Virus record (IMG/VR): IMGVR_UViG_3300001605_000015
Location: 1 to 64,000 of that record
DNA: 64,000 nt
Reading direction: 5' to 3' (one strand)
From: an uncultured virus (IMG/VR IMGVR_UViG_3300001605_000015)
Taxonomy: Duplodnaviria; Heunggongvirae; Uroviricota; Caudoviricetes
The notes beneath the pieces were generated by a model. That model made no database searches, was not told where the DNA came from, and was given only the letters and a program-made list of their open reading frames with translations. Position 1 is the stretch's first letter. Each line of letters begins with the position of its first letter. A program made the position numbers and the translations under genes. Shown here in pieces: positions 1 through 64,000 of this stretch.

Positions 1-1
1 T

Positions 2-538
2 CGGATCGACATCGAAGACCTGATCATCAACGGCGACACGACCTCGGCAGACCCCTACCTGTCGATCCGTGATGGCGTTCTTCGCAAGGCTGTTTCGAAC
101 ATCCTGAACAACTCGGCTGGCCCGTTCGATGCTGTGATGGTCAAGTCGGCTATCGACCTGCTGCCCGTGCAGTTCAAGCGGCTGCTGCCGCGTATGCGCA
201 TGTATACCTCCTACAGCCGCGCATATGATTACATGCTGCAAGTTGCTCTGCGTCAGACGATGCTGGGTGACACGGTGATCACGAGCGGCAACGGACACAT
301 GACTCCGTTCGGCGTCCAGATGATCGGCGTTCCCAACATGCCGAATGATCGTGCGCTGATGCTCGACCCGCAGAACGTGATCATGGGCGTCCAGCGCCAG
401 ATGCGCATCGAATACGATAAGGACGTTCGTGAGCGTGTCCTGATCATCGTCGTGACCATGCGCTTCGATCTGGAAGTCGAACAGGAAGACCAGATCGTTC
501 GCATCGACAACCTCGGCCCGTTCGTTCCCTCGGTCTGA
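2..538 (+). CDS. Major capsid protein (HK97 fold), C-terminal part; runs off the window start
   Basis: Frame is open from position 2 (RIDIEDLIINGDT...). C-terminal 'FGVQMIGVPNMP...LDPQNVIMGVQRQMRIE...TMRFD' is typical of HK97-fold capsids. Head-tail genes follow. Confidence 0.85.
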   Translation, partial: RIDIEDLIINGDTTSADPYLSIRDGVLRKAVSNILNNSAGPFDAVMVKSAIDLLPVQFKRLLPRMRMYTSYSRAYDYMLQVALRQTMLGDTVITSGNGHMTPFGVQMIGVPNMPNDRALMLDPQNVIMGVQRQMRIEYDKDVRERVLIIVVTMRFDLEVEQEDQIVRIDNLGPFVPSV

Positions 539-626
539 TTTATAACGCTGTTATACGGGCGGGGGAAACTCCGCCCGTGTTCTACGTCCACCACGCCACA
601 CCTAACCCTGACAACGGAGAATACCA

Positions 627-938
627 ATGACGAAATCTGATGGCGCTACGATTACCCTAATTCGTGGCAGGAACTACTCAGTGATCCATCCGACGAATCG
701 CCGCAAAGGCGCAATCAGCTTTACTCGCGGTGAAGCTATTCACGTCGAAGACGAAGAGTTGATCACACTCTGCGAAACCCTTGTTGAAACCGTTATCGAC
801 GGCGACGAGGAAGAGATTCAGAAGCCCATCTTTTCCGTTGAGCGTGGGGGACGTGCTCGTGGCGCAATCCCTTCCGATGTGAAAGGGGTTAAATCCCGTG
901 CTGCTCCGACCCGTGGTCGGACCACTCGCAAACTCTGA
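627..938 (+). CDS. Hypothetical protein (post-capsid)
   Basis: GGAG RBS upstream; position after the capsid gene. Confidence 0.7.
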   Translation: MTKSDGATITLIRGRNYSVIHPTNRRKGAISFTRGEAIHVEDEELITLCETLVETVIDGDEEEIQKPIFSVERGGRARGAIPSDVKGVKSRAAPTRGRTTRKL

Positions 939-952
939 TAAGGAAGGTCGGC

Positions 953-1633
953 ATGGCAAAGCGTTTTTGCACAGTAGAGGATGTCAAGCTCTTTGCTAAC
1001 GCAGCACCGAGTTATGCCGACCTTTCCAGCCCTGATCCGCAGATCACTCGGATCATAGAACACACTACCGCCAAGATTTGCGCGTTCACTCGCCGTTCTT
1101 GGGAGCACGGTTTTCACGAAGAATACATCAACCTGATTGACGTTGACTGGGATTTGCAACCAGAACATCGGTTTCAGACGTTCCATCTTTCCAGTAAACC
1201 ACTACTGTCCGAACCTGCGGCACCCGTGATCGACTACACGCTGTATGGTGGCAACTACAACATTGCAGGTATGCGGGCATCTTTTCAGCGGTTGGAAGCA
1301 AAAGACTACCGCATTGATTACGAGAACTCGGCTATAACCCTGTTACTAGCCTATTCGCCACAGTTGCCGAAAGCCCTTCGTGTCCGCTACTACGGAGGAT
1401 TTAAGCGTGACGAAACTGACACTGATCTGGTTCTTGTTGATAGCTTCCTGCGGGAAGCGTGTGCCATGCAGGCGGCTTTCACCTATTCGCGGATCAACAA
1501 CGAGACTATCGGATTGAAGAAGCGTTCCGATAAATCAGGCTCCGTCGAGTTTGACGTTCTAGCGTCTGGTTTCATCCGAGATGTTCACACAATGCTGATG
1601 CCTCACGTTAAGCATTTGACGGGAAGACCATGA
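953..1633 (+). CDS. Head-tail connector/adaptor (gp6-like)
   Basis: 'FCTVEDVK...IIEHTTAKICAFTRR', 'VRYYGGF', 'LREAC' pattern; synteny. Confidence 0.7.
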   Translation: MAKRFCTVEDVKLFANAAPSYADLSSPDPQITRIIEHTTAKICAFTRRSWEHGFHEEYINLIDVDWDLQPEHRFQTFHLSSKPLLSEPAAPVIDYTLYGGNYNIAGMRASFQRLEAKDYRIDYENSAITLLLAYSPQLPKALRVRYYGGFKRDETDTDLVLVDSFLREACAMQAAFTYSRINNETIGLKKRSDKSGSVEFDVLASGFIRDVHTMLMPHVKHLTGRP

Positions 1634-2286
1634 GACGCAGGCTCTGTCGCCTTGTTACCCTTAACGTAGGGCGGGAAATCCCCGCCCTTCGGGCTTTGTC
1701 GGGAACCATTCCGCAGAGACGAGAAAGCGTGATTGCTCGGACCCTTCGTGAAGCTTTGAAGCAAGGTATCAACAGAGCTTTCGACAACGCTTACCGTGAC
1801 GGTGCTATGCCTACCAAAACTGGGCGTAGTTATAACCAGATGCGCGGACGTGCTCAGGCATATGGAACTTCTCTAAGTTCTCTTCGTGCGCACATCAACG
1901 CACCTGCAAACCTAGTAGCTCACGAAAGAGGCACTACTATAACGCCGATCAATGGTAACTACCTGACCATCCCAATTCACCAAGGTCTTCGCGGCGACGG
2001 CACTCCAAAACTCCCTAGTGCAAATTCTTGGAGAATGCTCGGAAGCTTCGTTTACAAGTCAAAGAAAACAGGTCAGCTTTACATCGCTAGACAGAACTCT
2101 CAAAAACGGCTTGAGATACTCTATATCTTGGTTGACTCTGTTCAGCTAACCAAACACAAAGGATGGGCAACGGACGTTATGCGCAAAGAGCTTCCGTTCA
2201 TCATCCGTGACATAACCGCTATACTGACGCAGGCGTTCGATCCTAACGACGCAGTTGCGGCTTTCAACAAAGGCGCTAGGAGGTAA
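1630..2286 (+). CDS. Head-closure/tail-completion protein (HK97 gp10-like)
   Basis: 'PTKTGR', 'AHERGTTITP..GNYLTIP'; synteny; ATGA overlap. Confidence 0.6.
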   Translation: MRRRLCRLVTLNVGREIPALRALSGTIPQRRESVIARTLREALKQGINRAFDNAYRDGAMPTKTGRSYNQMRGRAQAYGTSLSSLRAHINAPANLVAHERGTTITPINGNYLTIPIHQGLRGDGTPKLPSANSWRMLGSFVYKSKKTGQLYIARQNSQKRLEILYILVDSVQLTKHKGWATDVMRKELPFIIRDITAILTQAFDPNDAVAAFNKGARR

Positions 2287-2288
2287 TC

Positions 2289-2804
2289 ATGTCGGCAAAG
2301 GATCAGCAAGTAGGGGATAACTTTCCCTCTCAGTATGGGCGCACTATTCGTCAGCGCATTATTGATGACATGAAAGCCACGTTGGCGGCAATGAAAGACA
2401 CGGATAATGTCACAAATCTGTGGAACGCAGTCTTCATGGGAGACATATCCGACAGGGATAACAGAAGCGCACCTTACGCCTCTATAGACGAGGGTGAGGA
2501 AACTGTTATTGAGATGTATGGCGGTTGCACCCGAAAAGAGCTACCTCTAATAGTGCAGTTCAGGTTCAATGCTAGGAAGGGTATTGATGAGTTAGACTTG
2601 TTCAAGTATTATCTCGGACTAATACAAAAGGCTTTCTTACCCCTACACGAAGACCACGACCTGCTCCTAGATATTAGGGAAGACAGTAACTCGCATACGA
2701 TCATAAACACTACGGACTCCTTTCCGGGCGGGGTGATCGTGTTTATGCTACAGTACGAACATGCCAGACATGACCCCTATAGACTAGCGGGCGAACCCGT
2801 CTGA
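2289..2804 (+). CDS. Tail terminator-like protein
   Basis: 'IRQRIIDDM' N-terminal helix; lies directly before the tail tube gene. Confidence 0.55.
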   Translation: MSAKDQQVGDNFPSQYGRTIRQRIIDDMKATLAAMKDTDNVTNLWNAVFMGDISDRDNRSAPYASIDEGEETVIEMYGGCTRKELPLIVQFRFNARKGIDELDLFKYYLGLIQKAFLPLHEDHDLLLDIREDSNSHTIINTTDSFPGGVIVFMLQYEHARHDPYRLAGEPV

Positions 2805-2824
2805 ACCACTGAAAGGAAACCAGC

Positions 2825-4407
2825 ATGAGCACCAAAGGCCCTCGCGTCTATATCGACCGCACACTCATCCTCATGAAGCCCGAGGCTGTGCGCGGTGTGG
2901 ACCCCAACCCCAACCCGACCAATGACGCATTCCTATGCGGAAACGTGGAAGTGAGCGTTGACCCGCAACTGCTGGAACGTGACGTGAATCGTCCGTCTTT
3001 CAGCCCGTGGGCAAACGAAGTTGGTCGCAAGATCATGCGTCTTTCGTTCACTCACGAAATCAAAGGCGCTGGCAATCTGACTTCGCGTCCGAAACTCGGC
3101 GCACTGTTGGCTGCTTGCCACATGCGCGAAGTGCTTGTTACGGCAGGTGCCGCAAGCCAGATCGAAACTCCTGCTGTTGTTGGTCCGATCATCGGGCCTT
3201 CTGTCATTTGGGATAAGACGGCTGCGCCCACGCAGCGTTTCGGTTCCTACCTGATCCGAGTTGTCGAAGGCGGCGCATCGGGGGTGGCAAAGATGCAGGT
3301 CTTCCGCTGGAACCAATCGGATCAGGACAACACCGTTCTGATGAACACGCGGAATCAGGCTGTGACGAATTTCAGTTCGAACACGGTTATTGCGCTTGAT
3401 GACTCCGACGAGACTGCGCTTGAGTTCAGCATTTCCGGCACTCCTGTAGCGGGCGATACCGTCTACGCAGTCGTTGGCGGTCATGTGTTCAAGCACGTTG
3501 TAACCGCAGCGCAGGCTGGCGGCGCAACTCCTGCAAACGCAATCGCTGCCTCTGTTTCGGCCCTGATCGACGCGCATCCGCTTATGGCGGCTTCCGTTAC
3601 CGATAACGTGGTGACTGTTACTTTCGTTGGTGACGCGGCTGCGGTCACTGTCACCAGCGCCACCACGGCTGTTCCGCTTGGTGACTCTGGTGCAGAGCTT
3701 ACCCCTGTGTGGGTCGGAAACCTCGTCAAAGGTCAGATGTGGGTCGTTCAGCTTTACGAACAGGGTTATACCTACCTGCCTTCGTCGGATGATACCGACA
3801 TCNGANANNACTNACCCTTTACACCTATATCGGCGGTCAGCTTTATCGCATGACTGCGGCTATCGGGACCGTGACCTTTACTGGCACGGCAGGGGAATAC
3901 GGTTCGGCTCAGTTTGAGTTTGTCGGCAACTATGTCGAACCTACGCAAGAGCCGCTGCCGCGCACTCCGATCTACGAACTGTCGCGGCCTCCGAAGGTTG
4001 AGCTTGCTCAGATGTCTATCCGTGGCGACCGAGACTTCTGCGCAGAAAGCTTCACGATCACCTACGGCAACGAAATCAATGAGCGCCTCTGCATCAACGC
4101 AGCAGATGGTTATTCCGGCTCGGAGATTTCGGATCGCACTCCGACCATGACGGTCAACCCCGAAGGCTCTCTGGAAGTCTACACGAACATGTGGGGCGAC
4201 TTCTCGAAAGGCGAAGAGGTTCCTGTTCACCTTCGCGTCGGTTCGGTGCTTGGTAACATGGTTCGCTTCTATGCGGACAATGCAACCTATACTGGCATCG
4301 CCATCTCGGATCGGAACAATACGCAGGTCATGGAGCCGACCTTCCAGCTTAACGGCCTGTCTGCATACGGCGACGATGAACTTCGCGTCGTGTTCCCGAT
4401 TGCCTGA
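2825..4407 (+). CDS. Major tail tube protein; one gene split into ORFs 2825-3853 and 3850-4407 by an N-containing region at ~3803-3813
   Basis: 'SFTHEIKGAG..RPKLGALLAAC' N-terminus and 'ITYGNEINER...ISDRTPTMTVNPE...GSVLGN...GDDEL' C-terminus fit one tube protein. The frame break is adjacent to Ns. Confidence 0.8.
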
Positions 4408-4430
4408 TCCGTCCAAATAACGAGGGACAT

Positions 4431-4457
4431 AAGGGGCGGCTTCGGTCGCCCCTTTTT
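4431..4457 (+). terminator. Intrinsic terminator after tail tube gene
   Basis: AAGGGGCGGC-TTCG-GTCGCCCCTT followed by T run. Confidence 0.85.
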
Positions 4458-4477
4458 ACTATAACGGGGTTATAAGC

Positions 4478-4645
4478 ATGAGGGTCAGCGTTTACCTGAT
4501 AGTTAAGCCGACTGGACTTGTAACCGAAGATGGTTTAGAGTCCGTTGTGGTTGTAGACGTAAAATTGACGCGCTTAGCGGCTGAGCAAATAGCAAAGGCT
4601 TATCAAGGTGCGGAGATTGTAAAGCTACAAGCAGATAAAGTATGA
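4478..4645 (+). CDS. Small hypothetical protein (55 aa, MRVSVYLIVKP...ADKV), below the ORF-track cutoff
   Basis: Open ATG-TGA frame fills the gap between terminator and chaperone gene; no clear RBS. Confidence 0.45.
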   Translation: MRVSVYLIVKPTGLVTEDGLESVVVVDVKLTRLAAEQIAKAYQGAEIVKLQADKV

Positions 4646-4674
4646 CCATAGCAGCATCATGAAAGGAAGCAGCA

Positions 4675-5301
4675 ATGGCGGTCAGAGGTCTATCATTCGC
4701 GGAACGCACCGCGTATATTCTCAAGGATGATCCGGCACACGCCGACAACATCCAGAAAGACGTTGACGCACGTCTCGACAAGATCAAGAACCCGACTGAT
4801 GCGGATCGGGATAGCGTCAAGAAAGCCGTTGAAAAGGAAGCTGGCGAACCCACTGTCTTCCTTCTCGGCAACCTGTCTCACGAAGACAAGATTTATCTGT
4901 CCGACATCATTGGCGGTCTTGAGCAAACCCGTGAAGGCACGATGCGCATGACCAACAAGCAAGCGCAGCGCATGTTCGAGTGCGTTCGTCGCGGTCTTGT
5001 CGGCTGGGAAAACTTTCTCGATGATGCTGGCAACGCCATCGCTTTTGAGTCTGTTCCCGGCATGTCGGAGACGGGCAAGCCGCGCAAGTTTGTTTCGCCC
5101 GATTGTTTGAAACGCCTTCGGCTTGATCAGGTTCGGGAACTGTCTGGTGAAATCCTTCGACTGAACGGAGTAACCAGTGATCTTGAAAAAAAGTTAGAAG
5201 GGCTGTTGCGGCAACCCTCAGACCCGCTTTTGCCGGATGGTCCTGTCTCAAATGCGGAGAGCGGGAAAAGTCAATCCGAGGATGCGGAATCCCAAGCGTA
5301 A
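4675..5301 (+). CDS. Tail assembly chaperone (gpG-like)
   Basis: Between tube and tape measure; 'GLVGWENF.D'; slippery site A AAA AAG at 5187-5193. Confidence 0.8.
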   Translation: MAVRGLSFAERTAYILKDDPAHADNIQKDVDARLDKIKNPTDADRDSVKKAVEKEAGEPTVFLLGNLSHEDKIYLSDIIGGLEQTREGTMRMTNKQAQRMFECVRRGLVGWENFLDDAGNAIAFESVPGMSETGKPRKFVSPDCLKRLRLDQVRELSGEILRLNGVTSDLEKKLEGLLRQPSDPLLPDGPVSNAESGKSQSEDAESQA

Positions 5302-5684
5302 ACGGTAAGTATTGGGAACACACTAACGGGGATTGGGACGATACCTGTCCCCGTTGGCCGATCAAAGAAGATTCGGGCGTGTGGTTCCATGAACTAAGTG
5401 TTACCTATACCGCCTACGAAAACGGCATCCTACCGGAGTCCGGTGGCCTAAACTCCCAGCCTGCCTTGTATCCGTCTTTAATGGGTTTTATGTCTCTCGC
5501 CATTTCACGCGAGAACGACAGAAAGCGCGAAGAGATGGAAAAGGGCAGGAAGGGCGCAAAAGGCAAATCTGCTACAGAGGAATACCTTGCCGAAAATCCT
5601 ACAGTAAAAGCACAACCCAGTCCTGACAGCCCAGCCGCAGTTCCGGGGCTTTTCGGGCCAAGAAATGTGATAAGTAGGAGATAA
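5187..5684 (+). CDS. Tail assembly chaperone -1 frameshift extension (gpGT-like)
   Basis: The -1 frame is open from 5187 and continues into ORF 5379-5684 ('GILPESGGLNSQP'). Confidence 0.75.
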   Translation, partial: KKVRRAVAATLRPAFAGWSCLKCGEREKSIRGCGIPSVNGKYWEHTNGDWDDTCPRWPIKEDSGVWFHELSVTYTAYENGILPESGGLNSQPALYPSLMGFMSLAISRENDRKREEMEKGRKGAKGKSATEEYLAENPTVKAQPSPDSPAAVPGLFGPRNVISRR

Positions 5685-5686
5685 TC

Positions 5687-8600
5687 ATGGCAGCAGGTGC
5701 AGGCGGTAACGCAGGTGGTGGCTACCAACGCTTTAGCCAGCTAAACGCGGAGTTGCAGCAGACTATCGCAAGCTTTGCTCAGCTTGTAACTGGTGCCTCC
5801 GCGTTTGGTGCTACTGTTGCCGCGTTTCGTGAGTTCGAAAAACAACTCACACTGACAAACGCGGCTGCAAACGGCACTATCGAACAATTCGAACAAATGG
5901 AGCAGGCCAGCCGAAACTTCGCGCTGGCTACCGCCGCTTCTGCGACTGAGGCTGCTTCGGCTTTGTTCTTCTTGGCTCAGGCTGGTTTCTCTGTAAACGA
6001 GTCCTTGGCCGCTATGACGGGTGTGCTTGTTCTTTCGCAAGCGACCTTGACCGATGTGGCATTCGTTTCTGACGTTGTTGCTTCTAACATTCGTGCTTTC
6101 GGTCTTGAGGCTATTGATACGGCACGACTGACCAACACATTCGCTGCGGCAATGACCAACTCGCTTGCGAGTATGGACAAGATTGCATTTGCTATGCGTC
6201 AGGTTGCTCCTGCGGCAAACGCTCTCGGTGCCACGGTCGAAGAAACGACTGCTTATCTGTCAGAACTTTTCAACATTGGTCTTCGCGGCGAACAGGCTGG
6301 TACGCAGCTTCGTAACATATTTGTCCGTCTTGCGGCTCCTGTTGGTGACGCTGCGGACATTCTTCGTGACTACGGTATCGCCACTACCGATGCCACGGGT
6401 GAGATGCGCGAGTTCCGCGACATTCTGCAAGACCTTGGTGCGGCTAATCTCACAACCCCACAGTTGTCTGCCATCGCAGGCGTCGAAGGTGTCGCGGGTC
6501 TTATCGCCCTTATCAATGCCGAGATGAGCGGTTCTCTTGAGCGTATGCAAGACAGCATCACAGGCACTAACCGCGCCTTTGAGTTGTTTGCGCAGCAGTT
6601 GGATACGTTCGACGGCGCGGCTAACCTTGCAAGAAACGCTCTTAACGAATTGCTTATCACCATTGGCGAATCCGGGGCTGGTGTTCTTGGCCCGCTTGCC
6701 TTGGCATTCCGCGATCTTGTGCAAGACTTCCGCGATCTTGATGACGCCACCAAAGCGCAGATAGCCAGTTACATCGCATATACTGCAATAGGTCTTTCTG
6801 TTCTTGGGGTTCTGCGAGGGCTTCTTGGTCTTATAGGCCCTGTGGTTTCCTTTACGTGGGGTCTAGTTGCAGGCTTCGTAAACCTGTTCAAAGCCACCGG
6901 CCCCATCGTCACAGGTTGGACGGCTCTTGTCGGTCTATTCTCTTCTGTATCTGCCGCTATAACCGGGTTACTACCGCTTCTTTCCGGTATGGTAGCGGGT
7001 GTCGCCGCTATTACTGGTTTTTCTTTTGCTGCTGTAACTGGGGGTCTCGGCATCCTAGCCGCTACTATTGTAGGCGGCGTAGTCTATGCTGTTAATCAGC
7101 TTACAAATAGCTGGGAGGAATCCGCAGAAGCCGCTGAGCAAGCAGCGGCCCGTGCTCAAGCTGCCTTTGAAAGCGTTGCGGGTCAAGACGGTGTGGACTT
7201 TTTTAGGTTTAGCAGCGAGCGCATAGGTTCTCTTGAGCGTTACGGCGAAATTGCACAAAACTTCTCTAGACAACCTTCTGAGGGGTTTACTCTTGCTGTA
7301 AATTTGCAAGGCGGTATTCAACGAGCACAAGAAGAACTAGACCGCCTACAAGATGAGTTTGACCGTCTCGTTGCGGCGTCTGACGAAACCTATATAGGGA
7401 TGCAGGCTGACTACCAAGAGGCGCTGAATACTCGTGCAAGGGTTCTTCAAGAACTTTCGCGCATGAGCCAGAACGTCAACGCCCGTGGTCAGCTTACTGA
7501 TATTTCTTTTGCAGAAGAGTTTTCGCAAGAGCTTGCCGCGCGTCCCGGTCAAGACCCGCGAGAGGTTCGTCGCATTGTTCAACAGAACAGAGATGCGCGT
7601 CTTGCGGCATGGAATACACAGATCGAAGCTCTTCGTGCGGAACAGCAAGCGGCTACCGAATTTGGTGATCAGTTGCTTGCCGATGAAGGTTTCCGTCAGT
7701 TTATTGAAGGTATGGGCATCGTCATTGACGAAAGAAATAGCCGTATAGATCAGCTTAACTCTATTATGGAGCAGTTCGAAACAAAGCAAAGAGAGGGTAT
7801 CACCAACGCCCTAAATGCACTTGTGGAAGGCGATGTTGATGTAAGCGCACTTGTTCAAAATAACGAAGAGTCTATGCGCGTGTTCCGCGACTTCGTTGCT
7901 AGTATAATGGGGGATGATACTACCGAAGAGTTGCTTGCCCTTGTTAGAGAGCAGGGTGGTTCTTTTGGTATTCGTAGTGTCGTTGACTTTATTCGTCAGC
8001 AAGCAGAGGCGGCTGGTCGTCAGGATGTTATCGACGCTCTTATCGACGTTGAAGCTGAGCGTGTTCGTGCCGTTGTTCTCGGTGTGCAAAGCCTTGAGCG
8101 TCGGTTGCGCGACAACCTTCGTGCTTTTGAAACGGCTTATGCAGGCTTCCAAGCGGATGCAACGGAGCAACTAGGAGACATCATTCGCAATATCCAGATC
8201 ACCGAAACGAATAACTTTGTTTCTCGGATCAGCACCGATCTTGAAGCTCAGCAGCGTGAGATAACGGAAATACTTGGCGATCAGCAGGTATTCAGTGCCA
8301 ACATACTCGCCAACCTGAGTTCCGCAAACTTCATGACTCCTGCTGGTTTGCAGATAGGCGGTCTTGACGCGGCTCGTATTGCCGAGTTGCAACTTTCTTC
8401 TGGTGAGACTGTCGGATCGTTGCTTACCTTCGATAACTTCTTGATTGAGGTTCGCAGGGCCGTTGATGAAGGCGCTTCCGAGCAAGAACTTCGCAGCATG
8501 GTTCAGGACCAGATCGACAAGGTTACTCTTGCGATTGAGGTTACGATAGCGCAGCTTGGTCTTGCTGGTGAAGATGCCGATAACCTTCGCACAGTAGGTT

Positions 8601-10843
8601 CCTTGTTTGCTCGTAACCTTGGAGGTAACATCTCCTTCCTGTTCGAGCGCATTGCCGCAGAGACAGAAAGTGCAGAGCAAACAGCCGCTCGTGATGCCTT
8701 TCGCGCACAACGGGCTATCGAAGATGCTTATGCTCGCATCAATGACATTCGTGCAACCATGCGTGAACGCGCCTTGGAGCTTAAAGAGGGTAGTGGAGAG
8801 TTTGATGTAGCAGGTCGCCGTAGCCTTGAGGTAGATCAGCTTGCCGCAACGCTTGACGCAGAGATTCGTCAAACGGCTCGTCAGATACAGGACTTGGAAA
8901 TTGATCCCTCCGCTAATCAAGAACTTCTTGATGCTTTAAGAGTGCAGCTTCGTCAACAGCAAGAACAGCGGATACAGCTTCTTGAACAAGCGCGTAGTGA
9001 GGTTGCTCTTGGAGCCATCGACACAACCTCTCTTGATCAGTCTACTACCGACTTCTCTAGGCAGCTTGCTATACAGCTTGCGCAGTCTACGGCAATTCTG
9101 GAAGACACAGACGAAGCCCGTATTCGTGCTGCTACGCTGCAAGAGCGTGGGCGGTTCATTCAGGTTATGCGCGGTATTGCCGATGATCGTCGCTCTGCCA
9201 TGCAGACGGCTTTCGGTGAATATGCAAATCTGCTTCGCAACACTGTTTCGGCGGGTATTGTTTCGCAGGTAGAGGGTGCGCAGGACTTTGTTGGAGCTAC
9301 CCTTGGCGAGATGCTCAGCTTTAGCCCGATTGTGGCTGGTATCGAACAGATGGTCGATTCCGGGGCTTCGCCAGAGGAAATAGCAGCCTACGCGGAAGCT
9401 CAGGCAGACCTTATAATCGCCGTAGTAAATCTTTACTTGGAACAGATGCTTGCGGCAGGCCAGATTGCTAACGAAGCGGCGGCTGTTATAAGAGAGAACC
9501 TAACCAACGCCGCAGCAAACCTTGCAGATGCCGCAGCAAGCTTTGGTGTTACCCTAGGTGCTGTTGTGGCTAGGGCGGGTAACAGCGGTGGCGGTGGTGG
9601 TGGTGGCGGTGATCCAGCCAAAGAAGCCAAGCGTCTGCGCCGTCAGTACGAAGATGCGTTCCTTGAACTAGAGGGCATTCAATCCGATGCCATGCGGACG
9701 CAGCTTCGCATGATGAATGTTGACCTTAACACACGCATAAACTTCCGTCTTGTGCTGGATGTTAACGACATTGTGCGCGATTACGAAGAGCAGCTAAATG
9801 GTTTGCGTCGTGAACTAGAGGACTTAAACGAAACCTTCAAGGGCCAGCCCCTTGAACTTGATCGTCTGAGCCAAGCCTATAGCACGGTTATAGCGCAGGT
9901 CGAAGCGGCGCGTGATGCCGAGATTGCGTACACTCAAGGCTTCACGGCTATGGTGCAGCGCCGTAACGAAGCTATTGACGAACACGTTACTCGTCTACGC
10001 GATGCTGCGGAGCAGACCAACAGCTTGTCCTTTTCTATGATGGCTGGTTTGCAAGCGGGCCTTGCCTTGTTTCAGCAGGACATGCTTAGTACTGTTGACA
10101 CTGTTGCTAACGCTACCGTAGGTGCTCTTGACGCGCTTGCCGCTTCTGTAGGTCAGTTTGTTACGCAAGGTGGCAGTTTCCTAGACATTCTTCGTCAGAA
10201 CCTACTAAGTGTTCTCGGTCAGTGGGCGCAGCAGGCAATGAAAGGTTTGTTGCAAAACCTTGCGGCCACACTAAGTCAGAGCATGAGCGGTGCGCTTGGC
10301 GGTGTTCTAGGTAGCCTTTTTGGCGGCGGTGGTGCTGGCGTGGCTGGTATGGCTGGTATGCAGGCTGGTATGCAGGCACAGCTTGTAGCACTCCAAACCA
10401 CCTTGACCACTTTTAATACAGGTATGGCGACTACGTTTACGACTAGCGCAGCCACCACGCAAGCGACTGTCACTTCATTTGGTGTACAGTTTGCGGCAGC
10501 GTTGCAAGCGGCTGTGGCTGCGGTCACTGCTGCTGCCGCCTCTGCGGGTGGTGTGGCTGCTTTTGCTGGTTTGTTTGATGATGGCGGCACCATCGGTTCT
10601 AGCCAGTGGGGTATCGTTGGAGAGTACGGCCCAGAACTTGTTCGTGGCCCCGCTACCGTTATCGGTCGTGAGGACACCGCTCGTATGATGGGGTCACAAC
10701 AGCCAGCGGCTCCTACCATTGTGCAGCCTGAGCTTAACGTAACCAACATTATTGTTGGTAGCGAACAAGAAGCCCGCGCCTACCTTAATTCGACGGCAGG
10801 TGAGCGTCAGATACTTAACATCATTGATCGGAGAACTCGTTGA
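5687..10843 (+). CDS. Tape measure protein (TP901-type core)
   Basis: 1718 aa, Ala-rich helical; 'LAQAGF', 'GLRGEQAGTQLRN'; C-terminal 'FDDGG..GIVGEYGPEL'. Confidence 0.95.
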   Translation: MAAGAGGNAGGGYQRFSQLNAELQQTIASFAQLVTGASAFGATVAAFREFEKQLTLTNAAANGTIEQFEQMEQASRNFALATAASATEAASALFFLAQAGFSVNESLAAMTGVLVLSQATLTDVAFVSDVVASNIRAFGLEAIDTARLTNTFAAAMTNSLASMDKIAFAMRQVAPAANALGATVEETTAYLSELFNIGLRGEQAGTQLRNIFVRLAAPVGDAADILRDYGIATTDATGEMREFRDILQDLGAANLTTPQLSAIAGVEGVAGLIALINAEMSGSLERMQDSITGTNRAFELFAQQLDTFDGAANLARNALNELLITIGESGAGVLGPLALAFRDLVQDFRDLDDATKAQIASYIAYTAIGLSVLGVLRGLLGLIGPVVSFTWGLVAGFVNLFKATGPIVTGWTALVGLFSSVSAAITGLLPLLSGMVAGVAAITGFSFAAVTGGLGILAATIVGGVVYAVNQLTNSWEESAEAAEQAAARAQAAFESVAGQDGVDFFRFSSERIGSLERYGEIAQNFSRQPSEGFTLAVNLQGGIQRAQEELDRLQDEFDRLVAASDETYIGMQADYQEALNTRARVLQELSRMSQNVNARGQLTDISFAEEFSQELAARPGQDPREVRRIVQQNRDARLAAWNTQIEALRAEQQAATEFGDQLLADEGFRQFIEGMGIVIDERNSRIDQLNSIMEQFETKQREGITNALNALVEGDVDVSALVQNNEESMRVFRDFVASIMGDDTTEELLALVREQGGSFGIRSVVDFIRQQAEAAGRQDVIDALIDVEAERVRAVVLGVQSLERRLRDNLRAFETAYAGFQADATEQLGDIIRNIQITETNNFVSRISTDLEAQQREITEILGDQQVFSANILANLSSANFMTPAGLQIGGLDAARIAELQLSSGETVGSLLTFDNFLIEVRRAVDEGASEQELRSMVQDQIDKVTLAIEVTIAQLGLAGEDADNLRTVGSLFARNLGGNISFLFERIAAETESAEQTAARDAFRAQRAIEDAYARINDIRATMRERALELKEGSGEFDVAGRRSLEVDQLAATLDAEIRQTARQIQDLEIDPSANQELLDALRVQLRQQQEQRIQLLEQARSEVALGAIDTTSLDQSTTDFSRQLAIQLAQSTAILEDTDEARIRAATLQERGRFIQVMRGIADDRRSAMQTAFGEYANLLRNTVSAGIVSQVEGAQDFVGATLGEMLSFSPIVAGIEQMVDSGASPEEIAAYAEAQADLIIAVVNLYLEQMLAAGQIANEAAAVIRENLTNAAANLADAAASFGVTLGAVVARAGNSGGGGGGGGDPAKEAKRLRRQYEDAFLELEGIQSDAMRTQLRMMNVDLNTRINFRLVLDVNDIVRDYEEQLNGLRRELEDLNETFKGQPLELDRLSQAYSTVIAQVEAARDAEIAYTQGFTAMVQRRNEAIDEHVTRLRDAAEQTNSLSFSMMAGLQAGLALFQQDMLSTVDTVANATVGALDALAASVGQFVTQGGSFLDILRQNLLSVLGQWAQQAMKGLLQNLAATLSQSMSGALGGVLGSLFGGGGAGVAGMAGMQAGMQAQLVALQTTLTTFNTGMATTFTTSAATTQATVTSFGVQFAAALQAAVAAVTAAAASAGGVAAFAGLFDDGGTIGSSQWGIVGEYGPELVRGPATVIGREDTARMMGSQQPAAPTIVQPELNVTNIIVGSEQEARAYLNSTAGERQILNIIDRRTR

Positions 10844-12650
10844 TGCGTATCTTTCCGTTCTGCCCAACAGGCGTAGGCTCCGTCGAGTATTCGTGGAAGA
10901 GCGACATACAAAAGACAAAGACATCTCAGCAACGGATGGTATTGCGGGAAAGCCCTGTTTTCGAGATGTCTTTTATTTACGAGTTTGATGCAAACGAAGC
11001 CGCAGAGGTTTACCATATTCTGACCGATCTTTACGATCAGCATATGATGGTTCCTAATTGGTACGAGTTTGCCAAAATAACATCTGTAGACGACAAGCAA
11101 ACATTGTTTGGCATCGACAGCCCCGCTTACGGTTTTGCTAACTGTAAGCGGGCTTTATTATACACAGATACGGACTTTTTTAGGGTTGTAGAGCTTCGTT
11201 GCACAGAAGAAAATTCTGTGGAACTTGCGCTTCCTCTAAAATACTATCCAGACAGTTTTGTTTACGATAGTTTTCGTTCTTCTAAACCTTTCTTGAACAG
11301 GACGAATCTACCTGCGCAGTTTGCGGCTATCGACCATGTAAAAAAGTCGGTTCTCATTCCTTTGGAAGAGTGCCACATAAAAGGTGTTGCTAACTTCTCG
11401 TCCAAGAAATCTGGTCGCACGGAACTCAAGATCACGTTTATCAAAGTATCACCAAAGAAGTACGAATTTGCTAAGTTTGAAGAAAGTGATCCTCGTTTCT
11501 ACTATCCACGCTATCGCAATAACCCGGTTATACCATTCAGTGAGCGGTATTTTAGAAAGTTTGCACAGCGCGGCGTCGATCAAGAGGTTGACCTTTACGA
11601 CGACGACTTTGGTCCTGTGGAGCTTTTTGTAAAGCGAACCTACAGCGAAAACACGACAAGCTTTTCTATGCGAGACCTGTCGGCTCGTGAGCGGTTCTCT
11701 ACCATAAAGCTTTTGTACGACATGAAGGGAAAGGCAAAGTCGTTCTGGTTGCCTAGCCGCGCCAACGACTACAAGATTGTTGCACCNTTTTTCGGAACTT
11801 GGAGTTTCTAGTCAACACATGCTTTTCTTGTGTTGTTTGATTGCTCGTGTGGGTGGTATTCCGCAACATACTTTTGCNAAAGGTACGTGAAGCTTTAGCT
11901 TCTTGTCTTGACAACTTGCGCAGTCGTGTCAGTTCTCGCAACAACTCATTGCAGGTTGTGACACACAGCACAGGAACCCTTAACAGAACTTACACGTCAC
12001 TTAATAACTCGGTTATTACAACCGCAGCAAATGAGATACGCAGCAGAGCGCAGGCAGGAACAGTAACAGGTGCCGCTGGCGCGGCTAACATAGCTTCATT
12101 CATGGCTTCTCGTATCGCGGCAGGCCAAACTCCTGTGCTCCTTATCGTAACAGACGGGTCTGTTACAAACTCTGCGCAGGTTTCCGCAATCCTGACTAAC
12201 TTGGCTTCTGTCATCACTTCGGTTCGTATCGTGACTATGACATACAGCGATGCCCAGATAGCCAATCTCAATCCGTTTAACCTATCTGAGAGGGACTATC
12301 CTAAAGTTGCTCCTGACAAGGCATTATACGGTGTTGACCCTACTGTATCGACCCTAAAGCTAAAGGTGCGGCGTCTAACCCCACAGGACATGATCGGTAA
12401 GTCAATTCATTTACAGGATATAAACAATCGCCTAAGCTGGGCTACAAAGATTGTAAACTGTCACGTAGACCAAGACGGGTTCTATGACGTTGCTGTTGAC
12501 ACGATTGCGCCGTCTGCGGCTTTTGCTCTTAACAGGACTGTTGCATCTAGTCTTGAAAAATACTGCCTGACAAGCGATAGTGTGACCATAAAGATTAACG
12601 ACTTTTTCGAGAGTGAAACCAACCTAAACTGCGCGAGGGTTCCAGAATGA
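10840..12650 (+). CDS. Distal-tail/virion structural protein; probably one gene broken near Ns at 11787 and 11878; contains a vWA-like insert
   Basis: Follows the tape measure; 'KGKAKSFWLPS' motif; ORFs 10840-11811 and 11841-12650 abut at an N-containing region. Confidence 0.6.
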
Positions 12651-13546
12651 ACGACTACGACATTCGAGAAACATCGGAAGAAGACGGCTTTCCGTTCTTC
12701 GCCTATAAGTTTACTCGCGGAGACCAGAACTGGTTTTTGACGAGTTACAACGAAACTACCAGCTATGAGCAACAGGTCGATCCTGCTACAGATGAATCAT
12801 TTTATGGCTATGGATTCTTTGACGCAGCCCATTTTCCCGAAAGTGCTATGTTCGGCACGTCTTTTCGCGCCTGCAATATCGAACTGTCTAGCGTTAAGAC
12901 TGTAAAAGACATTGCAGCGGCGGAGATAACACTTACTCTTCCGCGTGACGACCCTTTTGCGGATGAGTTTATGAACTCGTTCTCTAAGCCTTCTACGCAG
13001 TTGACAATTTATCGTGGTCACACCACTACCGCAAAAGAACTTCGTATAAACTGGCGTGGTCGCATAGTTGCCAGTAAAGCCAAGGACGATATGCTCGAAC
13101 TTATTGCGGAGAACGTCACTACGCAGTTGCTTCGCCTTGGTCTACGGGCTAAGTATCAAAAGACTTGCCGTCACGTTTTATATGGATCGGGATGTAATCT
13201 GGACATTGCCGACTGGCAGATTGACGGCACAATAACCAGTTATAGCCGCCTGACTCTTACCATTCCGCAGGCGGCTACACGCCCAGACAACTATTTCCAA
13301 GGCGGCATCGTAACTATTGGACAGAACAATGGTTTCGTCGTATCCCATCTTGGGGATAAGGTAACGCTAAATAGCCCTATGCAAGGTGTTGCCGACAACG
13401 TGGCTGTAAAGCTTGCCCCCGGCTGCGATTTGGGTATCACCACCTGTAGGACCAAGTTCAACAACCTTATCAATCACGGCGGCTTTCCGTTCATCCCGAA
13501 CAAGTCTCCTTTTGGCGGTGCAAGCGTCTGGTTTATAGGATCATAA
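12647..13546 (+). CDS. Baseplate hub, DUF2163/BR0599 family
   Basis: 'YQKTCRHVLYGSGC' and 'PGCD..ITTCRTKFNNLINHGGFPFIP' Cys motif. Confidence 0.9.
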   Translation: MNDYDIRETSEEDGFPFFAYKFTRGDQNWFLTSYNETTSYEQQVDPATDESFYGYGFFDAAHFPESAMFGTSFRACNIELSSVKTVKDIAAAEITLTLPRDDPFADEFMNSFSKPSTQLTIYRGHTTTAKELRINWRGRIVASKAKDDMLELIAENVTTQLLRLGLRAKYQKTCRHVLYGSGCNLDIADWQIDGTITSYSRLTLTIPQAATRPDNYFQGGIVTIGQNNGFVVSHLGDKVTLNSPMQGVADNVAVKLAPGCDLGITTCRTKFNNLINHGGFPFIPNKSPFGGASVWFIGS

Positions 13547-13547
13547 C

Positions 13548-13784
13548 ATGCCTTTTTGGAGTTGGATTTTACAGATCGCAATCGCACTGGTTCTTTCCTA
13601 TGTTTTGCGACCTAAGCCTCAGAATAGACCGCCGCCGTCTCTTGATGACGTTGAAGCGCCTGTTGCCGAAGAAGGGAAGGCTATTCCTGTTGTATTCGGT
13701 CGCTGCCACGTCAGAGACTCTAACATTGTTTGGTATGGCGATTTCAAAACAAGAGAAATTAGAAGAAAAGGGGGTAAAAAATGA
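13548..13784 (+). CDS. Small tail-tip assembly protein
   Basis: 'P.AEEGKAIPVVFG...NIVWYGD' conserved in this cassette type. Confidence 0.8.
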   Translation: MPFWSWILQIAIALVLSYVLRPKPQNRPPPSLDDVEAPVAEEGKAIPVVFGRCHVRDSNIVWYGDFKTREIRRKGGKK

Positions 13785-13972
13785 TAGTAACAATAAAGGA
13801 CCTCCGTTGGCTCGGTCTTTGTTCTGGTCAGTGTCGTAAGCAGTTTGTTGACAGGGGCCTTAGCTGGGATGACTTTCTTAAAAACGGAATCCATGAAGAT
13901 ATTCTTCGTGAAAATTTTCATGACAATGCAATCGTAATAGAATCGTTGGAGCGGCTTCATGGGCGGGGGTAA
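13781..13972 (+). CDS. Small tail-tip cassette protein
   Basis: 'LCSGQCRKQF...GLSWDDFLKNGI'; ATGA overlap. Confidence 0.75.
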   Translation: MIVTIKDLRWLGLCSGQCRKQFVDRGLSWDDFLKNGIHEDILRENFHDNAIVIESLERLHGRG

Positions 13973-16352
13973 GGGCGGTAGCGTAGTTATCGGATATAAG
14001 TTCTTCTTAGGCATTCACGCAGTGGCCGCACACGGTCCGGTAGACGCTGTGCATCGTATATACTTTGGAGACCGTGTTTGCTGGACCGGCCTACAACTGT
14101 CTTTTAATATGATAGACGAACAGATACAGCGCATTCACTTCGCTAACATAACTATTGATGAACCTGAGCTTTACGGCGGCGACGATCTTGAAGGCGGTAT
14201 ATCCGGCAACCTGATCTTTGCTCCGGGGTGGCCTGATGCCCCGAAGAACAGTTACCTTGTAAGCAAGCTTGGAAACGATAACGTCTCTGCTTACAGAGGC
14301 GTTACTTCTTTTATTCCACAGCAAATGTATCTTGGGAATAATCCGTTTTTGAAGGCTCTTACTTTTATTGTAAGTCGTCTCTATCTAAACGGCTATGGCG
14401 ATGGACCTATATGGTATCCTCAAAAATCCGCTATTCTTGACCCAGCCTACCTGCCACCTGACGAAACGCCGTCGCTCGTGGATACCCTGTTAAACCCTTT
14501 TGCGGCGCTGTTAGGGAGCTGGCAGAATCTACTTGCCAGAGAAGAAAAGTACACCTATGACGTTGATGTGTACGCGCCTTACAGTGCTAACTCGGATATG
14601 AATCCGGCACACATAATATACGAGTGTTTGACTAATGCAAAATGGGGTTTGTCACAACCTGTTTCACTTATCAACGATGCTAGTTTTAGAGAGGCGGCAG
14701 ACTACTACTATGATCAAAACTTCGGTATCAGTCTAAAATGGAACCAAGAAAGCGACGTTAAAGAGTTTCTTGAGGTTGTTCAATCTCATGCGAACGCAGA
14801 TGTGTACATCGACCCCTTTACAGGTCTTTGGAATATCAAGGTTATAGCAGGAGACTACGACATAGAAACGCTTCCTGTGATAAGCGAAGCCGACATAGTT
14901 GAATATGACGAAATTATACGCCGTGAGTACGCAGAGTGTATCAATTCTGTTAATATAGACTTTATGGACCTAGAGACGGGTGATCGTCGCAGCCTTGTTG
15001 TTCACAACATTGCGGCTATTAGGCAACTTGGTCAGGTAAATTCCAGCACTGTTTACTTTAAGGGTATAACACGCAGCGATCTTGCGTTACGTGTAGGTAT
15101 CCGCGAATTAACGGCTCTCGGATACCCGTTGACTACGGGTAGGGTCGTTGTAAGACGCGGCGCTGCTTACAACCTAAAACAAGCAGGTGTATTCAAACTC
15201 AACTCCCCTGACTATAACATTTTTGACGAGGTTATGCGTATTACGTCTATTGATTACGGCGATGTAAAAAGCAGCAAAATTACCATTGAGTTTACGCAAG
15301 ACGTATTCTCTCTAGACACGTCTGGGTTTGCTTCGCCGGAGATGCCGGATGCGTTACCGAATGTTATTGGCGTAGAGCCTCTTGATATACGCTACGTTGA
15401 CGAAGCGGATTACTACAGTCTTGCTCGTAATCTTGGAGATAGCCTAGTCAACCTTGAGCTAAACGATAACCCTTTTGTGGGACAGTTGCTTACCGTAGCT
15501 ACTCGCTCTGTTACAACAGAGCTTAGCTATAATCATCGCGTGTCTGACGACGATGGGGCTACTTATCTTACAAAGACACGCGGCTCTTTTTCACCGGGCA
15601 TGATTCTTACAGATGCGCTTCCTGATAATCCCGCTGACATAACTGTTGCCTTTTCTGGCGAGGTTGATCTTGCTGAGCTAGAGAACAACCCTCTGCCTCT
15701 TCTCGCAGCAGTAAACAAGGAATACGTAAGGATAGAGGCTATCGACCTGACGCTTCAAACAATTACGCTTAAACGCGCCGCTGTCGATACACAGCCTATG
15801 GCACACCCTGCTAATTCGCCTCTAGTTGTGTTGCAGAATTTTCAGAACTTGCTTAGAGATGATTACTCATCTGGGATTGATATTTTAGTAAAACTACAGA
15901 CAGTAGGTATTACCGGGATTTTGCCTCTTGCCAGTGCATTCACTGACGAGGTAAACTTCCAGCATCGCGCAGTAAGACCTTTCCCCCCGCAAAACGTGAC
16001 TATAGACGGCTCTTATACCCGCGTTATAGCGGCGTGGACAGGATCACTTGTATTTGCTTGGGCGCACCGTGATAGACAACAGTCTACAAGTGTGCAGGCA
16101 ACCCATTACACGATGGGTAGCTACGGACCTGAGCCGGGAACCTTTTACGAGTTGGGTATACAGTTCTTTGGAGCAGACGATTTACTGATCGAAGAGGTAT
16201 TGCCTCTAGATACTACAGACGCTACAATAACTGTAAATACGGAAGACTTTCCTCTACCTACAGACACGGCTTATGTACTGCTCACGCTGACAAGCAAACG
16301 AGACGGCTTCGAAGCCCTTTACCCTTTCATCGCAAGACATGACGTTCCGTAA
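13959..16352 (+). CDS. Tail tip / central fibre protein (gpJ-like)
   Basis: 'MGGGKG..IGYKFFLGIH', 'SAYRGV', 'DMNPAHIIYECLTN..WG'. Confidence 0.85.
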   Translation: MGGGKGGSVVIGYKFFLGIHAVAAHGPVDAVHRIYFGDRVCWTGLQLSFNMIDEQIQRIHFANITIDEPELYGGDDLEGGISGNLIFAPGWPDAPKNSYLVSKLGNDNVSAYRGVTSFIPQQMYLGNNPFLKALTFIVSRLYLNGYGDGPIWYPQKSAILDPAYLPPDETPSLVDTLLNPFAALLGSWQNLLAREEKYTYDVDVYAPYSANSDMNPAHIIYECLTNAKWGLSQPVSLINDASFREAADYYYDQNFGISLKWNQESDVKEFLEVVQSHANADVYIDPFTGLWNIKVIAGDYDIETLPVISEADIVEYDEIIRREYAECINSVNIDFMDLETGDRRSLVVHNIAAIRQLGQVNSSTVYFKGITRSDLALRVGIRELTALGYPLTTGRVVVRRGAAYNLKQAGVFKLNSPDYNIFDEVMRITSIDYGDVKSSKITIEFTQDVFSLDTSGFASPEMPDALPNVIGVEPLDIRYVDEADYYSLARNLGDSLVNLELNDNPFVGQLLTVATRSVTTELSYNHRVSDDDGATYLTKTRGSFSPGMILTDALPDNPADITVAFSGEVDLAELENNPLPLLAAVNKEYVRIEAIDLTLQTITLKRAAVDTQPMAHPANSPLVVLQNFQNLLRDDYSSGIDILVKLQTVGITGILPLASAFTDEVNFQHRAVRPFPPQNVTIDGSYTRVIAAWTGSLVFAWAHRDRQQSTSVQATHYTMGSYGPEPGTFYELGIQFFGADDLLIEEVLPLDTTDATITVNTEDFPLPTDTAYVLLTLTSKRDGFEALYPFIARHDVP

Positions 16353-16358
16353 AGGAGG

Positions 16359-18212
16359 ATGACCATGACCGAATGCGGCAACATTGGACAGAACTTTCTT
16401 CTGCCCACAGAAAATCCTCCCGGCGGATTGATCACTGGCGCTGAGATGGCGTGTATGATGAACGACCGTCTGATTGCGCTTCTTGAAACGCATAACGGGC
16501 TTGATCGTCCTGCGTATGCGTTGCCGGGAACCTTGTGGTCTGACGAACTGTTCAACCTTTACCTCTATGACGGGGTAGAGGATAAGCCTGTTACGGCAAC
16601 AGCCCGCGCCGTGGCAAGAACTTTCTACGTCACTATGGATGGAAGCGACAGTGCGACAGGTAACACAACCTCGGCACCCTTTGCTACGGTGAACCGAGCC
16701 ATTCAGGCGATACAAGAGCTTCACGCTCTACAGGCACCGGGAACTGAAAAAGAGTCGCACATCGTTATTGTTCATCCCGGCACTTACTTTGTGAATCCTG
16801 ACACAGAGGTTCCTGAGAACTGTGCCATATACGGTTACGATCTTCGTGTTACCAAGTTCAAGCTTCCTCCACAGGTGAGTCGCCAAAACAACATGTTCTT
16901 GATGAACAGCGGCATCAAGGTGCGGGGTATCACTTTCTCTGGCTTGCAGCACGAAACGCCTCCTGTCGATTGGCAAGTAGCTTTCGAAGCCGAGTATGGT
17001 TACACGCCATCCGCTAATCACCCCTATCCGCCGAAGAAAGGGTTTGCATTCGTGTTCAAACCGGGGGCCTTTATAACGAGGTCTCCGTATATCGCAGACT
17101 GTTCACAGCTTCACGATTTCGACAACGATACGATGACGTTGCCAATCGACTTCGTGAACAACAACCCGCTTATGCCTAAAGGTGGCGGCAACATTCGCGC
17201 AGATGGTTCGGTGCTTGCGCCGTCATCGCCTCTGCGGTCGGTTGTGGTTGACTCGTTTACTGCGATCAACCCTAACGGCGTAGGATACCTTATCGAAAAG
17301 AACGCCTTCGTCCAGCTTGTGTCTGTGTTCACCAACTGGTCGCGGGTAGGCTTGTGGTCGCTTGCTGGCGGGCAAATGACGGTTGCCAACTCGAACAATA
17401 CGTTCGGTGACTACGCAATGGCATCCACGGGGTTCCGTCACCAGATCACAATACCTGACGGTCAAATCACCCAGATAAGCGGAAATAATCTTGCGGCAGC
17501 GGGTAACGCTCTTGAGTCTCTTGTCGAGGACGTTGTAACCCAGCTTATGACGATTCGTTACCCCAGCGTTCCGAACTATAACACGGTTATTGCGTCTAAT
17601 TCGACACAGGTGGCCCTTACTGAAAGAGATACGCGCACCCTTCTGCGGCAGATCATCTACGATTTGAAAGCAAGCTCCGATAAGGGCAACCAATACTTCA
17701 TCAAGGGCCTGTTTGATTGGAACGCAAAGCTTGCCTTCAACACCACTCTGATACCTATATTCGTCGGATGCTGGAACGAAGTTCGTGATGCTATTGCGTT
17801 CTTCTTGGACGATCCTTTGTATCAGGACGCTAGTAATCTTGTTGCAGCACTGATCGACCGTATCAATCAGGTTGTGCAATCTGCGGCGGTTCCTGCAAAT
17901 ACGCTTTATCGAACCGTTTATACGTCTGTGATCGAAGCATCTGGTCAACAGTTCAGCTACGCAGGTTCCGGCGTGAACTACAACGCTTTGCCTGCTTCGC
18001 AGCGAGGAGTCGGTTTTGCTCCTGATCCTTCTGCCTCTATTCTGAAAACGGAAGGCGGCAGGGTTTACGCTACCTTCGCTACAGAAGTGGGTGACACCTA
18101 TCTTGGCGAAGACTTGCGGGTGGACTTTGAGCGTAATACAATCGAAGGGCAAGCGTTCTCTCGTGGTGTGCAGAACATTACCTTGCCGCTGATCATCGGA
18201 ATAGGAGGCTAA
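16359..18212 (+). CDS. Tail fibre/spike with beta-helix-like region
   Basis: 'YVTMDGSDSATG.TTSAPFATVNRAI', 'IVHPGTY', 'ITRSPYI', 'SVVVDSFTAIN'. Confidence 0.7.
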   Translation: MTMTECGNIGQNFLLPTENPPGGLITGAEMACMMNDRLIALLETHNGLDRPAYALPGTLWSDELFNLYLYDGVEDKPVTATARAVARTFYVTMDGSDSATGNTTSAPFATVNRAIQAIQELHALQAPGTEKESHIVIVHPGTYFVNPDTEVPENCAIYGYDLRVTKFKLPPQVSRQNNMFLMNSGIKVRGITFSGLQHETPPVDWQVAFEAEYGYTPSANHPYPPKKGFAFVFKPGAFITRSPYIADCSQLHDFDNDTMTLPIDFVNNNPLMPKGGGNIRADGSVLAPSSPLRSVVVDSFTAINPNGVGYLIEKNAFVQLVSVFTNWSRVGLWSLAGGQMTVANSNNTFGDYAMASTGFRHQITIPDGQITQISGNNLAAAGNALESLVEDVVTQLMTIRYPSVPNYNTVIASNSTQVALTERDTRTLLRQIIYDLKASSDKGNQYFIKGLFDWNAKLAFNTTLIPIFVGCWNEVRDAIAFFLDDPLYQDASNLVAALIDRINQVVQSAAVPANTLYRTVYTSVIEASGQQFSYAGSGVNYNALPASQRGVGFAPDPSASILKTEGGRVYATFATEVGDTYLGEDLRVDFERNTIEGQAFSRGVQNITLPLIIGIGG

Positions 18213-18216
18213 CGCG

Positions 18217-18633
18217 ATGGCTGTTCAAATCATAACACCGAGACCGCCGCTCAATCTGTTTGAGGTAATTCGTTTGCCTCTTTCCGATCAGTGGGAAACG
18301 ATCTACGAGGTTCCTTTCTATCGGATACCTGCAAGTGGTCCTAACCCGGAGCAGATCATTCAAACAGCCGCCATTATGACGGGTATTCTTGTAACCCCTA
18401 CTGGCGGCGGCAACGCACGGGCATCTCTTCGCATACTTTCTGCAACCAATGTGCCTTTCCCGATCATTGATCAGGCGTATGCACCAGCCAACGATTTCTT
18501 GTCGATGGTTCTTGATCGGCAAGTCGTTCGGTCAGGCGAGCTTATCCAGATGAAAATCGAAACAGGTGAGCAAGCATATGCTCACTTCTCGTTCATCCTC
18601 AACCAACGCGAAGCTTTCACGGTGCTGACATGA
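18217..18633 (+). CDS. Hypothetical virion protein
   Basis: Tightly packed between fibre genes. Confidence 0.65.
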   Translation: MAVQIITPRPPLNLFEVIRLPLSDQWETIYEVPFYRIPASGPNPEQIIQTAAIMTGILVTPTGGGNARASLRILSATNVPFPIIDQAYAPANDFLSMVLDRQVVRSGELIQMKIETGEQAYAHFSFILNQREAFTVLT

Positions 18634-21410
18634 GCAACAAAACCCTCCGTTATGGCTCTGGCAAAAGCCCTTTCGTCGGTCAGTCGATCATCTACCCTGT
18701 TCCGATCCCTCTCGATGCCACGCAGTACGAGGGTGCGGTGATCGTTGCGGAGGATGGGCAGCTGTATTACTCCAACGGCTTCGACTGGGTGATCCCGACC
18801 GAAGACGTGGAAATCTCGCGGCCTTCGGCGCGGGTGCCGACAAACTCGCTTGAGCAGACCCAGCTTCGCCTTTCAGCGTTTCGCAGTCCTGCAGGGCTCT
18901 CGCAGGTCGGCATCCTGTTCGAGATCAGCACGAACGGTGTGGATTTTGTCGACGCGGAGACCCGACTGGTAAACGATGAGTTTGCGTCGCTCTACCAGCT
19001 TCTTTACCCGGAGGACGGCTTTGAGCCGGGCGACGAGATTTTCTGGCGCGGCAAGTACCTTGGCACGGATGGGGGCCAGTCCGAGTTCTCTATCCCTTTC
19101 AGGCAGACATTTCCCCAGTTGATCGATGACCCTACGGCGGTCACACGCCAAGGGGCGGTCACAGGAACGGTGGAACTCTCCCCTTTCTTCAGCGCGCTCG
19201 GCTTGGACTACGTCGAAACGCAAATCCGGTTTTGGGAGGACACCGCCAATCCAGCAACTGATGCGCCGGTGGCAACCGTCACTTCGGTAAACGGTGCTGT
19301 CGTCAACCTGCCCGCAGAACTGGTCGAGGGGCAAGCATATCAGTGGAGCGGGCGCTACGGCGGCCGACAGGGCGGCGCTGGTCCAATCCTCTATACGGAG
19401 TTTACAGCTCCGCGCTTTATCCTGAAGGGCGTGGCGTCGATGATTTTGGTCTACGATCCCGCGCTGGCGCTGAACCGCACGATCAACCTGCCGATGGGCG
19501 TCTACGGCGGCATCGTCAATGTCACCGTGGACTGGGGCGACGGGACGTCAAACGCCTACACCACTGGTGGCATTCGGTCGAAGACCTATGCGGCGGGGGT
19601 CACGGGCCTTGTCACAGTCATCATTAGTGGTCAGCTTGAGCAGTTTGGCGGGAACACGAACATCCAAGGCTTGGTGCGCGTCGACAACATCGGGGTCGGT
19701 CTCGGCCTCAACTCGCTGCGTGAGATGTTCCGCAACGTGACCTCGAACACGACATTCTGCACGCCCAACATCCCGCCCACGGTCAAAAGTATTCGGGGAA
19801 TGTTCTTAAATGGCAACGTAAACTTTAATGTGACTGGCTTTACGGTCGATCAGGTGGAGGACTTTTCCGAGTGTTTTAAGGACAACACTACATTCAACCA
19901 GAACATCGGCGGCTGGGACATGTTCTCTGCCCAGACGCTTGAGTCTATGTTTGAGGTTGGCGTGGGCAGCAACTCCTTTAATCAGAACATCGGCGGCTGG
20001 AATGTGTCCACCGTAAAGAGCTTCAAGAATATGTTTGCTTTACGCAATGTTGCGCAAATTCAGGTGTTCAACCAGAATATCGGCGGCTGGGACATGTCCT
20101 CTGCGGAAGATATTTCAGGTATGTTCGGGCTTGTTAGTACAGCCGGTACCCCAACAGGGAGTCATGCGTTTAACAACGGGGAATCTCAAAGCATAAATAA
20201 TTGGAATGTTAGCAATGTAACTAACATGCGCGGTGTGTTTGGAAACAATTCCAACGTTGGAGGCAGTATAGCTGCTCATGCTTTCAACCAGCCCATAAAC
20301 CAGTGGGACGTATCGAAGGTAACTAACTTTTCGCAGATGTTTAGTGTGGCCCGATCGTTTAACCAGTCGCTTGCAGGATGGAACTTGTCGTCGGCCACTA
20401 GCGTAAGCAGGATGTTTGCAGGCTCAGATTTTAGCAACGACGTCAGTGGTTGGGTGCTACCTACCAGTCTTCAAGAGCTGTTTACTGCATCAATCTTTAA
20501 TCATCCATCAATATCATCGTGGGACACTTCCTCAGTCCTTGATATGAGTAGCTTGTTTAGGGGCGCTGCCTCCTTCGACCAACCGGTAGGTGCGTGGGAT
20601 GTCTCAGGCGTTACAAACATGTCGCGAATGTTTGAACATGATCCAAATTCGCGCACTAACACCTATGCGTTCAATCAACCAATAAACGATTGGGATGTCT
20701 CAAGTGTTACAGACATGTCGCGAATGTTTGCGACCAGTTATGCAGCGGCCAGCAACGTAACTCACAGTTTTAACCGGCCCTTAAACCAATGGAATGTTGA
20801 AAATGTTTCAACTATGGAGGCCATGTTTGCGCGCTTTACCGGTGGCGCTCAGTCTAACAATTTTAACCAAGACATCTCCATGTGGAAGCTTCGATCATCT
20901 GGGGTAAACCTGAACGATTTCTTGCGTAGAAGTGCTGGGATACTTTCCTTCTCGACTGAAAACTACTCCAAGCTGCTCGCGGGGTGGGCCAACTCGATTA
21001 CGGACCGAAATGGCCCGTTTAACGTAGTTGCGGGTTTCGGAGACCGAAACTACCACAACACTACCTATTTCCCCGGCGAACCTTACGAAACTGCGGTTAC
21101 TGGTCGCGCTTACTTGACCAACTCGAATAGAGTTGAAGTCTCTGGTGCATCAACCGCCAACGCCGATGGCACCTATCTGTTCAACACGGGGACGCAAGCC
21201 TACGTCAAGTCGGCGAACGGCTGGTACTTCCTCAAAGTCAGCAACGCCTGGGTGCTTTTCAACAATCTCGACCAAGCGCAAGCAACGCAGCAGGACAGCG
21301 CAAACCTCGCGGGACCGCATCTGGTGCAAACTTGGGACGGGGTTCTCGCAAGCGCGACAGTCCGGCGGACAGGCGCGGCATGGACGATTACTGATGGAGG
21401 ATTGGTCTGA
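18630..21410 (+). CDS. Tail-associated protein with DUF285 (BspA-like/PARCEL) repeats and a PKD-like motif
   Basis: Repeated 'FNQNIGGWDxSxVxxMxxMF' units; 'VTVDWGDG'. Confidence 0.85.
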   Translation: MSNKTLRYGSGKSPFVGQSIIYPVPIPLDATQYEGAVIVAEDGQLYYSNGFDWVIPTEDVEISRPSARVPTNSLEQTQLRLSAFRSPAGLSQVGILFEISTNGVDFVDAETRLVNDEFASLYQLLYPEDGFEPGDEIFWRGKYLGTDGGQSEFSIPFRQTFPQLIDDPTAVTRQGAVTGTVELSPFFSALGLDYVETQIRFWEDTANPATDAPVATVTSVNGAVVNLPAELVEGQAYQWSGRYGGRQGGAGPILYTEFTAPRFILKGVASMILVYDPALALNRTINLPMGVYGGIVNVTVDWGDGTSNAYTTGGIRSKTYAAGVTGLVTVIISGQLEQFGGNTNIQGLVRVDNIGVGLGLNSLREMFRNVTSNTTFCTPNIPPTVKSIRGMFLNGNVNFNVTGFTVDQVEDFSECFKDNTTFNQNIGGWDMFSAQTLESMFEVGVGSNSFNQNIGGWNVSTVKSFKNMFALRNVAQIQVFNQNIGGWDMSSAEDISGMFGLVSTAGTPTGSHAFNNGESQSINNWNVSNVTNMRGVFGNNSNVGGSIAAHAFNQPINQWDVSKVTNFSQMFSVARSFNQSLAGWNLSSATSVSRMFAGSDFSNDVSGWVLPTSLQELFTASIFNHPSISSWDTSSVLDMSSLFRGAASFDQPVGAWDVSGVTNMSRMFEHDPNSRTNTYAFNQPINDWDVSSVTDMSRMFATSYAAASNVTHSFNRPLNQWNVENVSTMEAMFARFTGGAQSNNFNQDISMWKLRSSGVNLNDFLRRSAGILSFSTENYSKLLAGWANSITDRNGPFNVVAGFGDRNYHNTTYFPGEPYETAVTGRAYLTNSNRVEVSGASTANADGTYLFNTGTQAYVKSANGWYFLKVSNAWVLFNNLDQAQATQQDSANLAGPHLVQTWDGVLASATVRRTGAAWTITDGGLV

Positions 21411-21943
21411 TGTTCTGGATAGCGCACGACAAACACACGATCCATAGCGGCGAAGTTACAGATGGGACTTCGGTCACAACCGGCTTGCCGCATCTTGAGA
21501 CCTATCCGACCGCGCGAGAGCAGACCCAGCGGCTGATCAAGCTGCGAGAAAACTATCCCGCAGCATTGGCCGAGTGGATTCAGACGAAGCGCCTCCAGGA
21601 TCCCCGCGCTAAGCTGGCGGACTATCGCTGGCAGCGCGAAACGGGGGGCATTACGCTGCCGACAGGTATCTTTGTTCGCACAGACAGGGAGACGCAATCA
21701 CGACTTGTTGAGTCTTTTACCAGTGTGCAAAGCGGTCTTCTTTCAGCGCCTATCAAATGGAAACTCACCAGCGGCGAGTGGGTCACTCTCTCGATTGAAG
21801 AGCTTGGCTTCATAATCGCCGCAGTTTCCAATCATGTGCGTAACTGCTTTGAAGCAGAGCGACTTGTAGAGCAGCGGTATATCGACGGAACCGTGACAGA
21901 CGTGATTACCGCGTTTGACGAAGAGTTGGAGAACTTGAAATGA
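21410..21943 (+). CDS. DUF4376-like tail fibre assembly protein
   Basis: 'RWQRETGGI...TDRETQSRL...WKL.SGEWVTL...HVRNCFEAE'. Confidence 0.8.
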   Translation: MFWIAHDKHTIHSGEVTDGTSVTTGLPHLETYPTAREQTQRLIKLRENYPAALAEWIQTKRLQDPRAKLADYRWQRETGGITLPTGIFVRTDRETQSRLVESFTSVQSGLLSAPIKWKLTSGEWVTLSIEELGFIIAAVSNHVRNCFEAERLVEQRYIDGTVTDVITAFDEELENLK

Positions 21944-22290
21944 GTTCCTACACCAAGCCCAGTGATTGGTGCAAACCTGTTGGCGGCATTGTATATGTCG
22001 CCACCAAACCGCTTTCTTGGGAAGTGGGTGTAAAAGGTAGCGGCTTGGTGATTAATGTGCCAGAGGGAGCCTTGTTCGACGTGTCTATACCCGTAGGACT
22101 GCGGTGGCTGTTTGATCCGCATAATCCTGCCTACCTAAAGGCTGCTGCATTGCATGACGAAATGCTACTACGTGGTTGGGCGCGAACTACCGCAGGGGCG
22201 GAGTTTCACGAAGCTTTGCGCGCAGACAAAGTATCCGCATGGCGGCGTCTAGTAATGTGGTTGGCTGTGTCTTTGTTCAAGTTTTCCTGA
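21940..22290 (+). CDS. DUF1353 family protein
   Basis: 'VPEG..FDVSIP...YLKAAALHD...F.EAL...VSAWRR.VM..AV'. Confidence 0.85.
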   Translation: MSSYTKPSDWCKPVGGIVYVATKPLSWEVGVKGSGLVINVPEGALFDVSIPVGLRWLFDPHNPAYLKAAALHDEMLLRGWARTTAGAEFHEALRADKVSAWRRLVMWLAVSLFKFS

Positions 22291-22303
22291 CGGCACACCA
22301 TTC

Positions 22304-22342
22304 TATATAACGCGGCTAATAACCGCGTTATATACTTTTTTT
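22304..22342 (+). terminator. Hairpin terminator built from two copies of the TAAC-N3-GTTA element
   Basis: TATATAACGCGG-CTAATAA-CCGCGTTATATA-C-T7. Confidence 0.6.
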
Positions 22343-22350
22343 GGTGCTCG

Positions 22351-22379
22351 TTGATCAGCTACTAAAATACGTATATAGT
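22351..22379 (+). promoter_or_regulatory. Sigma70-like promoter for the lysis cassette
   Basis: TTGATC-17-TATAGT. Confidence 0.55.
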
Positions 22380-22458
22380 TGAATAGTGATCTACATACTA
22401 TTGTTAGCAGTCTACTGCACATACCTTTTACAAAAGCAGTCATAACGAGGGATGTGCA

Positions 22459-23058
22459 ATGACCGGACCCAGCCCACAGAACTTAAAAAACCTTGCCGCA
22501 TTCATAAGAGATGCAGCTACCATAGGAACCGCCGTATCGGTAGTAATGGGTTTTTTGTTTTGGGTAGTAATAACTCTATGGGGAGCGCAGTTAGCCAACC
22601 ATGCCACAGAGATTCTACGGCTTGATAGGCTGGCTACACAGGAGGATGTGCAGGAGCTTTCTCAACGTGTCGATGCTCTTTCCGAACGAGTGAGCGGACT
22701 AGCTGGTGATCAACGTATCGCCATTGTTGATCTTTCAAGAAGTTTTGTGCGTTCGCCTGTTCGCCCCGGTGGCGACGTTGACGCAGTTATCTATGCCATG
22801 AGAACCGAGCGCGGCAGTTCTTGTATTATTACACGAGCCGCAACTATTTTCGAAACAGAAAGCGGGCTTCGCGTTCCCGGTCCTGAGCGATCTGCGGCTG
22901 GTCAGCTTCCTGCTTCCATGACACGTCTTCGTTTTCAATATCCTGTTCCAGAACTACCCCCCGGAAGAACGGGTGTGTGGATGGTCGGAACCTACGACTG
23001 CCCGTGGGGTCCAGTCGTTGAAGAACAAGGTCCGCTTATCTTTATGATGGAGAGTTGA
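22459..23058 (+). CDS. Membrane-anchored hypothetical protein (lysis region; antiholin-like topology possible)
   Basis: One N-terminal TM segment, a coiled coil and a two-Cys soluble domain. Confidence 0.6.
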   Translation: MTGPSPQNLKNLAAFIRDAATIGTAVSVVMGFLFWVVITLWGAQLANHATEILRLDRLATQEDVQELSQRVDALSERVSGLAGDQRIAIVDLSRSFVRSPVRPGGDVDAVIYAMRTERGSSCIITRAATIFETESGLRVPGPERSAAGQLPASMTRLRFQYPVPELPPGRTGVWMVGTYDCPWGPVVEEQGPLIFMMES

Positions 23059-23589
23059 ATGAACCTCTACGAAGCTACCCGTGAACTGCATCACTCGGCA
23101 GAGCAGCATCCGCTTGCTAAGTCTATGATGGACGGTTCAATAACTGAGCAAGCGTGGTGTGATTGGTTATACGCAATGTGGGCGGTGCATTCTGCCATCG
23201 ACATTAGCGTTCCTGAGTGTGTGCGGCGGGCAGCTTCGCTACAGCAAGACATGATGGACATGCTACCTGTTTCGCCGTTTCGATCATCCGCAGCCGTTTC
23301 TTTTGCAAGAACTCTTGATAACCCCATCGCTATAGGCGGTGCCGCCTATATCTTTATCGGCGCACATCGTCGCGGTGGCAGGGTTATCAAAAAAGCGATG
23401 GAGGACGCAGGTCGCGGTCTTCCAAACAGCCATACTGTGTTCGAAGACAACCAAGCGTCTGAGTTGTTTGTTCGGAACCTTCGTAACTACCCCGACTTGG
23501 CGATGGGAGCTAAACGGGCTTTTGCCGCAGTCGTTGCTATAATGGACGAAATACACCAGCGGAACGCACAGTCTAATCTACTTCTATAA
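23059..23589 (+). CDS. Heme oxygenase-like protein
   Basis: 'LYEATRELHHSAE' (proximal His helix), 'L.QD', 'AYIFIGAHRRGGRVI' (distal GG helix), 'AKRAF'. Confidence 0.65.
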   Translation: MNLYEATRELHHSAEQHPLAKSMMDGSITEQAWCDWLYAMWAVHSAIDISVPECVRRAASLQQDMMDMLPVSPFRSSAAVSFARTLDNPIAIGGAAYIFIGAHRRGGRVIKKAMEDAGRGLPNSHTVFEDNQASELFVRNLRNYPDLAMGAKRAFAAVVAIMDEIHQRNAQSNLLL

Positions 23590-23615
23590 CCCGGTTATAG
23601 CCAAAGGGAAATGCT

Positions 23616-23858
23616 ATGCAGAAGTGGAAATCTTACGTCAACATTACGTCGCTTGCTTGGTGGGGGGGCATATTCGCTATTGTTCTCGGCGTTCTTGGTA
23701 TTGTCATGCCTGAGAGCTATGCTGTTACTGAGGTTGGGAAGCTAGTCATGCTTCTGATCGGCGGCAGCGAACATTCGTCCCCCGGTATGATGATAGCCTT
23801 CGGCATGGGTGTTATCGGTATTCGGGCCAAGCTTGAAAGGAAGGAATGGGATGTTTAA
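23616..23858 (+). CDS. Putative holin
   Basis: 80 aa, 2-3 hydrophobic segments, charged C-terminus, upstream of spanins. Confidence 0.6.
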   Translation: MQKWKSYVNITSLAWWGGIFAIVLGVLGIVMPESYAVTEVGKLVMLLIGGSEHSSPGMMIAFGMGVIGIRAKLERKEWDV

Positions 23859-24156
23859 TATCGACCTATCGTGGATCATGGGCGGTGTAGTCGCTTTGGT
23901 CACACTGATTGGCGGTTGGCTTCGCGTCCGATCTGCCAATAAACAAGGAATCGAACAAGGCCGCAACGAAATCATCAAAAAGGTGGAGAAAGCCGATGCA
24001 CAACGCGCAAGTGACATCAGACAACGAGTGGAAGCCGCTAAGCAGCGTAGTGAAGAAAATCCTGCTGGCGACGGTGGCGACAATGGGGCTGAGCGGGTGC
24101 GAAGCAGCAAGAAACCTGCTAAGCCCGCCCGCACAAGTCGCGGCTATCGAGACTGA
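23851..24156 (+). CDS. i-spanin (Rz-like)
   Basis: N-terminal TM segment followed by coiled coil; AAGGA RBS. Confidence 0.65.
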   Translation: MFNIDLSWIMGGVVALVTLIGGWLRVRSANKQGIEQGRNEIIKKVEKADAQRASDIRQRVEAAKQRSEENPAGDGGDNGAERVRSSKKPAKPARTSRGYRD

Positions 24157-24292
24157 ACAAGCTCTTTGCGAGTCTTGGCGAGACTCTCTTCCTTCTCGTT
24201 CCAACGCAGATACAGAGCAAACACAGGACGAAATCGAGAACGCCTACAACGTGTTTCTCGCCGCATGTCCGGGCTACGAACTTCCGTTCTGA
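24050..24292 (+). CDS. o-spanin (Rz1-like lipoprotein) overlapping the i-spanin
   Basis: GTG start gives 'MKKILLATVATMGLSGC' signal peptide with LSGC lipobox. Confidence 0.7.
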   Translation: MKKILLATVATMGLSGCEAARNLLSPPAQVAAIETEQALCESWRDSLPSRSNADTEQTQDEIENAYNVFLAACPGYELPF

Positions 24293-24314
24293 CAAAGGTT
24301 GTAAATGAATGTAG

Positions 24315-24343
24315 AAGCCCTGCGTTTTTCGTGGGGCTTTTTT
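24315..24343 (+). terminator. Intrinsic terminator ending the late/lysis unit
   Basis: AAGCCCTGCG-loop-CGTGGGGCTT plus T run. Confidence 0.8.
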
Positions 24344-24369
24344 CATGAAAAAAATCTTTGATAACCTTA

Positions 24370-24397
24370 TTGACAAAAAAGTCTGATGCTGTATATT
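24370..24397 (+). promoter_or_regulatory. Sigma70-like promoter of the candidate sRNA
   Basis: TTGACA-16-TATATT. Confidence 0.65.
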
Positions 24398-24403
24398 GGC
24401 ATT

Positions 24404-24496
24404 GTGGTTGACGTGGATACTCGCTGGTTTCCTCTGGCAGAGCTAAACGCGGGATTGGTCTACATTACAAGTAGGCAGTCCCGCGTTTTCTACTTT
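24404..24496 (+). ncRNA. Candidate trans-acting small RNA (~90 nt) with 5' GUGGUU seed
   Basis: Own promoter; long 3' hairpin 24445-24488 followed by TCTACTTT; 5' end complementary to the AACCAC leader motif. Confidence 0.55.
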
Positions 24497-24522
24497 CAAT
24501 CGGTGATCTTCTTCGATATACT
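24494..24522 (+). promoter_or_regulatory. Sigma70-like promoter for the AAA ATPase
   Basis: TTTCAA-17-TATACT, then AACCACGGAG leader. Confidence 0.55.
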
Positions 24523-24555
24523 CGGATCACCTATCGTTATAACCACGGAGCTATC

Positions 24556-26283
24556 ATGCAGACCGACGAACTTACGTCTATGGACAATCTGCGACGGCAG
24601 ATCGACATTACCACGCGGGCGAGTATCGGCATCATTGCCATTCGCAGTCCCGTCACCGAGGTATTTCGCGTCGTAGAGACCATCTATCTTTCCGCCAAGG
24701 CCAATCAATCCGCGTTCCGTATGTGGTCGATGCTTCACGGCTGGGCTGCTTACGAAGAGGACGTTGTAGCCGACTTGCTTGCTACGATGGACGGTGACGA
24801 TGACAAGCTTTTCAATCCTATCAAGCCGCTTGTGACGCATCGCAATACCATTGCATATCTGCAAGCGTTTGAGGCTATCTTTTCGGATGACGTGGAGCGC
24901 CGCGACTTCCCTGACGATTGCTTCTACGCCATGATCGACGCGCATCACTACTTCGAAGAGCCGGGTATGCAAGCGGCTATCCGGCGACAGGCGCAACGGG
25001 CCTATGACAGCGATCAGCGTATCTTTATCGTGCTGCCAGAGACAGCCGAAATCCCCGATGCTGTTGCTCCGTATCTGCATATCATCGAATACGAGTATCC
25101 GAAGCTTTCCGAGCTTTCGCAGGTGCTTTCCATGATGATCGACAATCTCGAAGAGCATCTGCAACCAGAGCTTGACGACGAGATGCTTCGGGTTATCGGT
25201 CAGAACGCACTCGGTATGACCAAAACAGCTTTCGAGAATGCCGTCGCGCTTTCTATTACCGACTGGTATCAGGACGCGGGTTCCGACTCTAATAACCGTG
25301 TTACATTCGATCACATTTGCTCGTGGATACGGAAATACAAAACGGAAGCCTTGCGCAAAACCGAGGTTCTGGAATTGCAAGAGTCCTTGCCTGTCGATCA
25401 GATCGGCGGCTTGCAAAGCTACAAGCAATGGATGGAAATGCGCAAACGAACGTATGAGCCTGCGGCCATTGCACGAGGCATCACCCCATCGCGGGGCGTT
25501 CTTGTTTGCGGCGTTCCCGGCACTGGTAAATCGCTTATCGCTAAGGCCGCAGGAGCGCAGCTTGCCTTGCCCGTTGTTCGCTTCGACATTGGTCGGGTCT
25601 TCGGCGCATACGTTGGTCAATCTGAGGGACGTATGCGAAGCGTCCTAAAACTGCTTGATGCCATGTCGCCTTTGGTGCTTATGGTCGATGAGGTCGATAA
25701 GGGCTTTGCCGGAACGTCTCGCGGCGGTTCCAATGACGGCGGCACGTCTATGCGTGTGTTCGGCACATTCCTTACATGGATGCAGGAGCGCAACCAAAAG
25801 GAGCGGCCAGTCTTCCTTGTGTTCACCGCAAACCGCGTTCAGGGATTGCCCCCAGAGCTTATGCGCAAGGGCCGTCTGGACGAGCTTTGGGCCGTCAACT
25901 CGCCTAACGATGACGAGCGGATTGAGATTATCCGCATTCATGCCAAGAAGCGAAAGCTTTCCATCGCAGAGAGCGATCTTCCTTTGCTTGTGCAGCATTC
26001 GGATGGTCTTGTCGGCTCGGAAATCGAGTCTCTGGTCGAACAATGCCTTGTTCGTGCTTACATGAGCGACAGTAAGGCACTCACGGTCAAGGACTTCCTC
26101 AAGGAACGGCAATACCTGAAACCGTTGCGCGAAAGCTTCGCGGAGGACTTCAAAGCAATCGAGGATTGGGGCAATACCCATGCTCGTCTCGCCTCTGCAC
26201 CCGTGGAAGCAAAAAACACTCCGCGTATCAAGCCTGTCAAGAAAGCCGGGGTTGTGCGCAAGGGTCCACGGTCGCTACACTAA
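24556..26283 (+). CDS. Ycf46-like AAA+ ATPase
   Basis: Walker A GVPGTGKS, Walker B LMVDEVDK, 'FGTFLTWMQE', SRH 'TANRVQGLPPELMRKGRLDE'. Confidence 0.9.
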   Translation: MQTDELTSMDNLRRQIDITTRASIGIIAIRSPVTEVFRVVETIYLSAKANQSAFRMWSMLHGWAAYEEDVVADLLATMDGDDDKLFNPIKPLVTHRNTIAYLQAFEAIFSDDVERRDFPDDCFYAMIDAHHYFEEPGMQAAIRRQAQRAYDSDQRIFIVLPETAEIPDAVAPYLHIIEYEYPKLSELSQVLSMMIDNLEEHLQPELDDEMLRVIGQNALGMTKTAFENAVALSITDWYQDAGSDSNNRVTFDHICSWIRKYKTEALRKTEVLELQESLPVDQIGGLQSYKQWMEMRKRTYEPAAIARGITPSRGVLVCGVPGTGKSLIAKAAGAQLALPVVRFDIGRVFGAYVGQSEGRMRSVLKLLDAMSPLVLMVDEVDKGFAGTSRGGSNDGGTSMRVFGTFLTWMQERNQKERPVFLVFTANRVQGLPPELMRKGRLDELWAVNSPNDDERIEIIRIHAKKRKLSIAESDLPLLVQHSDGLVGSEIESLVEQCLVRAYMSDSKALTVKDFLKERQYLKPLRESFAEDFKAIEDWGNTHARLASAPVEAKNTPRIKPVKKAGVVRKGPRSLH

Positions 26284-26310
26284 TAACACGGTTATACGCA
26301 GGGAGCAGTT

Positions 26311-26955
26311 ATGCCTTTAATTGAGTATTGCACAGGATCAGACAGCTTTTCGGCTAGGGGGTCTACCCCTAGTCGGAGCGTCTCTTTAACAGCCTTGGTC
26401 TATAACACTAGGTCTGGCTTTTTCGAAAACCCTCGGTCACTGACTAACGGCGGCGACGTTTGCAAAGTGGACAAGGTTCACAAAGCTATGCCTGCGTCCA
26501 CTGTTCTAGCGCAATCGCCGGGAAACTGGTTCTACTATCGTACAGAGGTTCGCAGCGGTTCCCTATGGGCATTCGAGCTAAAGCGGCGCACTGGCGGGCC
26601 GTTTGCTTTCGAAACCGAGATGCTTCTTGTTCGCTTCTATCTCAAAGCACCTTTATATCGGGTAAGAATTTTCTTGCCTGATCATCCGTTTGCTAACGTA
26701 AGCGAGCTTGACTTTGTTTGGAACGCTCAGCGTATCCGAACGCACGATCAGCTAAGTCCTGACGAGCTAAACGCTTTCAAAAAGCTGACTGGCGAAACCA
26801 GCGAATTTGTCGTTGACGTTACGCAGCAGGACGAAGAGCTTCCATCTTGGAGCTTCACCGAAATGGAAAAAGCGGCTCCCAAAACCAAGAAGCTTGTCAA
26901 ATCCAAAGACAAGACGCCTCTGGCTATCAACAGAGTCAAAAAGCTTCGACTGTAA
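26311..26955 (+). CDS. Hypothetical protein
   Basis: GGGAG RBS; 214 aa. Confidence 0.7.
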   Translation: MPLIEYCTGSDSFSARGSTPSRSVSLTALVYNTRSGFFENPRSLTNGGDVCKVDKVHKAMPASTVLAQSPGNWFYYRTEVRSGSLWAFELKRRTGGPFAFETEMLLVRFYLKAPLYRVRIFLPDHPFANVSELDFVWNAQRIRTHDQLSPDELNAFKKLTGETSEFVVDVTQQDEELPSWSFTEMEKAAPKTKKLVKSKDKTPLAINRVKKLRL

Positions 26956-26972
26956 GGAAACCTCGGCTTGCC

Positions 26973-27001
26973 TTGCAATGATTACTCGGGTAAGCTATTC
27001 T
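26973..27001 (+). promoter_or_regulatory. Sigma70-like promoter
   Basis: TTGCAA-17-TATTCT, followed by AACCAC leader. Confidence 0.6.
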
Positions 27002-27028
27002 TATAACAAACCACGAAAGGAAATCGGC

Positions 27029-27445
27029 ATGAGCCACAACATCGTCTTGACAGGCGTCCGATACGACGACCTGCGGCTTCTTGGGGAGGTTGTAAAAGAC
27101 CTTTCGCAAGGCCAAGCAAAGCTGATGCGGAATCAGAAAACCTTCCGCACCTATCCCGGTCAGCCGACTGACTGTGAGCATTGCATCACCATGCCGGGAA
27201 GGCATGACATCGGTCTCAAGCGCAACAGCGAGGGATCGTATGACATGATCTTCGATCCCTACGGCATGAGCAACGTCTTTCAGGCAAAGGGCGGGGCCTA
27301 TGTCTATGGGGAATCGGCTATCGGGGCCATTGCACAAGAATACGTGCTTCGTGCCGCTGAAATCCGTGCCGCGCAACAGGGCTACAGCACCCAGCGCATT
27401 CCCGGCAAGGATGGTAACGTCTCTCTCGAAATCGCGGTGAGCTAA
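27029..27445 (+). CDS. DUF1257 (Ycf35-like) protein
   Basis: 'MSH...DIGLKRNSEGSYDMIFD.Y...QEY...AAQQGY'; AAAGGA RBS. Confidence 0.75.
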   Translation: MSHNIVLTGVRYDDLRLLGEVVKDLSQGQAKLMRNQKTFRTYPGQPTDCEHCITMPGRHDIGLKRNSEGSYDMIFDPYGMSNVFQAKGGAYVYGESAIGAIAQEYVLRAAEIRAAQQGYSTQRIPGKDGNVSLEIAVS

Positions 27446-27446
27446 C

Positions 27447-27635
27447 ATGAAGCGGATCATCATGGAAGTAAGCCCTATCGGTCGCACCAAGATCGAAGCC
27501 GAGGGTTTTGAGGGCGGCACCTGCATTGACGCCACGGCTCCTTTCGAGGGCCTTCTGAACAAAGTTGCACGGGAGCGGCAAACCGTTGGTGAGTGCGGCC
27601 CCCGCAAGGACAACGGCGAAAGGATCAACATCTGA
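27447..27635 (+). CDS. DUF2997 family protein
   Basis: 'I.MEVSPIG.TKIEAEGFEGGTCIDATAPFE.LL'. Confidence 0.8.
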   Translation: MKRIIMEVSPIGRTKIEAEGFEGGTCIDATAPFEGLLNKVARERQTVGECGPRKDNGERINI

Positions 27636-27670
27636 TCGTCGTTTAGCTGGGCGTGTCATTGCGCCCAGCG

Positions 27671-27908
27671 TTGCTACCAGAGCCAGATGTTCCTGCGAGG
27701 AAAGTTTAGCGCAGGTATCCCGAAAATGCTTCCGACAAGGCCGGAAGGGGTGTAAAACTAGCACTGTAAGGGTGTGGATTATCACGCTGCAACATAAGCC
27801 GTAGAAACCGACCTGAGTAAGTCCACGAAAGCATCGGGGATAGGTCTGCGGGGTTAGTTGTACGGGCGGGTGTGTCGGTTCGATCCCGGCTCTAGACTCT
27901 GGTAGCGA
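27671..27908 (+). ncRNA. Unclassified structured RNA with nested stems and a T-loop arm
   Basis: 10 bp terminal stem 27673-27682/27897-27906; inner stems; GTCGG-TTCGATC-CCGGC arm at 27874-27890. Confidence 0.5.
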
Positions 27909-27912
27909 TTTT

Positions 27913-27988
27913 GGGAGTGTAGCTCAGCGGTTAGAGCTGTCCGCTCATAACGGATAGGTCGGGGGTTCAAATCCCTCCACTCCCACCA
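27913..27988 (+). tRNA. tRNA with CAT anticodon (probably Ile2, otherwise Met)
   Basis: Acceptor GGGAGTG/CACTCCC, D arm GCTC..GAGC, anticodon loop CT-CAT-AA, T loop TTCAAAT, encoded CCA. Confidence 0.95.
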
Positions 27989-28017
27989 CCTATAACCCTG
28001 TTACAAAGGAAACACCC

Positions 28018-28260
28018 ATGTCTAACGGCATCCATCCAGCCCCGCAGGAATTTTCAGAGGAACAGCTTGCTGCTGATCCGATTCTGCGGTTCTTTCACTA
28101 CTCGCATTTGCCGCCGCATCTGCAAGTGCATTCCAAACCGTTCTGCGATCTGGCAAAGCATGTCGTGGAAACGCTGCCGCGCAATGCTGAACGCTCTGTT
28201 GCCTTGCGCAAGCTTCTCGAAGGAAAGGACGCGGCTGTTCGCGCTATGGTGGGAGCATGA
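28018..28260 (+). CDS. Small helical-hairpin protein; possible Acb2/Tad1-superfamily member
   Basis: 'FFHYSHLP...LP..AERSVALRKLLEGKDAAVRA'; AAAGGA RBS. Confidence 0.6.
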   Translation: MSNGIHPAPQEFSEEQLAADPILRFFHYSHLPPHLQVHSKPFCDLAKHVVETLPRNAERSVALRKLLEGKDAAVRAMVGA

Positions 28261-28517
28261 GCAAGGTCTCGAAAGCCGACTTTGGCAAGGAAGCCACTGA
28301 CAAGATCACGGGCTTTACTGGAACCATCGTCGCAGTAAGTTCCTACATCACAGGCTGCGACCAAGTGCTCCTGCAACCGCCGTTCAAGAAAAACGAATGG
28401 AAGGATGGGCGCTGGTTTGACGACGACCGTCTTGAGCTTACTGGCAAGAGCATCGACTTCAAAACGACCGAAGGCGCTCTTCGCGGCGGTCCTGATCGTG
28501 GAGCGCCTGTAAAGTGA
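28257..28517 (+). CDS. Hypothetical protein (conserved phage family)
   Basis: 'G.EATDKITGFTG......YITGCDQ.LLQP...WFDDDRL'. Confidence 0.75.
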   Translation: MSKVSKADFGKEATDKITGFTGTIVAVSSYITGCDQVLLQPPFKKNEWKDGRWFDDDRLELTGKSIDFKTTEGALRGGPDRGAPVK

Positions 28518-28909
28518 GCTACACACCCGGAGAGCGTCAAGCTAAGTCTGTGCCACCCGCCGACTCTGAAAGCCGCAACCCCTTTGAGCTTCCTTTTGCC
28601 GAAGCAGGATACGAGCAACTAGCCCGCATCTTGGAAGACGCCTATGGTCAAAGCGCCAGAGGCAAGGGTAGGAAGCGTCACGCTAACGGCTTGCCTTTCG
28701 AGAAACAACCGATCATGGAAATCGGTCGCATGTCTGGCGTAGGCGGTCACGTCTACCAGATCATGAAGAAAGCTCAGGAAGCCGGAAACATGAGCAAGCG
28801 CGGTGAACACGAAGCCGCTATTGCTGAGTTCTATGGCGTGATAGTCTACGCGGCTGCTGCTATTCTTCTTACCGAAGAAGAGGGCGGCATCGTCCACAAA
28901 GCCAAGTAA
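28514..28909 (+). CDS. Hypothetical all-alpha protein (possibly nucleotide-pool related)
   Basis: 'A.GKG.KRHA..LPFEKQPI...Q.MKK.QEA...AE.YGVIVYAAAA'; coupled to the upstream gene. Confidence 0.6.
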   Translation: MSYTPGERQAKSVPPADSESRNPFELPFAEAGYEQLARILEDAYGQSARGKGRKRHANGLPFEKQPIMEIGRMSGVGGHVYQIMKKAQEAGNMSKRGEHEAAIAEFYGVIVYAAAAILLTEEEGGIVHKAK

Positions 28910-28963
28910 CCATAGCCCGCAGTAATAACCGTGTTACTGCGGGTTACTACATACAGGATAGCC

Positions 28964-29644
28964 ATGTCTGTTTTCTATTTCCAAAACGAGGCTTACCATT
29001 TTCCTGACAACTATCGGGAATGGGATATTCAAGTAGACCGAGACGTTGCCCGTATGGCTTTCCGAATAACTTCTAGGGCAACGGATACTACAGGTCAGCA
29101 ACACGGCTGCGAAAGCACTGTTGACGATCTTCATCTGAGATACTCTGCCAACGAAGCGCAAGAGTATTTTCGACATGTTATGAGAAGCCACCTGCGGCGC
29201 ATTGACGACTATTCGCAAGACCTTGCTTTGCAGGGAATCAATCTGAGGCCACGCTATGCAAGCGGCGGGTCCGTAAGAAACCCATCGCAGCGACTTGTCG
29301 GTGAACAAGGTGCGCCATACATCGGTATCGACAGGGCTAGTGGTCCTGACGTAACAGCCGTGGCTATAGCCCGCGCATCTCGTTCAGCAGAGCAACTTGG
29401 GCAATCCATGTCTGCTATTTCACAAGCTATTGCTAGTGCGGACTTTTCAGCAATAGAACAACGATTGATGGCTATCTACGGAAATAACACACCAGAGTCT
29501 TTGTTTCCTAGCGAATACGAAAAGCCAACAGAACCAGAGCAGCAAGAAGAGAAACCAAAGCGTAAACGACTTCAACAGAAGCCGCCTTCCGAGGCTCCTG
29601 CGCAACTAGCTGTGAAACCAAAACCAAGAAAGTTGCGCCTATAA
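28964..29644 (+). CDS. Hypothetical protein
   Basis: AGGA RBS before ATG 28964. Confidence 0.65.
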   Translation: MSVFYFQNEAYHFPDNYREWDIQVDRDVARMAFRITSRATDTTGQQHGCESTVDDLHLRYSANEAQEYFRHVMRSHLRRIDDYSQDLALQGINLRPRYASGGSVRNPSQRLVGEQGAPYIGIDRASGPDVTAVAIARASRSAEQLGQSMSAISQAIASADFSAIEQRLMAIYGNNTPESLFPSEYEKPTEPEQQEEKPKRKRLQQKPPSEAPAQLAVKPKPRKLRL

Positions 29645-29812
29645 CGCGGCTATAGTATAACTGTTCTCAGCTTTACTAAGCATAACGCAGGCTACTGTAA
29701 TACCCGCGCCTAAATTAGCCGTAAAAGGCACATGCCGTTCCGGCCTACCCCTTTCCTTCTACAGCACCGCTACAAGTCTCCTACGCCCGAAAAACGCGCG
29801 TTTACGAGCCGT

Positions 29813-29841
29813 TTTACAGTAAGCCGCAACCGCGTTATACT
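29813..29841 (+). promoter_or_regulatory. Sigma70-like promoter
   Basis: TTTACA-17-TATACT. Confidence 0.65.
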
Positions 29842-29876
29842 ATGCAACATCGCGCACTTGAAAAGGACTGAATCCT

Positions 29877-30623
29877 ATGACCCAAGCAAACCCCGCACAC
29901 GCCACGGTGACGGCTGCTCTCGCAAAGCTGGACGCAGGGCGACTGCTGAACAACAACGGCGTTGCTCCGACGCACAAGCGCCAACTGATCACGGACATCG
30001 TGAAAACGGTCATCACTGTCGATGGCACGTTTGACCGCGACACGCTCGGCGGCGGCTGGGTCGAGTTTGGCACCCGTGGCGTCGAACTGGCGCTGACCAA
30101 CTTCGATGCGCAACTGCGCAACCCCGATTTCAACTGGGGCGATGAAGCTTCGCGGCGCACCCTGATCATCACCACGGTTGATCGCGTCTACAACGACATT
30201 CGTGACAATGACACGCTGCTTACCATCTTCGGTATCGCCAAGGCGTCCTACGACATGACGTGGGTCGATGCCAACGATGACTTCATCGAAGATGCGCTGC
30301 AAGCTCCGCAGGCTCTTCTGGCACCTGCGATCACTGGCACGGCAGAAGAGGGCGAGACCCTTACGGTTTCCAACGGTACGTGGACTGGTCCGACCCCCAG
30401 CTACACGTATGAGTGGTTCCGTGACGGCGTTCTCATCGAAGGCGAAACCGGGAACACATACGACCTCATTGAGACGGTCGCGGCTGATCCCGAAGCTGAG
30501 CCGCCTGTCGAAGCCGTGGAAGGCGATGCTGGCAAGACCATTCAGGCCCGCGTCACCGCGACCAACGACATTGGCGCAACCTCGGCATTCGCTCCCGCTG
30601 TGGAAATTGCCGAACTGGTCTAA
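29877..30623 (+). CDS. Protein with C-terminal Ig-like domain (possible virion decoration)
   Basis: 'PAITGTAEEGETLTVSNGTWTG...YTYEWFRDG..I.G.TG.TY...D.GKTI.ARVTATN'. Confidence 0.75.
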   Translation: MTQANPAHATVTAALAKLDAGRLLNNNGVAPTHKRQLITDIVKTVITVDGTFDRDTLGGGWVEFGTRGVELALTNFDAQLRNPDFNWGDEASRRTLIITTVDRVYNDIRDNDTLLTIFGIAKASYDMTWVDANDDFIEDALQAPQALLAPAITGTAEEGETLTVSNGTWTGPTPSYTYEWFRDGVLIEGETGNTYDLIETVAADPEAEPPVEAVEGDAGKTIQARVTATNDIGATSAFAPAVEIAELV

Positions 30624-30650
30624 TACTACCAACCTCCCTGTTGGAAACTT

Positions 30651-30680
30651 GCCCCGGTCGAAAGGCCGGGGTTTTTTCTT
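30651..30680 (+). terminator. Intrinsic terminator
   Basis: GCCCCGGTC-GAAA-GGCCGGGGT plus T run. Confidence 0.85.
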
Positions 30681-30708
30681 TGCGCAACTGTAATAACACG
30701 GTTATACT
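30680..30708 (+). promoter_or_regulatory. Sigma70-like promoter overlapped by the TAAC-N3-GTTA palindrome
   Basis: TTGCGC-17-TATACT; palindrome at 30692-30706. Confidence 0.7.
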
Positions 30709-30733
30709 AAAGCTCTAACCACGGAGCTTTACC

Positions 30734-31096
30734 ATGACCGAAAAAACCGTAGTAACAATCGACATGCGAGGCCGCGCCCAATTCACTCGCGGCGAACAAG
30801 TAGCGCACAAGCTGCTTGACGATCAGTTCGACAAAGGCGACATGCTTCGCGTCACTGACATCGTTATGGAGCCTTCCAGCAAAAAATACATGATTAAGTG
30901 GCTTGAGGGGCCGCACAACGAAAAGCTGCATGATGCTGCTATTTACGCATACGTCTTTGGTAAAGCCGCGCTGAATTACCACAAGGTTTGGATTGCTGGA
31001 AACTTCGTATTACTGTTCGACACCTATGAAGATGCCGTCGCTCACGAACGCGAGTGCCTTGCCGTGATGCGCAAACAAGGGATCGTATTCTCTTAA
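30734..31096 (+). CDS. Hypothetical protein
   Basis: AACCACGGAG leader. Confidence 0.75.
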   Translation: MTEKTVVTIDMRGRAQFTRGEQVAHKLLDDQFDKGDMLRVTDIVMEPSSKKYMIKWLEGPHNEKLHDAAIYAYVFGKAALNYHKVWIAGNFVLLFDTYEDAVAHERECLAVMRKQGIVFS

Positions 31097-31112
31097 ACAA
31101 AAGGAGCGACAA

Positions 31113-31322
31113 ATGACACGCGACGATAGCTGGCACAAATCCATGTATGAACGGGTTCTCGTAGGAGCGAACACCACGGGGCCTGCATGGGACGACCTTA
31201 CGGAAGAGCAGAAAGCCAAGATACGTGCCGCCAATAACGAGCATCACGAATACATGGAAAAGCTCGGAGACGCTATCCGCACTGGCGGGCCTCTGCCAAG
31301 CCCTTTCATGAAGCTGCAATAA
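31113..31322 (+). CDS. Hypothetical protein
   Basis: AAGGAG RBS. Confidence 0.7.
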   Translation: MTRDDSWHKSMYERVLVGANTTGPAWDDLTEEQKAKIRAANNEHHEYMEKLGDAIRTGGPLPSPFMKLQ

Positions 31323-31334
31323 CGGGGTTATATC

Positions 31335-31673
31335 ATGCGCGTTCTTGTATGCGGCGGAAGAGATTACAGTAGCTATAACAAGGTAAAAAAGGTGCTATCC
31401 GAACTTAGGCCAGCACCTACTCTTATTATCCACGGAGGGGCGCGGGGCGCTGATAATCTTGCGGATAAGTGGGCTTTCGAAAACGGCATAGAGCGTGAGG
31501 TTTACAAAGCCGATTGGGATAAGCACGACAGACGAGCAGGGCCTATCCGAAATTCACAAATGCTCAAGGAAGGAAAGCCTGATCTTGTAATCGCGTTCCC
31601 CGGTGGAATAGGAACAGCGGACATGGTAAACAAGTCCTTACGAGCAAACGTCAAAGTCCTACAGATACCGTAA
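31335..31673 (+). CDS. DUF2493 / YspA-like SLOG family protein
   Basis: 'RVLVCGGRDY', 'IIHGGARGAD', 'AGPIRNSQM', 'AFPGGIGTADM'. Confidence 0.9.
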   Translation: MRVLVCGGRDYSSYNKVKKVLSELRPAPTLIIHGGARGADNLADKWAFENGIEREVYKADWDKHDRRAGPIRNSQMLKEGKPDLVIAFPGGIGTADMVNKSLRANVKVLQIP

Positions 31674-31683
31674 GGAGAACGCC

Positions 31684-32238
31684 ATGATTGTAAACGGCAC
31701 CAAGCTTCTTGAGCTTGCACCAATCAAGAACATGATCAACGAAAAGCGCCGTGGGCATGACGGCGTGAGCTACGGATTAGCCGAGGTTGGCTACGACATT
31801 CGTCTCAAACAGACAATCGAGTTTCGTCCGTCTGCTTGGGAAAAGAAACTTGGTAAATCCATCACCGAGGTTGTGACCCGTTTCTTTCCCGTTCTTGGAC
31901 CTATGGTGACGGTTGACCGTGACGATTCCATCCCCGGAAACTTCACTATCGCCAGTGCAATCGAAGAGTTCGATATGCCTGATAACCTTGTTGGTATCGT
32001 GCATGACAAATCGACTTGGGCGCGGCGCGGCTTGTCCGTTTTCAACACCGTAATTGAGCCGGGGTGGAAAGGTTTCCTGACCCTTGAGCTTGTTTATCAC
32101 GGCTACGATAAACTTGTGCTTGAAGCCGGGACGGGAATTGCCCAAGTAATCTTCCACGAGATTGCAGAGCCGCATAGCTATGATGGAACGTATCAGAACC
32201 AGCCTGATCGACCCGTGCATTCGCTTACCAAACAGTGA
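31684..32238 (+). CDS. dcd: dCTP deaminase
   Basis: 'SYGL...GYDIR', 'KSTWARRG', 'IEPGWKGFLTLE', 'IAQVIF', 'Y.G.YQNQ'. Confidence 0.9.
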   Translation: MIVNGTKLLELAPIKNMINEKRRGHDGVSYGLAEVGYDIRLKQTIEFRPSAWEKKLGKSITEVVTRFFPVLGPMVTVDRDDSIPGNFTIASAIEEFDMPDNLVGIVHDKSTWARRGLSVFNTVIEPGWKGFLTLELVYHGYDKLVLEAGTGIAQVIFHEIAEPHSYDGTYQNQPDRPVHSLTKQ

Positions 32239-32313
32239 AAAAATTAAGGGGGAGCTTGGCCGCGAAACCTTGCTCCCCCTCTTGTTACAAGGCCCTGTGC
32301 GACCCTGCAACTC

Positions 32314-32343
32314 TTGACACTTAACCGATTTTTATGCTAAACT
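32314..32343 (+). promoter_or_regulatory. Sigma70-like promoter upstream of the replication module
   Basis: TTGACA-18-TAAACT with TG extension. Confidence 0.5.
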
Positions 32344-32455
32344 TCATTGCCGCGAAGCCTTGCACTATCGGTTGTGTCCACCTGCCACTACCCGTAGCGG
32401 TATGTCTAGCTCGGCCCCCAAACCAACGGCACATGCCAAACACAGGAGCCTTTAT

Positions 32456-33013
32456 ATGTCTTACGAAAAACTTTGTCAAGCTTTCCTATATATGGCCGAA
32501 GACACGTTGCATTCTCTTATGTATCTTGAACACACCATCATGATTCACCTAAGCCAAGAGGAAGAGCGGCTTATCCGCGCCATCTGGCACAGGTCTTCTC
32601 GGTTCGGCCAATACAAGCACGTTCGTATGACATACACCGACTACCTAGACGGTTCCGGCCCGTCCTACTGCGGCAACAATCCGATACCAAACTACGTTGT
32701 TACTGAGCGGTCTTTTTACCGCATCCAGAGCCGTCTTTTGCGGCTTGGACTCATCCACAAATCACCACAAAACAAGGGGTTTCTAATAACCTGTTATCCG
32801 CTAAATGCCATCGAACGTAATTCTACATTGATGGAAAAACTGCAAAGAGACACGGAGCGCGGACAGGCCATCGCGGCTTCCATAGAGAAATCCCTAACCT
32901 ACTATGGTGAGTTTGCATCCTACTTTTTAGAGAAGCGGGAAGCCACGACCATACAAAGAACGACCCGCAAACTCTCGCTCGTAGCCACGCATACTGACCC
33001 CAAGGACATGTAA
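32456..33013 (+). CDS. Hypothetical protein with HTH-like region (possible replication initiator)
   Basis: AGGAG RBS before ATG 32456; 'TERSFYRIQSRLLRLGLI'. Confidence 0.55.
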   Translation: MSYEKLCQAFLYMAEDTLHSLMYLEHTIMIHLSQEEERLIRAIWHRSSRFGQYKHVRMTYTDYLDGSGPSYCGNNPIPNYVVTERSFYRIQSRLLRLGLIHKSPQNKGFLITCYPLNAIERNSTLMEKLQRDTERGQAIAASIEKSLTYYGEFASYFLEKREATTIQRTTRKLSLVATHTDPKDM

Positions 33014-33185
33014 ACTATGTTGCAAATTATTATATTGGCGGGTATAAATAAAAATCTGCAACATGACATACGAGTCAGGTAAACCATGACTCCTGAGTCA
33101 TATTCATATAAAATACCTATCGGTATTTATAGAAAACGAACTCTTGCGCGCGTGTGCCACGCGCGCGAGGTAGCGGGGATAGAAA

Positions 33186-33842
33186 ATGCCTAAGAAACTG
33201 CAACGCACCTACGCACCTTCTAATCTGCAAACCGCAGAGGATGCCTTGGCGCATGTAATGAGCCTTCGGCAAAAACACATGACAAAGCGCGAAGTTCGCT
33301 ACACCGTCGCGGACGCCGTTGCGATATTCAAGGAAAACTGGGTTAGGCTTATGAAAGAGCACTTCCCGAATATCCCCGCTACACCCGTGTCTCCGACAAG
33401 AGATGTTCCGCGAATAAAGCGAAGTATTGTCACACCGTTGCGTGATGCGGGCGTCACTGTTTCGGAGTTTCTTCGTTTCGTTTTTGAACACTGGTCTTTG
33501 ATAAGAACCACTCCGCAGTTTCGAAGCTTCAAGGCTTATCCCGATGCCCCTGCTATTGCGTGGGTTTTGAAATTTGCGGATTTGTATGTTTCGGCTTTCA
33601 CCGAATATAAAACTCTGAACAACACAATCTTTGAAGAACCTGCCAAACAAAAGCAGGAAGAGCGTCAGGAAAAGAAAAAGGAACTTGTTAGCAAGGTTGT
33701 TCGGGTTGCCCGCGACGAAATAAGAAAAAAGGAAGCAGAGATTGCTCGGCTAAAGGCAGAAAACAAGCTCTTGCGTTCAAAGAAGCTTTCGGTTAAAACT
33801 CGTAAAGCCGCGAAGCCTACCGACCTACCAGATTGGAATTAA
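33186..33842 (+). CDS. Hypothetical replication-region protein
   Basis: 218 aa ORF upstream of loader and helicase. Confidence 0.7.
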   Translation: MPKKLQRTYAPSNLQTAEDALAHVMSLRQKHMTKREVRYTVADAVAIFKENWVRLMKEHFPNIPATPVSPTRDVPRIKRSIVTPLRDAGVTVSEFLRFVFEHWSLIRTTPQFRSFKAYPDAPAIAWVLKFADLYVSAFTEYKTLNNTIFEEPAKQKQEERQEKKKELVSKVVRVARDEIRKKEAEIARLKAENKLLRSKKLSVKTRKAAKPTDLPDWN

Positions 33843-33845
33843 CCT

Positions 33846-34481
33846 GTGCCAAAGCCCAGCAATAACACGTTATTCGAACGCAAGTATCAGCAAACACCGC
33901 TGTCGGTCATATCGGACGATCTGCGTGGGGCTTGCATTCCGCACGAGTATTTCCGATCACTGGTTCGCGGTAGTATAGGCTCTTCCAGCGTTTCCGACTT
34001 GAAAGCGTCTGCGCTGCAAGACGAAATCGCGGCTAAGCTTACTTGGTTCCATAACCAAGAAACCTATTCATCCATGTGGTTCAACAACCGCAATCAGTTT
34101 ATCGCCGCTGCCACAGAGATACTTATCTGCGGTATAGGGTCAGTCGCTTACATGACCCCGGCCAGTATTGCGCTTGCTCAGATACGGAATACCTTGCGCG
34201 GCGCACCGTCTGCTGTGTCTTTCGTTGAAGAGGTTGATTACCTTTTCATAGACGACATGGTTACAGATCACACACGAAAGCTTTTCGAGGCAGAGCCTAC
34301 TTCTGCGGCGCACTTCCATGAGTTTCTCCGTCTTGTGAAATACAGCCTACACAACAGGATCGTCTTTTCTTTCTCTGGCGTTCCGCAGCACTTGTTGCAA
34401 GACAAGCTAAGCCTGACATACACGGACTCTCTTGTTGATCTTATCAATGGCGGTCTAGGATATGTTGGGGGCAAGCAATGA
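33846..34481 (+). CDS. Degenerate DnaC/IstB-like helicase loader
   Basis: 'VDYLFIDD' Walker B-like motif, no intact Walker A; directly before DnaB. Confidence 0.45.
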   Translation: MPKPSNNTLFERKYQQTPLSVISDDLRGACIPHEYFRSLVRGSIGSSSVSDLKASALQDEIAAKLTWFHNQETYSSMWFNNRNQFIAAATEILICGIGSVAYMTPASIALAQIRNTLRGAPSAVSFVEEVDYLFIDDMVTDHTRKLFEAEPTSAAHFHEFLRLVKYSLHNRIVFSFSGVPQHLLQDKLSLTYTDSLVDLINGGLGYVGGKQ

Positions 34482-35854
34482 GTGTTGGTATCAATCTGCT
34501 TCTTGCAATCGTCAAAGAAAAGTCACGCTCAAAGCTTCTTGAGATACCCGCTGACTTTCTGCGAACAGAACAGGAAACGAAGCTATACGGCTTCATTCGA
34601 AAACATCTGACACAGCATGAGAAGTTTCCATCGCTTGCGACTATTCGCAAGCGTTTTGGTGTTGCAGGGCTTCCTAGTGAGCCTTCCAGCTTCTACCATG
34701 ACGAGGCAGCGAAGCGGGCGTTTTACAACCTTGTTCGTGAGCCTTACGCGAAGCTTGGCGAGTCCTTCCAAGGTGCCGAGTCCGATATTGATCTTATGCT
34801 GGGCTTGATCGACCAACTCGCGTCTGTTCGTCGCAGGTTTATGCCAGAAGTCGGCGGCGTTGACGATTCGACCAACCTTCTTGATCAGGTTTTGCAGGAG
34901 TTTGAGGACGCCAGCACCTATCATGGTCTGCGGGGCGTAACTACAGGTTGGGACGAGGTTGACGAAATCACTGGCGGCTACCAGCCAAGCGATCTTGTCA
35001 TATGGGTTGGTCGCCCCGGTCGTGGTAAATCGTGGTTGCTCTTACAACAGTGTTATAGCGCGTGGAAAGCGGATCACCGCATTCTTTACATTTCAATGGA
35101 AATGGAAGGAAAACAATCCATGCGCCGTATGGTCGGTCTGCATTCTAGGATCAACCCGAACCTTATCCGCACAGGCACCGTGTCTACGGCTTCACAGCCT
35201 CTAGTTCGTCGCGCCATTGACGAAATGAAAGAGATAAATCCTCTTTACATGGTAACGGCAAACTTTGAGCGCACGGTCACTCAGGTCGCGGCTTACGTCG
35301 AGAAATACGATCCTGACATTATCTACCTTGACGCAACCTATCTGTTGCAGCCGGAAAAGAAACGCTTCGGCTCTTCTGGTCGCCGCGAAACTATCTCTGA
35401 CGTTATCGAAGAAATCAAAAAGCTTGCGGCAGATTGTAAACGTCCGATCATCGGAACCGTCCAGTTCAACCGTAACGCAGAGCAGCGCAGAAAGACTCGC
35501 GGACAGGGCGGCGGTGAACGAGAGCGCATCAATCCAGTTGCGCACCTTGGACTTGACGTTATCGGTGAGACGGACGTTATCTCGCAGTCTGCATCGCACG
35601 TTCTAGGGATTGATCTTGGTCTTGCGCCTTACCAGAAATCCACCAGAGCTTTCGGCTTCCTAAAAGGTCGTGAGGGCGAAGACGGCTACTGGTATTGCAA
35701 CTACCCAGAGACACGCACATCACCAATAGACCTTTCACTCCTTTCTTGGGACGATCCTCGCATCGAAGTCATGGAACGTCCCGCCGCTCGTAACCAGAAT
35801 CGGGAAAACGGACAGCCTCCGAGAAACCCGAATATGCTTGACTTCATGAGGTAG
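34478..35854 (+). CDS. dnaB: Replicative DNA helicase
   Basis: 'GVTTGWDEVDEITGG', Walker A GRPGRGKS, 'YISMEM', 'IIYLD', 'QFNR'. Confidence 0.92.
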   Translation: MSVGINLLLAIVKEKSRSKLLEIPADFLRTEQETKLYGFIRKHLTQHEKFPSLATIRKRFGVAGLPSEPSSFYHDEAAKRAFYNLVREPYAKLGESFQGAESDIDLMLGLIDQLASVRRRFMPEVGGVDDSTNLLDQVLQEFEDASTYHGLRGVTTGWDEVDEITGGYQPSDLVIWVGRPGRGKSWLLLQQCYSAWKADHRILYISMEMEGKQSMRRMVGLHSRINPNLIRTGTVSTASQPLVRRAIDEMKEINPLYMVTANFERTVTQVAAYVEKYDPDIIYLDATYLLQPEKKRFGSSGRRETISDVIEEIKKLAADCKRPIIGTVQFNRNAEQRRKTRGQGGGERERINPVAHLGLDVIGETDVISQSASHVLGIDLGLAPYQKSTRAFGFLKGREGEDGYWYCNYPETRTSPIDLSLLSWDDPRIEVMERPAARNQNRENGQPPRNPNMLDFMR

Positions 35855-35856
35855 AC

Positions 35857-38616
35857 ATGCCGTTCGACAGCCCAGAGACAGACAGCATTCCTTTCCTCGG
35901 TCGCAAGAACGCGGACATTATCATTGTTCTCGACCCTCTTGTTTCTATGTATCCTTCCAAAACTCCTTTGAAGCGCGACGATCTTGCTTGGCTAGGTGAG
36001 CGCATCAAAAAGTATGCCAACCTTAAAGAGTCTCAGGTTTGCTTTTTGTCTTGTGCGAGACCTATCTCTTACGAAGATTACATCAGCGACAAGAAAGTAA
36101 CGGACGCACTCAAGCAACAAGAGGAAGAGTTTACACAGATTGTAAACGAAATTTCTCCAAAGCTTATCGTTCCTATGGGAGCCAAGGCTTGCCAGCAGGT
36201 ATTTGGTCGCAAGCAACAGATCACAAAAATACGTGGTCAGGTATTCAGCGCATCCAAGAGCTTTGGTACAACGCCCATACTTCCTTTGACTTCGCCGTTC
36301 TATGCTAGAAAACATCCAGAGGCAGATAACCTTTTCTGCGCTGATCTTGAAACCCTCGGTCGCTTGGTAAAGGGAAAGTTCTCTGCCGAAGCGGCTGTTA
36401 CTAAGATAACCACGACCTACGAATGGTGCTTTGACATAAAGCACCTTCTAGACAATCCGCCAGACCTTATATCTCTGGATTGCGAAACCAGAGGGCTTTA
36501 CCCTTTCGACCCTGATACGCGGCTTCTTACCGTGCAGATCACAACGGAAGCTGGTAAAGGGATTATCATACCCATTGAATACGATGCTGCCGATCTTAGG
36601 GTTCATCGCCAGATGGACTTTCCCGGCGGCTATCGAAACTACATCACCAAGATTGTTCGTCAGCTAAAACTTCTGCTTGAGAACAAGCGCACCAAGGTAA
36701 TCGGCCAGAACCTAAAATTTGACTGGTTGATGCTCTACTACAAACTGAAAATCGAAATAGCTAACTACAGCGACGACACTATTCTAATGGCGCACCTTCT
36801 TGACGAAAACATGATGAGCAAGAACCTTGACGATCTTGTTCGTGTTTACGTCCCTGCTATGGCTGGCTATGCCGACGACTTTAACAAAGACCCTGTGCAT
36901 CAGGGCAAAACCCGCATGGACTTAGTTCCACCCGAAAAGATGATCGCCTACGGCTGCGGCGACACAGATGCGGCTTTCCGTCTCTATAACAAGTTATTGC
37001 CGAAGCTAAAGCGGGACAGAAAGCTATACCAGTGCTACCGCAAAACGGTGATGCGGGCTATTCGCGCATTCTGCTACATGGAGCAAACAGGCTTCTATAT
37101 CAACAAGCAGGCTCTAAAGGATTTCGAAAAGGACTTGAAAAAGCAACAGGCATCCGAGTCCGAATGGTTGCTTGCTCAGATACCCGAAGTCATCAAAGCC
37201 AAATACCGCAACACAGGCGTTGGTCTTAAACCAGACCGCGACGTTCTTCTTGTTGATTACCTGTATGAACATCCGCAAGGATTGCGGCTCAAGCCTATGG
37301 CTTATACCAAGACAGGTAAGCCTTCTACTTCCTCCAAGATAGCCATGCCATACTACGTGGCTGACTATCCGTTTATCGCCCGCTTGATCGACTACATCAA
37401 AAACCAAAAGATGCTGACCACGTATCTCGCGGGGTTCTACAAATATATCTTCGATGGTCGCATTCGGCCTTCCTACGCGCTGCACAAAACCACCACAGGT
37501 CGCTCGGCATCGTCCGACCCTAACGGTCAGAATTTTCCTAAGCGCGGCAAAATGGCTAAGCGTTTCAGGAAAGCCTTCCAAGCGCCAGAGGGTTGGGTCT
37601 ATATTCAGGTTGACCTTTCGCAAGCTGAGCTTCGCATTGCCTCTATGATTTCCGGCGACGAGCGTATGCAGGAGGTTTACAAATCTGGCGGCGACATTCA
37701 CAGGTCTACCGCTGCGGGGGTTATGAAAATCTCTCTCGAAGAGTTTTTCAAACTTGATCCGGCTATGCAAAGCTTGAAACGCTTCCAAGCTAAGGCCGTC
37801 AACTTTGGTTTCCTTTACGGCATGTGGTGGAAAAAGTTCCGCGAATATGCCAAGACCGATTACGGCATCGACTTCACCGATGAAGAAGCGGCGGAAATTC
37901 GTGAACTGTTCTTCACCACCTACCCCCGTCTATCCGAGTGGCACCAAGCCATTGAACGCTTCGTCAAAAAGCACAAGTTTGTTCGTGCCTTCAACGGACG
38001 CATTCGCCACCTTCCTATGGTCGATAGCCCCGACGAATCCATTGCAAAGCAAGCTGTGCGGCAGGCCATCAACTCGCCTGTTCAATCCATCGCCTCTGAC
38101 CTTGGGCTTATGGCTATCGGCCTTCTTGTTCCTTATCTGCGGCGCACTGGTCTTTGGGAAAACATCAAGGTATGCGGGTTCATCCACGACTCCGTTGTTT
38201 GTCTAGTCAAAGAGGAATACGCAGCCAAGGCTATCCGTATCGTCAAAAAGTATATGGAAAACCTGCCACTCAAGCGTTGGTTCAACTGGGTTCCAGAGGT
38301 TCCAATCGTTGCTGACGCTGAAATCGGCTACAACCTTGCTGAGACATACGAGGTATCTCCCAAGTATTTCTCAAAAGAGTCTGGGAACAAATCGTTCAAG
38401 GATATTGAACGCGCGTATCTTACAGACGAGCTTGCAAAAGCCAGCAAAAAGAATGACGCGAAAGCCATAGCAGAGCTTGAGGAAAGACTCGGTCTTGTAG
38501 AGCCGAAACCGCTTCCACCAAAGGTTCGTCGCGCATATACTCGTATCACCCCGAAAACCACGGAGCCTAGACATGCCAAAATTAAAACTGTCAGACGACC
38601 TAAAAAAGCTGCTTGA
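35857..38616 (+). CDS. polA: Family A DNA polymerase with N-terminal UDG-like domain and 3'-5' exonuclease
   Basis: Exo I 'SLDCET', Exo II 'QNLKFD', Exo III 'YGCGD'; motif A 'DLSQAELR', B 'RFQAKAVNFGFLYG', C 'IHDS'. Confidence 0.95.
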   Translation: MPFDSPETDSIPFLGRKNADIIIVLDPLVSMYPSKTPLKRDDLAWLGERIKKYANLKESQVCFLSCARPISYEDYISDKKVTDALKQQEEEFTQIVNEISPKLIVPMGAKACQQVFGRKQQITKIRGQVFSASKSFGTTPILPLTSPFYARKHPEADNLFCADLETLGRLVKGKFSAEAAVTKITTTYEWCFDIKHLLDNPPDLISLDCETRGLYPFDPDTRLLTVQITTEAGKGIIIPIEYDAADLRVHRQMDFPGGYRNYITKIVRQLKLLLENKRTKVIGQNLKFDWLMLYYKLKIEIANYSDDTILMAHLLDENMMSKNLDDLVRVYVPAMAGYADDFNKDPVHQGKTRMDLVPPEKMIAYGCGDTDAAFRLYNKLLPKLKRDRKLYQCYRKTVMRAIRAFCYMEQTGFYINKQALKDFEKDLKKQQASESEWLLAQIPEVIKAKYRNTGVGLKPDRDVLLVDYLYEHPQGLRLKPMAYTKTGKPSTSSKIAMPYYVADYPFIARLIDYIKNQKMLTTYLAGFYKYIFDGRIRPSYALHKTTTGRSASSDPNGQNFPKRGKMAKRFRKAFQAPEGWVYIQVDLSQAELRIASMISGDERMQEVYKSGGDIHRSTAAGVMKISLEEFFKLDPAMQSLKRFQAKAVNFGFLYGMWWKKFREYAKTDYGIDFTDEEAAEIRELFFTTYPRLSEWHQAIERFVKKHKFVRAFNGRIRHLPMVDSPDESIAKQAVRQAINSPVQSIASDLGLMAIGLLVPYLRRTGLWENIKVCGFIHDSVVCLVKEEYAAKAIRIVKKYMENLPLKRWFNWVPEVPIVADAEIGYNLAETYEVSPKYFSKESGNKSFKDIERAYLTDELAKASKKNDAKAIAELEERLGLVEPKPLPPKVRRAYTRITPKTTEPRHAKIKTVRRPKKAA

Positions 38617-39112
38617 TACGTTCATCACGGAAAAGCGGCTTGCCAGTGAGCATACCAATGCAAAGAACCGCGCTACCACGGCTGTTCGTAACCACTTCAA
38701 AGAGAACGTGCAGACAAAGCAATGGCCTCTCGGAACACAGGTTGCTTACGGCGGCTCGTTGATTGAGTATAAGCCTACTGATAGCGCCCAAATCCTCCCA
38801 GAGGATTTCTACAAAATGCTCAAAGACGGTGACATCACCGAAGAGCAATTTCTAAAGTGCATCAGCGTCCGTAAATCGGACGTATCTACGCATATCGGCT
38901 CTGACGTTCTTCTTACCCTCGAAACTCCCGTCGAAGGTGACAAATACGATATTCGCGTTAGCGAATTGCCAGCAGATGCCAGCAAGCTCGAATACGTCCT
39001 TGTTCCTGTAGCGACGGGCGCTATCAAGCGTAAGAAAATCGGCAAGAAAACTACAGCTTCGGATACCGCCAAATCCAAGGTGCGTTCCATCAAGGTAAAG
39101 CGCAATACATGA
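38573..39112 (+). CDS. Hypothetical protein
   Basis: AACCACGGAG leader embedded in the polA 3' end. Confidence 0.7.
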   Translation: MPKLKLSDDLKKLLDTFITEKRLASEHTNAKNRATTAVRNHFKENVQTKQWPLGTQVAYGGSLIEYKPTDSAQILPEDFYKMLKDGDITEEQFLKCISVRKSDVSTHIGSDVLLTLETPVEGDKYDIRVSELPADASKLEYVLVPVATGAIKRKKIGKKTTASDTAKSKVRSIKVKRNT

Positions 39113-40191
39113 AGCTAGAGAACGTCGAGAAGCTGCTACAGTCTCTTGAGATACCTCTGCACCCCCGCGAAATATCGGGGGTGTTTGCCAATTTTCAGTG
39201 TCCTTTTGCACCGTTTTATCACAAGAAGGGCATAGACAGTCATCCGTCCTTCGGCATATCTTTTTCGCCGGAAAAGCGTTCCTACTACACTTGTTTCTCT
39301 TGTCAGCAAAAGGGTAGTCTTGCTCTGCTTCCAGCAAAGCTAGGCAAGCTTCGCGGCGTAGATTACCGAGAGCTAATAGAATGGGCGGAACGAGCCGAGT
39401 TTACAGACATAGGCTCTATCGTCGTTCCTGAGTGGGACGACTCTGCCGTTGGCGGTAAGGTTGTAAATGAACGCACCAAATCGCAAGAGATAACTAGGTT
39501 CGGAAGTGCCGTTGGACACCCCTATCTAAAGAAACGGGGCTATAGCTGGTATGATGCTGTGAAGCTTGATTTGCAGTTTGACGAAGCCCAGCAACGCATC
39601 CTGTTTCCAGTCCACAATAACAGGTTACAGCTACAAGGATACACTGGTCGATCCGTTCTTCCTGATCGCTTCATTACAAAAGGTAAGGGAACCAATNCCN
39701 AGAGCCGCGACTACTTCGGCTTGCAGAAAGAACGCCTGTTTCTATTCAATCGTCGCTTTAATGGGACACAACGGGTAATCCTAGTAGAAGGACCGTTCGA
39801 CTATGCTAGGCTTGTGCAAGCTGGTTACTACGGCGCTCACGCTATACTTGGAACGGCGCTAACCGATCATAAGATCGCCCTGCTTCTTGAGCTAAACAAA
39901 CCCGTGTTTCTTTTCTTGGACAACGACGCAGCAGGTGATGCGGCTACCTTCGGTGTCGTAAACATTCAAACAGGGTTACGAGAAAACCCCCACCTTGGAT
40001 GGGCTAATCGCCTTGTTGAACACCTGCCAGTTTGGATTTGCCAGTATCCAAAATCGGCTGAGCTTGAAGGTAGAAACGACCCTGACAGTCTAACTGTGCA
40101 AGATATACGATATGCGGTGCAAAACGCATGGCTTTATCACGGTCTTTTCTCATTGCCTGAGTATAACAACAACTCCGACATTCCTTTCTAG
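39109..40191 (+). CDS. DNA primase (Zn finger + TOPRIM)
   Basis: 'CPF...H...D.HPSF...CFSC', 'LVEGPFD', 'LGT', 'FLDNDAAG', 'DPD'. Confidence 0.88.
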   Translation: MKLENVEKLLQSLEIPLHPREISGVFANFQCPFAPFYHKKGIDSHPSFGISFSPEKRSYYTCFSCQQKGSLALLPAKLGKLRGVDYRELIEWAERAEFTDIGSIVVPEWDDSAVGGKVVNERTKSQEITRFGSAVGHPYLKKRGYSWYDAVKLDLQFDEAQQRILFPVHNNRLQLQGYTGRSVLPDRFITKGKGTNXXSRDYFGLQKERLFLFNRRFNGTQRVILVEGPFDYARLVQAGYYGAHAILGTALTDHKIALLLELNKPVFLFLDNDAAGDAATFGVVNIQTGLRENPHLGWANRLVEHLPVWICQYPKSAELEGRNDPDSLTVQDIRYAVQNAWLYHGLFSLPEYNNNSDIPF

Positions 40192-40206
40192 TTGGCATAA
40201 TAATCT

Positions 40207-40235
40207 TTGACAACCAAGAACGGGTCTGCTAATCT
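40207..40235 (+). promoter_or_regulatory. Sigma70-like promoter
   Basis: TTGACA-17-TAATCT with TG extension. Confidence 0.7.
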
Positions 40236-40298
40236 AAAAACGTCCATACTAGGACAAGCTGAAATCGCATGAACATGCTGTAAAAACGAGGTAACTCT

Positions 40299-41114
40299 AT
40301 GGCAATTCGCCGCCCAAAAGTAAAGCGTCCTGCACCTGCATCTTCGCCTTCCAGTTCTGCCAAAAAGCCTGTCAGAGCCAAAGCGGGGAAAATTGATGAC
40401 AAGCCTGCAAAGTCGGCTGTCGTAAAAGGTGCTGCTGGTTTTGCTGCTGCCCAAAAGCAACAGGAACGTCAGCAAGAGGAATACGAACGTCGAAAGGAAA
40501 AACCTTTTGCGTTTCGCATCACTCAGAAGGACATCAGTGATCGGAAGAACGAAGTCGAGCTTCTGTATCTTGACGAAGAACCCTTCTTCGTCCGTTTGCA
40601 CACTGTCAAAAACGCTCGTGGCGGCTTTGACGACGAGGTTTGCATTGCAGATACCGGGGAAACCTGCCCTCTGTGTGTGAAGCTCGGTAAAGAGGGGACG
40701 CATACTCTTGTGCTTACCGCACTTGATAAACGTGCCTATCGCAACCGGGAAGGTCAGCTTATCAAGATGAGCAAAAAGCTTGTCCCGGTCAAAAGCCGGA
40801 ACATCGCCAAGTTCGAACGTCAGTGGAAAAAGCACGGAACCTTCCGTGGTCTTGTCGCGGTGCATCGTCGCCACGGCCAGAAGGAAGCATCTATTGGCGA
40901 GGACATCGAGTTCAAGGAAAAGCTCGTTCCTGAACTGATGATCAAGAAAGCCACCCGTAACAAGGATGAGCTTCTCAAAGTCCCCGATTACTACAAGATT
41001 TTCCCCACTCCTACGGCTCAGCAGCTTGCCGAACGCTATGACGGTCCTATCAGTGACGGTCGCAGCGGCGGCGGTGGGGAAGACGACGACGATGAAGGAA
41101 TCTCTTGGGGATAA
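40299..41114 (+). CDS. Single-stranded DNA-binding protein (gp32-like, Zn-binding)
   Basis: 'H...C......CPLC' and acidic aromatic tail 'DDDDEGISWG'; replication context. Confidence 0.6.
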   Translation: MAIRRPKVKRPAPASSPSSSAKKPVRAKAGKIDDKPAKSAVVKGAAGFAAAQKQQERQQEEYERRKEKPFAFRITQKDISDRKNEVELLYLDEEPFFVRLHTVKNARGGFDDEVCIADTGETCPLCVKLGKEGTHTLVLTALDKRAYRNREGQLIKMSKKLVPVKSRNIAKFERQWKKHGTFRGLVAVHRRHGQKEASIGEDIEFKEKLVPELMIKKATRNKDELLKVPDYYKIFPTPTAQQLAERYDGPISDGRSGGGGEDDDDEGISWG

Positions 41115-41126
41115 TAACATCGTTAT

Positions 41127-41159
41127 TGCGGGGGCTGGAAACGGCCCTCGCATCTTTTT
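41127..41159 (+). terminator. Intrinsic terminator
   Basis: TGCGGGGGCTG-GAAA-CGGCCCTCGCA-TCTTTT. Confidence 0.7.
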
Positions 41160-41171
41160 AAGGTAAGCAAC

Positions 41172-42863
41172 ATGAAGCCCTACATAGCAAAACGCGCATA
41201 CATTCCGCGTCATCTGGTAAAGCCTTCTGTAAGGGATTCACTTTCCGAAAACCTTACTTACACGCAGTATCAGCAAGACACTGTAAAGGGCGCTGAGCAT
41301 AGGCGTTCCCTATACGGCTATTCGGAAGCCGAAGAGCAGACTATCAAAAACCTGCGACTATCTCACAATCGCAGTATGCTTTCTTTGCCTAGAGCCTACG
41401 CTATAGAAAGGTTCGGCATTTCCTTTTTTCAGAACAAGACAGTCTCACCTACGCACAGTATTTCTTTTCCAAAGGATATTGCGGCTCGTGATGACAAACA
41501 GAAAACATTCTTTGACACCATATATCAGCAGGCAAAACAAGCAGGGCCACAGCATATTCTAGCCAATGCTACGACAGGCTCGGGTAAGACGGTGGCTTCT
41601 ATCAAGCTTGGTATGCTGCTTCGCACACCCACACTTTTCATCGTTGATAGCAACAAGCTTGCGGCTGGCTTTATTCGAAACATAGACAAGTTTTTTGGTC
41701 AAAAGTGGCGTAGAAAATACGTAGGACGTATTCAGCAAGATCAGTGCGACTATGAAGGCAAAGCTTTTTGTGTTGCTCTTGTTCAATCGCTTCGTTCTCG
41801 TAACTATGCAAAGGCGATGTATTCCTATTTTGGCTGCATCATATACGACGAAGTGCAGATATACGGAAGCAGCTACCACACTGTCTTGGGCATGTTTCCC
41901 GCTAGGGTTCACGTTGGTATGACGGCTACCAACAAGCAAGGATCGTTTGGTCAGCTTGTTGAAGGTTATATTGGTAAGCCATCCGTCATATCCAAACAAG
42001 AGGTTCTCCTACCAAAAGCTTTCGTAGTTCGTAACAGGCTGACACAGCTATACAACGTGTATAGCGACGGGACACTTGTAAATTCCATAGCCTCGGACAA
42101 AGGTCGCAACGATTTACTGAGCCGCATCATCTTACAACGCGGTTATAGCCGAAAGCGTGTTTGTCTTGTTCTTTCTGACCGTGTAGCCCAACTACAGACA
42201 CTTCGGCGCATACTTATAGCTAAGGGTGTAAACGAAGACGACATAGGTTTGCACGTAGGCGAGTATGAGGAAGATAGCTACACTGTTGCATATTCTTATG
42301 ATGAACAGCGGTGGATTAGGATGGACCTGCGCGGTGTAAAGAAAAGCATGACGCAGTTTATGGTAGAACTTGCTTGCGGCAAACACCAAGACCATCCGCT
42401 CGTTCCGGCCACTGTTAAAAAAGCGATAATCAAGAAGACTCCTATATTCTTCGACGTGGTAAAGCGGCTGTATAAGCCTTCCGAGCAGGAACTTGACTAC
42501 ATCGCAAATTATTGTTACATCATACTTGCAACCTACAAAATCTTCGCAAAAGGCGTGGACTACCCAAGGATCGACATGGGCGTTGAAGCTACTCCTGTTG
42601 GTGATGCAACACAGCCTCTTGGCCGTATTTTGCGATTGCCGGATGGTTTTGTTAAACCCCAGCCTGAGTGGTATGCCATCCATGATCGGTTCATCATGCC
42701 TCCGAAAAAAGGTTTTGGAACTGACTGGGACGCAAACAACGCTGTAGCACAAACAATGAACCACTTCTTTGATAAAAAAGCTTCCGCTCGTGAACAAGCT
42801 CTGCTAAAAGCAAAAGCGGGAATCTCTTATCAAAGCGGCGCTTCCTACAAGGAAACTGACTGA
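41172..42863 (+). CDS. Superfamily 2 helicase
   Basis: 'TGSGKT', 'IYDEVQ', 'GMTAT', 'KGVDYP', 'QPLGRILR'. Confidence 0.88.
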   Translation: MKPYIAKRAYIPRHLVKPSVRDSLSENLTYTQYQQDTVKGAEHRRSLYGYSEAEEQTIKNLRLSHNRSMLSLPRAYAIERFGISFFQNKTVSPTHSISFPKDIAARDDKQKTFFDTIYQQAKQAGPQHILANATTGSGKTVASIKLGMLLRTPTLFIVDSNKLAAGFIRNIDKFFGQKWRRKYVGRIQQDQCDYEGKAFCVALVQSLRSRNYAKAMYSYFGCIIYDEVQIYGSSYHTVLGMFPARVHVGMTATNKQGSFGQLVEGYIGKPSVISKQEVLLPKAFVVRNRLTQLYNVYSDGTLVNSIASDKGRNDLLSRIILQRGYSRKRVCLVLSDRVAQLQTLRRILIAKGVNEDDIGLHVGEYEEDSYTVAYSYDEQRWIRMDLRGVKKSMTQFMVELACGKHQDHPLVPATVKKAIIKKTPIFFDVVKRLYKPSEQELDYIANYCYIILATYKIFAKGVDYPRIDMGVEATPVGDATQPLGRILRLPDGFVKPQPEWYAIHDRFIMPPKKGFGTDWDANNAVAQTMNHFFDKKASAREQALLKAKAGISYQSGASYKETD

Positions 42864-43498
42864 TGCCTATCAAAAAAATCAAAAAGCTTCCTAAGCGGAA
42901 AGCTGCCGCAAAGGTTTCTGAGAAAGCCTCGAAAAAAATTACAACGGTTGATCGCTATCAGAGTGATCCCGACTTTCGCCTTCGCGCCCTTGAAAACCAG
43001 CGGCGCTATTACCGCAAGAAGCGCGGCAACTTCGAGCTTGTTAGCCCGCTTCGTTCTCTTGAATACTTCACCGAATTAGCAGAGTTGATGGACGTAACCT
43101 ATAACGACGTTATTACGTTCACGGCACCCTGCTTCACTAAGGCTAGGGCGGCTGAGCTTTTGCAGATCAGCCCTCAAACCCTATGGCGGCAATCCAACGG
43201 CAAGGATGTCACCATACCCGCTCCCGTGTTGCATACAATCTACGGGAAACGACCTATGATCGTATACCATCAGGACGAACTTGAACTGATGCTAAACATC
43301 ATAGGGGAGCACAAGCGGCGTTTCGCATATTATCGCAGCGATCATATCGAGACCAAGCAGAAGCTCTTCTCTGCCATTAACCAACTACGCCAATCATGGG
43401 AGACCCAAACATGGCAATCCGCAAAGCAGGACGACCAGCCGCAGCCAAGACAACCGAAAAGGCTGAAACCAAAGTCGCTGAAAAGGAAACCGAAATGA
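42863..43498 (+). CDS. Putative HTH DNA-binding protein
   Basis: 'FTKARAAELLQISPQTLWR...IPAP'. Confidence 0.6.
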   Translation: MPIKKIKKLPKRKAAAKVSEKASKKITTVDRYQSDPDFRLRALENQRRYYRKKRGNFELVSPLRSLEYFTELAELMDVTYNDVITFTAPCFTKARAAELLQISPQTLWRQSNGKDVTIPAPVLHTIYGKRPMIVYHQDELELMLNIIGEHKRRFAYYRSDHIETKQKLFSAINQLRQSWETQTWQSAKQDDQPQPRQPKRLKPKSLKRKPK

Positions 43499-44205
43499 CA
43501 AAGCCGGAAATCACAACCACGATCAAACAGACCGTTTCGGTCAAGCAGCGCACCGAAGTCGGTGACGAGGTTTTCATCTCGGTCGGTCAGGAATACCACA
43601 ATGTTCCCGTTTCCGAAGCCGATGCTCTGAAAGCTACGCTTGATCAGTCGATCAGCGATTGGCTCGAAGCCCGTGTTTCCTCCGTCGCAGGTGCGGCATT
43701 CGAGTCCTACACTGATCCTGAAAAGGGCGTTGCAGAGACGGACGACGAAGACGAAACGGAAGCCGACGAGGAAGAAGCTGACGACGAAGCCGACGACGAA
43801 CTGACCATCGAAGACGTTCAGGCTATGAAAGTCGGGGAGCTTCGTGAGTTGATCGAAGCACACGAACTGGACGTTGATCCGAAGCTCAAGGTCAAGGAAC
43901 TTCGTGAAGCCATCATCGCCGCGCTCTTCGAAGAGGAAGACGAAGAGGAAGACGAAGCGGACGACGAAGAGGCGGACGACGAGGCGGACGACGAGGAAGC
44001 CGAAGACGAGGAAGAGGACGAAGAGGAAGACGGCGACGAGGAAGACGAGCCTTATACCGAAGACGAACTCAAGGCGCTCAAGCTGGCCGAACTGCAAGAG
44101 ATTGCAGAAGCTTGGGAACTCAAGGTCAAGCACAAGAAGGGTGCCGACCTGAAAGCCAAGAAAGCCGACTTCGTGAAAGCGATCCTCGAAGCTCAGGAAG
44201 GTTAA
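43411..44205 (+). CDS. Highly acidic protein with two Rho-N/HeH-like repeats
   Basis: 'MKVGELRELI' and 'LKLAELQEIA' modules separated by D/E tracts; GGAG RBS. Confidence 0.7.
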   Translation: MAIRKAGRPAAAKTTEKAETKVAEKETEMTKPEITTTIKQTVSVKQRTEVGDEVFISVGQEYHNVPVSEADALKATLDQSISDWLEARVSSVAGAAFESYTDPEKGVAETDDEDETEADEEEADDEADDELTIEDVQAMKVGELRELIEAHELDVDPKLKVKELREAIIAALFEEEDEEEDEADDEEADDEADDEEAEDEEEDEEEDGDEEDEPYTEDELKALKLAELQEIAEAWELKVKHKKGADLKAKKADFVKAILEAQEG

Positions 44206-44208
44206 TTC

Positions 44209-45369
44209 ATGGCGATCAAAAGGCGCAAGCCTGCCGTGGAAAAGGAGGGGGCGGAAGCCCCCTCTACTTCTTCTGGCAGCAGGTTCAAGAAACGCGAGAT
44301 ACCGAACACAGGCATCTTGGATAACCCAAACTCAGAGCTTGCGGCGGTGATCAAGAAAATCACTGATTCTGGCGACTACGGTCACGCATTTCATGTCGCC
44401 AATTCTCGCAAGTTTGCCACACCACGCCTAGAGACAGGCGTCCTAGCTCTTGATCTTACATTAGGCGGCGGGCTAGGTATGGGTCGCGCGTCCATGCTAT
44501 ATGGTGAGCGATCCGCAGGTAAATCAACCACGGGCCTTATCGCAATGGCCCGTATGCAAAAAGAACGACCAGACGAGGTTGTTGCAGTTATCGACGCCGA
44601 AGGCACCTTCGATAAAGGGTGGGCCAAAAAGCTCGGATGTGATCTTTCTCGTATCGTGATTGCCGAACCTGAAAGCGGCGAACATGCAATCGACTTGGCC
44701 GACGCACTTATGCGGGCAAAAGAGGTTAGCATGGTTGTAACGGACTCTATTGCGGCTCTTATTCCTACCAAGGAAATAGACGAAAGCGCGATGCAAGAGT
44801 TTATGGGTTTGCAAGCACGTCTTATCGGCAAGTATGTGCGTAAGGCAACGCAGGCTTTGCTTTCTGAGCGTAAGCGCGATCACCTTGTTCATTGCCTCTT
44901 CCTCAATCAATTCCGTATGAAAATCGGATTGGTTTTTGGCGATCCTCGCACATTGCCGGGAGGCAAAGCTTTAGAGTTTTTCATGTCGCAGCAAGCTGAA
45001 ATCAAAAACAAAGAGCACTTCGGCAAAGACGACACGGGCGACGAAGTGGTCATGTATAATGAGCACAACATTAAGGTTACGAAAAACAAGATGGGTGGTC
45101 CACTACGTGAAGCAATGTTCCGCCTCGTTAGAAGCCCGCATTTGGGTATGCCAGAAGCTTGGGTCGATCAAGCCAAGACGGTTGTATCTTCCGGCATGAA
45201 AGTTGGCGTCGTAACGGGTGCTCCATCTTCTTTCGAAATCGACGGAATAAACGGTAAGTTTCGCGGCGCACCTGCACTAACCGAATGGGCGGTTGAGAAT
45301 CAAGATGCTTATAACGCGGTTATTAGCAAGATCGTTGCTGGTTACAAAACCCGTTGGGGGCTGGAATAA
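44209..45369 (+). CDS. recA: RecA recombinase
   Basis: 'TGVLALD..LGGG..GR...YGERSAGKST', 'IDAE', 'DSIAAL', 'NQFR.KIG..FGDP...PGGKAL.F'. Confidence 0.95.
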   Translation: MAIKRRKPAVEKEGAEAPSTSSGSRFKKREIPNTGILDNPNSELAAVIKKITDSGDYGHAFHVANSRKFATPRLETGVLALDLTLGGGLGMGRASMLYGERSAGKSTTGLIAMARMQKERPDEVVAVIDAEGTFDKGWAKKLGCDLSRIVIAEPESGEHAIDLADALMRAKEVSMVVTDSIAALIPTKEIDESAMQEFMGLQARLIGKYVRKATQALLSERKRDHLVHCLFLNQFRMKIGLVFGDPRTLPGGKALEFFMSQQAEIKNKEHFGKDDTGDEVVMYNEHNIKVTKNKMGGPLREAMFRLVRSPHLGMPEAWVDQAKTVVSSGMKVGVVTGAPSSFEIDGINGKFRGAPALTEWAVENQDAYNAVISKIVAGYKTRWGLE

Positions 45370-45370
45370 C

Positions 45371-45742
45371 ATGGCTAAAAATCCTATGCTTGATCGTCTC
45401 GCAAAAAAGGAAAAGCAACCCAAATCCTATTGGTCGGCTCCCAAAAAAGAAAAGAAACTTGCGATACGGATAAAGGGTAGGACGACTAACGCAAGCGGCT
45501 CCAAAAACGAAAAAGGCGATGTCCGAAAAACGGGCATTGCCAGACTAGAGCATAAGACGTGCCAGCGTAAGTCATTTTCCGTAACAAGAGAAATGATCGA
45601 AAAGATTGTAAATGCCTCTCTGGCTTGCGACGAAATACCAGCACTTGTAATTGAGTTCATCAATGCGGATACTGGTAAGAGTGAAGGCGAGATAGCCGTA
45701 GTTCCACTGGACGACCTAATAAGGTTGATTAACAATGTCTGA
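45371..45742 (+). CDS. PD-(D/E)XK nuclease / Holliday junction resolvase-like
   Basis: 'SGS..EKGDV.....RLEHKT....SFS'. Confidence 0.6.
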   Translation: MAKNPMLDRLAKKEKQPKSYWSAPKKEKKLAIRIKGRTTNASGSKNEKGDVRKTGIARLEHKTCQRKSFSVTREMIEKIVNASLACDEIPALVIEFINADTGKSEGEIAVVPLDDLIRLINNV

Positions 45743-46619
45743 CAATGAAATACCTGTCGGGATCGTAGCAGGTCTACTTAACGCACCTACTGTCGTCAGA
45801 AACCGCACCAACTACACTGGTGATGGTATGCCTTACGTCCATGTTAGCGATCTGCTAAAGAACGCGGCTTCTGACAGATTTTGCCCACGAGAGTTTGTGA
45901 TCAAGTATTTTGAACGTCGCCTCGCTCCAACAGGCACCGTTCCTGCCAAGATGCGGCTGCTCTGGGACACAGGTAACTTGATTGGCGACCGCGTGGTTAT
46001 TCAGCGGTTCATGCAAACGTCGGTTGAATATGGTCATTTGGTTTGGGGCGATTGGCGATGCGACGGCTGTAGCAACATGGTTGCGACGTTTGATTACCAT
46101 CCCGGTCAGTGCGGCGGCTGCGGCTCTCATAGCCTTACGTATAGCGAGGTTGATCTTCGCCTAGACGATGTTCGCTTGGTTGGACACCCCGATCTTCTTT
46201 TCCGTATGGACGATGGGACAATCATTATCTACGAGCTAAAGACTATCGACCGACAGGACATAGTGTTTGCTCAAATCGACAACCCGCTTGGCGATCATCA
46301 CGTTCAAGCCAGTTTGTATTATTACATCCTGCGGCGGCTTGGTTACAAGGTATCCAAGATTTTGCGCTTTATTTACATAGACAGAAGCATGGACAACATG
46401 TATACGTCGAACCCGTTCAGAGAGATAGGCGCTACGGTTCTTTCGCCAAAGCGCATACAGCCGTTGATCGAAATTCCCAAGAAACTTGTAAAGCATATTG
46501 CAGATCAGACTTTGCCTGATAAGATTTGCAAAACATGCACAGATACGAGGACTACGAAATGCTCGGTAGTGACAAGCTGCTTCGGACGGCGCTCGAACAA
46601 GATCACCCCTATGTGGTAG
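45735..46619 (+). CDS. Cas4-like PD-(D/E)XK exonuclease
   Basis: 'CPRE', 'GHPDL', 'YELKT', 'QASLY', C-terminal Cys cluster. Confidence 0.75.
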   Translation: MSDNEIPVGIVAGLLNAPTVVRNRTNYTGDGMPYVHVSDLLKNAASDRFCPREFVIKYFERRLAPTGTVPAKMRLLWDTGNLIGDRVVIQRFMQTSVEYGHLVWGDWRCDGCSNMVATFDYHPGQCGGCGSHSLTYSEVDLRLDDVRLVGHPDLLFRMDDGTIIIYELKTIDRQDIVFAQIDNPLGDHHVQASLYYYILRRLGYKVSKILRFIYIDRSMDNMYTSNPFREIGATVLSPKRIQPLIEIPKKLVKHIADQTLPDKICKTCTDTRTTKCSVVTSCFGRRSNKITPMW

Positions 46620-47140
46620 GTCTCGACATTTCGTTGACTTCGACAGGGGTTTACTTCCTCTCGTTAAAAAAGGATGATGCTCATCCTGATTTTTACTACC
46701 ATGTCACAACGAACACAAAAGACGGTCTAGACGCAACTCGTATAGACAACGTATATCGAATCATTCAAGACGACCTATCCAATCCCTTATACCCGGTTAT
46801 AGCGGCTTGCATCGAAGACTACGGCCCAAGCGGCAGGGTAGCCGGAAAGGTTCTTGTTCGTGCAGAGCTTTGCGGTATCGTAAAGCACATGCTACGCAAC
46901 GAGCTAGAAATTCCCTACATCCTAGTAAGCCCGAACGGATTGAAAAAATTCGCTAGTGGAAAGGGTCGCGGCGATAAGACGGTTACGCTAAAGGCAGCAC
47001 ACGATCTTGGATTTACAACAAAAAACTCTGATGAAGCCGACGCCTTCCACGCAGCAAGGCTTTGCGAAGCTTACGTCACGGGTCAGAAGCTATCTGTGTC
47101 CTACAATCGGATAAATCCAAAGAGCTACACTTTTTCTTAG
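46526..47140 (+). CDS. ruvC: RuvC-like Holliday junction resolvase (true start probably nearer 46559-46613)
   Basis: 'GLDISLTSTG', 'IEDY', 'P..LKKFASGKG..DK', 'DEADA'. Confidence 0.8.
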   Translation: MQNMHRYEDYEMLGSDKLLRTALEQDHPYVVGLDISLTSTGVYFLSLKKDDAHPDFYYHVTTNTKDGLDATRIDNVYRIIQDDLSNPLYPVIAACIEDYGPSGRVAGKVLVRAELCGIVKHMLRNELEIPYILVSPNGLKKFASGKGRGDKTVTLKAAHDLGFTTKNSDEADAFHAARLCEAYVTGQKLSVSYNRINPKSYTFS

Positions 47141-47158
47141 CACGTCGCTATCTACCGC

Positions 47159-47186
47159 TTGACAAGCACCCACCTTATCTTATACT
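47159..47186 (+). promoter_or_regulatory. Sigma70-like promoter
   Basis: TTGACA-16-TATACT. Confidence 0.65.
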
Positions 47187-47235
47187 TCATCCCACTACCG
47201 ACTAACCCGTTGCACCTACCCGAGAGGATATACAC

Positions 47236-48393
47236 ATGGCAACCCGTAAACTCAAAGCCGCTGCCAAGGCTCCGGCGAAAACCACCAGCAAAGCCGCTTC
47301 TGACGCCGCCCCCAAGGCCCGCGCCAAAAAGGCAACCGCTGCTCCTGCTGAAAAGAAGCAGAAAGCCAAAACCGAAATCGTTGCGCTTGAAGCCAACACC
47401 TTCGTCAAGTTCGGCGGCTACGTCAATGAGACGCCCGAAGAGGAACAGCTTTTCCAGAAGGGCGACGTGCTCTATATCGTCGGCGTTCAGGAAGCCAGCG
47501 ACGATCAGCCCATGATGTACGACTGCATCAAAGCGTCGGACGTGACGGCGTTCCAAGCGAATCCCGAAGACGAAAACATCGAAGGGCAGCAGCTTGCCGT
47601 TCAGGAGGTTCAGGCGATTTCGGGTCGGGCGCTGCAAGACGCGAACGATACCTATCTGCCCATTCCGTCCATCGGTGATCTGGACTCGATCATCGAAGAA
47701 GCGGGCGGCGACCTTGTTCTCGCTTCGCAAAACGTGTTCGGCCAAATCGAACAGTCGTTTTTCTATCTCGGCGGTATCCTCGCCAAGATCAAGCGCGAAG
47801 GTTCCTACCTGACCGAGAACGGCGGCGAATACGAAGGCGAGGAAGCGTGGAACGAGTTCTGCACGGACAACTTCCAGTTTTCGGGTGCAAAGGGCGGCGA
47901 TCTTGCCCGTCTGTATACCACCTTTGCTGCGATCCCCGGCTTTGAACCGTCGATGATGAACGACATCGGCTGGTCGAAGGTTCGGGAAATCCAGCGGTTC
48001 GTCACCGAGGACAATTATCAGGAGCTTCTCGAAGACGCACGGACGCTGACTCGCTCCGAATTGAAAACCCAACTCACCACGAAATACGTGGATGATACGG
48101 GTCGGACCCCTTCGGGCGCTGTTGCCTCTCGTCCCGGTGGCAGCAATGCCGTCAAGACCATGACGCTCAACTTCAAGCTCATGGAAGACGCGGCTACCGC
48201 AGTTCAGCTTGCGCTGGATGAAGCGGTCAAGGTTTACGGCGTGAACAACCACGCGGAAGCTCTTGAGCGTATCATCGTCTCGTGGGCCGAAGAGCACGTT
48301 TCCTCTGCCACCAAGCAGAAGAAAATCTCTTCGAAAATCGAGAAAGCGGCGAAAGCTGCTGACAAGGCTCCGAAGCAAAAAGCTGCGGCTTGA
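47236..48393 (+). CDS. Hypothetical DNA-binding protein with Ala/Lys-rich termini
   Basis: GAGG RBS; histone-H1-like AKAPAK N-terminus; 'IGWSKVREI'; own promoter and terminator. Confidence 0.75.
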   Translation: MATRKLKAAAKAPAKTTSKAASDAAPKARAKKATAAPAEKKQKAKTEIVALEANTFVKFGGYVNETPEEEQLFQKGDVLYIVGVQEASDDQPMMYDCIKASDVTAFQANPEDENIEGQQLAVQEVQAISGRALQDANDTYLPIPSIGDLDSIIEEAGGDLVLASQNVFGQIEQSFFYLGGILAKIKREGSYLTENGGEYEGEEAWNEFCTDNFQFSGAKGGDLARLYTTFAAIPGFEPSMMNDIGWSKVREIQRFVTEDNYQELLEDARTLTRSELKTQLTTKYVDDTGRTPSGAVASRPGGSNAVKTMTLNFKLMEDAATAVQLALDEAVKVYGVNNHAEALERIIVSWAEEHVSSATKQKKISSKIEKAAKAADKAPKQKAAA

Positions 48394-48418
48394 TCTACCG
48401 CCTTCGGGCAATCTACAT

Positions 48419-48444
48419 AGGCGGGGCTTCGGTCCCGCCTTTAT
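48419..48444 (+). terminator. Intrinsic terminator
   Basis: AGGCGGGGC-TTCG-GTCCCGCCT-TTAT. Confidence 0.7.
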
Positions 48445-48460
48445 CATAAGTGAGGCTTGA

Positions 48461-49006
48461 ATGCTTTCTAAAAAGATACTTCCTAACAAGCATCTTTGGT
48501 GGACTGAACCTACCGTCAGAAAGCGCGGCTCAAAGCCAACAAGGAAGATGCGCGAAACCCCTGTAACTGAGGTTCGCGCTACCAGCATACATCAACACAG
48601 CCTTGACTTTCTTCCCTCCGTCAAATGGAAACGCTACGTCGATCTTGACGCAAAGGACGGCGGCTATATAACCGAGTTATACAGTTTGACAGAGCTTTCC
48701 AAACGATACGGTTTGTCGTTCCAGACAAAGCTATACTGGAGAAAGCACATATTGCCAGAACCGTTCACTCTTTCGAGTGTAAAGAACAATCGCGTTTACT
48801 TCTGGTCTCGTATTCAGCTTGTTGTTATTGACTCTGTGCTGCGGCACCTAGAGTCAAAAGGACTTCTAACAATAAGAAAAACGGATAAAGATTGTCTTGA
48901 TTTAATACAGCATGGTTGCGACGTTCTCGAAGATTACTACAAAAATATGTATGAAGAACAATCACTTACCACCTTTGACCGCTTTGGGGTCCGCAAGTTA
49001 ATGTAA
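48461..49006 (+). CDS. Putative MerR-like HTH protein
   Basis: 'YSLTELSKRYGLSFQTKLYWRKHILPEP'. Confidence 0.6.
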   Translation: MLSKKILPNKHLWWTEPTVRKRGSKPTRKMRETPVTEVRATSIHQHSLDFLPSVKWKRYVDLDAKDGGYITELYSLTELSKRYGLSFQTKLYWRKHILPEPFTLSSVKNNRVYFWSRIQLVVIDSVLRHLESKGLLTIRKTDKDCLDLIQHGCDVLEDYYKNMYEEQSLTTFDRFGVRKLM

Positions 49007-49075
49007 TCTTGCTTGCGTCGGTAGTAAAAAACCGTTATACATCGGTTACTACTACCCAAACCACGCGAGCACAGC

Positions 49076-50407
49076 ATGTATGACGACTATCCTGATAGCA
49101 CTAGCTATCAAAATCCGCACGATTCCTTCAAAGGTATTCACGAGGTAACTTCGGCTTCCTCTCCCGGTGTGACGTATTCCGTCAATCTCGACACTGGCGA
49201 ATGCTCTTGCCAACACGGCAAGCCTTGGACGTGGGTTTCTTCAAAGCACAAGTGGGTCAAAGCAAACTGGTGCAGTCATAAGATGCGGGCTGTTGCGTCC
49301 GTTATTGACGCCATGCCAAAAGGTATTGAGCGGCAAACCGCACAAGCCGCCTATAACAAGTTACTAGGCGAACGCTACATCATCTGGGAAAGCGTATCGG
49401 CCTTTCACAAGGAACTGCGGCGCGGGGATCGGGAAAAAGCCTGTTATTGGGCGCTAAGCGTTGCTGCGCATCGCGGTCTATCCGGCGTGGCCCGTTACAT
49501 GCTAAACATCCTTTTCGAAGAAAGCCGCGACCTTAGCTTGTATCTTCGTCTCATTCGTCTTTGCGAAAAGGGTAGCAAAGTAACGTATGACGAGGTAATG
49601 ACAGCGGTGCGTCTATTCTGCATTGCGCCAAAAAAATGGGAGCTTGAGCCTCGTCTCGAAATCTTTCTTAACGAGATGCGCGGCTACAAAGCACTAGCCA
49701 AGGACTATACCTACGAAGTTGCCAAAGGCAGCGATATTATCGACAATAGGCACAACGCAACTATCGAAAAAGCTTTGATAGAGGGCCTGCTTCGCGGCGA
49801 TCCCGTCATGGTGCAATACGGCCTCAAAGGTCTTTGGAAATCCAAAGCGCCGGGAGGTATCAAAGAGCTTCGCATCCAGTCTTTCAATATCCTTACGGAC
49901 GCACTCAATCAGGAAGGTCCGTTTGCGAAAGGTATCGGGTTTCAATACGACGAGGAATACGCATTCAAGCTGCATGAGTTAATCATGCGGCGTTATACTA
50001 CCTTCGGGGATATGGGCTACCATGAGCTAAACGCGCTCTGCGATGCCCTCACGGGGGAGCGTTACCCTAGCGGGGAGCACCTAACCCCAGCCAATACAGC
50101 GAGGCTTATAAGCACGTCTCCGACGCCCTACGCACCGCCTCTTGGAGCGGTTCGGACCATACCACTATACGCACTGGACAACCACAATCACCGTGGCAAG
50201 CACCTCATGCGCAAATGGGGCGCCACCGAATTGCTTCCCGGTGCGGAGCAGACAAACTTGGACTTTCGCTGGTGCGGCGCTTACTTCGGTGTTGCATGGC
50301 GTATGCTTGCCTACAAACAGCACGGAAGTTGCGAAGTTGCTTGGAAGGACGTAAAGTGGAACCAAGTGCCTTGGCTCTATAAGCACGTCAACCAAATGTT
50401 CTACTGA
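49076..50407 (+). CDS. SWIM zinc finger fused to MgsA/RarA C-terminal-like domain
   Basis: 'YSVNL..GECSC...WCSH' and 'SAFHKELRRGD.EKACYWA...NILFEE'. Confidence 0.6.
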   Translation: MYDDYPDSTSYQNPHDSFKGIHEVTSASSPGVTYSVNLDTGECSCQHGKPWTWVSSKHKWVKANWCSHKMRAVASVIDAMPKGIERQTAQAAYNKLLGERYIIWESVSAFHKELRRGDREKACYWALSVAAHRGLSGVARYMLNILFEESRDLSLYLRLIRLCEKGSKVTYDEVMTAVRLFCIAPKKWELEPRLEIFLNEMRGYKALAKDYTYEVAKGSDIIDNRHNATIEKALIEGLLRGDPVMVQYGLKGLWKSKAPGGIKELRIQSFNILTDALNQEGPFAKGIGFQYDEEYAFKLHELIMRRYTTFGDMGYHELNALCDALTGERYPSGEHLTPANTARLISTSPTPYAPPLGAVRTIPLYALDNHNHRGKHLMRKWGATELLPGAEQTNLDFRWCGAYFGVAWRMLAYKQHGSCEVAWKDVKWNQVPWLYKHVNQMFY

Positions 50408-50413
50408 GGCACA

Positions 50414-50905
50414 ATGGAAGAAGCAACTCAGCACAGGTTTGTTATTGACGAAAACGAAGTGGTCGTGGATAACCTCGCCTACTTCGTTTACAGCAGTTTG
50501 CAAACCCAAAAATGGCTAGACGACGATAGGTTCGCGTTCATGCTGAACCGGGTTTTTCGAGAGTATCTTCTGCCCGGATCAGACGAAGCAGCCCTATATA
50601 GACCACTCTCTATAACTTGGTTATTGCGGACCCCTGATGCAAAAGCGGCGCACTACCTTCAAGAAAAATGGGGAACACGCTACGGCCTTGAGTTATCATG
50701 CGACCAGCTTACCGATGGAACATTCTCTTGCAGGGTTTCCAAAACGGTTGGCGAAACCATCTATACGGTTTCTAGTGACGAGCAGAGCGATAACGAAACA
50801 ATAGCGTGTCTGCTTGCCCTTTCCGCTGCTTGCCTAGAGTGGAGCACGATACAACGAACTGATCAATACAACCAAGCTACGATAGCCTCTGCAACCACGG
50901 AGTAG
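50414..50905 (+). CDS. Hypothetical protein
   Basis: GAGG RBS; packed in operon. Confidence 0.65.
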   Translation: MEEATQHRFVIDENEVVVDNLAYFVYSSLQTQKWLDDDRFAFMLNRVFREYLLPGSDEAALYRPLSITWLLRTPDAKAAHYLQEKWGTRYGLELSCDQLTDGTFSCRVSKTVGETIYTVSSDEQSDNETIACLLALSAACLEWSTIQRTDQYNQATIASATTE

Positions 50906-50909
50906 TGCT

Positions 50910-51380
50910 GTGCCTATACGCTCTCGGAAAATGTTTTCCAATTCTTCTCGGTATGTTCGTTACGACGCCGAGACTAACACCTACGATTACCGAACACCTA
51001 GCGACGTTGTTATGTGGCCGCAGACTTTCCGAGAGCGCGTGATCCGAGACTGGACGTTTCCCAATGCGTCTGGAATGTATGACTCTGACTACACGGCTTA
51101 TGCAAAGCATATGGAAAAGGAAACGTGGCGTATACGCGGCCACCTTGTCAGCTTCAAGGTAAAACATCTTCGCCATTCGTCTGGTCGCTACATCCCTTTA
51201 ACATTTGTTTTGTCTAACATCAAAAGCCAGTCTTTGCTACTGGACAACCAGAACCCTATCATCCGTTCTTTAATGATTTACAGCTTCCTGAGAGACGAGC
51301 CTATAGGTGGCCTGCCAAACTTTAAGCTGCTTGATAAGCACGTTCTTCTTTCGGTTGATATAGGTCGCCTAACCGAGTAA
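50910..51380 (+). CDS. Hypothetical protein
   Basis: AACCACGGAG leader, GTG start. Confidence 0.65.
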   Translation: MPIRSRKMFSNSSRYVRYDAETNTYDYRTPSDVVMWPQTFRERVIRDWTFPNASGMYDSDYTAYAKHMEKETWRIRGHLVSFKVKHLRHSSGRYIPLTFVLSNIKSQSLLLDNQNPIIRSLMIYSFLRDEPIGGLPNFKLLDKHVLLSVDIGRLTE

Positions 51381-51419
51381 ATTACTCATAGTGATCCTCT
51401 AGGAAAAGGAAACGAGCCA

Positions 51420-51842
51420 ATGCGACATGTAATCACCGAGTTTCAGACTTTCTGGAAAGCTGAAAAAGTGGACGGGTCTTCGGCCCATTACGATTCGTCT
51501 CTTTCGAGAAGCGAGGTTCTTCAACAAGACACACAGATTGTAAACGCGGTAAAGGTTCGCGGCTACGGTCTTTACGATACAACGGAAGGAACAGAGCTTG
51601 TTGGTGTTTATGCCTCGGCTGATGATGCGGCCAATGCAGTAAAGACTGCGGAGGTTGTAAATGAAACTGCCGTTGCGGCAGAGACACCTACGGAAACCCC
51701 AACAGAGGAAGAACCAAGTGCAGGAACAGACGACACTGACACAGGAACCGCAGAACCAGAGCCAAGAGCCGAACCCGCTAAGGCAGTTGACCAACGTCCA
51801 AGCAGCGGGGTTGGTGGCAAGATTGGTCGTTTTAGCCGGTAG
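51420..51842 (+). CDS. Hypothetical protein
   Basis: AAAGGA RBS; low-complexity C-terminus. Confidence 0.65.
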   Translation: MRHVITEFQTFWKAEKVDGSSAHYDSSLSRSEVLQQDTQIVNAVKVRGYGLYDTTEGTELVGVYASADDAANAVKTAEVVNETAVAAETPTETPTEEEPSAGTDDTDTGTAEPEPRAEPAKAVDQRPSSGVGGKIGRFSR

Positions 51843-51843
51843 T

Positions 51844-52248
51844 ATGCAGGTGCTTTACAAGTATGCCTTACAAGGCTCGCCTGTAAAGGAAACGTCCAGT
51901 TTGGCACCTGCTGTTGTTGCCATTGACGCGGCTGTTAGAGAGTTGTTCGATAGTCGCGGAGAAAACCAGAAACCTTTGTTTCGCAAGATCGTTCAGAAAA
52001 AGAAACAACTTCTTGAAAAAGAAACAAAGCGGGCTGGGGTAATGGAAAGTGCTTATGCTTTAATTCACGAATTGGAGCGTATGCGGGTGGCTAACGTATA
52101 CGGCATTGATACAGGCGCTAGTCACACAGCCTTCGTTATATATACCTTGCACCAAAACTATCTACATGTGTTCGATACGCTGAAAGATACCTTCAATCAC
52201 GACCGCGCTTCTGTTCTGTCTAAGCGTCTGCGAAAGCTTTCGTTGTAA
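51844..52248 (+). CDS. Hypothetical protein
   Basis: ATG immediately after upstream stop. Confidence 0.6.
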   Translation: MQVLYKYALQGSPVKETSSLAPAVVAIDAAVRELFDSRGENQKPLFRKIVQKKKQLLEKETKRAGVMESAYALIHELERMRVANVYGIDTGASHTAFVIYTLHQNYLHVFDTLKDTFNHDRASVLSKRLRKLSL

Positions 52249-52329
52249 GTCGGAAATACTTTGCGGCTCCTAGTGCAACTTGCTATGCTATAACAGCGTT
52301 ACAGCAACCACACTAGGAGCCTGCTCTTC

Positions 52330-52479
52330 ATGAACGAACCACCAAAAAAACCTGCAATCTTTGTGCTGCTCGACGGCCTTATCGGATTGCTGTTTCTTCC
52401 AATCGGCCTTGCCTTGATCGGGCTTTGCCTTTTCATTCTTTACCACCTTGTTCGCATCTTGTTTGCGAACGCATTCTAA
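52330..52479 (+). CDS. Small membrane protein (49 aa), not in the ORF track
   Basis: TTGCGG-17-TATGCT promoter at 52261, AACCAC..AGGAG leader; MNEPPKKPAIFVLLDGLIGLLFLPIGLALIGLCLFILYHLVRILFANAF. Confidence 0.7.
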   Translation: MNEPPKKPAIFVLLDGLIGLLFLPIGLALIGLCLFILYHLVRILFANAF

Positions 52480-52492
52480 CCTCGGAGGACAC

Positions 52493-52924
52493 ATGGGACG
52501 TTCCGTATCACGACCTCGCAACGCCGTTCTTGTTGCTTACTGCGATTGGTTCGACGGCGAATATGAAGACGACGAGACTGGCGAAACGAAATATCGTGAA
52601 GCCGAACACTTTGACTGGGACGATTACCTTTACGGCCTGACCGAGCGCGTAAAGGAATTGTGGCCTTCCTTCGAGTCCTGCGACAAGTGGCTCGACCGCG
52701 AGGACCACGCAATCATGGAAAACAGGCTGGCATACTTCGGTGTTTCCGAATACTGCGGCTTGGCATCTATCTGGATGGTTCCCAAGGACCACGACGAAGT
52801 GTTTAATCTTGCAGAGCCTTGGCTGAACCGTGCATCCAAAAAGTTTTACGAGAACTTTGGTAACTTGACCAAGCTCGGAACCATGTCCAACGGCGAAGGC
52901 GTGTATCAACGCAAAACTGCCTGA
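52493..52924 (+). CDS. Hypothetical protein (MGRSVS...SNGEG family)
   Basis: GGAGG RBS. Confidence 0.8.
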   Translation: MGRSVSRPRNAVLVAYCDWFDGEYEDDETGETKYREAEHFDWDDYLYGLTERVKELWPSFESCDKWLDREDHAIMENRLAYFGVSEYCGLASIWMVPKDHDEVFNLAEPWLNRASKKFYENFGNLTKLGTMSNGEGVYQRKTA

Positions 52925-53005
52925 CAGACGCAAACCGATTGCGCGCCGTGTATGCGGCGCGTATTCATTCCTTACTATCTATTCCCCAACTATACGGAGC
53001 CTGTA

Positions 53006-53368
53006 ATGGGACTTATTGCTTCTGTTTACCGCAATGCCGACGACCGTGATTGCACCCTTCACGGCTGGTCCAGCAAAGCGTATGGTTTCGACAGCGTTTG
53101 CGTCGTCAACGCTGACGGGCCTTTCGAGCCTGACGAAAAGCACCCTGCCGTGCTTGTTGTTCGTCACCGCACTATGAATACCCTTCATGCCGTGTCCAAG
53201 CACCATCTGGATACGGGTAAGTGGACTATGATGGGCGGCAACTTCCTCTACACCAGCGACAGTCGTTTCGGTGAGCTTTGCCGCAAACTTCTGCAAGAGG
53301 GCGGCGTCAAAAGCCCCACGCATTTCAACTATGGTGCGGTTCCTATCCACGACCGCGTTGAGAGCTAA
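53006..53368 (+). CDS. Hypothetical protein
   Basis: Promoter at 52939, GGAG RBS; 'MMGGNFLYTSDSRF...PIHDRVE'. Confidence 0.8.
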   Translation: MGLIASVYRNADDRDCTLHGWSSKAYGFDSVCVVNADGPFEPDEKHPAVLVVRHRTMNTLHAVSKHHLDTGKWTMMGGNFLYTSDSRFGELCRKLLQEGGVKSPTHFNYGAVPIHDRVES

Positions 53369-53372
53369 TAAC

Positions 53373-54286
53373 ATGGCTACTAGGGAACAGCACACTGAGT
53401 TGCTTGTCGATACGCTTTACGATTACGTTAAGCCGGAAAACATGCAAGAAGGGGTTGCGGAGCTTCTGTATCAGATGACCGACACGTATGTTCGCAGTCT
53501 GAGCGATGATGCCTTCCGCGACTACTGGATGCACTACTGCGTAGAGGATACCGTCGATGGTTGAAATCGCCAAAGTGGCAAGACGTGTTTATCGTTGTGT
53601 CGATTGCGGCAACGAAACAATTGTACAAACCAATCATATAGGCACTTGCTGGCCGCGATGCACAGGAGCTTGTCGCAGGATAGCTAACGAGCATACATCA
53701 CGAGAATTAGTTATGCCTGCGCACACACCCCATGTTTACGTAAAGGATGCCGACACATGAACACCGCTATTCAGCTTATCCGCGAGATGCGCCAAGACGA
53801 TGACGGCGATAAATGGGGCTGGGCTATGTCGTGGGCTTTCCAGATTTGCGACATGATCTACTTTCGGTCGGAGCTTCCAGTCCCTCACGAGTTGCAGTAT
53901 CGCCCGCCGATGACTTCGGACATGCCAGAGGACGACGAATACAAGATTGAGATGCTTTCTCGCTATCAGCCCGAAGATTGGGTTAAGGTTGTTCGAGCAC
54001 TCAATCGCTATCTGGACAAGCTCAAGGAAGCTGGTCTAGACTACTGACACTCTCAATTCAAGGAAGTATCATGACCGCTATCAAGCGTCCTAACCCGAAG
54101 TATCTCGCCGTTCTTACTCACAACTCTGCGGACGGTGAGATTGAGCAGCAGCGCATCATCGACCACAACAGGCACGAAGATCGCGTTTGGCTTGGAAAGC
54201 ATTCTTTCTGGGCTTTACGCAATAACAAGGCTATTACGACCGTGCCTGTTGCTAGTCACGACTCCGAACTGCCTGCATGGGTCTAG
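53373..54286 (+). CDS. Run of four small hypothetical genes (53373-53564, 53557-53760, 53757-54047, 54071-54286)
   Basis: Coupled short ORFs with RBS-like sequences; 53557-53760 carries Cys pairs. Confidence 0.6.
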
Positions 54287-54359
54287 ACATGTAATTTCGG
54301 ATAGCGCGGACTGACCACCCGCGCTATTCTTTTCCTACCATCAACCACGGAGCTTAGAC

Positions 54360-54620
54360 ATGCCTCGCAACAGATTCGATAATGCCCTTCTCATTCAACA
54401 AGGTGCTTGCAACCCCTCTGGTGTTGCCCGTTCTCTCGTTGAAGCCTGCGACGAATGCCTCAAGGAAGGCGTAAGCCAGCGCGAAGATGCGGCGGTGCGA
54501 CTGATCGTCCACCAGCTTGCCCATTTGATGAACGTCTCGCAAATCGACTCGGAACTCATGGAGTATTCGCGGCTCACGGACCTTTGCCGCGAGAAAGCCG
54601 AAAATGCGGAGCGCGTGTGA
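54360..54620 (+). CDS. Hypothetical protein
   Basis: Hairpin promoter at 54302, AACCACGGAG leader. Confidence 0.8.
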   Translation: MPRNRFDNALLIQQGACNPSGVARSLVEACDECLKEGVSQREDAAVRLIVHQLAHLMNVSQIDSELMEYSRLTDLCREKAENAERV

Positions 54621-55003
54621 TGAAACAGGAACGCCGCGAACAGGTCGCCAAAATTCACCTGCCCGAGCGTGGACCCAAGATGTTCCGCAAACTCGAAGTT
54701 TACTACGACGAGGGCGGTATCAGCATGTGGACCTATAAGAAAAAGGAACGGGGTTTCTACATCACAAGCCGCGTAGCCGAGATTGCCAACGGCTGTGAAA
54801 CGTGGACCCCCGGTCAAGCTGGTGACGGCTTCATCTTCCTTGAGGGCGCAACTCGCTTCAATCGCAAGCGTCTTGAACAGCTTGCCGCCAACGCCCGCAA
54901 GTATTCTGAACAGATCAACATCATGCTTGAGCGGCCCGTCGAAGGTAACGTCGATTACATTCAGCATGTCGTGTTGCAAGGATACGAAGTAACTCCGGTA
55001 TAA
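54620..55003 (+). CDS. Hypothetical protein
   Basis: TGATG coupling. Confidence 0.7.
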   Translation: MKQERREQVAKIHLPERGPKMFRKLEVYYDEGGISMWTYKKKERGFYITSRVAEIANGCETWTPGQAGDGFIFLEGATRFNRKRLEQLAANARKYSEQINIMLERPVEGNVDYIQHVVLQGYEVTPV

Positions 55004-55093
55004 CGCGGTTATTACGCCAGTGCAGGACAAAGCGATAGCGCGGGTCTGTAGCCCGCGCTATTATTATTTGCAACCACAACACACGCGAGTAAC

Positions 55094-56483
55094 ATGCAAG
55101 ATCACGTAAACATAGGTGGCGGCGGCGCAAGCCATCGGACGCCACAGAAACTTCTGCTGCGCATGGCTAACCGACATGGGCTTATTGCAGGCGCTACTGG
55201 CACGGGCAAAACGGTTACACTTCAAGCTATGGCCGAAGAGTTTAGCCGCAACGGCGTATCGGTATTCATGGCCGATGCCAAATCCGATCTATCTGGTATG
55301 GCAAAGCCCGGTAGTTCTTCGTTTCGGCTGCACCGACGGCTAACAGATCGTGCAACCCAGATCGGGCTTTCGTCCTACCAATACGAACAGTTTCCCGTAA
55401 CTCTATGGGACGTGTTTGCCAATGACGGCGTTCCTGTTCGCATATCCATACGGTCTATGGGTCCGTCTCNNTTTGCCAAGATGCTCGAATTATCCGATGC
55501 ACAGGAAGGCGTCTTGTCTGTTGTGTTCGCGGTAGCCGATCAACGGAGTATGTCACTACATACTGTAAACGACCCTGCGTAGAGTCATGCAGTATGTATC
55601 TCAACACGCTAAGGACGTGACAACAGAGTTCGGCAGCGTCACGCCAACAGGTATTGGCTATATCCAACGCAAGTTACTTATGCTCACGAACCAAGGTGCC
55701 GAGGATGTGTTTGGTACACCGTCTCTCGACCTATTCGACATGATAGACACCGATGATCGCGGCTATGGCAAGGTCAACATACTTGCTGCGGAGCGGTTGA
55801 TGCGCACACCCAGCATGTATGGATCGTTTCTACTTTGGATGCTGACCGAGCTTTTCCACAAGCTTCCAGAGGTCGGGGATATGGACAAGCCCAATCTTGT
55901 TTTCTTCTTCGACGAGGCACACATGCTATTCGACAATGCGTCTAGGACGTTGCTTAGGACAGTCGAGCAGGTAGTTCGTCTCATTCGTTCCAAGGGCGTT
56001 GGCGTATACTTCGTAACCCAGAACCCTACAGACATTCCCGATGCTATCCTCGGTCAGCTTGGCAATCGAGTGCAACACGCGCTTCGTGCCTTTACCGCTA
56101 GGGATCAAAGAGCCGTTCACGCGGCGGCTCAGACGTTTAGGAAAAACGGATCATTCAGCACAGCAGATGCTATAGTAAATATGGGCGTTGGCGAAGCACT
56201 TGTATCTTTCTTGGATGATCGCGGCACACCCAACATGGTTCACCGCACGTTGATACGACCACCATCTTCTCAGGTTGGCCCACTTACGGACGCGGAGCGG
56301 CGCACTTGTATTGAGCACGATCCTCTTAACATCAGGTATGCGTCAAGGCAACGGCAATCCGGCGACAGTATCGACTTCATGCAGTATCCCACCTTCCTTA
56401 AATTCATGGGAGGTCTCGCGGCTCTCGGATACGTCTTAGGCGGAACCATCTTGCTATATGTGCTGACAAAACTTATCGTATAA
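55094..56483 (+). CDS. yjgR: DUF853/YjgR HerA-like ATPase; apparent 1 nt insertion at ~55573-55575 splits it (error or pseudogene)
   Basis: 'MANRHGLIAGATGTGKTVTLQ', 'LPEVGD.DKP.LVFFFDEAH', 'VRLIRSKGVGVYFVTQNP.D.P..LGQLGNRVQHALRAFT'. Confidence 0.88.
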
Positions 56484-56540
56484 CCGTGTTACAGCGGCTA
56501 TACTATTCCTGCGGAAACCACAAACTACGGAGTATCTTCT

Positions 56541-57511
56541 ATGGCTGACACTACCTTTCTGCATGTCTTCTTCCGTTCCTTCGGAGATGCAGACTTCATT
56601 CACTCGAAAATCGAAATCCCGATGGACGAGTGCAACGACTACGAGGCGATGCCAACCAACGACCTAATGACAGTTGCCGTGCGCCACGAGTTTGCACATC
56701 AGGATGGCGCTTACCATTTCGAAGCACCCGACGCAGGCTCTACTGCCGACGAGGTTATCTCGGAAAACTTGACAAACGGTTACGACTTGATCGCCGCCTT
56801 CTTCGGTGACGTTCACTTCATCCAATAGGGAGCTATCACAATGACAGAGCCAGTTCGCTATCTTTCAGCAGAGCGCATGACGCAAGACGACTTCGGTGTT
56901 CCTTTCACCATGCAACCCGGCGAGGTTGTGTATGACGCGGCTACCGAACGACCGGGAGGTTATCCGGGGCCGTGGGCTTGCATGACCGTTCAATCCTATA
57001 TGGATCATGGTCTTGGAAAGCTAGGAACTGGTTTCGGTCAAAGATACGTCCGAAACGAACAGGGTCATCTAATCAAAGTGGAGGGAGTAAATAGNCCNAG
57101 AAAATACACGGTAGAGTTCACGCTTGCCGACGCAGAGTTCGAAGAGTTACGGCAAGGACTTTGTTCGCGCTGAAAACGTCTACTCGAAAGGAGGGCAACA
57201 AGCGCGACGAAAATAACGAAGTTCACATGGCTGCGTCCATCATCCAGTTTCTCTGCTACGATGACGGTGAAATGGACGGCACGTTTGTCGTAACCAAAGT
57301 CGAGCCTACTACCGACGATGCGGTGACACAGGCAATCGTCGCCACTGGCAACACCACCATCACACTAACGCAAGAACAGTATCACGTTCTGCAAACTGTA
57401 AACGCACTATATCTGGCAAACGTGATGGGCAACGGTGAGCTTCCAGACAAGGACGACGATACCCTTGCCGAACTTGTTAGCCTCATTGGTATTCCAAAGG
57501 AATCTGTCTAA
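56541..57511 (+). CDS. Small hypothetical genes (56541-56828; 56841-~57095; ~57095-57511); boundaries blurred by Ns at ~57095
   Basis: GGAG RBSs; N-containing junction. Confidence 0.55.
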
Positions 57512-57807
57512 TGGGATACTACATCAACCCAGAACAAGGTTCCAAGGTTGACTGACTTGCCGCCAACGCTGTTGCGGTGCTGCTTTCCGCCCCTGACCAG
57601 CATCGTCTCGTAACCACAGACATCAAGGGCAACGACTGTATATTCTACGCGGTTTGCCTTGTTGACAACGGGGCATTCTCTGCTGCGGCAGTCGCCCACA
57701 GCCAGCGTGAGCTAGAGGTTTTTAACCTGCCATCGGACAAGCGGTCTAAGGTTTGGTTCTACATTCCAAAGGAGGCTCTTCTGCCGTTCTGCCCAATTTT
57801 GGAATGA
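57511..57807 (+). pseudogene. Hypothetical gene with in-frame TGA at 57553-57555
   Basis: AAGGA RBS; MGYYINPEQGSKVD*LAAN...VCLVDNGAFSAA stays in one frame across the TGA. Confidence 0.55.
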
Positions 57808-57895
57808 CCAATCAAGGTTGACTAAATTATATTGCGCGGGGAGAAATCCTCGCGCTATTCTTTTCATACCAACCACAAACCACGGAGTTGCAGTT

Positions 57896-58251
57896 ATGCG
57901 CAGTTTCTATATCCCCACTAAGACAGTGCAACCCATCGCCACCATGCTTGGCTATCGTACGCAAGAAGGTCAACGTCACGGTCACGGAANNCGTGACACT
58001 CTGACGGCCTTAACTGGTCTGGCGGCTCACGCAACGAATACCACGCTGTCGATCTTGTTACGGGTAAGTCCGTGACCCGCGACTTCTCTGCGCCGCACCC
58101 AATGTTCAACGAAAACGAGGGCGCACGGGTAAAGCTTCCCGAGAACGGCGCAATCGTCAAGACCGGGACGTTCATGGGCAAGCCCGCCATGATGACCATC
58201 TACGTTCGCCCTGATAACATTACCCCGGCCTTGGCCGCATACGCGGGTTGA
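57896..58251 (+). CDS. Hypothetical protein (WSGGSR motif), frame broken around Ns at 57990
   Basis: Promoter at 57832, double AACCAC leader; open 3' frame 'NWSGGSRNEYHAVDL...GTFMGKPAMMTIYVRP'. Confidence 0.6.
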
Positions 58252-58254
58252 TCT

Positions 58255-58572
58255 ATGGCCCGCCCCAAGAAGCCTACTGCCAGCAAAAAACTGCTGGCAG
58301 CACAGGCTGCGCACGACAAGTTTCTTCGCAGCCACGGCATTGATCCTAGTCGCAAGCCGACGCTTCGCGGCGTTGTTAAAAACGATCTTGTCGTATCCGG
58401 CAATAACCGTGTTACAAACCTGCCACCAACCTCGGACAAGGTTCCCGGTAGTGGCGTTGCCCAGCGACCCACGCCTAGATGCGATCTACCTATAGCTCAG
58501 GTATATCATAAGGGTCCGCTTATGGTTGTTACCGACATAAAAACACTCGAAGGTTCCAAGCGCCGCAGCTAA
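58255..58572 (+). CDS. Hypothetical basic protein
   Basis: 'IAQVYHKGPLMVV'; packed in operon. Confidence 0.7.
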   Translation: MARPKKPTASKKLLAAQAAHDKFLRSHGIDPSRKPTLRGVVKNDLVVSGNNRVTNLPPTSDKVPGSGVAQRPTPRCDLPIAQVYHKGPLMVVTDIKTLEGSKRRS

Positions 58573-58606
58573 CGTGTATATTATCTTAAAACCACAGGAG
58601 CATATC

Positions 58607-59101
58607 TTGCAAAAAATGTACCCACAAAGTCACAAGCTTTCTGCCGCATCCCATATGCGCCATGCGCTTTCCAAGTCTCTAGCGCGGTTTTCTGCGGCTC
58701 TACAGGAGCTTTCGGAGAAGCTTGCCGATCCTACCAGCCATTCCGATAGCGAACAGGTTGTAAACGCGGATAACGACAGAATCATTGAAGTACCTCTGCC
58801 ACCTAAGCTTAGTCTTAACCCCGATGATTTGCAGAACTTCAAAGCCGTTGCATCTGGCGGATATAGCAACATAGGTATAGCCCCTTGCTATGTGAACCGT
58901 GAAGCTAGTTCTGCCATAGTTGCTGTTCGTCAGTTTTCTGATCATGTAGAGGTTCATCCTATGTTTGTCGCTGTTACACATTCTATGCAGTTGCTAGATC
59001 AGTTCGGGGTCGCATTGCACAAAAACCTAGATGACGTTCCCGAAGCTCAGGAAGCCAAGGAACAGCTATACATAATTCTTAATAGAAGGAGTGACGAATA
59101 G
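58607..59101 (+). CDS. Hypothetical protein (start TTG 58607 or ATG 58616)
   Basis: TTCCAA-17-TATATT promoter, AACCACAGGAG leader. Confidence 0.65.
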   Translation: MQKMYPQSHKLSAASHMRHALSKSLARFSAALQELSEKLADPTSHSDSEQVVNADNDRIIEVPLPPKLSLNPDDLQNFKAVASGGYSNIGIAPCYVNREASSAIVAVRQFSDHVEVHPMFVAVTHSMQLLDQFGVALHKNLDDVPEAQEAKEQLYIILNRRSDE

Positions 59102-59159
59102 CCTTGCTGCCCAAAGACGCGGCGGTTACTTTACTTTTACGAAAACCACGGAGCATCCA

Positions 59160-59546
59160 ATGTCCAACAAATTTAGGCTGATCACCTACAAATCATTATT
59201 CATGCCTGTGTCGAATTGCGTGAAGCTAAACTTTTACGCAAGTTCTCAATTCTGCGACAACATCCGCGATGTTGCCAACGAGCTAAAGGCTTTCTACTTC
59301 TCTGGTAATCAGAACGTGCCAGATCACTTCGCGTATGTTGAATACTACCGCGATCCCCTTCCCGAAGAGACCGAAGAATACGTCACCGTCAGCAAGTTCG
59401 TCGTAACTGAGAGCGCCTTCGTTGATGGCTTTCAAATGGTGAATGCTCTCGACACGCATTTGCCCAGTGACGCGGAGTATGCGATTATCGCAGATTGGCA
59501 TCAAGCCGTCCTGACCTTGCACTACTTTGTTCTAGACAAGGTATAG
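59160..59546 (+). CDS. Hypothetical protein
   Basis: AACCACGGAG leader. Confidence 0.7.
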   Translation: MSNKFRLITYKSLFMPVSNCVKLNFYASSQFCDNIRDVANELKAFYFSGNQNVPDHFAYVEYYRDPLPEETEEYVTVSKFVVTESAFVDGFQMVNALDTHLPSDAEYAIIADWHQAVLTLHYFVLDKV

Positions 59547-59550
59547 CATA

Positions 59551-59931
59551 ATGGTAGACAGCATTCTTTCCGCAATCATCTGCATGACTGCTACTGTCTG
59601 GCTGGAAGCTCGTGGCGAAGGTCCAGACGCTATGGCGGCTGTCTCAGATACTATCATGGTCAGAACGGCGCGGCGAAACCAAAGCCCTTGCGAGGTTGTA
59701 AACGCACAAGGACAGTATGCCACAGGTGATGTAAATCTGGAATACATGGACGAGATTGAGCGTGAGGCATACGATGTTGCAAGACACGTATCGACCTTGG
59801 CTTATTTCGGCTATGGTCTTGGTATAGATGCCGACCACTTTCACAGGTATGACGTTACACCGCACTGGGCCGACGATTTTACCGTTGTTGGTAGGATAGG
59901 TTCACACATATTCTACGATAGCCAAGATTGA
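59551..59931 (+). CDS. Cell wall hydrolase, SleB/Hydrolase_2 family
   Basis: 'CMTATVWLEARGEG...AV...I.VR...CEVV..GQY...HFH...V.P.WA...RIGSHIFY'. Confidence 0.85.
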   Translation: MVDSILSAIICMTATVWLEARGEGPDAMAAVSDTIMVRTARRNQSPCEVVNAQGQYATGDVNLEYMDEIEREAYDVARHVSTLAYFGYGLGIDADHFHRYDVTPHWADDFTVVGRIGSHIFYDSQD

Positions 59932-60006
59932 CTAAAAAGCGTTGCGGCAAAGTTGTTTGCGACGCTATAACACGGTTATACGACAACCACAACACAGGAG
60001 CTTTCT

Positions 60007-60402
60007 ATGACTGACACCTATCTCCGCGCCAAGTTCGACGGCGACGTTATTGAAACGGTCGATCTGACAGCCGATCCCGAAAAGCTTGTGCGGCTTGCAA
60101 TGGGCAAAATCACTGGCGGTATGTATACGTCCAGCTACGAGGCTCAGATTGCCGCCGATTTGGATCAGGCACTTACGCTTATGATCTTCAAGCGCCTCGG
60201 ACTGACGGAAGCGCAACAGCAGGCCGTTGTTCGCGTCTTTCATCGCGGCGATGTTACCAAGGACGGCCAAGGCAATCGCTATCCCAAGCCGCTCACGCTG
60301 AGCGAGTTTGCCGACAAAGTTCAAGTCGGTCGGGACTGCGCTATGGTTCCTTGGCAGGGTCTTTATTTAGGGATAGAACCCGATGGCTACACGCATTCGT
60401 GA
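60007..60402 (+). CDS. Hypothetical protein (C-terminal 'LGIEPDGYTHS')
   Basis: Promoter at 59942, AACCAC..AGGAG leader. Confidence 0.8.
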   Translation: MTDTYLRAKFDGDVIETVDLTADPEKLVRLAMGKITGGMYTSSYEAQIAADLDQALTLMIFKRLGLTEAQQQAVVRVFHRGDVTKDGQGNRYPKPLTLSEFADKVQVGRDCAMVPWQGLYLGIEPDGYTHS

Positions 60403-60480
60403 CAGTGCGAAACGTCTTTACCCCGCAAGAAATCGCGGGGTATTCTATATCTGCGACAACCACACGTAGGAGCTTATTCC

Positions 60481-61504
60481 ATGTCTACTCTTATTTCGCT
60501 CCAAGACTGCAAGGGCTACAGCAGCGAGGCTAACCTGCTTCGCGCCTTGAAGCGCACGGGTCTTGACACCCATCCCTGTCGCCGGATCATCTGCCGCAAG
60601 CCTGACGGCAACTGGACCGCGATATTCCTTATCAGCGAGTATCTCAATCAACACGGCGGGTATGTTGGTTTTGCAAGCCAGCACGGCTTCATGAGCGTCT
60701 AGGAGGATCGACCATGCAACTTAAAGAATACTGGATCGTCAAAGGTCGCGTCACTGATCCCGAAGCGCATGAATACGAGGAAGGGGTTTTCGCCCCTGTC
60801 GGAATTACCGAGTGGCAGATCAGCGACGGCCCTCCCGGTGAGCGCGGTTCCTCTGCCGACTATTTGTGCCTTGAAACTGCTATCAAGGCACACGCTCCTG
60901 CAATCTTCCACTTCGTTGACGAGGAATAACAGATGCACGTCAAACATTCTTTCGCTGTTGAGTCCGATCGCTATGTGTTCGACTTCAACGAGTGCAGCTA
61001 TGCCAACGGCTTTTGTCAGATCGACACCAGCCAAGACGCTAGTTACTATGGCAACTGGGTCAACCTTACGGAACGCAAGGCCGTTACCTACGCCGAGGGA
61101 GATACGGCGCGGATCACCTTCGACAATGACGAAGAGATGGTCAACTGGCTCAACCGATTCCAGCAGCATGAAGCCCTCGGATTTATCCATATTGATCCGG
61201 GGCTTAACGAGATGTATGATAGGACTCTCGCGCAATGCAAGCAGCTTGGCATAGTCCATCTACTTCCGAAATCTTGTAAGGAATCAGCATGAGTTCCGAC
61301 GCAGCACTAAAATCTTTGGCAGAGCAAATCGAAGCTTTGCCAAAGGGCCGTAACTTGATTTATCACACCGGATCAGGAATGGCCCCTGTTCCTGCCCACA
61401 TCAAAAAATTTGTGGACAGTTACGCAAATCAAGGCATTGTCTCTAAGCACTACAAACGTGCTGATAAAGACAACCTGCACTTCATTGTGCAAAAGAGGGT
61501 ATGA
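60481..61504 (+). CDS. Run of four small hypothetical genes (60481-60702, 60714-60929, 60933-61292, 61289-61504)
   Basis: Hairpin promoter at 60417; each has an AGGA/GGAGG-type RBS. Confidence 0.7.
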
Positions 61505-61661
61505 TGTGTAGCTGCGAAAAATGGTTCCACAATGGCGCTATGGTTCGCGGCTACCATACCTCGCATCCTTTCGAACAAAGTTTCAGCGTGTCACCCACGG
61601 CGTCTGCAAAGATTGCCGTGTTTCTTCGTATCTGCCACCTAACCTACAAGGAGCATCTATC

Positions 61662-62060
61662 ATGGCACTTACGCTTGTTCACAACTCCGACGACGACAAG
61701 CAGATTGTAAACGCACAAGAAACAGCAACTCTTGTTGTGCGCACAGTCACTGTCGAAAAGTTCTCTGACCCAGAGCTAGGTTTCGCCTACGCAGATAGAC
61801 AAAAGAGGCTGTATCCTGCGGCGCAGGTGTATGCCCGCCGTCTATCCTTGACCGACCTTCCTGTGTTGTCGATGCTTGTTATTCAGGAAGCCAAAAAATT
61901 ACCCAATGGCTATGAGCTTTGCAAGGAAGATTTCAAGCCGTTGTTTGAACGCTGGCGCTATGCTGAGCAGTCGATCACGGCTACTCTTTGCAGGCTACAC
62001 AAAGAAAGTCACATGCACCGCGTAAGGCAAGGTTTTTACGTTCTCACGACCACTTTGTAA
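61662..62060 (+). CDS. Putative winged-helix DNA-binding protein
   Basis: AAGGAG RBS; 'AEQSITATLCRLHKESHMHRVRQGFYVLT'. Confidence 0.6.
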   Translation: MALTLVHNSDDDKQIVNAQETATLVVRTVTVEKFSDPELGFAYADRQKRLYPAAQVYARRLSLTDLPVLSMLVIQEAKKLPNGYELCKEDFKPLFERWRYAEQSITATLCRLHKESHMHRVRQGFYVLTTTL

Positions 62061-62157
62061 GAGCGATAATACTTGCGGCCCATGTTCCGCATTCCTATTC
62101 TACATCTATCGGGCAAACCACGGCCCGATAGTTTAACCCCAATCACGGAGTTCTCAC

Positions 62158-62592
62158 ATGGAACAGCTTGTCAAATCCAATCCGAACAAAAAGCTGCGCA
62201 AGACGAAGGTCGAGACGCAGGCAACCGAGGGCGCGGCCACCGAGGCACCCGCCAAGCGCACCAAAAAGGAGCTTGCCGAAGTCGAGCCGCGTCGGCTGCA
62301 CGTTGGCAACACGCCGAGTTCTTTCCGCGTCGGCAAATCGCTGACCCCCTTGCGCCACGACTATCGCTGCGGTCAGATGACCCAAAAGGACCACAGCTTC
62401 CTCAAAGACTGCATCGACTTCGCAGACGCAAGCGGCAAGTTCCCGCGTCTGAACGCGGATGCGGGGCGGCTTGGTCGCCTCTACACCCAGCAGTTCGTCA
62501 GCTACGACGAAATCGGTGTCTACGACGAGGACCAGACCATCTCGCTCACGGACAAAGCCCGCGAGTTTACCCGTCCCGTCAAGGCGGCGTAA
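62158..62592 (+). CDS. Hypothetical protein
   Basis: TTGCGG-17-TATTCT promoter at 62073, GGAG RBS. Confidence 0.75.
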   Translation: MEQLVKSNPNKKLRKTKVETQATEGAATEAPAKRTKKELAEVEPRRLHVGNTPSSFRVGKSLTPLRHDYRCGQMTQKDHSFLKDCIDFADASGKFPRLNADAGRLGRLYTQQFVSYDEIGVYDEDQTISLTDKAREFTRPVKAA

Positions 62593-62670
62593 TAACCGTG
62601 TTACATCGTCGGCTTACCCCGCTTAGGCGGGGTATTGCCATTTACAGAGCCAGCACAGGAGCCACGGCTA

Positions 62671-62967
62671 ATGCCTAACGACATGAACGAAGCAGACCAA
62701 CAAATCGCCATTGCTTGCGGTGAGCTAAAGGATGCCATCGCGGATATGATCACCGACCAATACCCCGAGGGTGTAAATCCCTATGTGCTTTCCTATGTTG
62801 GCTGCGACATGGCCGCACAAGGCGCAATGGCGCTTTATGGCAACGGGCGTTTCGAGACATTCGAACAAGCCTTAGAGTCGTGCATGGGCGGCGTCCGAGC
62901 CGCTATGGAACAGTATCAGCAAGCAGCCGATCCGCTTAACAGTCTGATCAAGCCTTCCGACAAGTAA
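62671..62967 (+). CDS. Hypothetical protein
   Basis: AGGAG RBS. Confidence 0.7.
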   Translation: MPNDMNEADQQIAIACGELKDAIADMITDQYPEGVNPYVLSYVGCDMAAQGAMALYGNGRFETFEQALESCMGGVRAAMEQYQQAADPLNSLIKPSDK

Positions 62968-63047
62968 GATCGAAACCTATTGCGCGGCGAGAAATCGCCG
63001 TGCTATCCATACATCACGGAAACCACACCAACCACGGAGTATACCCA

Positions 63048-63359
63048 ATGACGATCCAATTCCATGCCGTGATGCTTGACGAAACTGGCTGCGAGTTTGG
63101 CGCGACGATCAGCGCAACCACCAAAGACGAAGCGTGGGAGCTTGCCCGCGAGAACTACCCGGAAAGCCGCTGCGTCCAGTTGGAGTCTCCCGAAGACACG
63201 GCGGCGCGTGAGAAGCGCATCTACGACCAGTGCCTTATGGACGAAGGCGACTGGGACTTTGACGAGGACGACCTCGACTACGACGACGAGGATGACGATT
63301 TCGTTGATGACGAAACCATCTCGTTCAGTGGGCGTGACAGCATGTCGTATTACTACTGA
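63048..63359 (+). CDS. Acidic hypothetical protein
   Basis: Hairpin promoter at 62980, double AACCAC leader; D/E-rich tail. Confidence 0.75.
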   Translation: MTIQFHAVMLDETGCEFGATISATTKDEAWELARENYPESRCVQLESPEDTAAREKRIYDQCLMDEGDWDFDEDDLDYDDEDDDFVDDETISFSGRDSMSYYY

Positions 63360-63409
63360 GTTGCTCCACGGCTAGGTTGAGCTGCCTGCCTCGCTCCCTA
63401 GTCGCAACT

Positions 63410-63445
63410 GGCCCCTGCCGACTGCTCGCGGTGGGGGCCTTTTTT
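63410..63445 (+). terminator. Intrinsic terminator
   Basis: GGCCCCTGCCG-loop-CGGTGGGGGCC-T6. Confidence 0.8.
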
Positions 63446-63532
63446 GTTATAAGAAACCGCAAAACTTATTGCTTTACAGTAGTTTAGCGGGGTATACTAA
63501 AGCACAGAAACCACGCAAAACGGAGTTGCTAC

Positions 63533-63712
63533 ATGCCAAAGTTACAGTGGAACCTCAAGTTCGTTGACATCACGGACGACGAAGCAGCAGAGCTTGTTTC
63601 CGAAGGTCTCGCCTACCCGTCCGAAGACCCGGACGTTCTTTACCCCGAAGACGACGTTTCTCTCGTTTTCGTTGAAGAGAAAATCCACCATATGAGAAAG
63701 GACGGTATCTGA
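63533..63712 (+). CDS. Small hypothetical protein (59 aa), not in the ORF track
   Basis: TTGCTT-18-TATACT promoter, AACCAC..GGAG leader; MPKLQWNLKF...KDGI. Confidence 0.7.
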   Translation: MPKLQWNLKFVDITDDEAAELVSEGLAYPSEDPDVLYPEDDVSLVFVEEKIHHMRKDGI

Positions 63713-64000
63713 TGAACGCCACCAAGCGCCACATTTACCGAGTTGCACGTCGCATGATGCTCAAGTCGTCAGTGCGCGGCGGCTCCGCATTCGGTGTTGA
63801 CGACATATGGTATGAGGCCGTCATGTCTCCGAACCTCCCCGGCACACTGTCTCACTCGACGGTCAGGAAATACCTTAACGAGTTTGCTGATGCGGAGTTT
63901 CCGACTATCGAACGTGTAAAGTATGGTCGCTCGGTTCTCTACCGCATCAAGAAGATCGACTTCTTCGCCATGCCTGCGTTGAAGCCACAGGATGATGCCA
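63712..64000 (+). CDS. Putative winged-helix protein; runs off the window end
   Basis: TGATG coupling; 'LSHSTVRKYLNEFAD...IERVKYGRSVLYRI'. Confidence 0.6.
   Translation, partial: MNATKRHIYRVARRMMLKSSVRGGSAFGVDDIWYEAVMSPNLPGTLSHSTVRKYLNEFADAEFPTIERVKYGRSVLYRIKKIDFFAMPALKPQDDA

Follow-up and report, generated by a model that had tools for sequence, protein, structure and literature searches.

The window analysed here is a 64,000-nt stretch of the 90,183-bp genome of an uncultured tailed phage; four DNA sequencing runs of one study contain it, and no RNA run is listed as doing so. The features described below lie on its plus strand unless stated otherwise. Directly upstream of the gene for an AAA ATPase (24556-26283; match to phrog_8638, E 1.6e-115), the sequence carries what the first-pass annotation had called an insulated mini transcription unit, and its terminator, promoter, start, free 5' end and terminator hairpin can all be read there. 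The ORFs 5' of the unit match tail fibre and tail assembly chaperone families, and this tail-fibre/structural block is closed by an intrinsic terminator at 24313-24345, in which a hairpin (~24313-24339) is followed by a T run; together these fold at -20.4 kcal/mol, with 0/200 shuffles folding equally well. A sigma-70-type promoter, TTGACA-16-TATATT, occupies 24370-24397 and scores 11/12, a score found at only 3 sites in the entire genome; its -35 box is invariant in an alignment of 8 sequences of relatives. The seventh base past the -10 box, G24404, is the predicted start (transcription starts given here are predictions throughout), and the predicted small RNA (sRNA) of ~85-93 nt runs from there to a U-rich tail at 24496, as judged from its fold and from a homologous unit in another contig, L002. 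The terminator hairpin lies at 24445-24488 and with the tail extends to 24496; the tail is short and interrupted, with four U, then C, A and C, then three U. A simple hairpin scan listed neither terminator, their loops being longer than 8 nt. A separate ATPase promoter was earlier proposed at 24494-24522. Its putative -35 box, TTCAAT, matches at only 3/6 positions, and the simple scan did not list this promoter; a -10-like element is present 3' of the sRNA terminator and ahead of the ATPase gene, both here and in relatives. The short predicted transcript is bounded by its own promoter and intrinsic terminator, a conserved ORF is absent from it, and the unit has the look of a genuine, insulated small-RNA gene. 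GC skew at the unit gives no clear origin signal.

The 93-nt RNA (24404-24496) folds at -37.1 kcal/mol (z = -3.95; 0/200 shuffles), and nucleotides 1-9 are unpaired in both the minimum-energy and the centroid fold, leaving the extreme 5' end single-stranded. Two segments of the RNA are complementary to sites around the phage's major capsid gene. Antisense module 1 comprises nt 1-17 (GUGGUUGACGUGGAUAC; 24404-24420) and pairs with window positions 577-594, while antisense module 2 comprises nt 22-34 (UGGUUUCCU then CUGG; 24425-24437) and is a complement of the ribosome-binding region of the capsid gene. A small hairpin, SL1 (24415-24432; GGAUAC, a 6-nt loop and GUUUCC), is suggested by the fold of the L002 RNA: its arms are the same in the window and L002 and its loop differs, but the minimum-energy fold of the window RNA does not contain it, and its unchanged arms show no covariation. 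Rfam 15 at gathering thresholds matched only a tRNA (27913-27985) over the whole window, and over 24340-24560 with E up to 10 it returned 6 weak minus-strand matches that scored far under the threshold, with C4, GcvB and RybB among the families tested.

A small protein read from a GUG at 24404, in the frame 24404-24676, would be another product of this sequence. In the window that frame stays open for 90 codons and in L002 for 66, with similar first residues. However, the GUG has no ribosome-binding site because the bases upstream of it are promoter, and the frame passes through the terminator hairpin and enters the ATPase gene. Across seven relatives, the ORFs from the 5' GUG measure 90, 66, 15, 50, 60, 20 and 42 codons, and G002 has no start codon there. 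Translation of this frame, which had been named beforehand as an objection to an RNA product, finds no support in ORF lengths that vary from 15 to 90 codons or, in the window, in a ribosome-binding site, and we regard such a protein as scarcely credible.

The unit is one of a family that precedes the AAA ATPase gene in a clade of tailed phages of ~90 kb. Members are defined by this position, a consensus-like promoter and a 70-95-nt RNA whose 5' end is free and which has a single inner hairpin and a terminator built on a CGCGG/CCGCG stem. In 14 ATPase-upstream regions read by eye, units of promoter, short RNA and terminator are present at the same position in nine (the window, L002, L003, L004, L005, L007, L008, L009 and Rhizobium phage L338C) and absent or unclear in L006, L010, L014, JP1 and RcKickapoo. 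The unit in L002 (3840-3934) lies upstream of an AAA ATPase gene (71% identical) and behind a different upstream gene. Its RNA has the blocks GUGGUUGA, GGAUAC, UGGUUUCCU and CUGG in common with the window RNA, set among variable spacers, and the base of the terminator stem, ACGCGGGA/UCCCGCGU in the window, becomes ACGCGGGG/CCCCGCGU in L002, a two-sided change. The CGCGG/CCGCG terminator core is kept in 7 family members, and the 5' parts of the sRNAs align poorly and co-vary with their targets. Relatives were searched for in several ways. Megablast of 23000-27000 against cultured phages gave no match, no relative came out of scanning viral contigs with a single protein, and an exact-pattern scan of viral contigs for the conserved sRNA blocks matched only the L002 contig. 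A metagenome scan with an ATPase alignment found only distant relatives (at least 80 loci; 29-43% identity among the matches listed), and other collections held closer ATPase relatives (P0002-P0013) at 58-78% identity.

The site complementary to module 1 (577-594) would lie in the late structural mRNA, just 3' of the major capsid gene and 33-50 nt upstream of an ATG at 627. The window begins within the capsid gene, whose 3' part occupies 1-538; the ORF (324 aa) starts at genome position 89342 and crosses the ends of the record, which has a terminal repeat of 405 bp. Its product is 74% identical to the capsid protein of the L002 genome, which in turn matches PF05065 (36.2 bits, cut-off 24.2) and phrog_1623 (E 9.6e-85). 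Directly past the capsid stop is a GC-rich hairpin (555-578), the 3' arm of which abuts the target; relatives have hairpins at the equivalent position, and the targets of G003, G004 and G005 are themselves part of a hairpin, occupying its 5' arm and loop. Downstream, at 627-938, is a conserved gene of ~100 aa, the product of which had no Pfam or PHROG match; its homologues likewise follow the capsid gene in G001, G002, G003, G004 and G005 (36-63% identity to the window protein), and in RcKickapoo the next gene is annotated as a head-to-tail adaptor. Synteny and homology of the genes flanking the target were confirmed.

In the window phage, the 5' end of the sRNA and 577-594 form a duplex of 16 pairs (14 Watson-Crick and 2 G.U; -23.1 kcal/mol), with one U.C mismatch at sRNA nt 6 and a bulged target U581. 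The first-pass annotation had proposed the 5' end as an antisense seed and had cited 581-594 as a side example of longer pairing. The seed holds, with complementarity beginning at the predicted +1 in 7/7 related genomes that have both regions, and the side example now falls within the best-supported target. In each of the seven, the sRNA pairs from nt 1 over 15-20 bp with the spacer between the capsid gene and the small gene. The duplexes contain 16 pairs in G000, 19 in G001, 17 in G002, 16 in G003, 19 in G004 and 20 in G005, and in these six genomes the sites lie 10-46 nt past the capsid stop, before the ~100-aa gene. Exact complements of the sRNA 5' end reach 13 nt in G005, 17 nt in G004 and 12 nt in G002. 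Even in G007, with an ATPase only 33% identical, there are 15 pairs from +1, and 0/200 shuffles match its 10-nt core.

The 5' ends and their sites differ in sequence between phages, and each RNA fits its own site best. In an own-versus-other matrix of six genomes, the diagonal averages -32.65 kcal/mol against -17.37 kcal/mol off the diagonal, and 1/720 permutations is equally good. Complementarity to a distant mRNA site is therefore maintained by covariation, which, the seven genomes being related, is covariation between lineages with few independent changes. When each genome was scanned with its sRNA, the spacer site ranked first in 5/7 genomes; it came second in that of the window phage and third in that of G007. 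The primary pairing of the window phage is the weakest in the family: in the scan of its genome with sRNA nt 1-20, an unrelated site comes out best at -24.3 kcal/mol, 1.2 ahead of the spacer site at -23.1 kcal/mol. Outside these seven genomes, the ATPase-upstream regions of the cultured phages RcKickapoo and L338C have no complementarity to the capsid-downstream spacer, no convincing complement to that spacer was found in the whole RcKickapoo genome, and no RNA-target complementarity was found in G009/L010. A 15-nt match in G010/L014 was rejected as an RNA-target pair, being a palindrome common to both places.

Seen at the DNA level, the complementarity amounts to just two inverted copies of 14-20 bp, and could in principle be a protein-binding or recombination site rather than the trace of an RNA-RNA duplex. 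However, the complementarity extends just 0-2 nt 5' of the predicted transcription start in 7/7 genomes, so that the promoter lies outside the repeat, and most internal differences between copies would be G.U pairs, possible only if the RNA is read in the orientation proposed. In all seven genomes the intervening genes also run in one direction, which argues against inversion. We therefore find a DNA-level role very improbable.

The unit might instead be a cis-acting leader of the AAA ATPase gene, in which a strong promoter precedes a terminator regulated by attenuation or antitermination and the remaining complementarity is incidental. In line with this, the unit always lies directly upstream of the ATPase gene, and some upstream regions contain complements of the ATPase start region (8 nt in L002 and RcKickapoo, 9 nt in L008 and L007, 10 nt in L009); the window and L002 RNAs pair with their own ATPase start regions at -9.0 and -9.9 kcal/mol, respectively, the best value in each column of an own-versus-other matrix. 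That matrix as a whole has no specificity (permutation p = 0.27), though, and on this ground the neighbouring ATPase start region was rejected as the main sRNA target. Moreover, in L007 and L009 the ATPase-complementary piece precedes the small-RNA promoter, the further -10-like element noted above separates the terminator from the ATPase gene, and a cis-acting leader leaves 15-20 covarying pairs with a site 24 kb away unexplained. Such a leader thus seems quite improbable as the function of the unit.

The first-pass annotation had favoured yet another function, in which GUGGUU at the sRNA 5' end pairs with AACCAC beside the ribosome-binding sites of ~19 early and middle genes and shuts off their translation. 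The observations behind this proposal stand. GUGGUU is the exact reverse complement of AACCAC, and the longer matches reported at 54341, 59980, 60454, 581-594, 55071, 57870 and 59984 are all present. Using crude gene calls from a home-made, uncurated caller, AACCAC occurs in 19/128 leaders (-40..-1) against 1.63 expected, making it the second most enriched hexamer after ACGGAG, and in 9/98 leaders of the L002 genome against 0.85 expected. Genome-wide there are 47 copies on the plus strand (24.6 expected) and 19 on the minus strand (19.5 expected). Seventeen of the 19 motif-bearing leaders fall in the window, with copies spread over 2804-63514 and gene starts at 2825, 24556, 27029, 30734, 38573, 49076, 50910, 52330, 54360, 55094, 56541, 58607, 59160, 60007, 60481, 63048 and 63533; the other two precede genes 69235 and 84027, beyond it. 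One copy, at 24541-24546, abuts the GGAG ribosome-binding site of the AAA ATPase gene itself.

Several further results favour this proposal. AACCAC is by far the top C/A-only hexamer, found in 19 leaders of the window phage, where overlapping hexamers reach at most 12, and in 9 of the L002 genome, where others reach at most 4. The motif is strand-specific (GTGGTT is in 0 leaders), ends 5-21 nt before the start codon and is followed by G in 12/20 copies, and GUGGUUGA is conserved in the window and L002 RNAs. By partition-function binding, the first 43 nt of the sRNA bind AACCAC leaders of the window phage at a mean of -12.6 kcal/mol and other leaders at -8.3 kcal/mol (Mann-Whitney p = 1.6e-6), and 0/75 shuffled RNAs bind the AACCAC leaders as well. 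On the sense strand there are also twelve 10-nt windows complementary to the sRNA, against 3.0 for shuffled sRNAs (4/500 shuffles have as many).

Nevertheless, pairing with AACCAC covers only 6 nt: one more base fits in 8/20 copies (giving 7 nt) and the base for sRNA A8 in 2/20. The binding advantage seen in the window phage is not repeated in the L002 genome, where the RNA binds leaders no better than shuffles (42/60 for all leaders, 17/60 for AACCAC leaders), and mean duplexfold energy against leaders is not better than shuffles in any of 7 genomes. As a sign of one seed serving several mRNAs, the AACCAC excess is specific to 2 related genomes, whereas 4 others lack it, and energy results are mixed. 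The family keeps other 5' ends where leaders have next to no seed complement (1/116 in G005, 0/67 in G002, 1/41 in G003, 1/25 in G006), and in G004 the enrichment of the seed complement is no stronger than that of other C/A-only hexamers. G005 leaders have a different C/A-rich motif around GGAG, which suggests that such a motif serves translation in its own right. Thus, what relatives conserve is the unit and the pairing of its 5' seed, whereas the link to AACCAC leaders does not extend beyond L002, and the complementarity that covaries is that to a single site after the capsid gene. We consider it rather unlikely that a multi-leader regulon is the main function of the sRNA. It may be an extra confined to the lineage of the window phage and L002, with the 6-7-nt match in 19 leaders of the window phage perhaps providing additional, weaker targets. 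The case illustrates how a striking leader motif can mislead, since the evidence for one single target of this 5' end is far stronger.

Module 2 points to the other end of the capsid cistron. In the window phage it has a 9-nt perfect complement at genome positions 89332-89340, in the capsid ribosome-binding region beyond the window, together with CCAG at 89326-89329. The complement runs over the capsid ribosome-binding site for 9 nt in G000 (the window phage), 10 nt in G001 (the L002 genome) and, with a different sequence, 9 nt in G004, and among leaders this site ranks 11/125, 1/98 and 3/38 for module 2 in these three genomes. It is present in 3/6 genomes, G002, G003 and G005 having runs of only 4-6 nt, and the permutation tests are weak (50/720 by run length, 18/720 by energy).

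Taken together, the reading that we consider most likely, with moderate confidence, is that 24370-24496 specifies a predicted ~90-nt trans-acting antisense sRNA directed against the phage's own capsid operon. On the evidence of complementarity and its covariation, its best-supported partner would most likely be the one site just 3' of the major capsid gene rather than the ~19 AACCAC leaders. In the mechanism we envisage, host RNA polymerase would transcribe the sRNA from the near-consensus sigma-70 promoter, beginning at G24404, and the intrinsic terminator would end it. The unpaired 5' end (nt 1-14/17) would then form a duplex with the late structural mRNA of the same phage at 577-594, and nt 22-34 could base-pair with the ribosome-binding site of the capsid gene. 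Bound at both ends of the capsid cistron, the sRNA may determine when, or how strongly, the capsid gene and those after it are expressed. The likeliest effect would be repression or duplex-directed cleavage, the direction being a prediction only; with the target 33-50 nt ahead of the ~100-aa gene's start codon, simple occlusion of a ribosome-binding site fails to explain an effect on that gene.

Base-pairing small RNAs are well studied in bacteria, and phages also have examples. The c4 antisense RNA of phages P1 and P7, for which Rfam has a C4 family, is a trans-acting short RNA that binds the phage's own mRNA; it is processed out of the transcript that also contains its target, and it controls an antirepressor in lysogeny. 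Like c4, the window sRNA would use short complementary segments to bind its own phage's mRNA and control downstream genes, but its promoter and terminator are its own, its pairing would run through the 5' end, its target in the capsid operon is 24 kb away, and it does not match Rfam C4. The enterobacterial 5'-seed sRNAs RybB and OmrA/B have a conserved pairing region from nt 1, and the window sRNA resembles them in that respect, in the hairpin and intrinsic terminator that follow and in that one seed might serve several mRNAs. Unlike them, it is encoded by a phage that would also supply its main target, its U tail is short, and it has no sequence relation or Rfam match to them. GcvB directs a G/U-rich seed against C/A-rich translation enhancers; the window sRNA likewise has a G/U-rich 5' end, its possible leader targets are C/A-rich and just upstream of ribosome-binding sites, and its primary site also lies upstream of a start region in a C/A-rich spacer. 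It is not homologous to GcvB by Rfam, however, and action on multiple leaders is unsupported outside two related phages.

Cis-antisense RNAs of phages include OOP of lambda and sar of P22. According to passages of a 2025 review (PMC12197685), aQ of lambda and PAK_P4as15 belong to the same type. The window sRNA would resemble all four in tuning the timing of the phage's own genes by base pairing, but those RNAs are transcribed opposite their targets, whereas the window sRNA and its site share one strand and stand 24 kb apart. Its complementarity is therefore short and has to be kept up by co-evolution, which is what the genomes show. Phage-encoded sRNAs that base-pair in trans are reported to act on host functions (bioRxiv 10.1101/2024.10.31.621285; PMC13502914), in contrast to the conserved target proposed here, the phage's own structural operon. 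In the literature searched, base-pairing RNAs of phages are either antisense to a target on the opposite strand or sRNAs directed at the host; that limited search, including passages of the 2025 review in which 'capsid' occurs 0 times, returned no trans-encoded phage sRNA against its own capsid operon. The window sRNA most likely represents a new family of phage antisense RNAs that would act in trans on the capsid operon of the phage encoding them. If expressed, it would provide a compact RNA-target pair that is conserved and co-evolves naturally in a group of ~90-kb phages with relatives among Rhodobacter and Rhizobium phages, and a testable form of post-transcriptional control of virion stoichiometry or timing, and the seven natural seed-and-target variants could serve as orthogonal regulator pairs.

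A wider role, which we regard as distinctly unlikely, would make the sRNA a phage-made global timing switch: transcribed from the strongest host-type promoter as the DNA enters, it would bracket the capsid cistron with two antisense modules while the same 5' seed touched AACCAC in ~19 other leaders, and its accumulation or titration would coordinate the shift from early to late protein synthesis genome-wide, as a phage-internal regulon co-evolving with its targets. Finally, two possible secondary targets have perfect 11-nt complements in the sRNA: 50384-50394, which is complementary to nt 2-12 and lies 20-30 nt upstream of the gene at 50414-50905, and 2814-2824, which is complementary to nt 20-30 and covers the ribosome-binding site of the gene at 2825-3853.

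The full viral record is 90,183 bp long with terminal repeats, the window being its bases 1-64000; G+C is 50.7%, and the + strand carries nearly all genes. On this strand, a tail-fibre block, with ORFs matching tail fibre and tail chaperone families, ends in a terminator at 24313-24345 (hairpin and T run, -20.4 kcal/mol; 0/200 shuffles as good), followed by a TTGACA-16-TATATT promoter at 24370-24397 (+) that scores 11/12, one of three sites this high in the whole genome. The predicted start, G24404, is the seventh base past the -10 box and opens a predicted sRNA of 93 nt (+; fold -37.1 kcal/mol, z = -3.95), in which nt 1-9 are free and a long hairpin at 24445-24488 (+) has a U-rich tail behind it. 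The insulated layout described in the first-pass annotation is present in all these parts. The separate promoter that it placed at 24494-24522 for the AAA ATPase gene (start 24556, +; phrog_8638, E 1.6e-115) held up in part: the -10 box, TATACT, is good, but the -35 box matches at only 3/6 positions and the promoter scan did not list the site. Rfam has no family for the sRNA stretch. Among sequencing runs, the stretch was detected in four DNA runs of one study and in no RNA run. We consider it very probable that the unit at 24404 is a real small-RNA gene.

Several other elements were observed near the unit and elsewhere in the genome. Past the sRNA terminator and ahead of the ATPase leader, the TATACT box is enclosed by an inverted repeat at 24502-24531 (GGTGATC, 16 nt, GATCACC) that folds no better than shuffles (z = -1.14). 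The other 11/12 promoters are only those at window 47159-47186 and genome 83707, the former being kept in the genome of the relative L002 (G001, 62046) and preceding a gene for a 385-aa protein whose N-terminus is rich in lysine and alanine. At 27913-27988, 1.6 kb downstream of the ATPase gene, there is a gene for tRNA-Met (anticodon CAT).

The closest relative among those examined, L002, is an 80-kb viral contig with a 71% identical ATPase; here too, a homologous unit precedes the ATPase gene, but the gene before the unit is a different one. This unit has the same -35 box as the window, plus a -10 box; the blocks GUGGUUGA, GGAUAC, UGGUUUCCU and CUGG are kept with diverged spacers between them, and the terminator stem carries a two-sided change from A-U to G-C. 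By eye, a unit made up of a promoter close to consensus, an RNA of 70-95 nt and a terminator whose stem is CGCGG/CCGCG was recognised in 9/14 ATPase-upstream regions (the window, L002, L003, L004, L005, L007, L008, L009 and Rhizobium phage L338C), and was absent or unclear in L006, L010, L014, Agrobacterium phage JP1 and Rhodobacter phage RcKickapoo. When L003, L004, L005, L007, L009 and L338C were folded, four of the six regions had a single inner hairpin besides the terminator, and a few free bases at the 5' end (z -3.2 to -5.5); the 5' end of L003 was paired with its own U tail, and L338C had seven free bases between its two hairpins. The stretch is unlikely to be coding: the frames opened by the 5' GUG are 90, 66, 15, 50, 60, 20 and 42 codons long, a start codon is missing at the 5' end in one relative, and a ribosome-binding site before base 1 is impossible. 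We also observed that the conserved GGAUAC(C) box of the L002 RNA (L002:3851-3858) is the reverse complement of GGUAUCC(U) at L002:3986-3993, and that the ATPase-upstream RNA of RcKickapoo has the same box (L152:1340-1347), with its reverse complement at the ATPase start region. In both phages, 5-13 nt separate GGUAUCC(U) from the start codon of the ATPase gene behind it; L004 has GGUAUCC just before the ATPase ATG, and the window an imperfect version only.

For each relative, the genome was scanned for long stretches complementary to the 5' part of the phage's own RNA. Perfect complements of 13 nt in G005 (the L007 genome), 17 nt in G004 (L005) and 12 nt in G002 (L003) each begin at RNA nt 1 and are each intergenic, and all three are syntenic, lying between a ~320-aa and a ~100-aa gene in the same run of gene sizes. 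The upstream gene encodes the major capsid protein (PF05065, 36.2 bits against a cut-off of 24.2; phrog_1623, E 9.6e-85), as the equivalent gene is annotated in the RcKickapoo record, and the ~100-aa proteins downstream are homologous between genomes (36-63% identity). In the window phage, G000, the capsid ORF runs from genome 89342 to window 538 (+), crossing the 405-bp terminal repeat, and the putative target site at 577-594 (+) lies between it and the ~100-aa gene at 627-938 (+). The complement at 581-594, upstream of gene 627, had previously been listed as a side example; here it is confirmed and forms the core of the putative target.

Counted from RNA nt 1, the duplexes comprise 16 pairs in G000, 19 in G001, 17 in G002, 16 in G003, 19 in G004 and 20 in G005, lying 10-46 nt past the capsid stop and ending 32-41 nt before the next start codon; G006, which is without the capsid region, stood outside this comparison. 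RNA 5' ends and sites differ in sequence between phages, yet each RNA fits its own site best (mean -32.65 kcal/mol on the diagonal of the six-genome matrix vs -17.37 off it), and among 720 permutations the identity alone did as well. The seventh genome, G007 (of L008; ATPase 33% identical), adds 15 pairs from the predicted +1, with a 10-nt core reached by 0/200 shuffles. Genome-wide scans with RNA nt 1-20 placed the capsid-downstream site first in 5/7 genomes, second in the window phage (-23.1 vs -24.3 kcal/mol) and third in G007. Complementarity to the capsid spacer is lacking in two relatives that have been cultured, RcKickapoo and L338C.

Such complementarity might instead reflect an inverted repeat acting at the DNA level. 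Past the predicted start it reaches upstream by only 0, 0, 0, 0, 1, 1 or 2 nt in the seven genomes, leaving the promoter outside the repeat, and we disfavour the DNA-level reading because the boundary falls at the predicted transcription start and the differences between copies are mostly of G.U type. The capsid-downstream site is likely to be the conserved partner of the RNA. Action on the start region of the neighbouring ATPase gene was also considered and is unlikely: some 8-10-nt complements are found there, but they display no own-versus-other specificity (p = 0.27). As a separate observation, the first 9-10 nt of the G007 RNA also complement sites at 74150 and 96181, one of which covers the ATPase ribosome-binding region, echoing the window ATPase leader with its AACCAC.

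In addition, the window RNA has a second block, nt 22-34 (UGGUUUCCU, then CUGG), that is complementary to the ribosome-binding region of the capsid gene, which lies beyond the window (genome 89332-89340, +; CCAG at 89326-89329). The L002 RNA has a 10-nt match to its own capsid leader, in which an extra U in the RNA faces an extra A in the leader, and the G004 RNA a 9-nt match of different sequence; G002, G003 and G005 have 4-6 nt only. With both modules complementary, every conserved RNA block in the window phage and L002 is explained by the two ends of the capsid cistron. Permutation tests of this second module gave 50/720 by run length and 18/720 by energy, and the capsid leader ranked 11/125, 1/98 and 3/38 among leaders in the window phage, L002 and G004. 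Across the family, the module is only suggestive.

Around the downstream site, the window phage, G001 and G002 have a GC-rich hairpin behind the capsid stop (555-578, +, in the window), with the target starting at or just past its 3' arm, and the ribosome-binding site follows after a C/A-rich spacer. A long hairpin contains the target in its 5' arm and loop in G003, G004 and G005. The start region of the ~100-aa gene lies clear of the site. Pairing may act, for instance, through cleavage of the 16-20-bp duplex, through interference with a standby or enhancer region, or by changing how transcripts terminate or persist at the hairpin 3' of the capsid gene. Many intergenic leaders contain a palindrome of TATAAC, 3-4 nt and GTTATA, including window 541-555, positions upstream of genes 4478, 23616, 26311, 30734 and 60007, and, beyond the window, those of genome 66957, 68830, 77297, 78687 and 87280. 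Leaders are enriched for GGTTAT and GTTATA (11 occurrences each vs 2.3 and 2.4 expected), and the palindrome may serve as an operator, belong to a promoter or form a small hairpin in the RNA.

Small RNAs with a 5' seed are known in bacteria, as is c4 RNA in phages P1/P7, and the predicted RNA resembles both in design. Judged from sequence, it would represent a new family of phage antisense RNAs encoded in trans, with the phage's own capsid operon as their conserved target. In the passages considered of a 2025 review (PMC12197685), the phage RNAs named are cis-antisense, among them aQ and PAK_P4as15, and the word 'capsid' is absent; the phage sRNA papers found, judged by their abstracts, concern host targets (bioRxiv 10.1101/2024.10.31.621285; PMC13502914).

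The first-pass annotation had instead proposed that the GUGGUU 5' end shuts off translation of about 19 genes through AACCAC in their leaders. The motif itself is well founded: by our own crude gene calls, AACCAC occurs in 19/128 leaders vs 1.63 expected, as the second most enriched hexamer, and GTGGTT in none. Across the genome, AACCAC has 47 + strand copies (24.6 expected) and 19 - strand copies (19.5 expected). Overlapping C/A hexamers reach at most 12 leaders, which points to a specific motif rather than general C/A richness; copies end 5-21 nt before the start codon, and G comes next in 12/20, usually as GGAG. Six N characters are scattered through an ORF region at window 3803-3814, and the gene calls around them, 2825-3853 and 3850-4407, are unreliable.

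That these leaders are the main targets of the RNA seems unlikely, although the window phage gives the idea some substance. Its 5' 43 nt bind AACCAC leaders better than others (-12.6 vs -8.3 kcal/mol, p = 1.6e-6), beating 75/75 shuffled RNAs there, and 10-11-nt sense-strand complements are in excess (12 vs 3.0; 4/500 shuffles as many). One of these covers the start region of gene 2825, and another lies 20-30 nt ahead of gene 50414. AACCAC and a GUGGUU 5' end also occur together in the window phage and L002 (19/123 and 9/97 leaders, excluding the primary-target leader). The pairing, however, is 6 nt, the next two positions fitting in 8/20 and 2/20 copies; in the L002 genome, 42/60 shuffles do as well over all leaders and 17/60 over AACCAC leaders, and mean duplex energies are unremarkable in 7/7 genomes. 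Where the RNA of a relative has another 5' end, no motif to match it is present in the leaders (G005 1/116, G002 0/67, G003 1/41, G006 1/25), and the 4/37 leaders of G004 are equalled by other C/A hexamers. Since G005 leaders have a different C/A-rich context around GGAG, AACCAC probably serves translation in its own right. In our view, a regulon of AACCAC leaders is possible but secondary.

In the small-gene cluster, AACCAC lies 9-14 nt past the -10-like box of repeated promoter-like cassettes at about 54300, 55030, 57830, 60420 and 63000, preceding genes 54360, 55094, 57890, 60481 and 63048. Each consists of TTGCGC (or similar), 17-18 nt and TATTCT/TATACT, the spacer being a GC-rich inverted repeat (GCGCGG...CCGCGC), and the cassettes could alternatively be terminators, each a hairpin followed by a T-rich tail. 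In the relatives another element recurs, TGCTACAATCGATTGCA, with an extended -10-like box and a palindrome; it is found in L004, L005, L007, L009 and RcKickapoo (L152:1455-1470), where it sits upstream of the ATPase gene and many others and is enriched in leaders (e.g. ACAATC in 8/42 vs 0.5 expected in G003).
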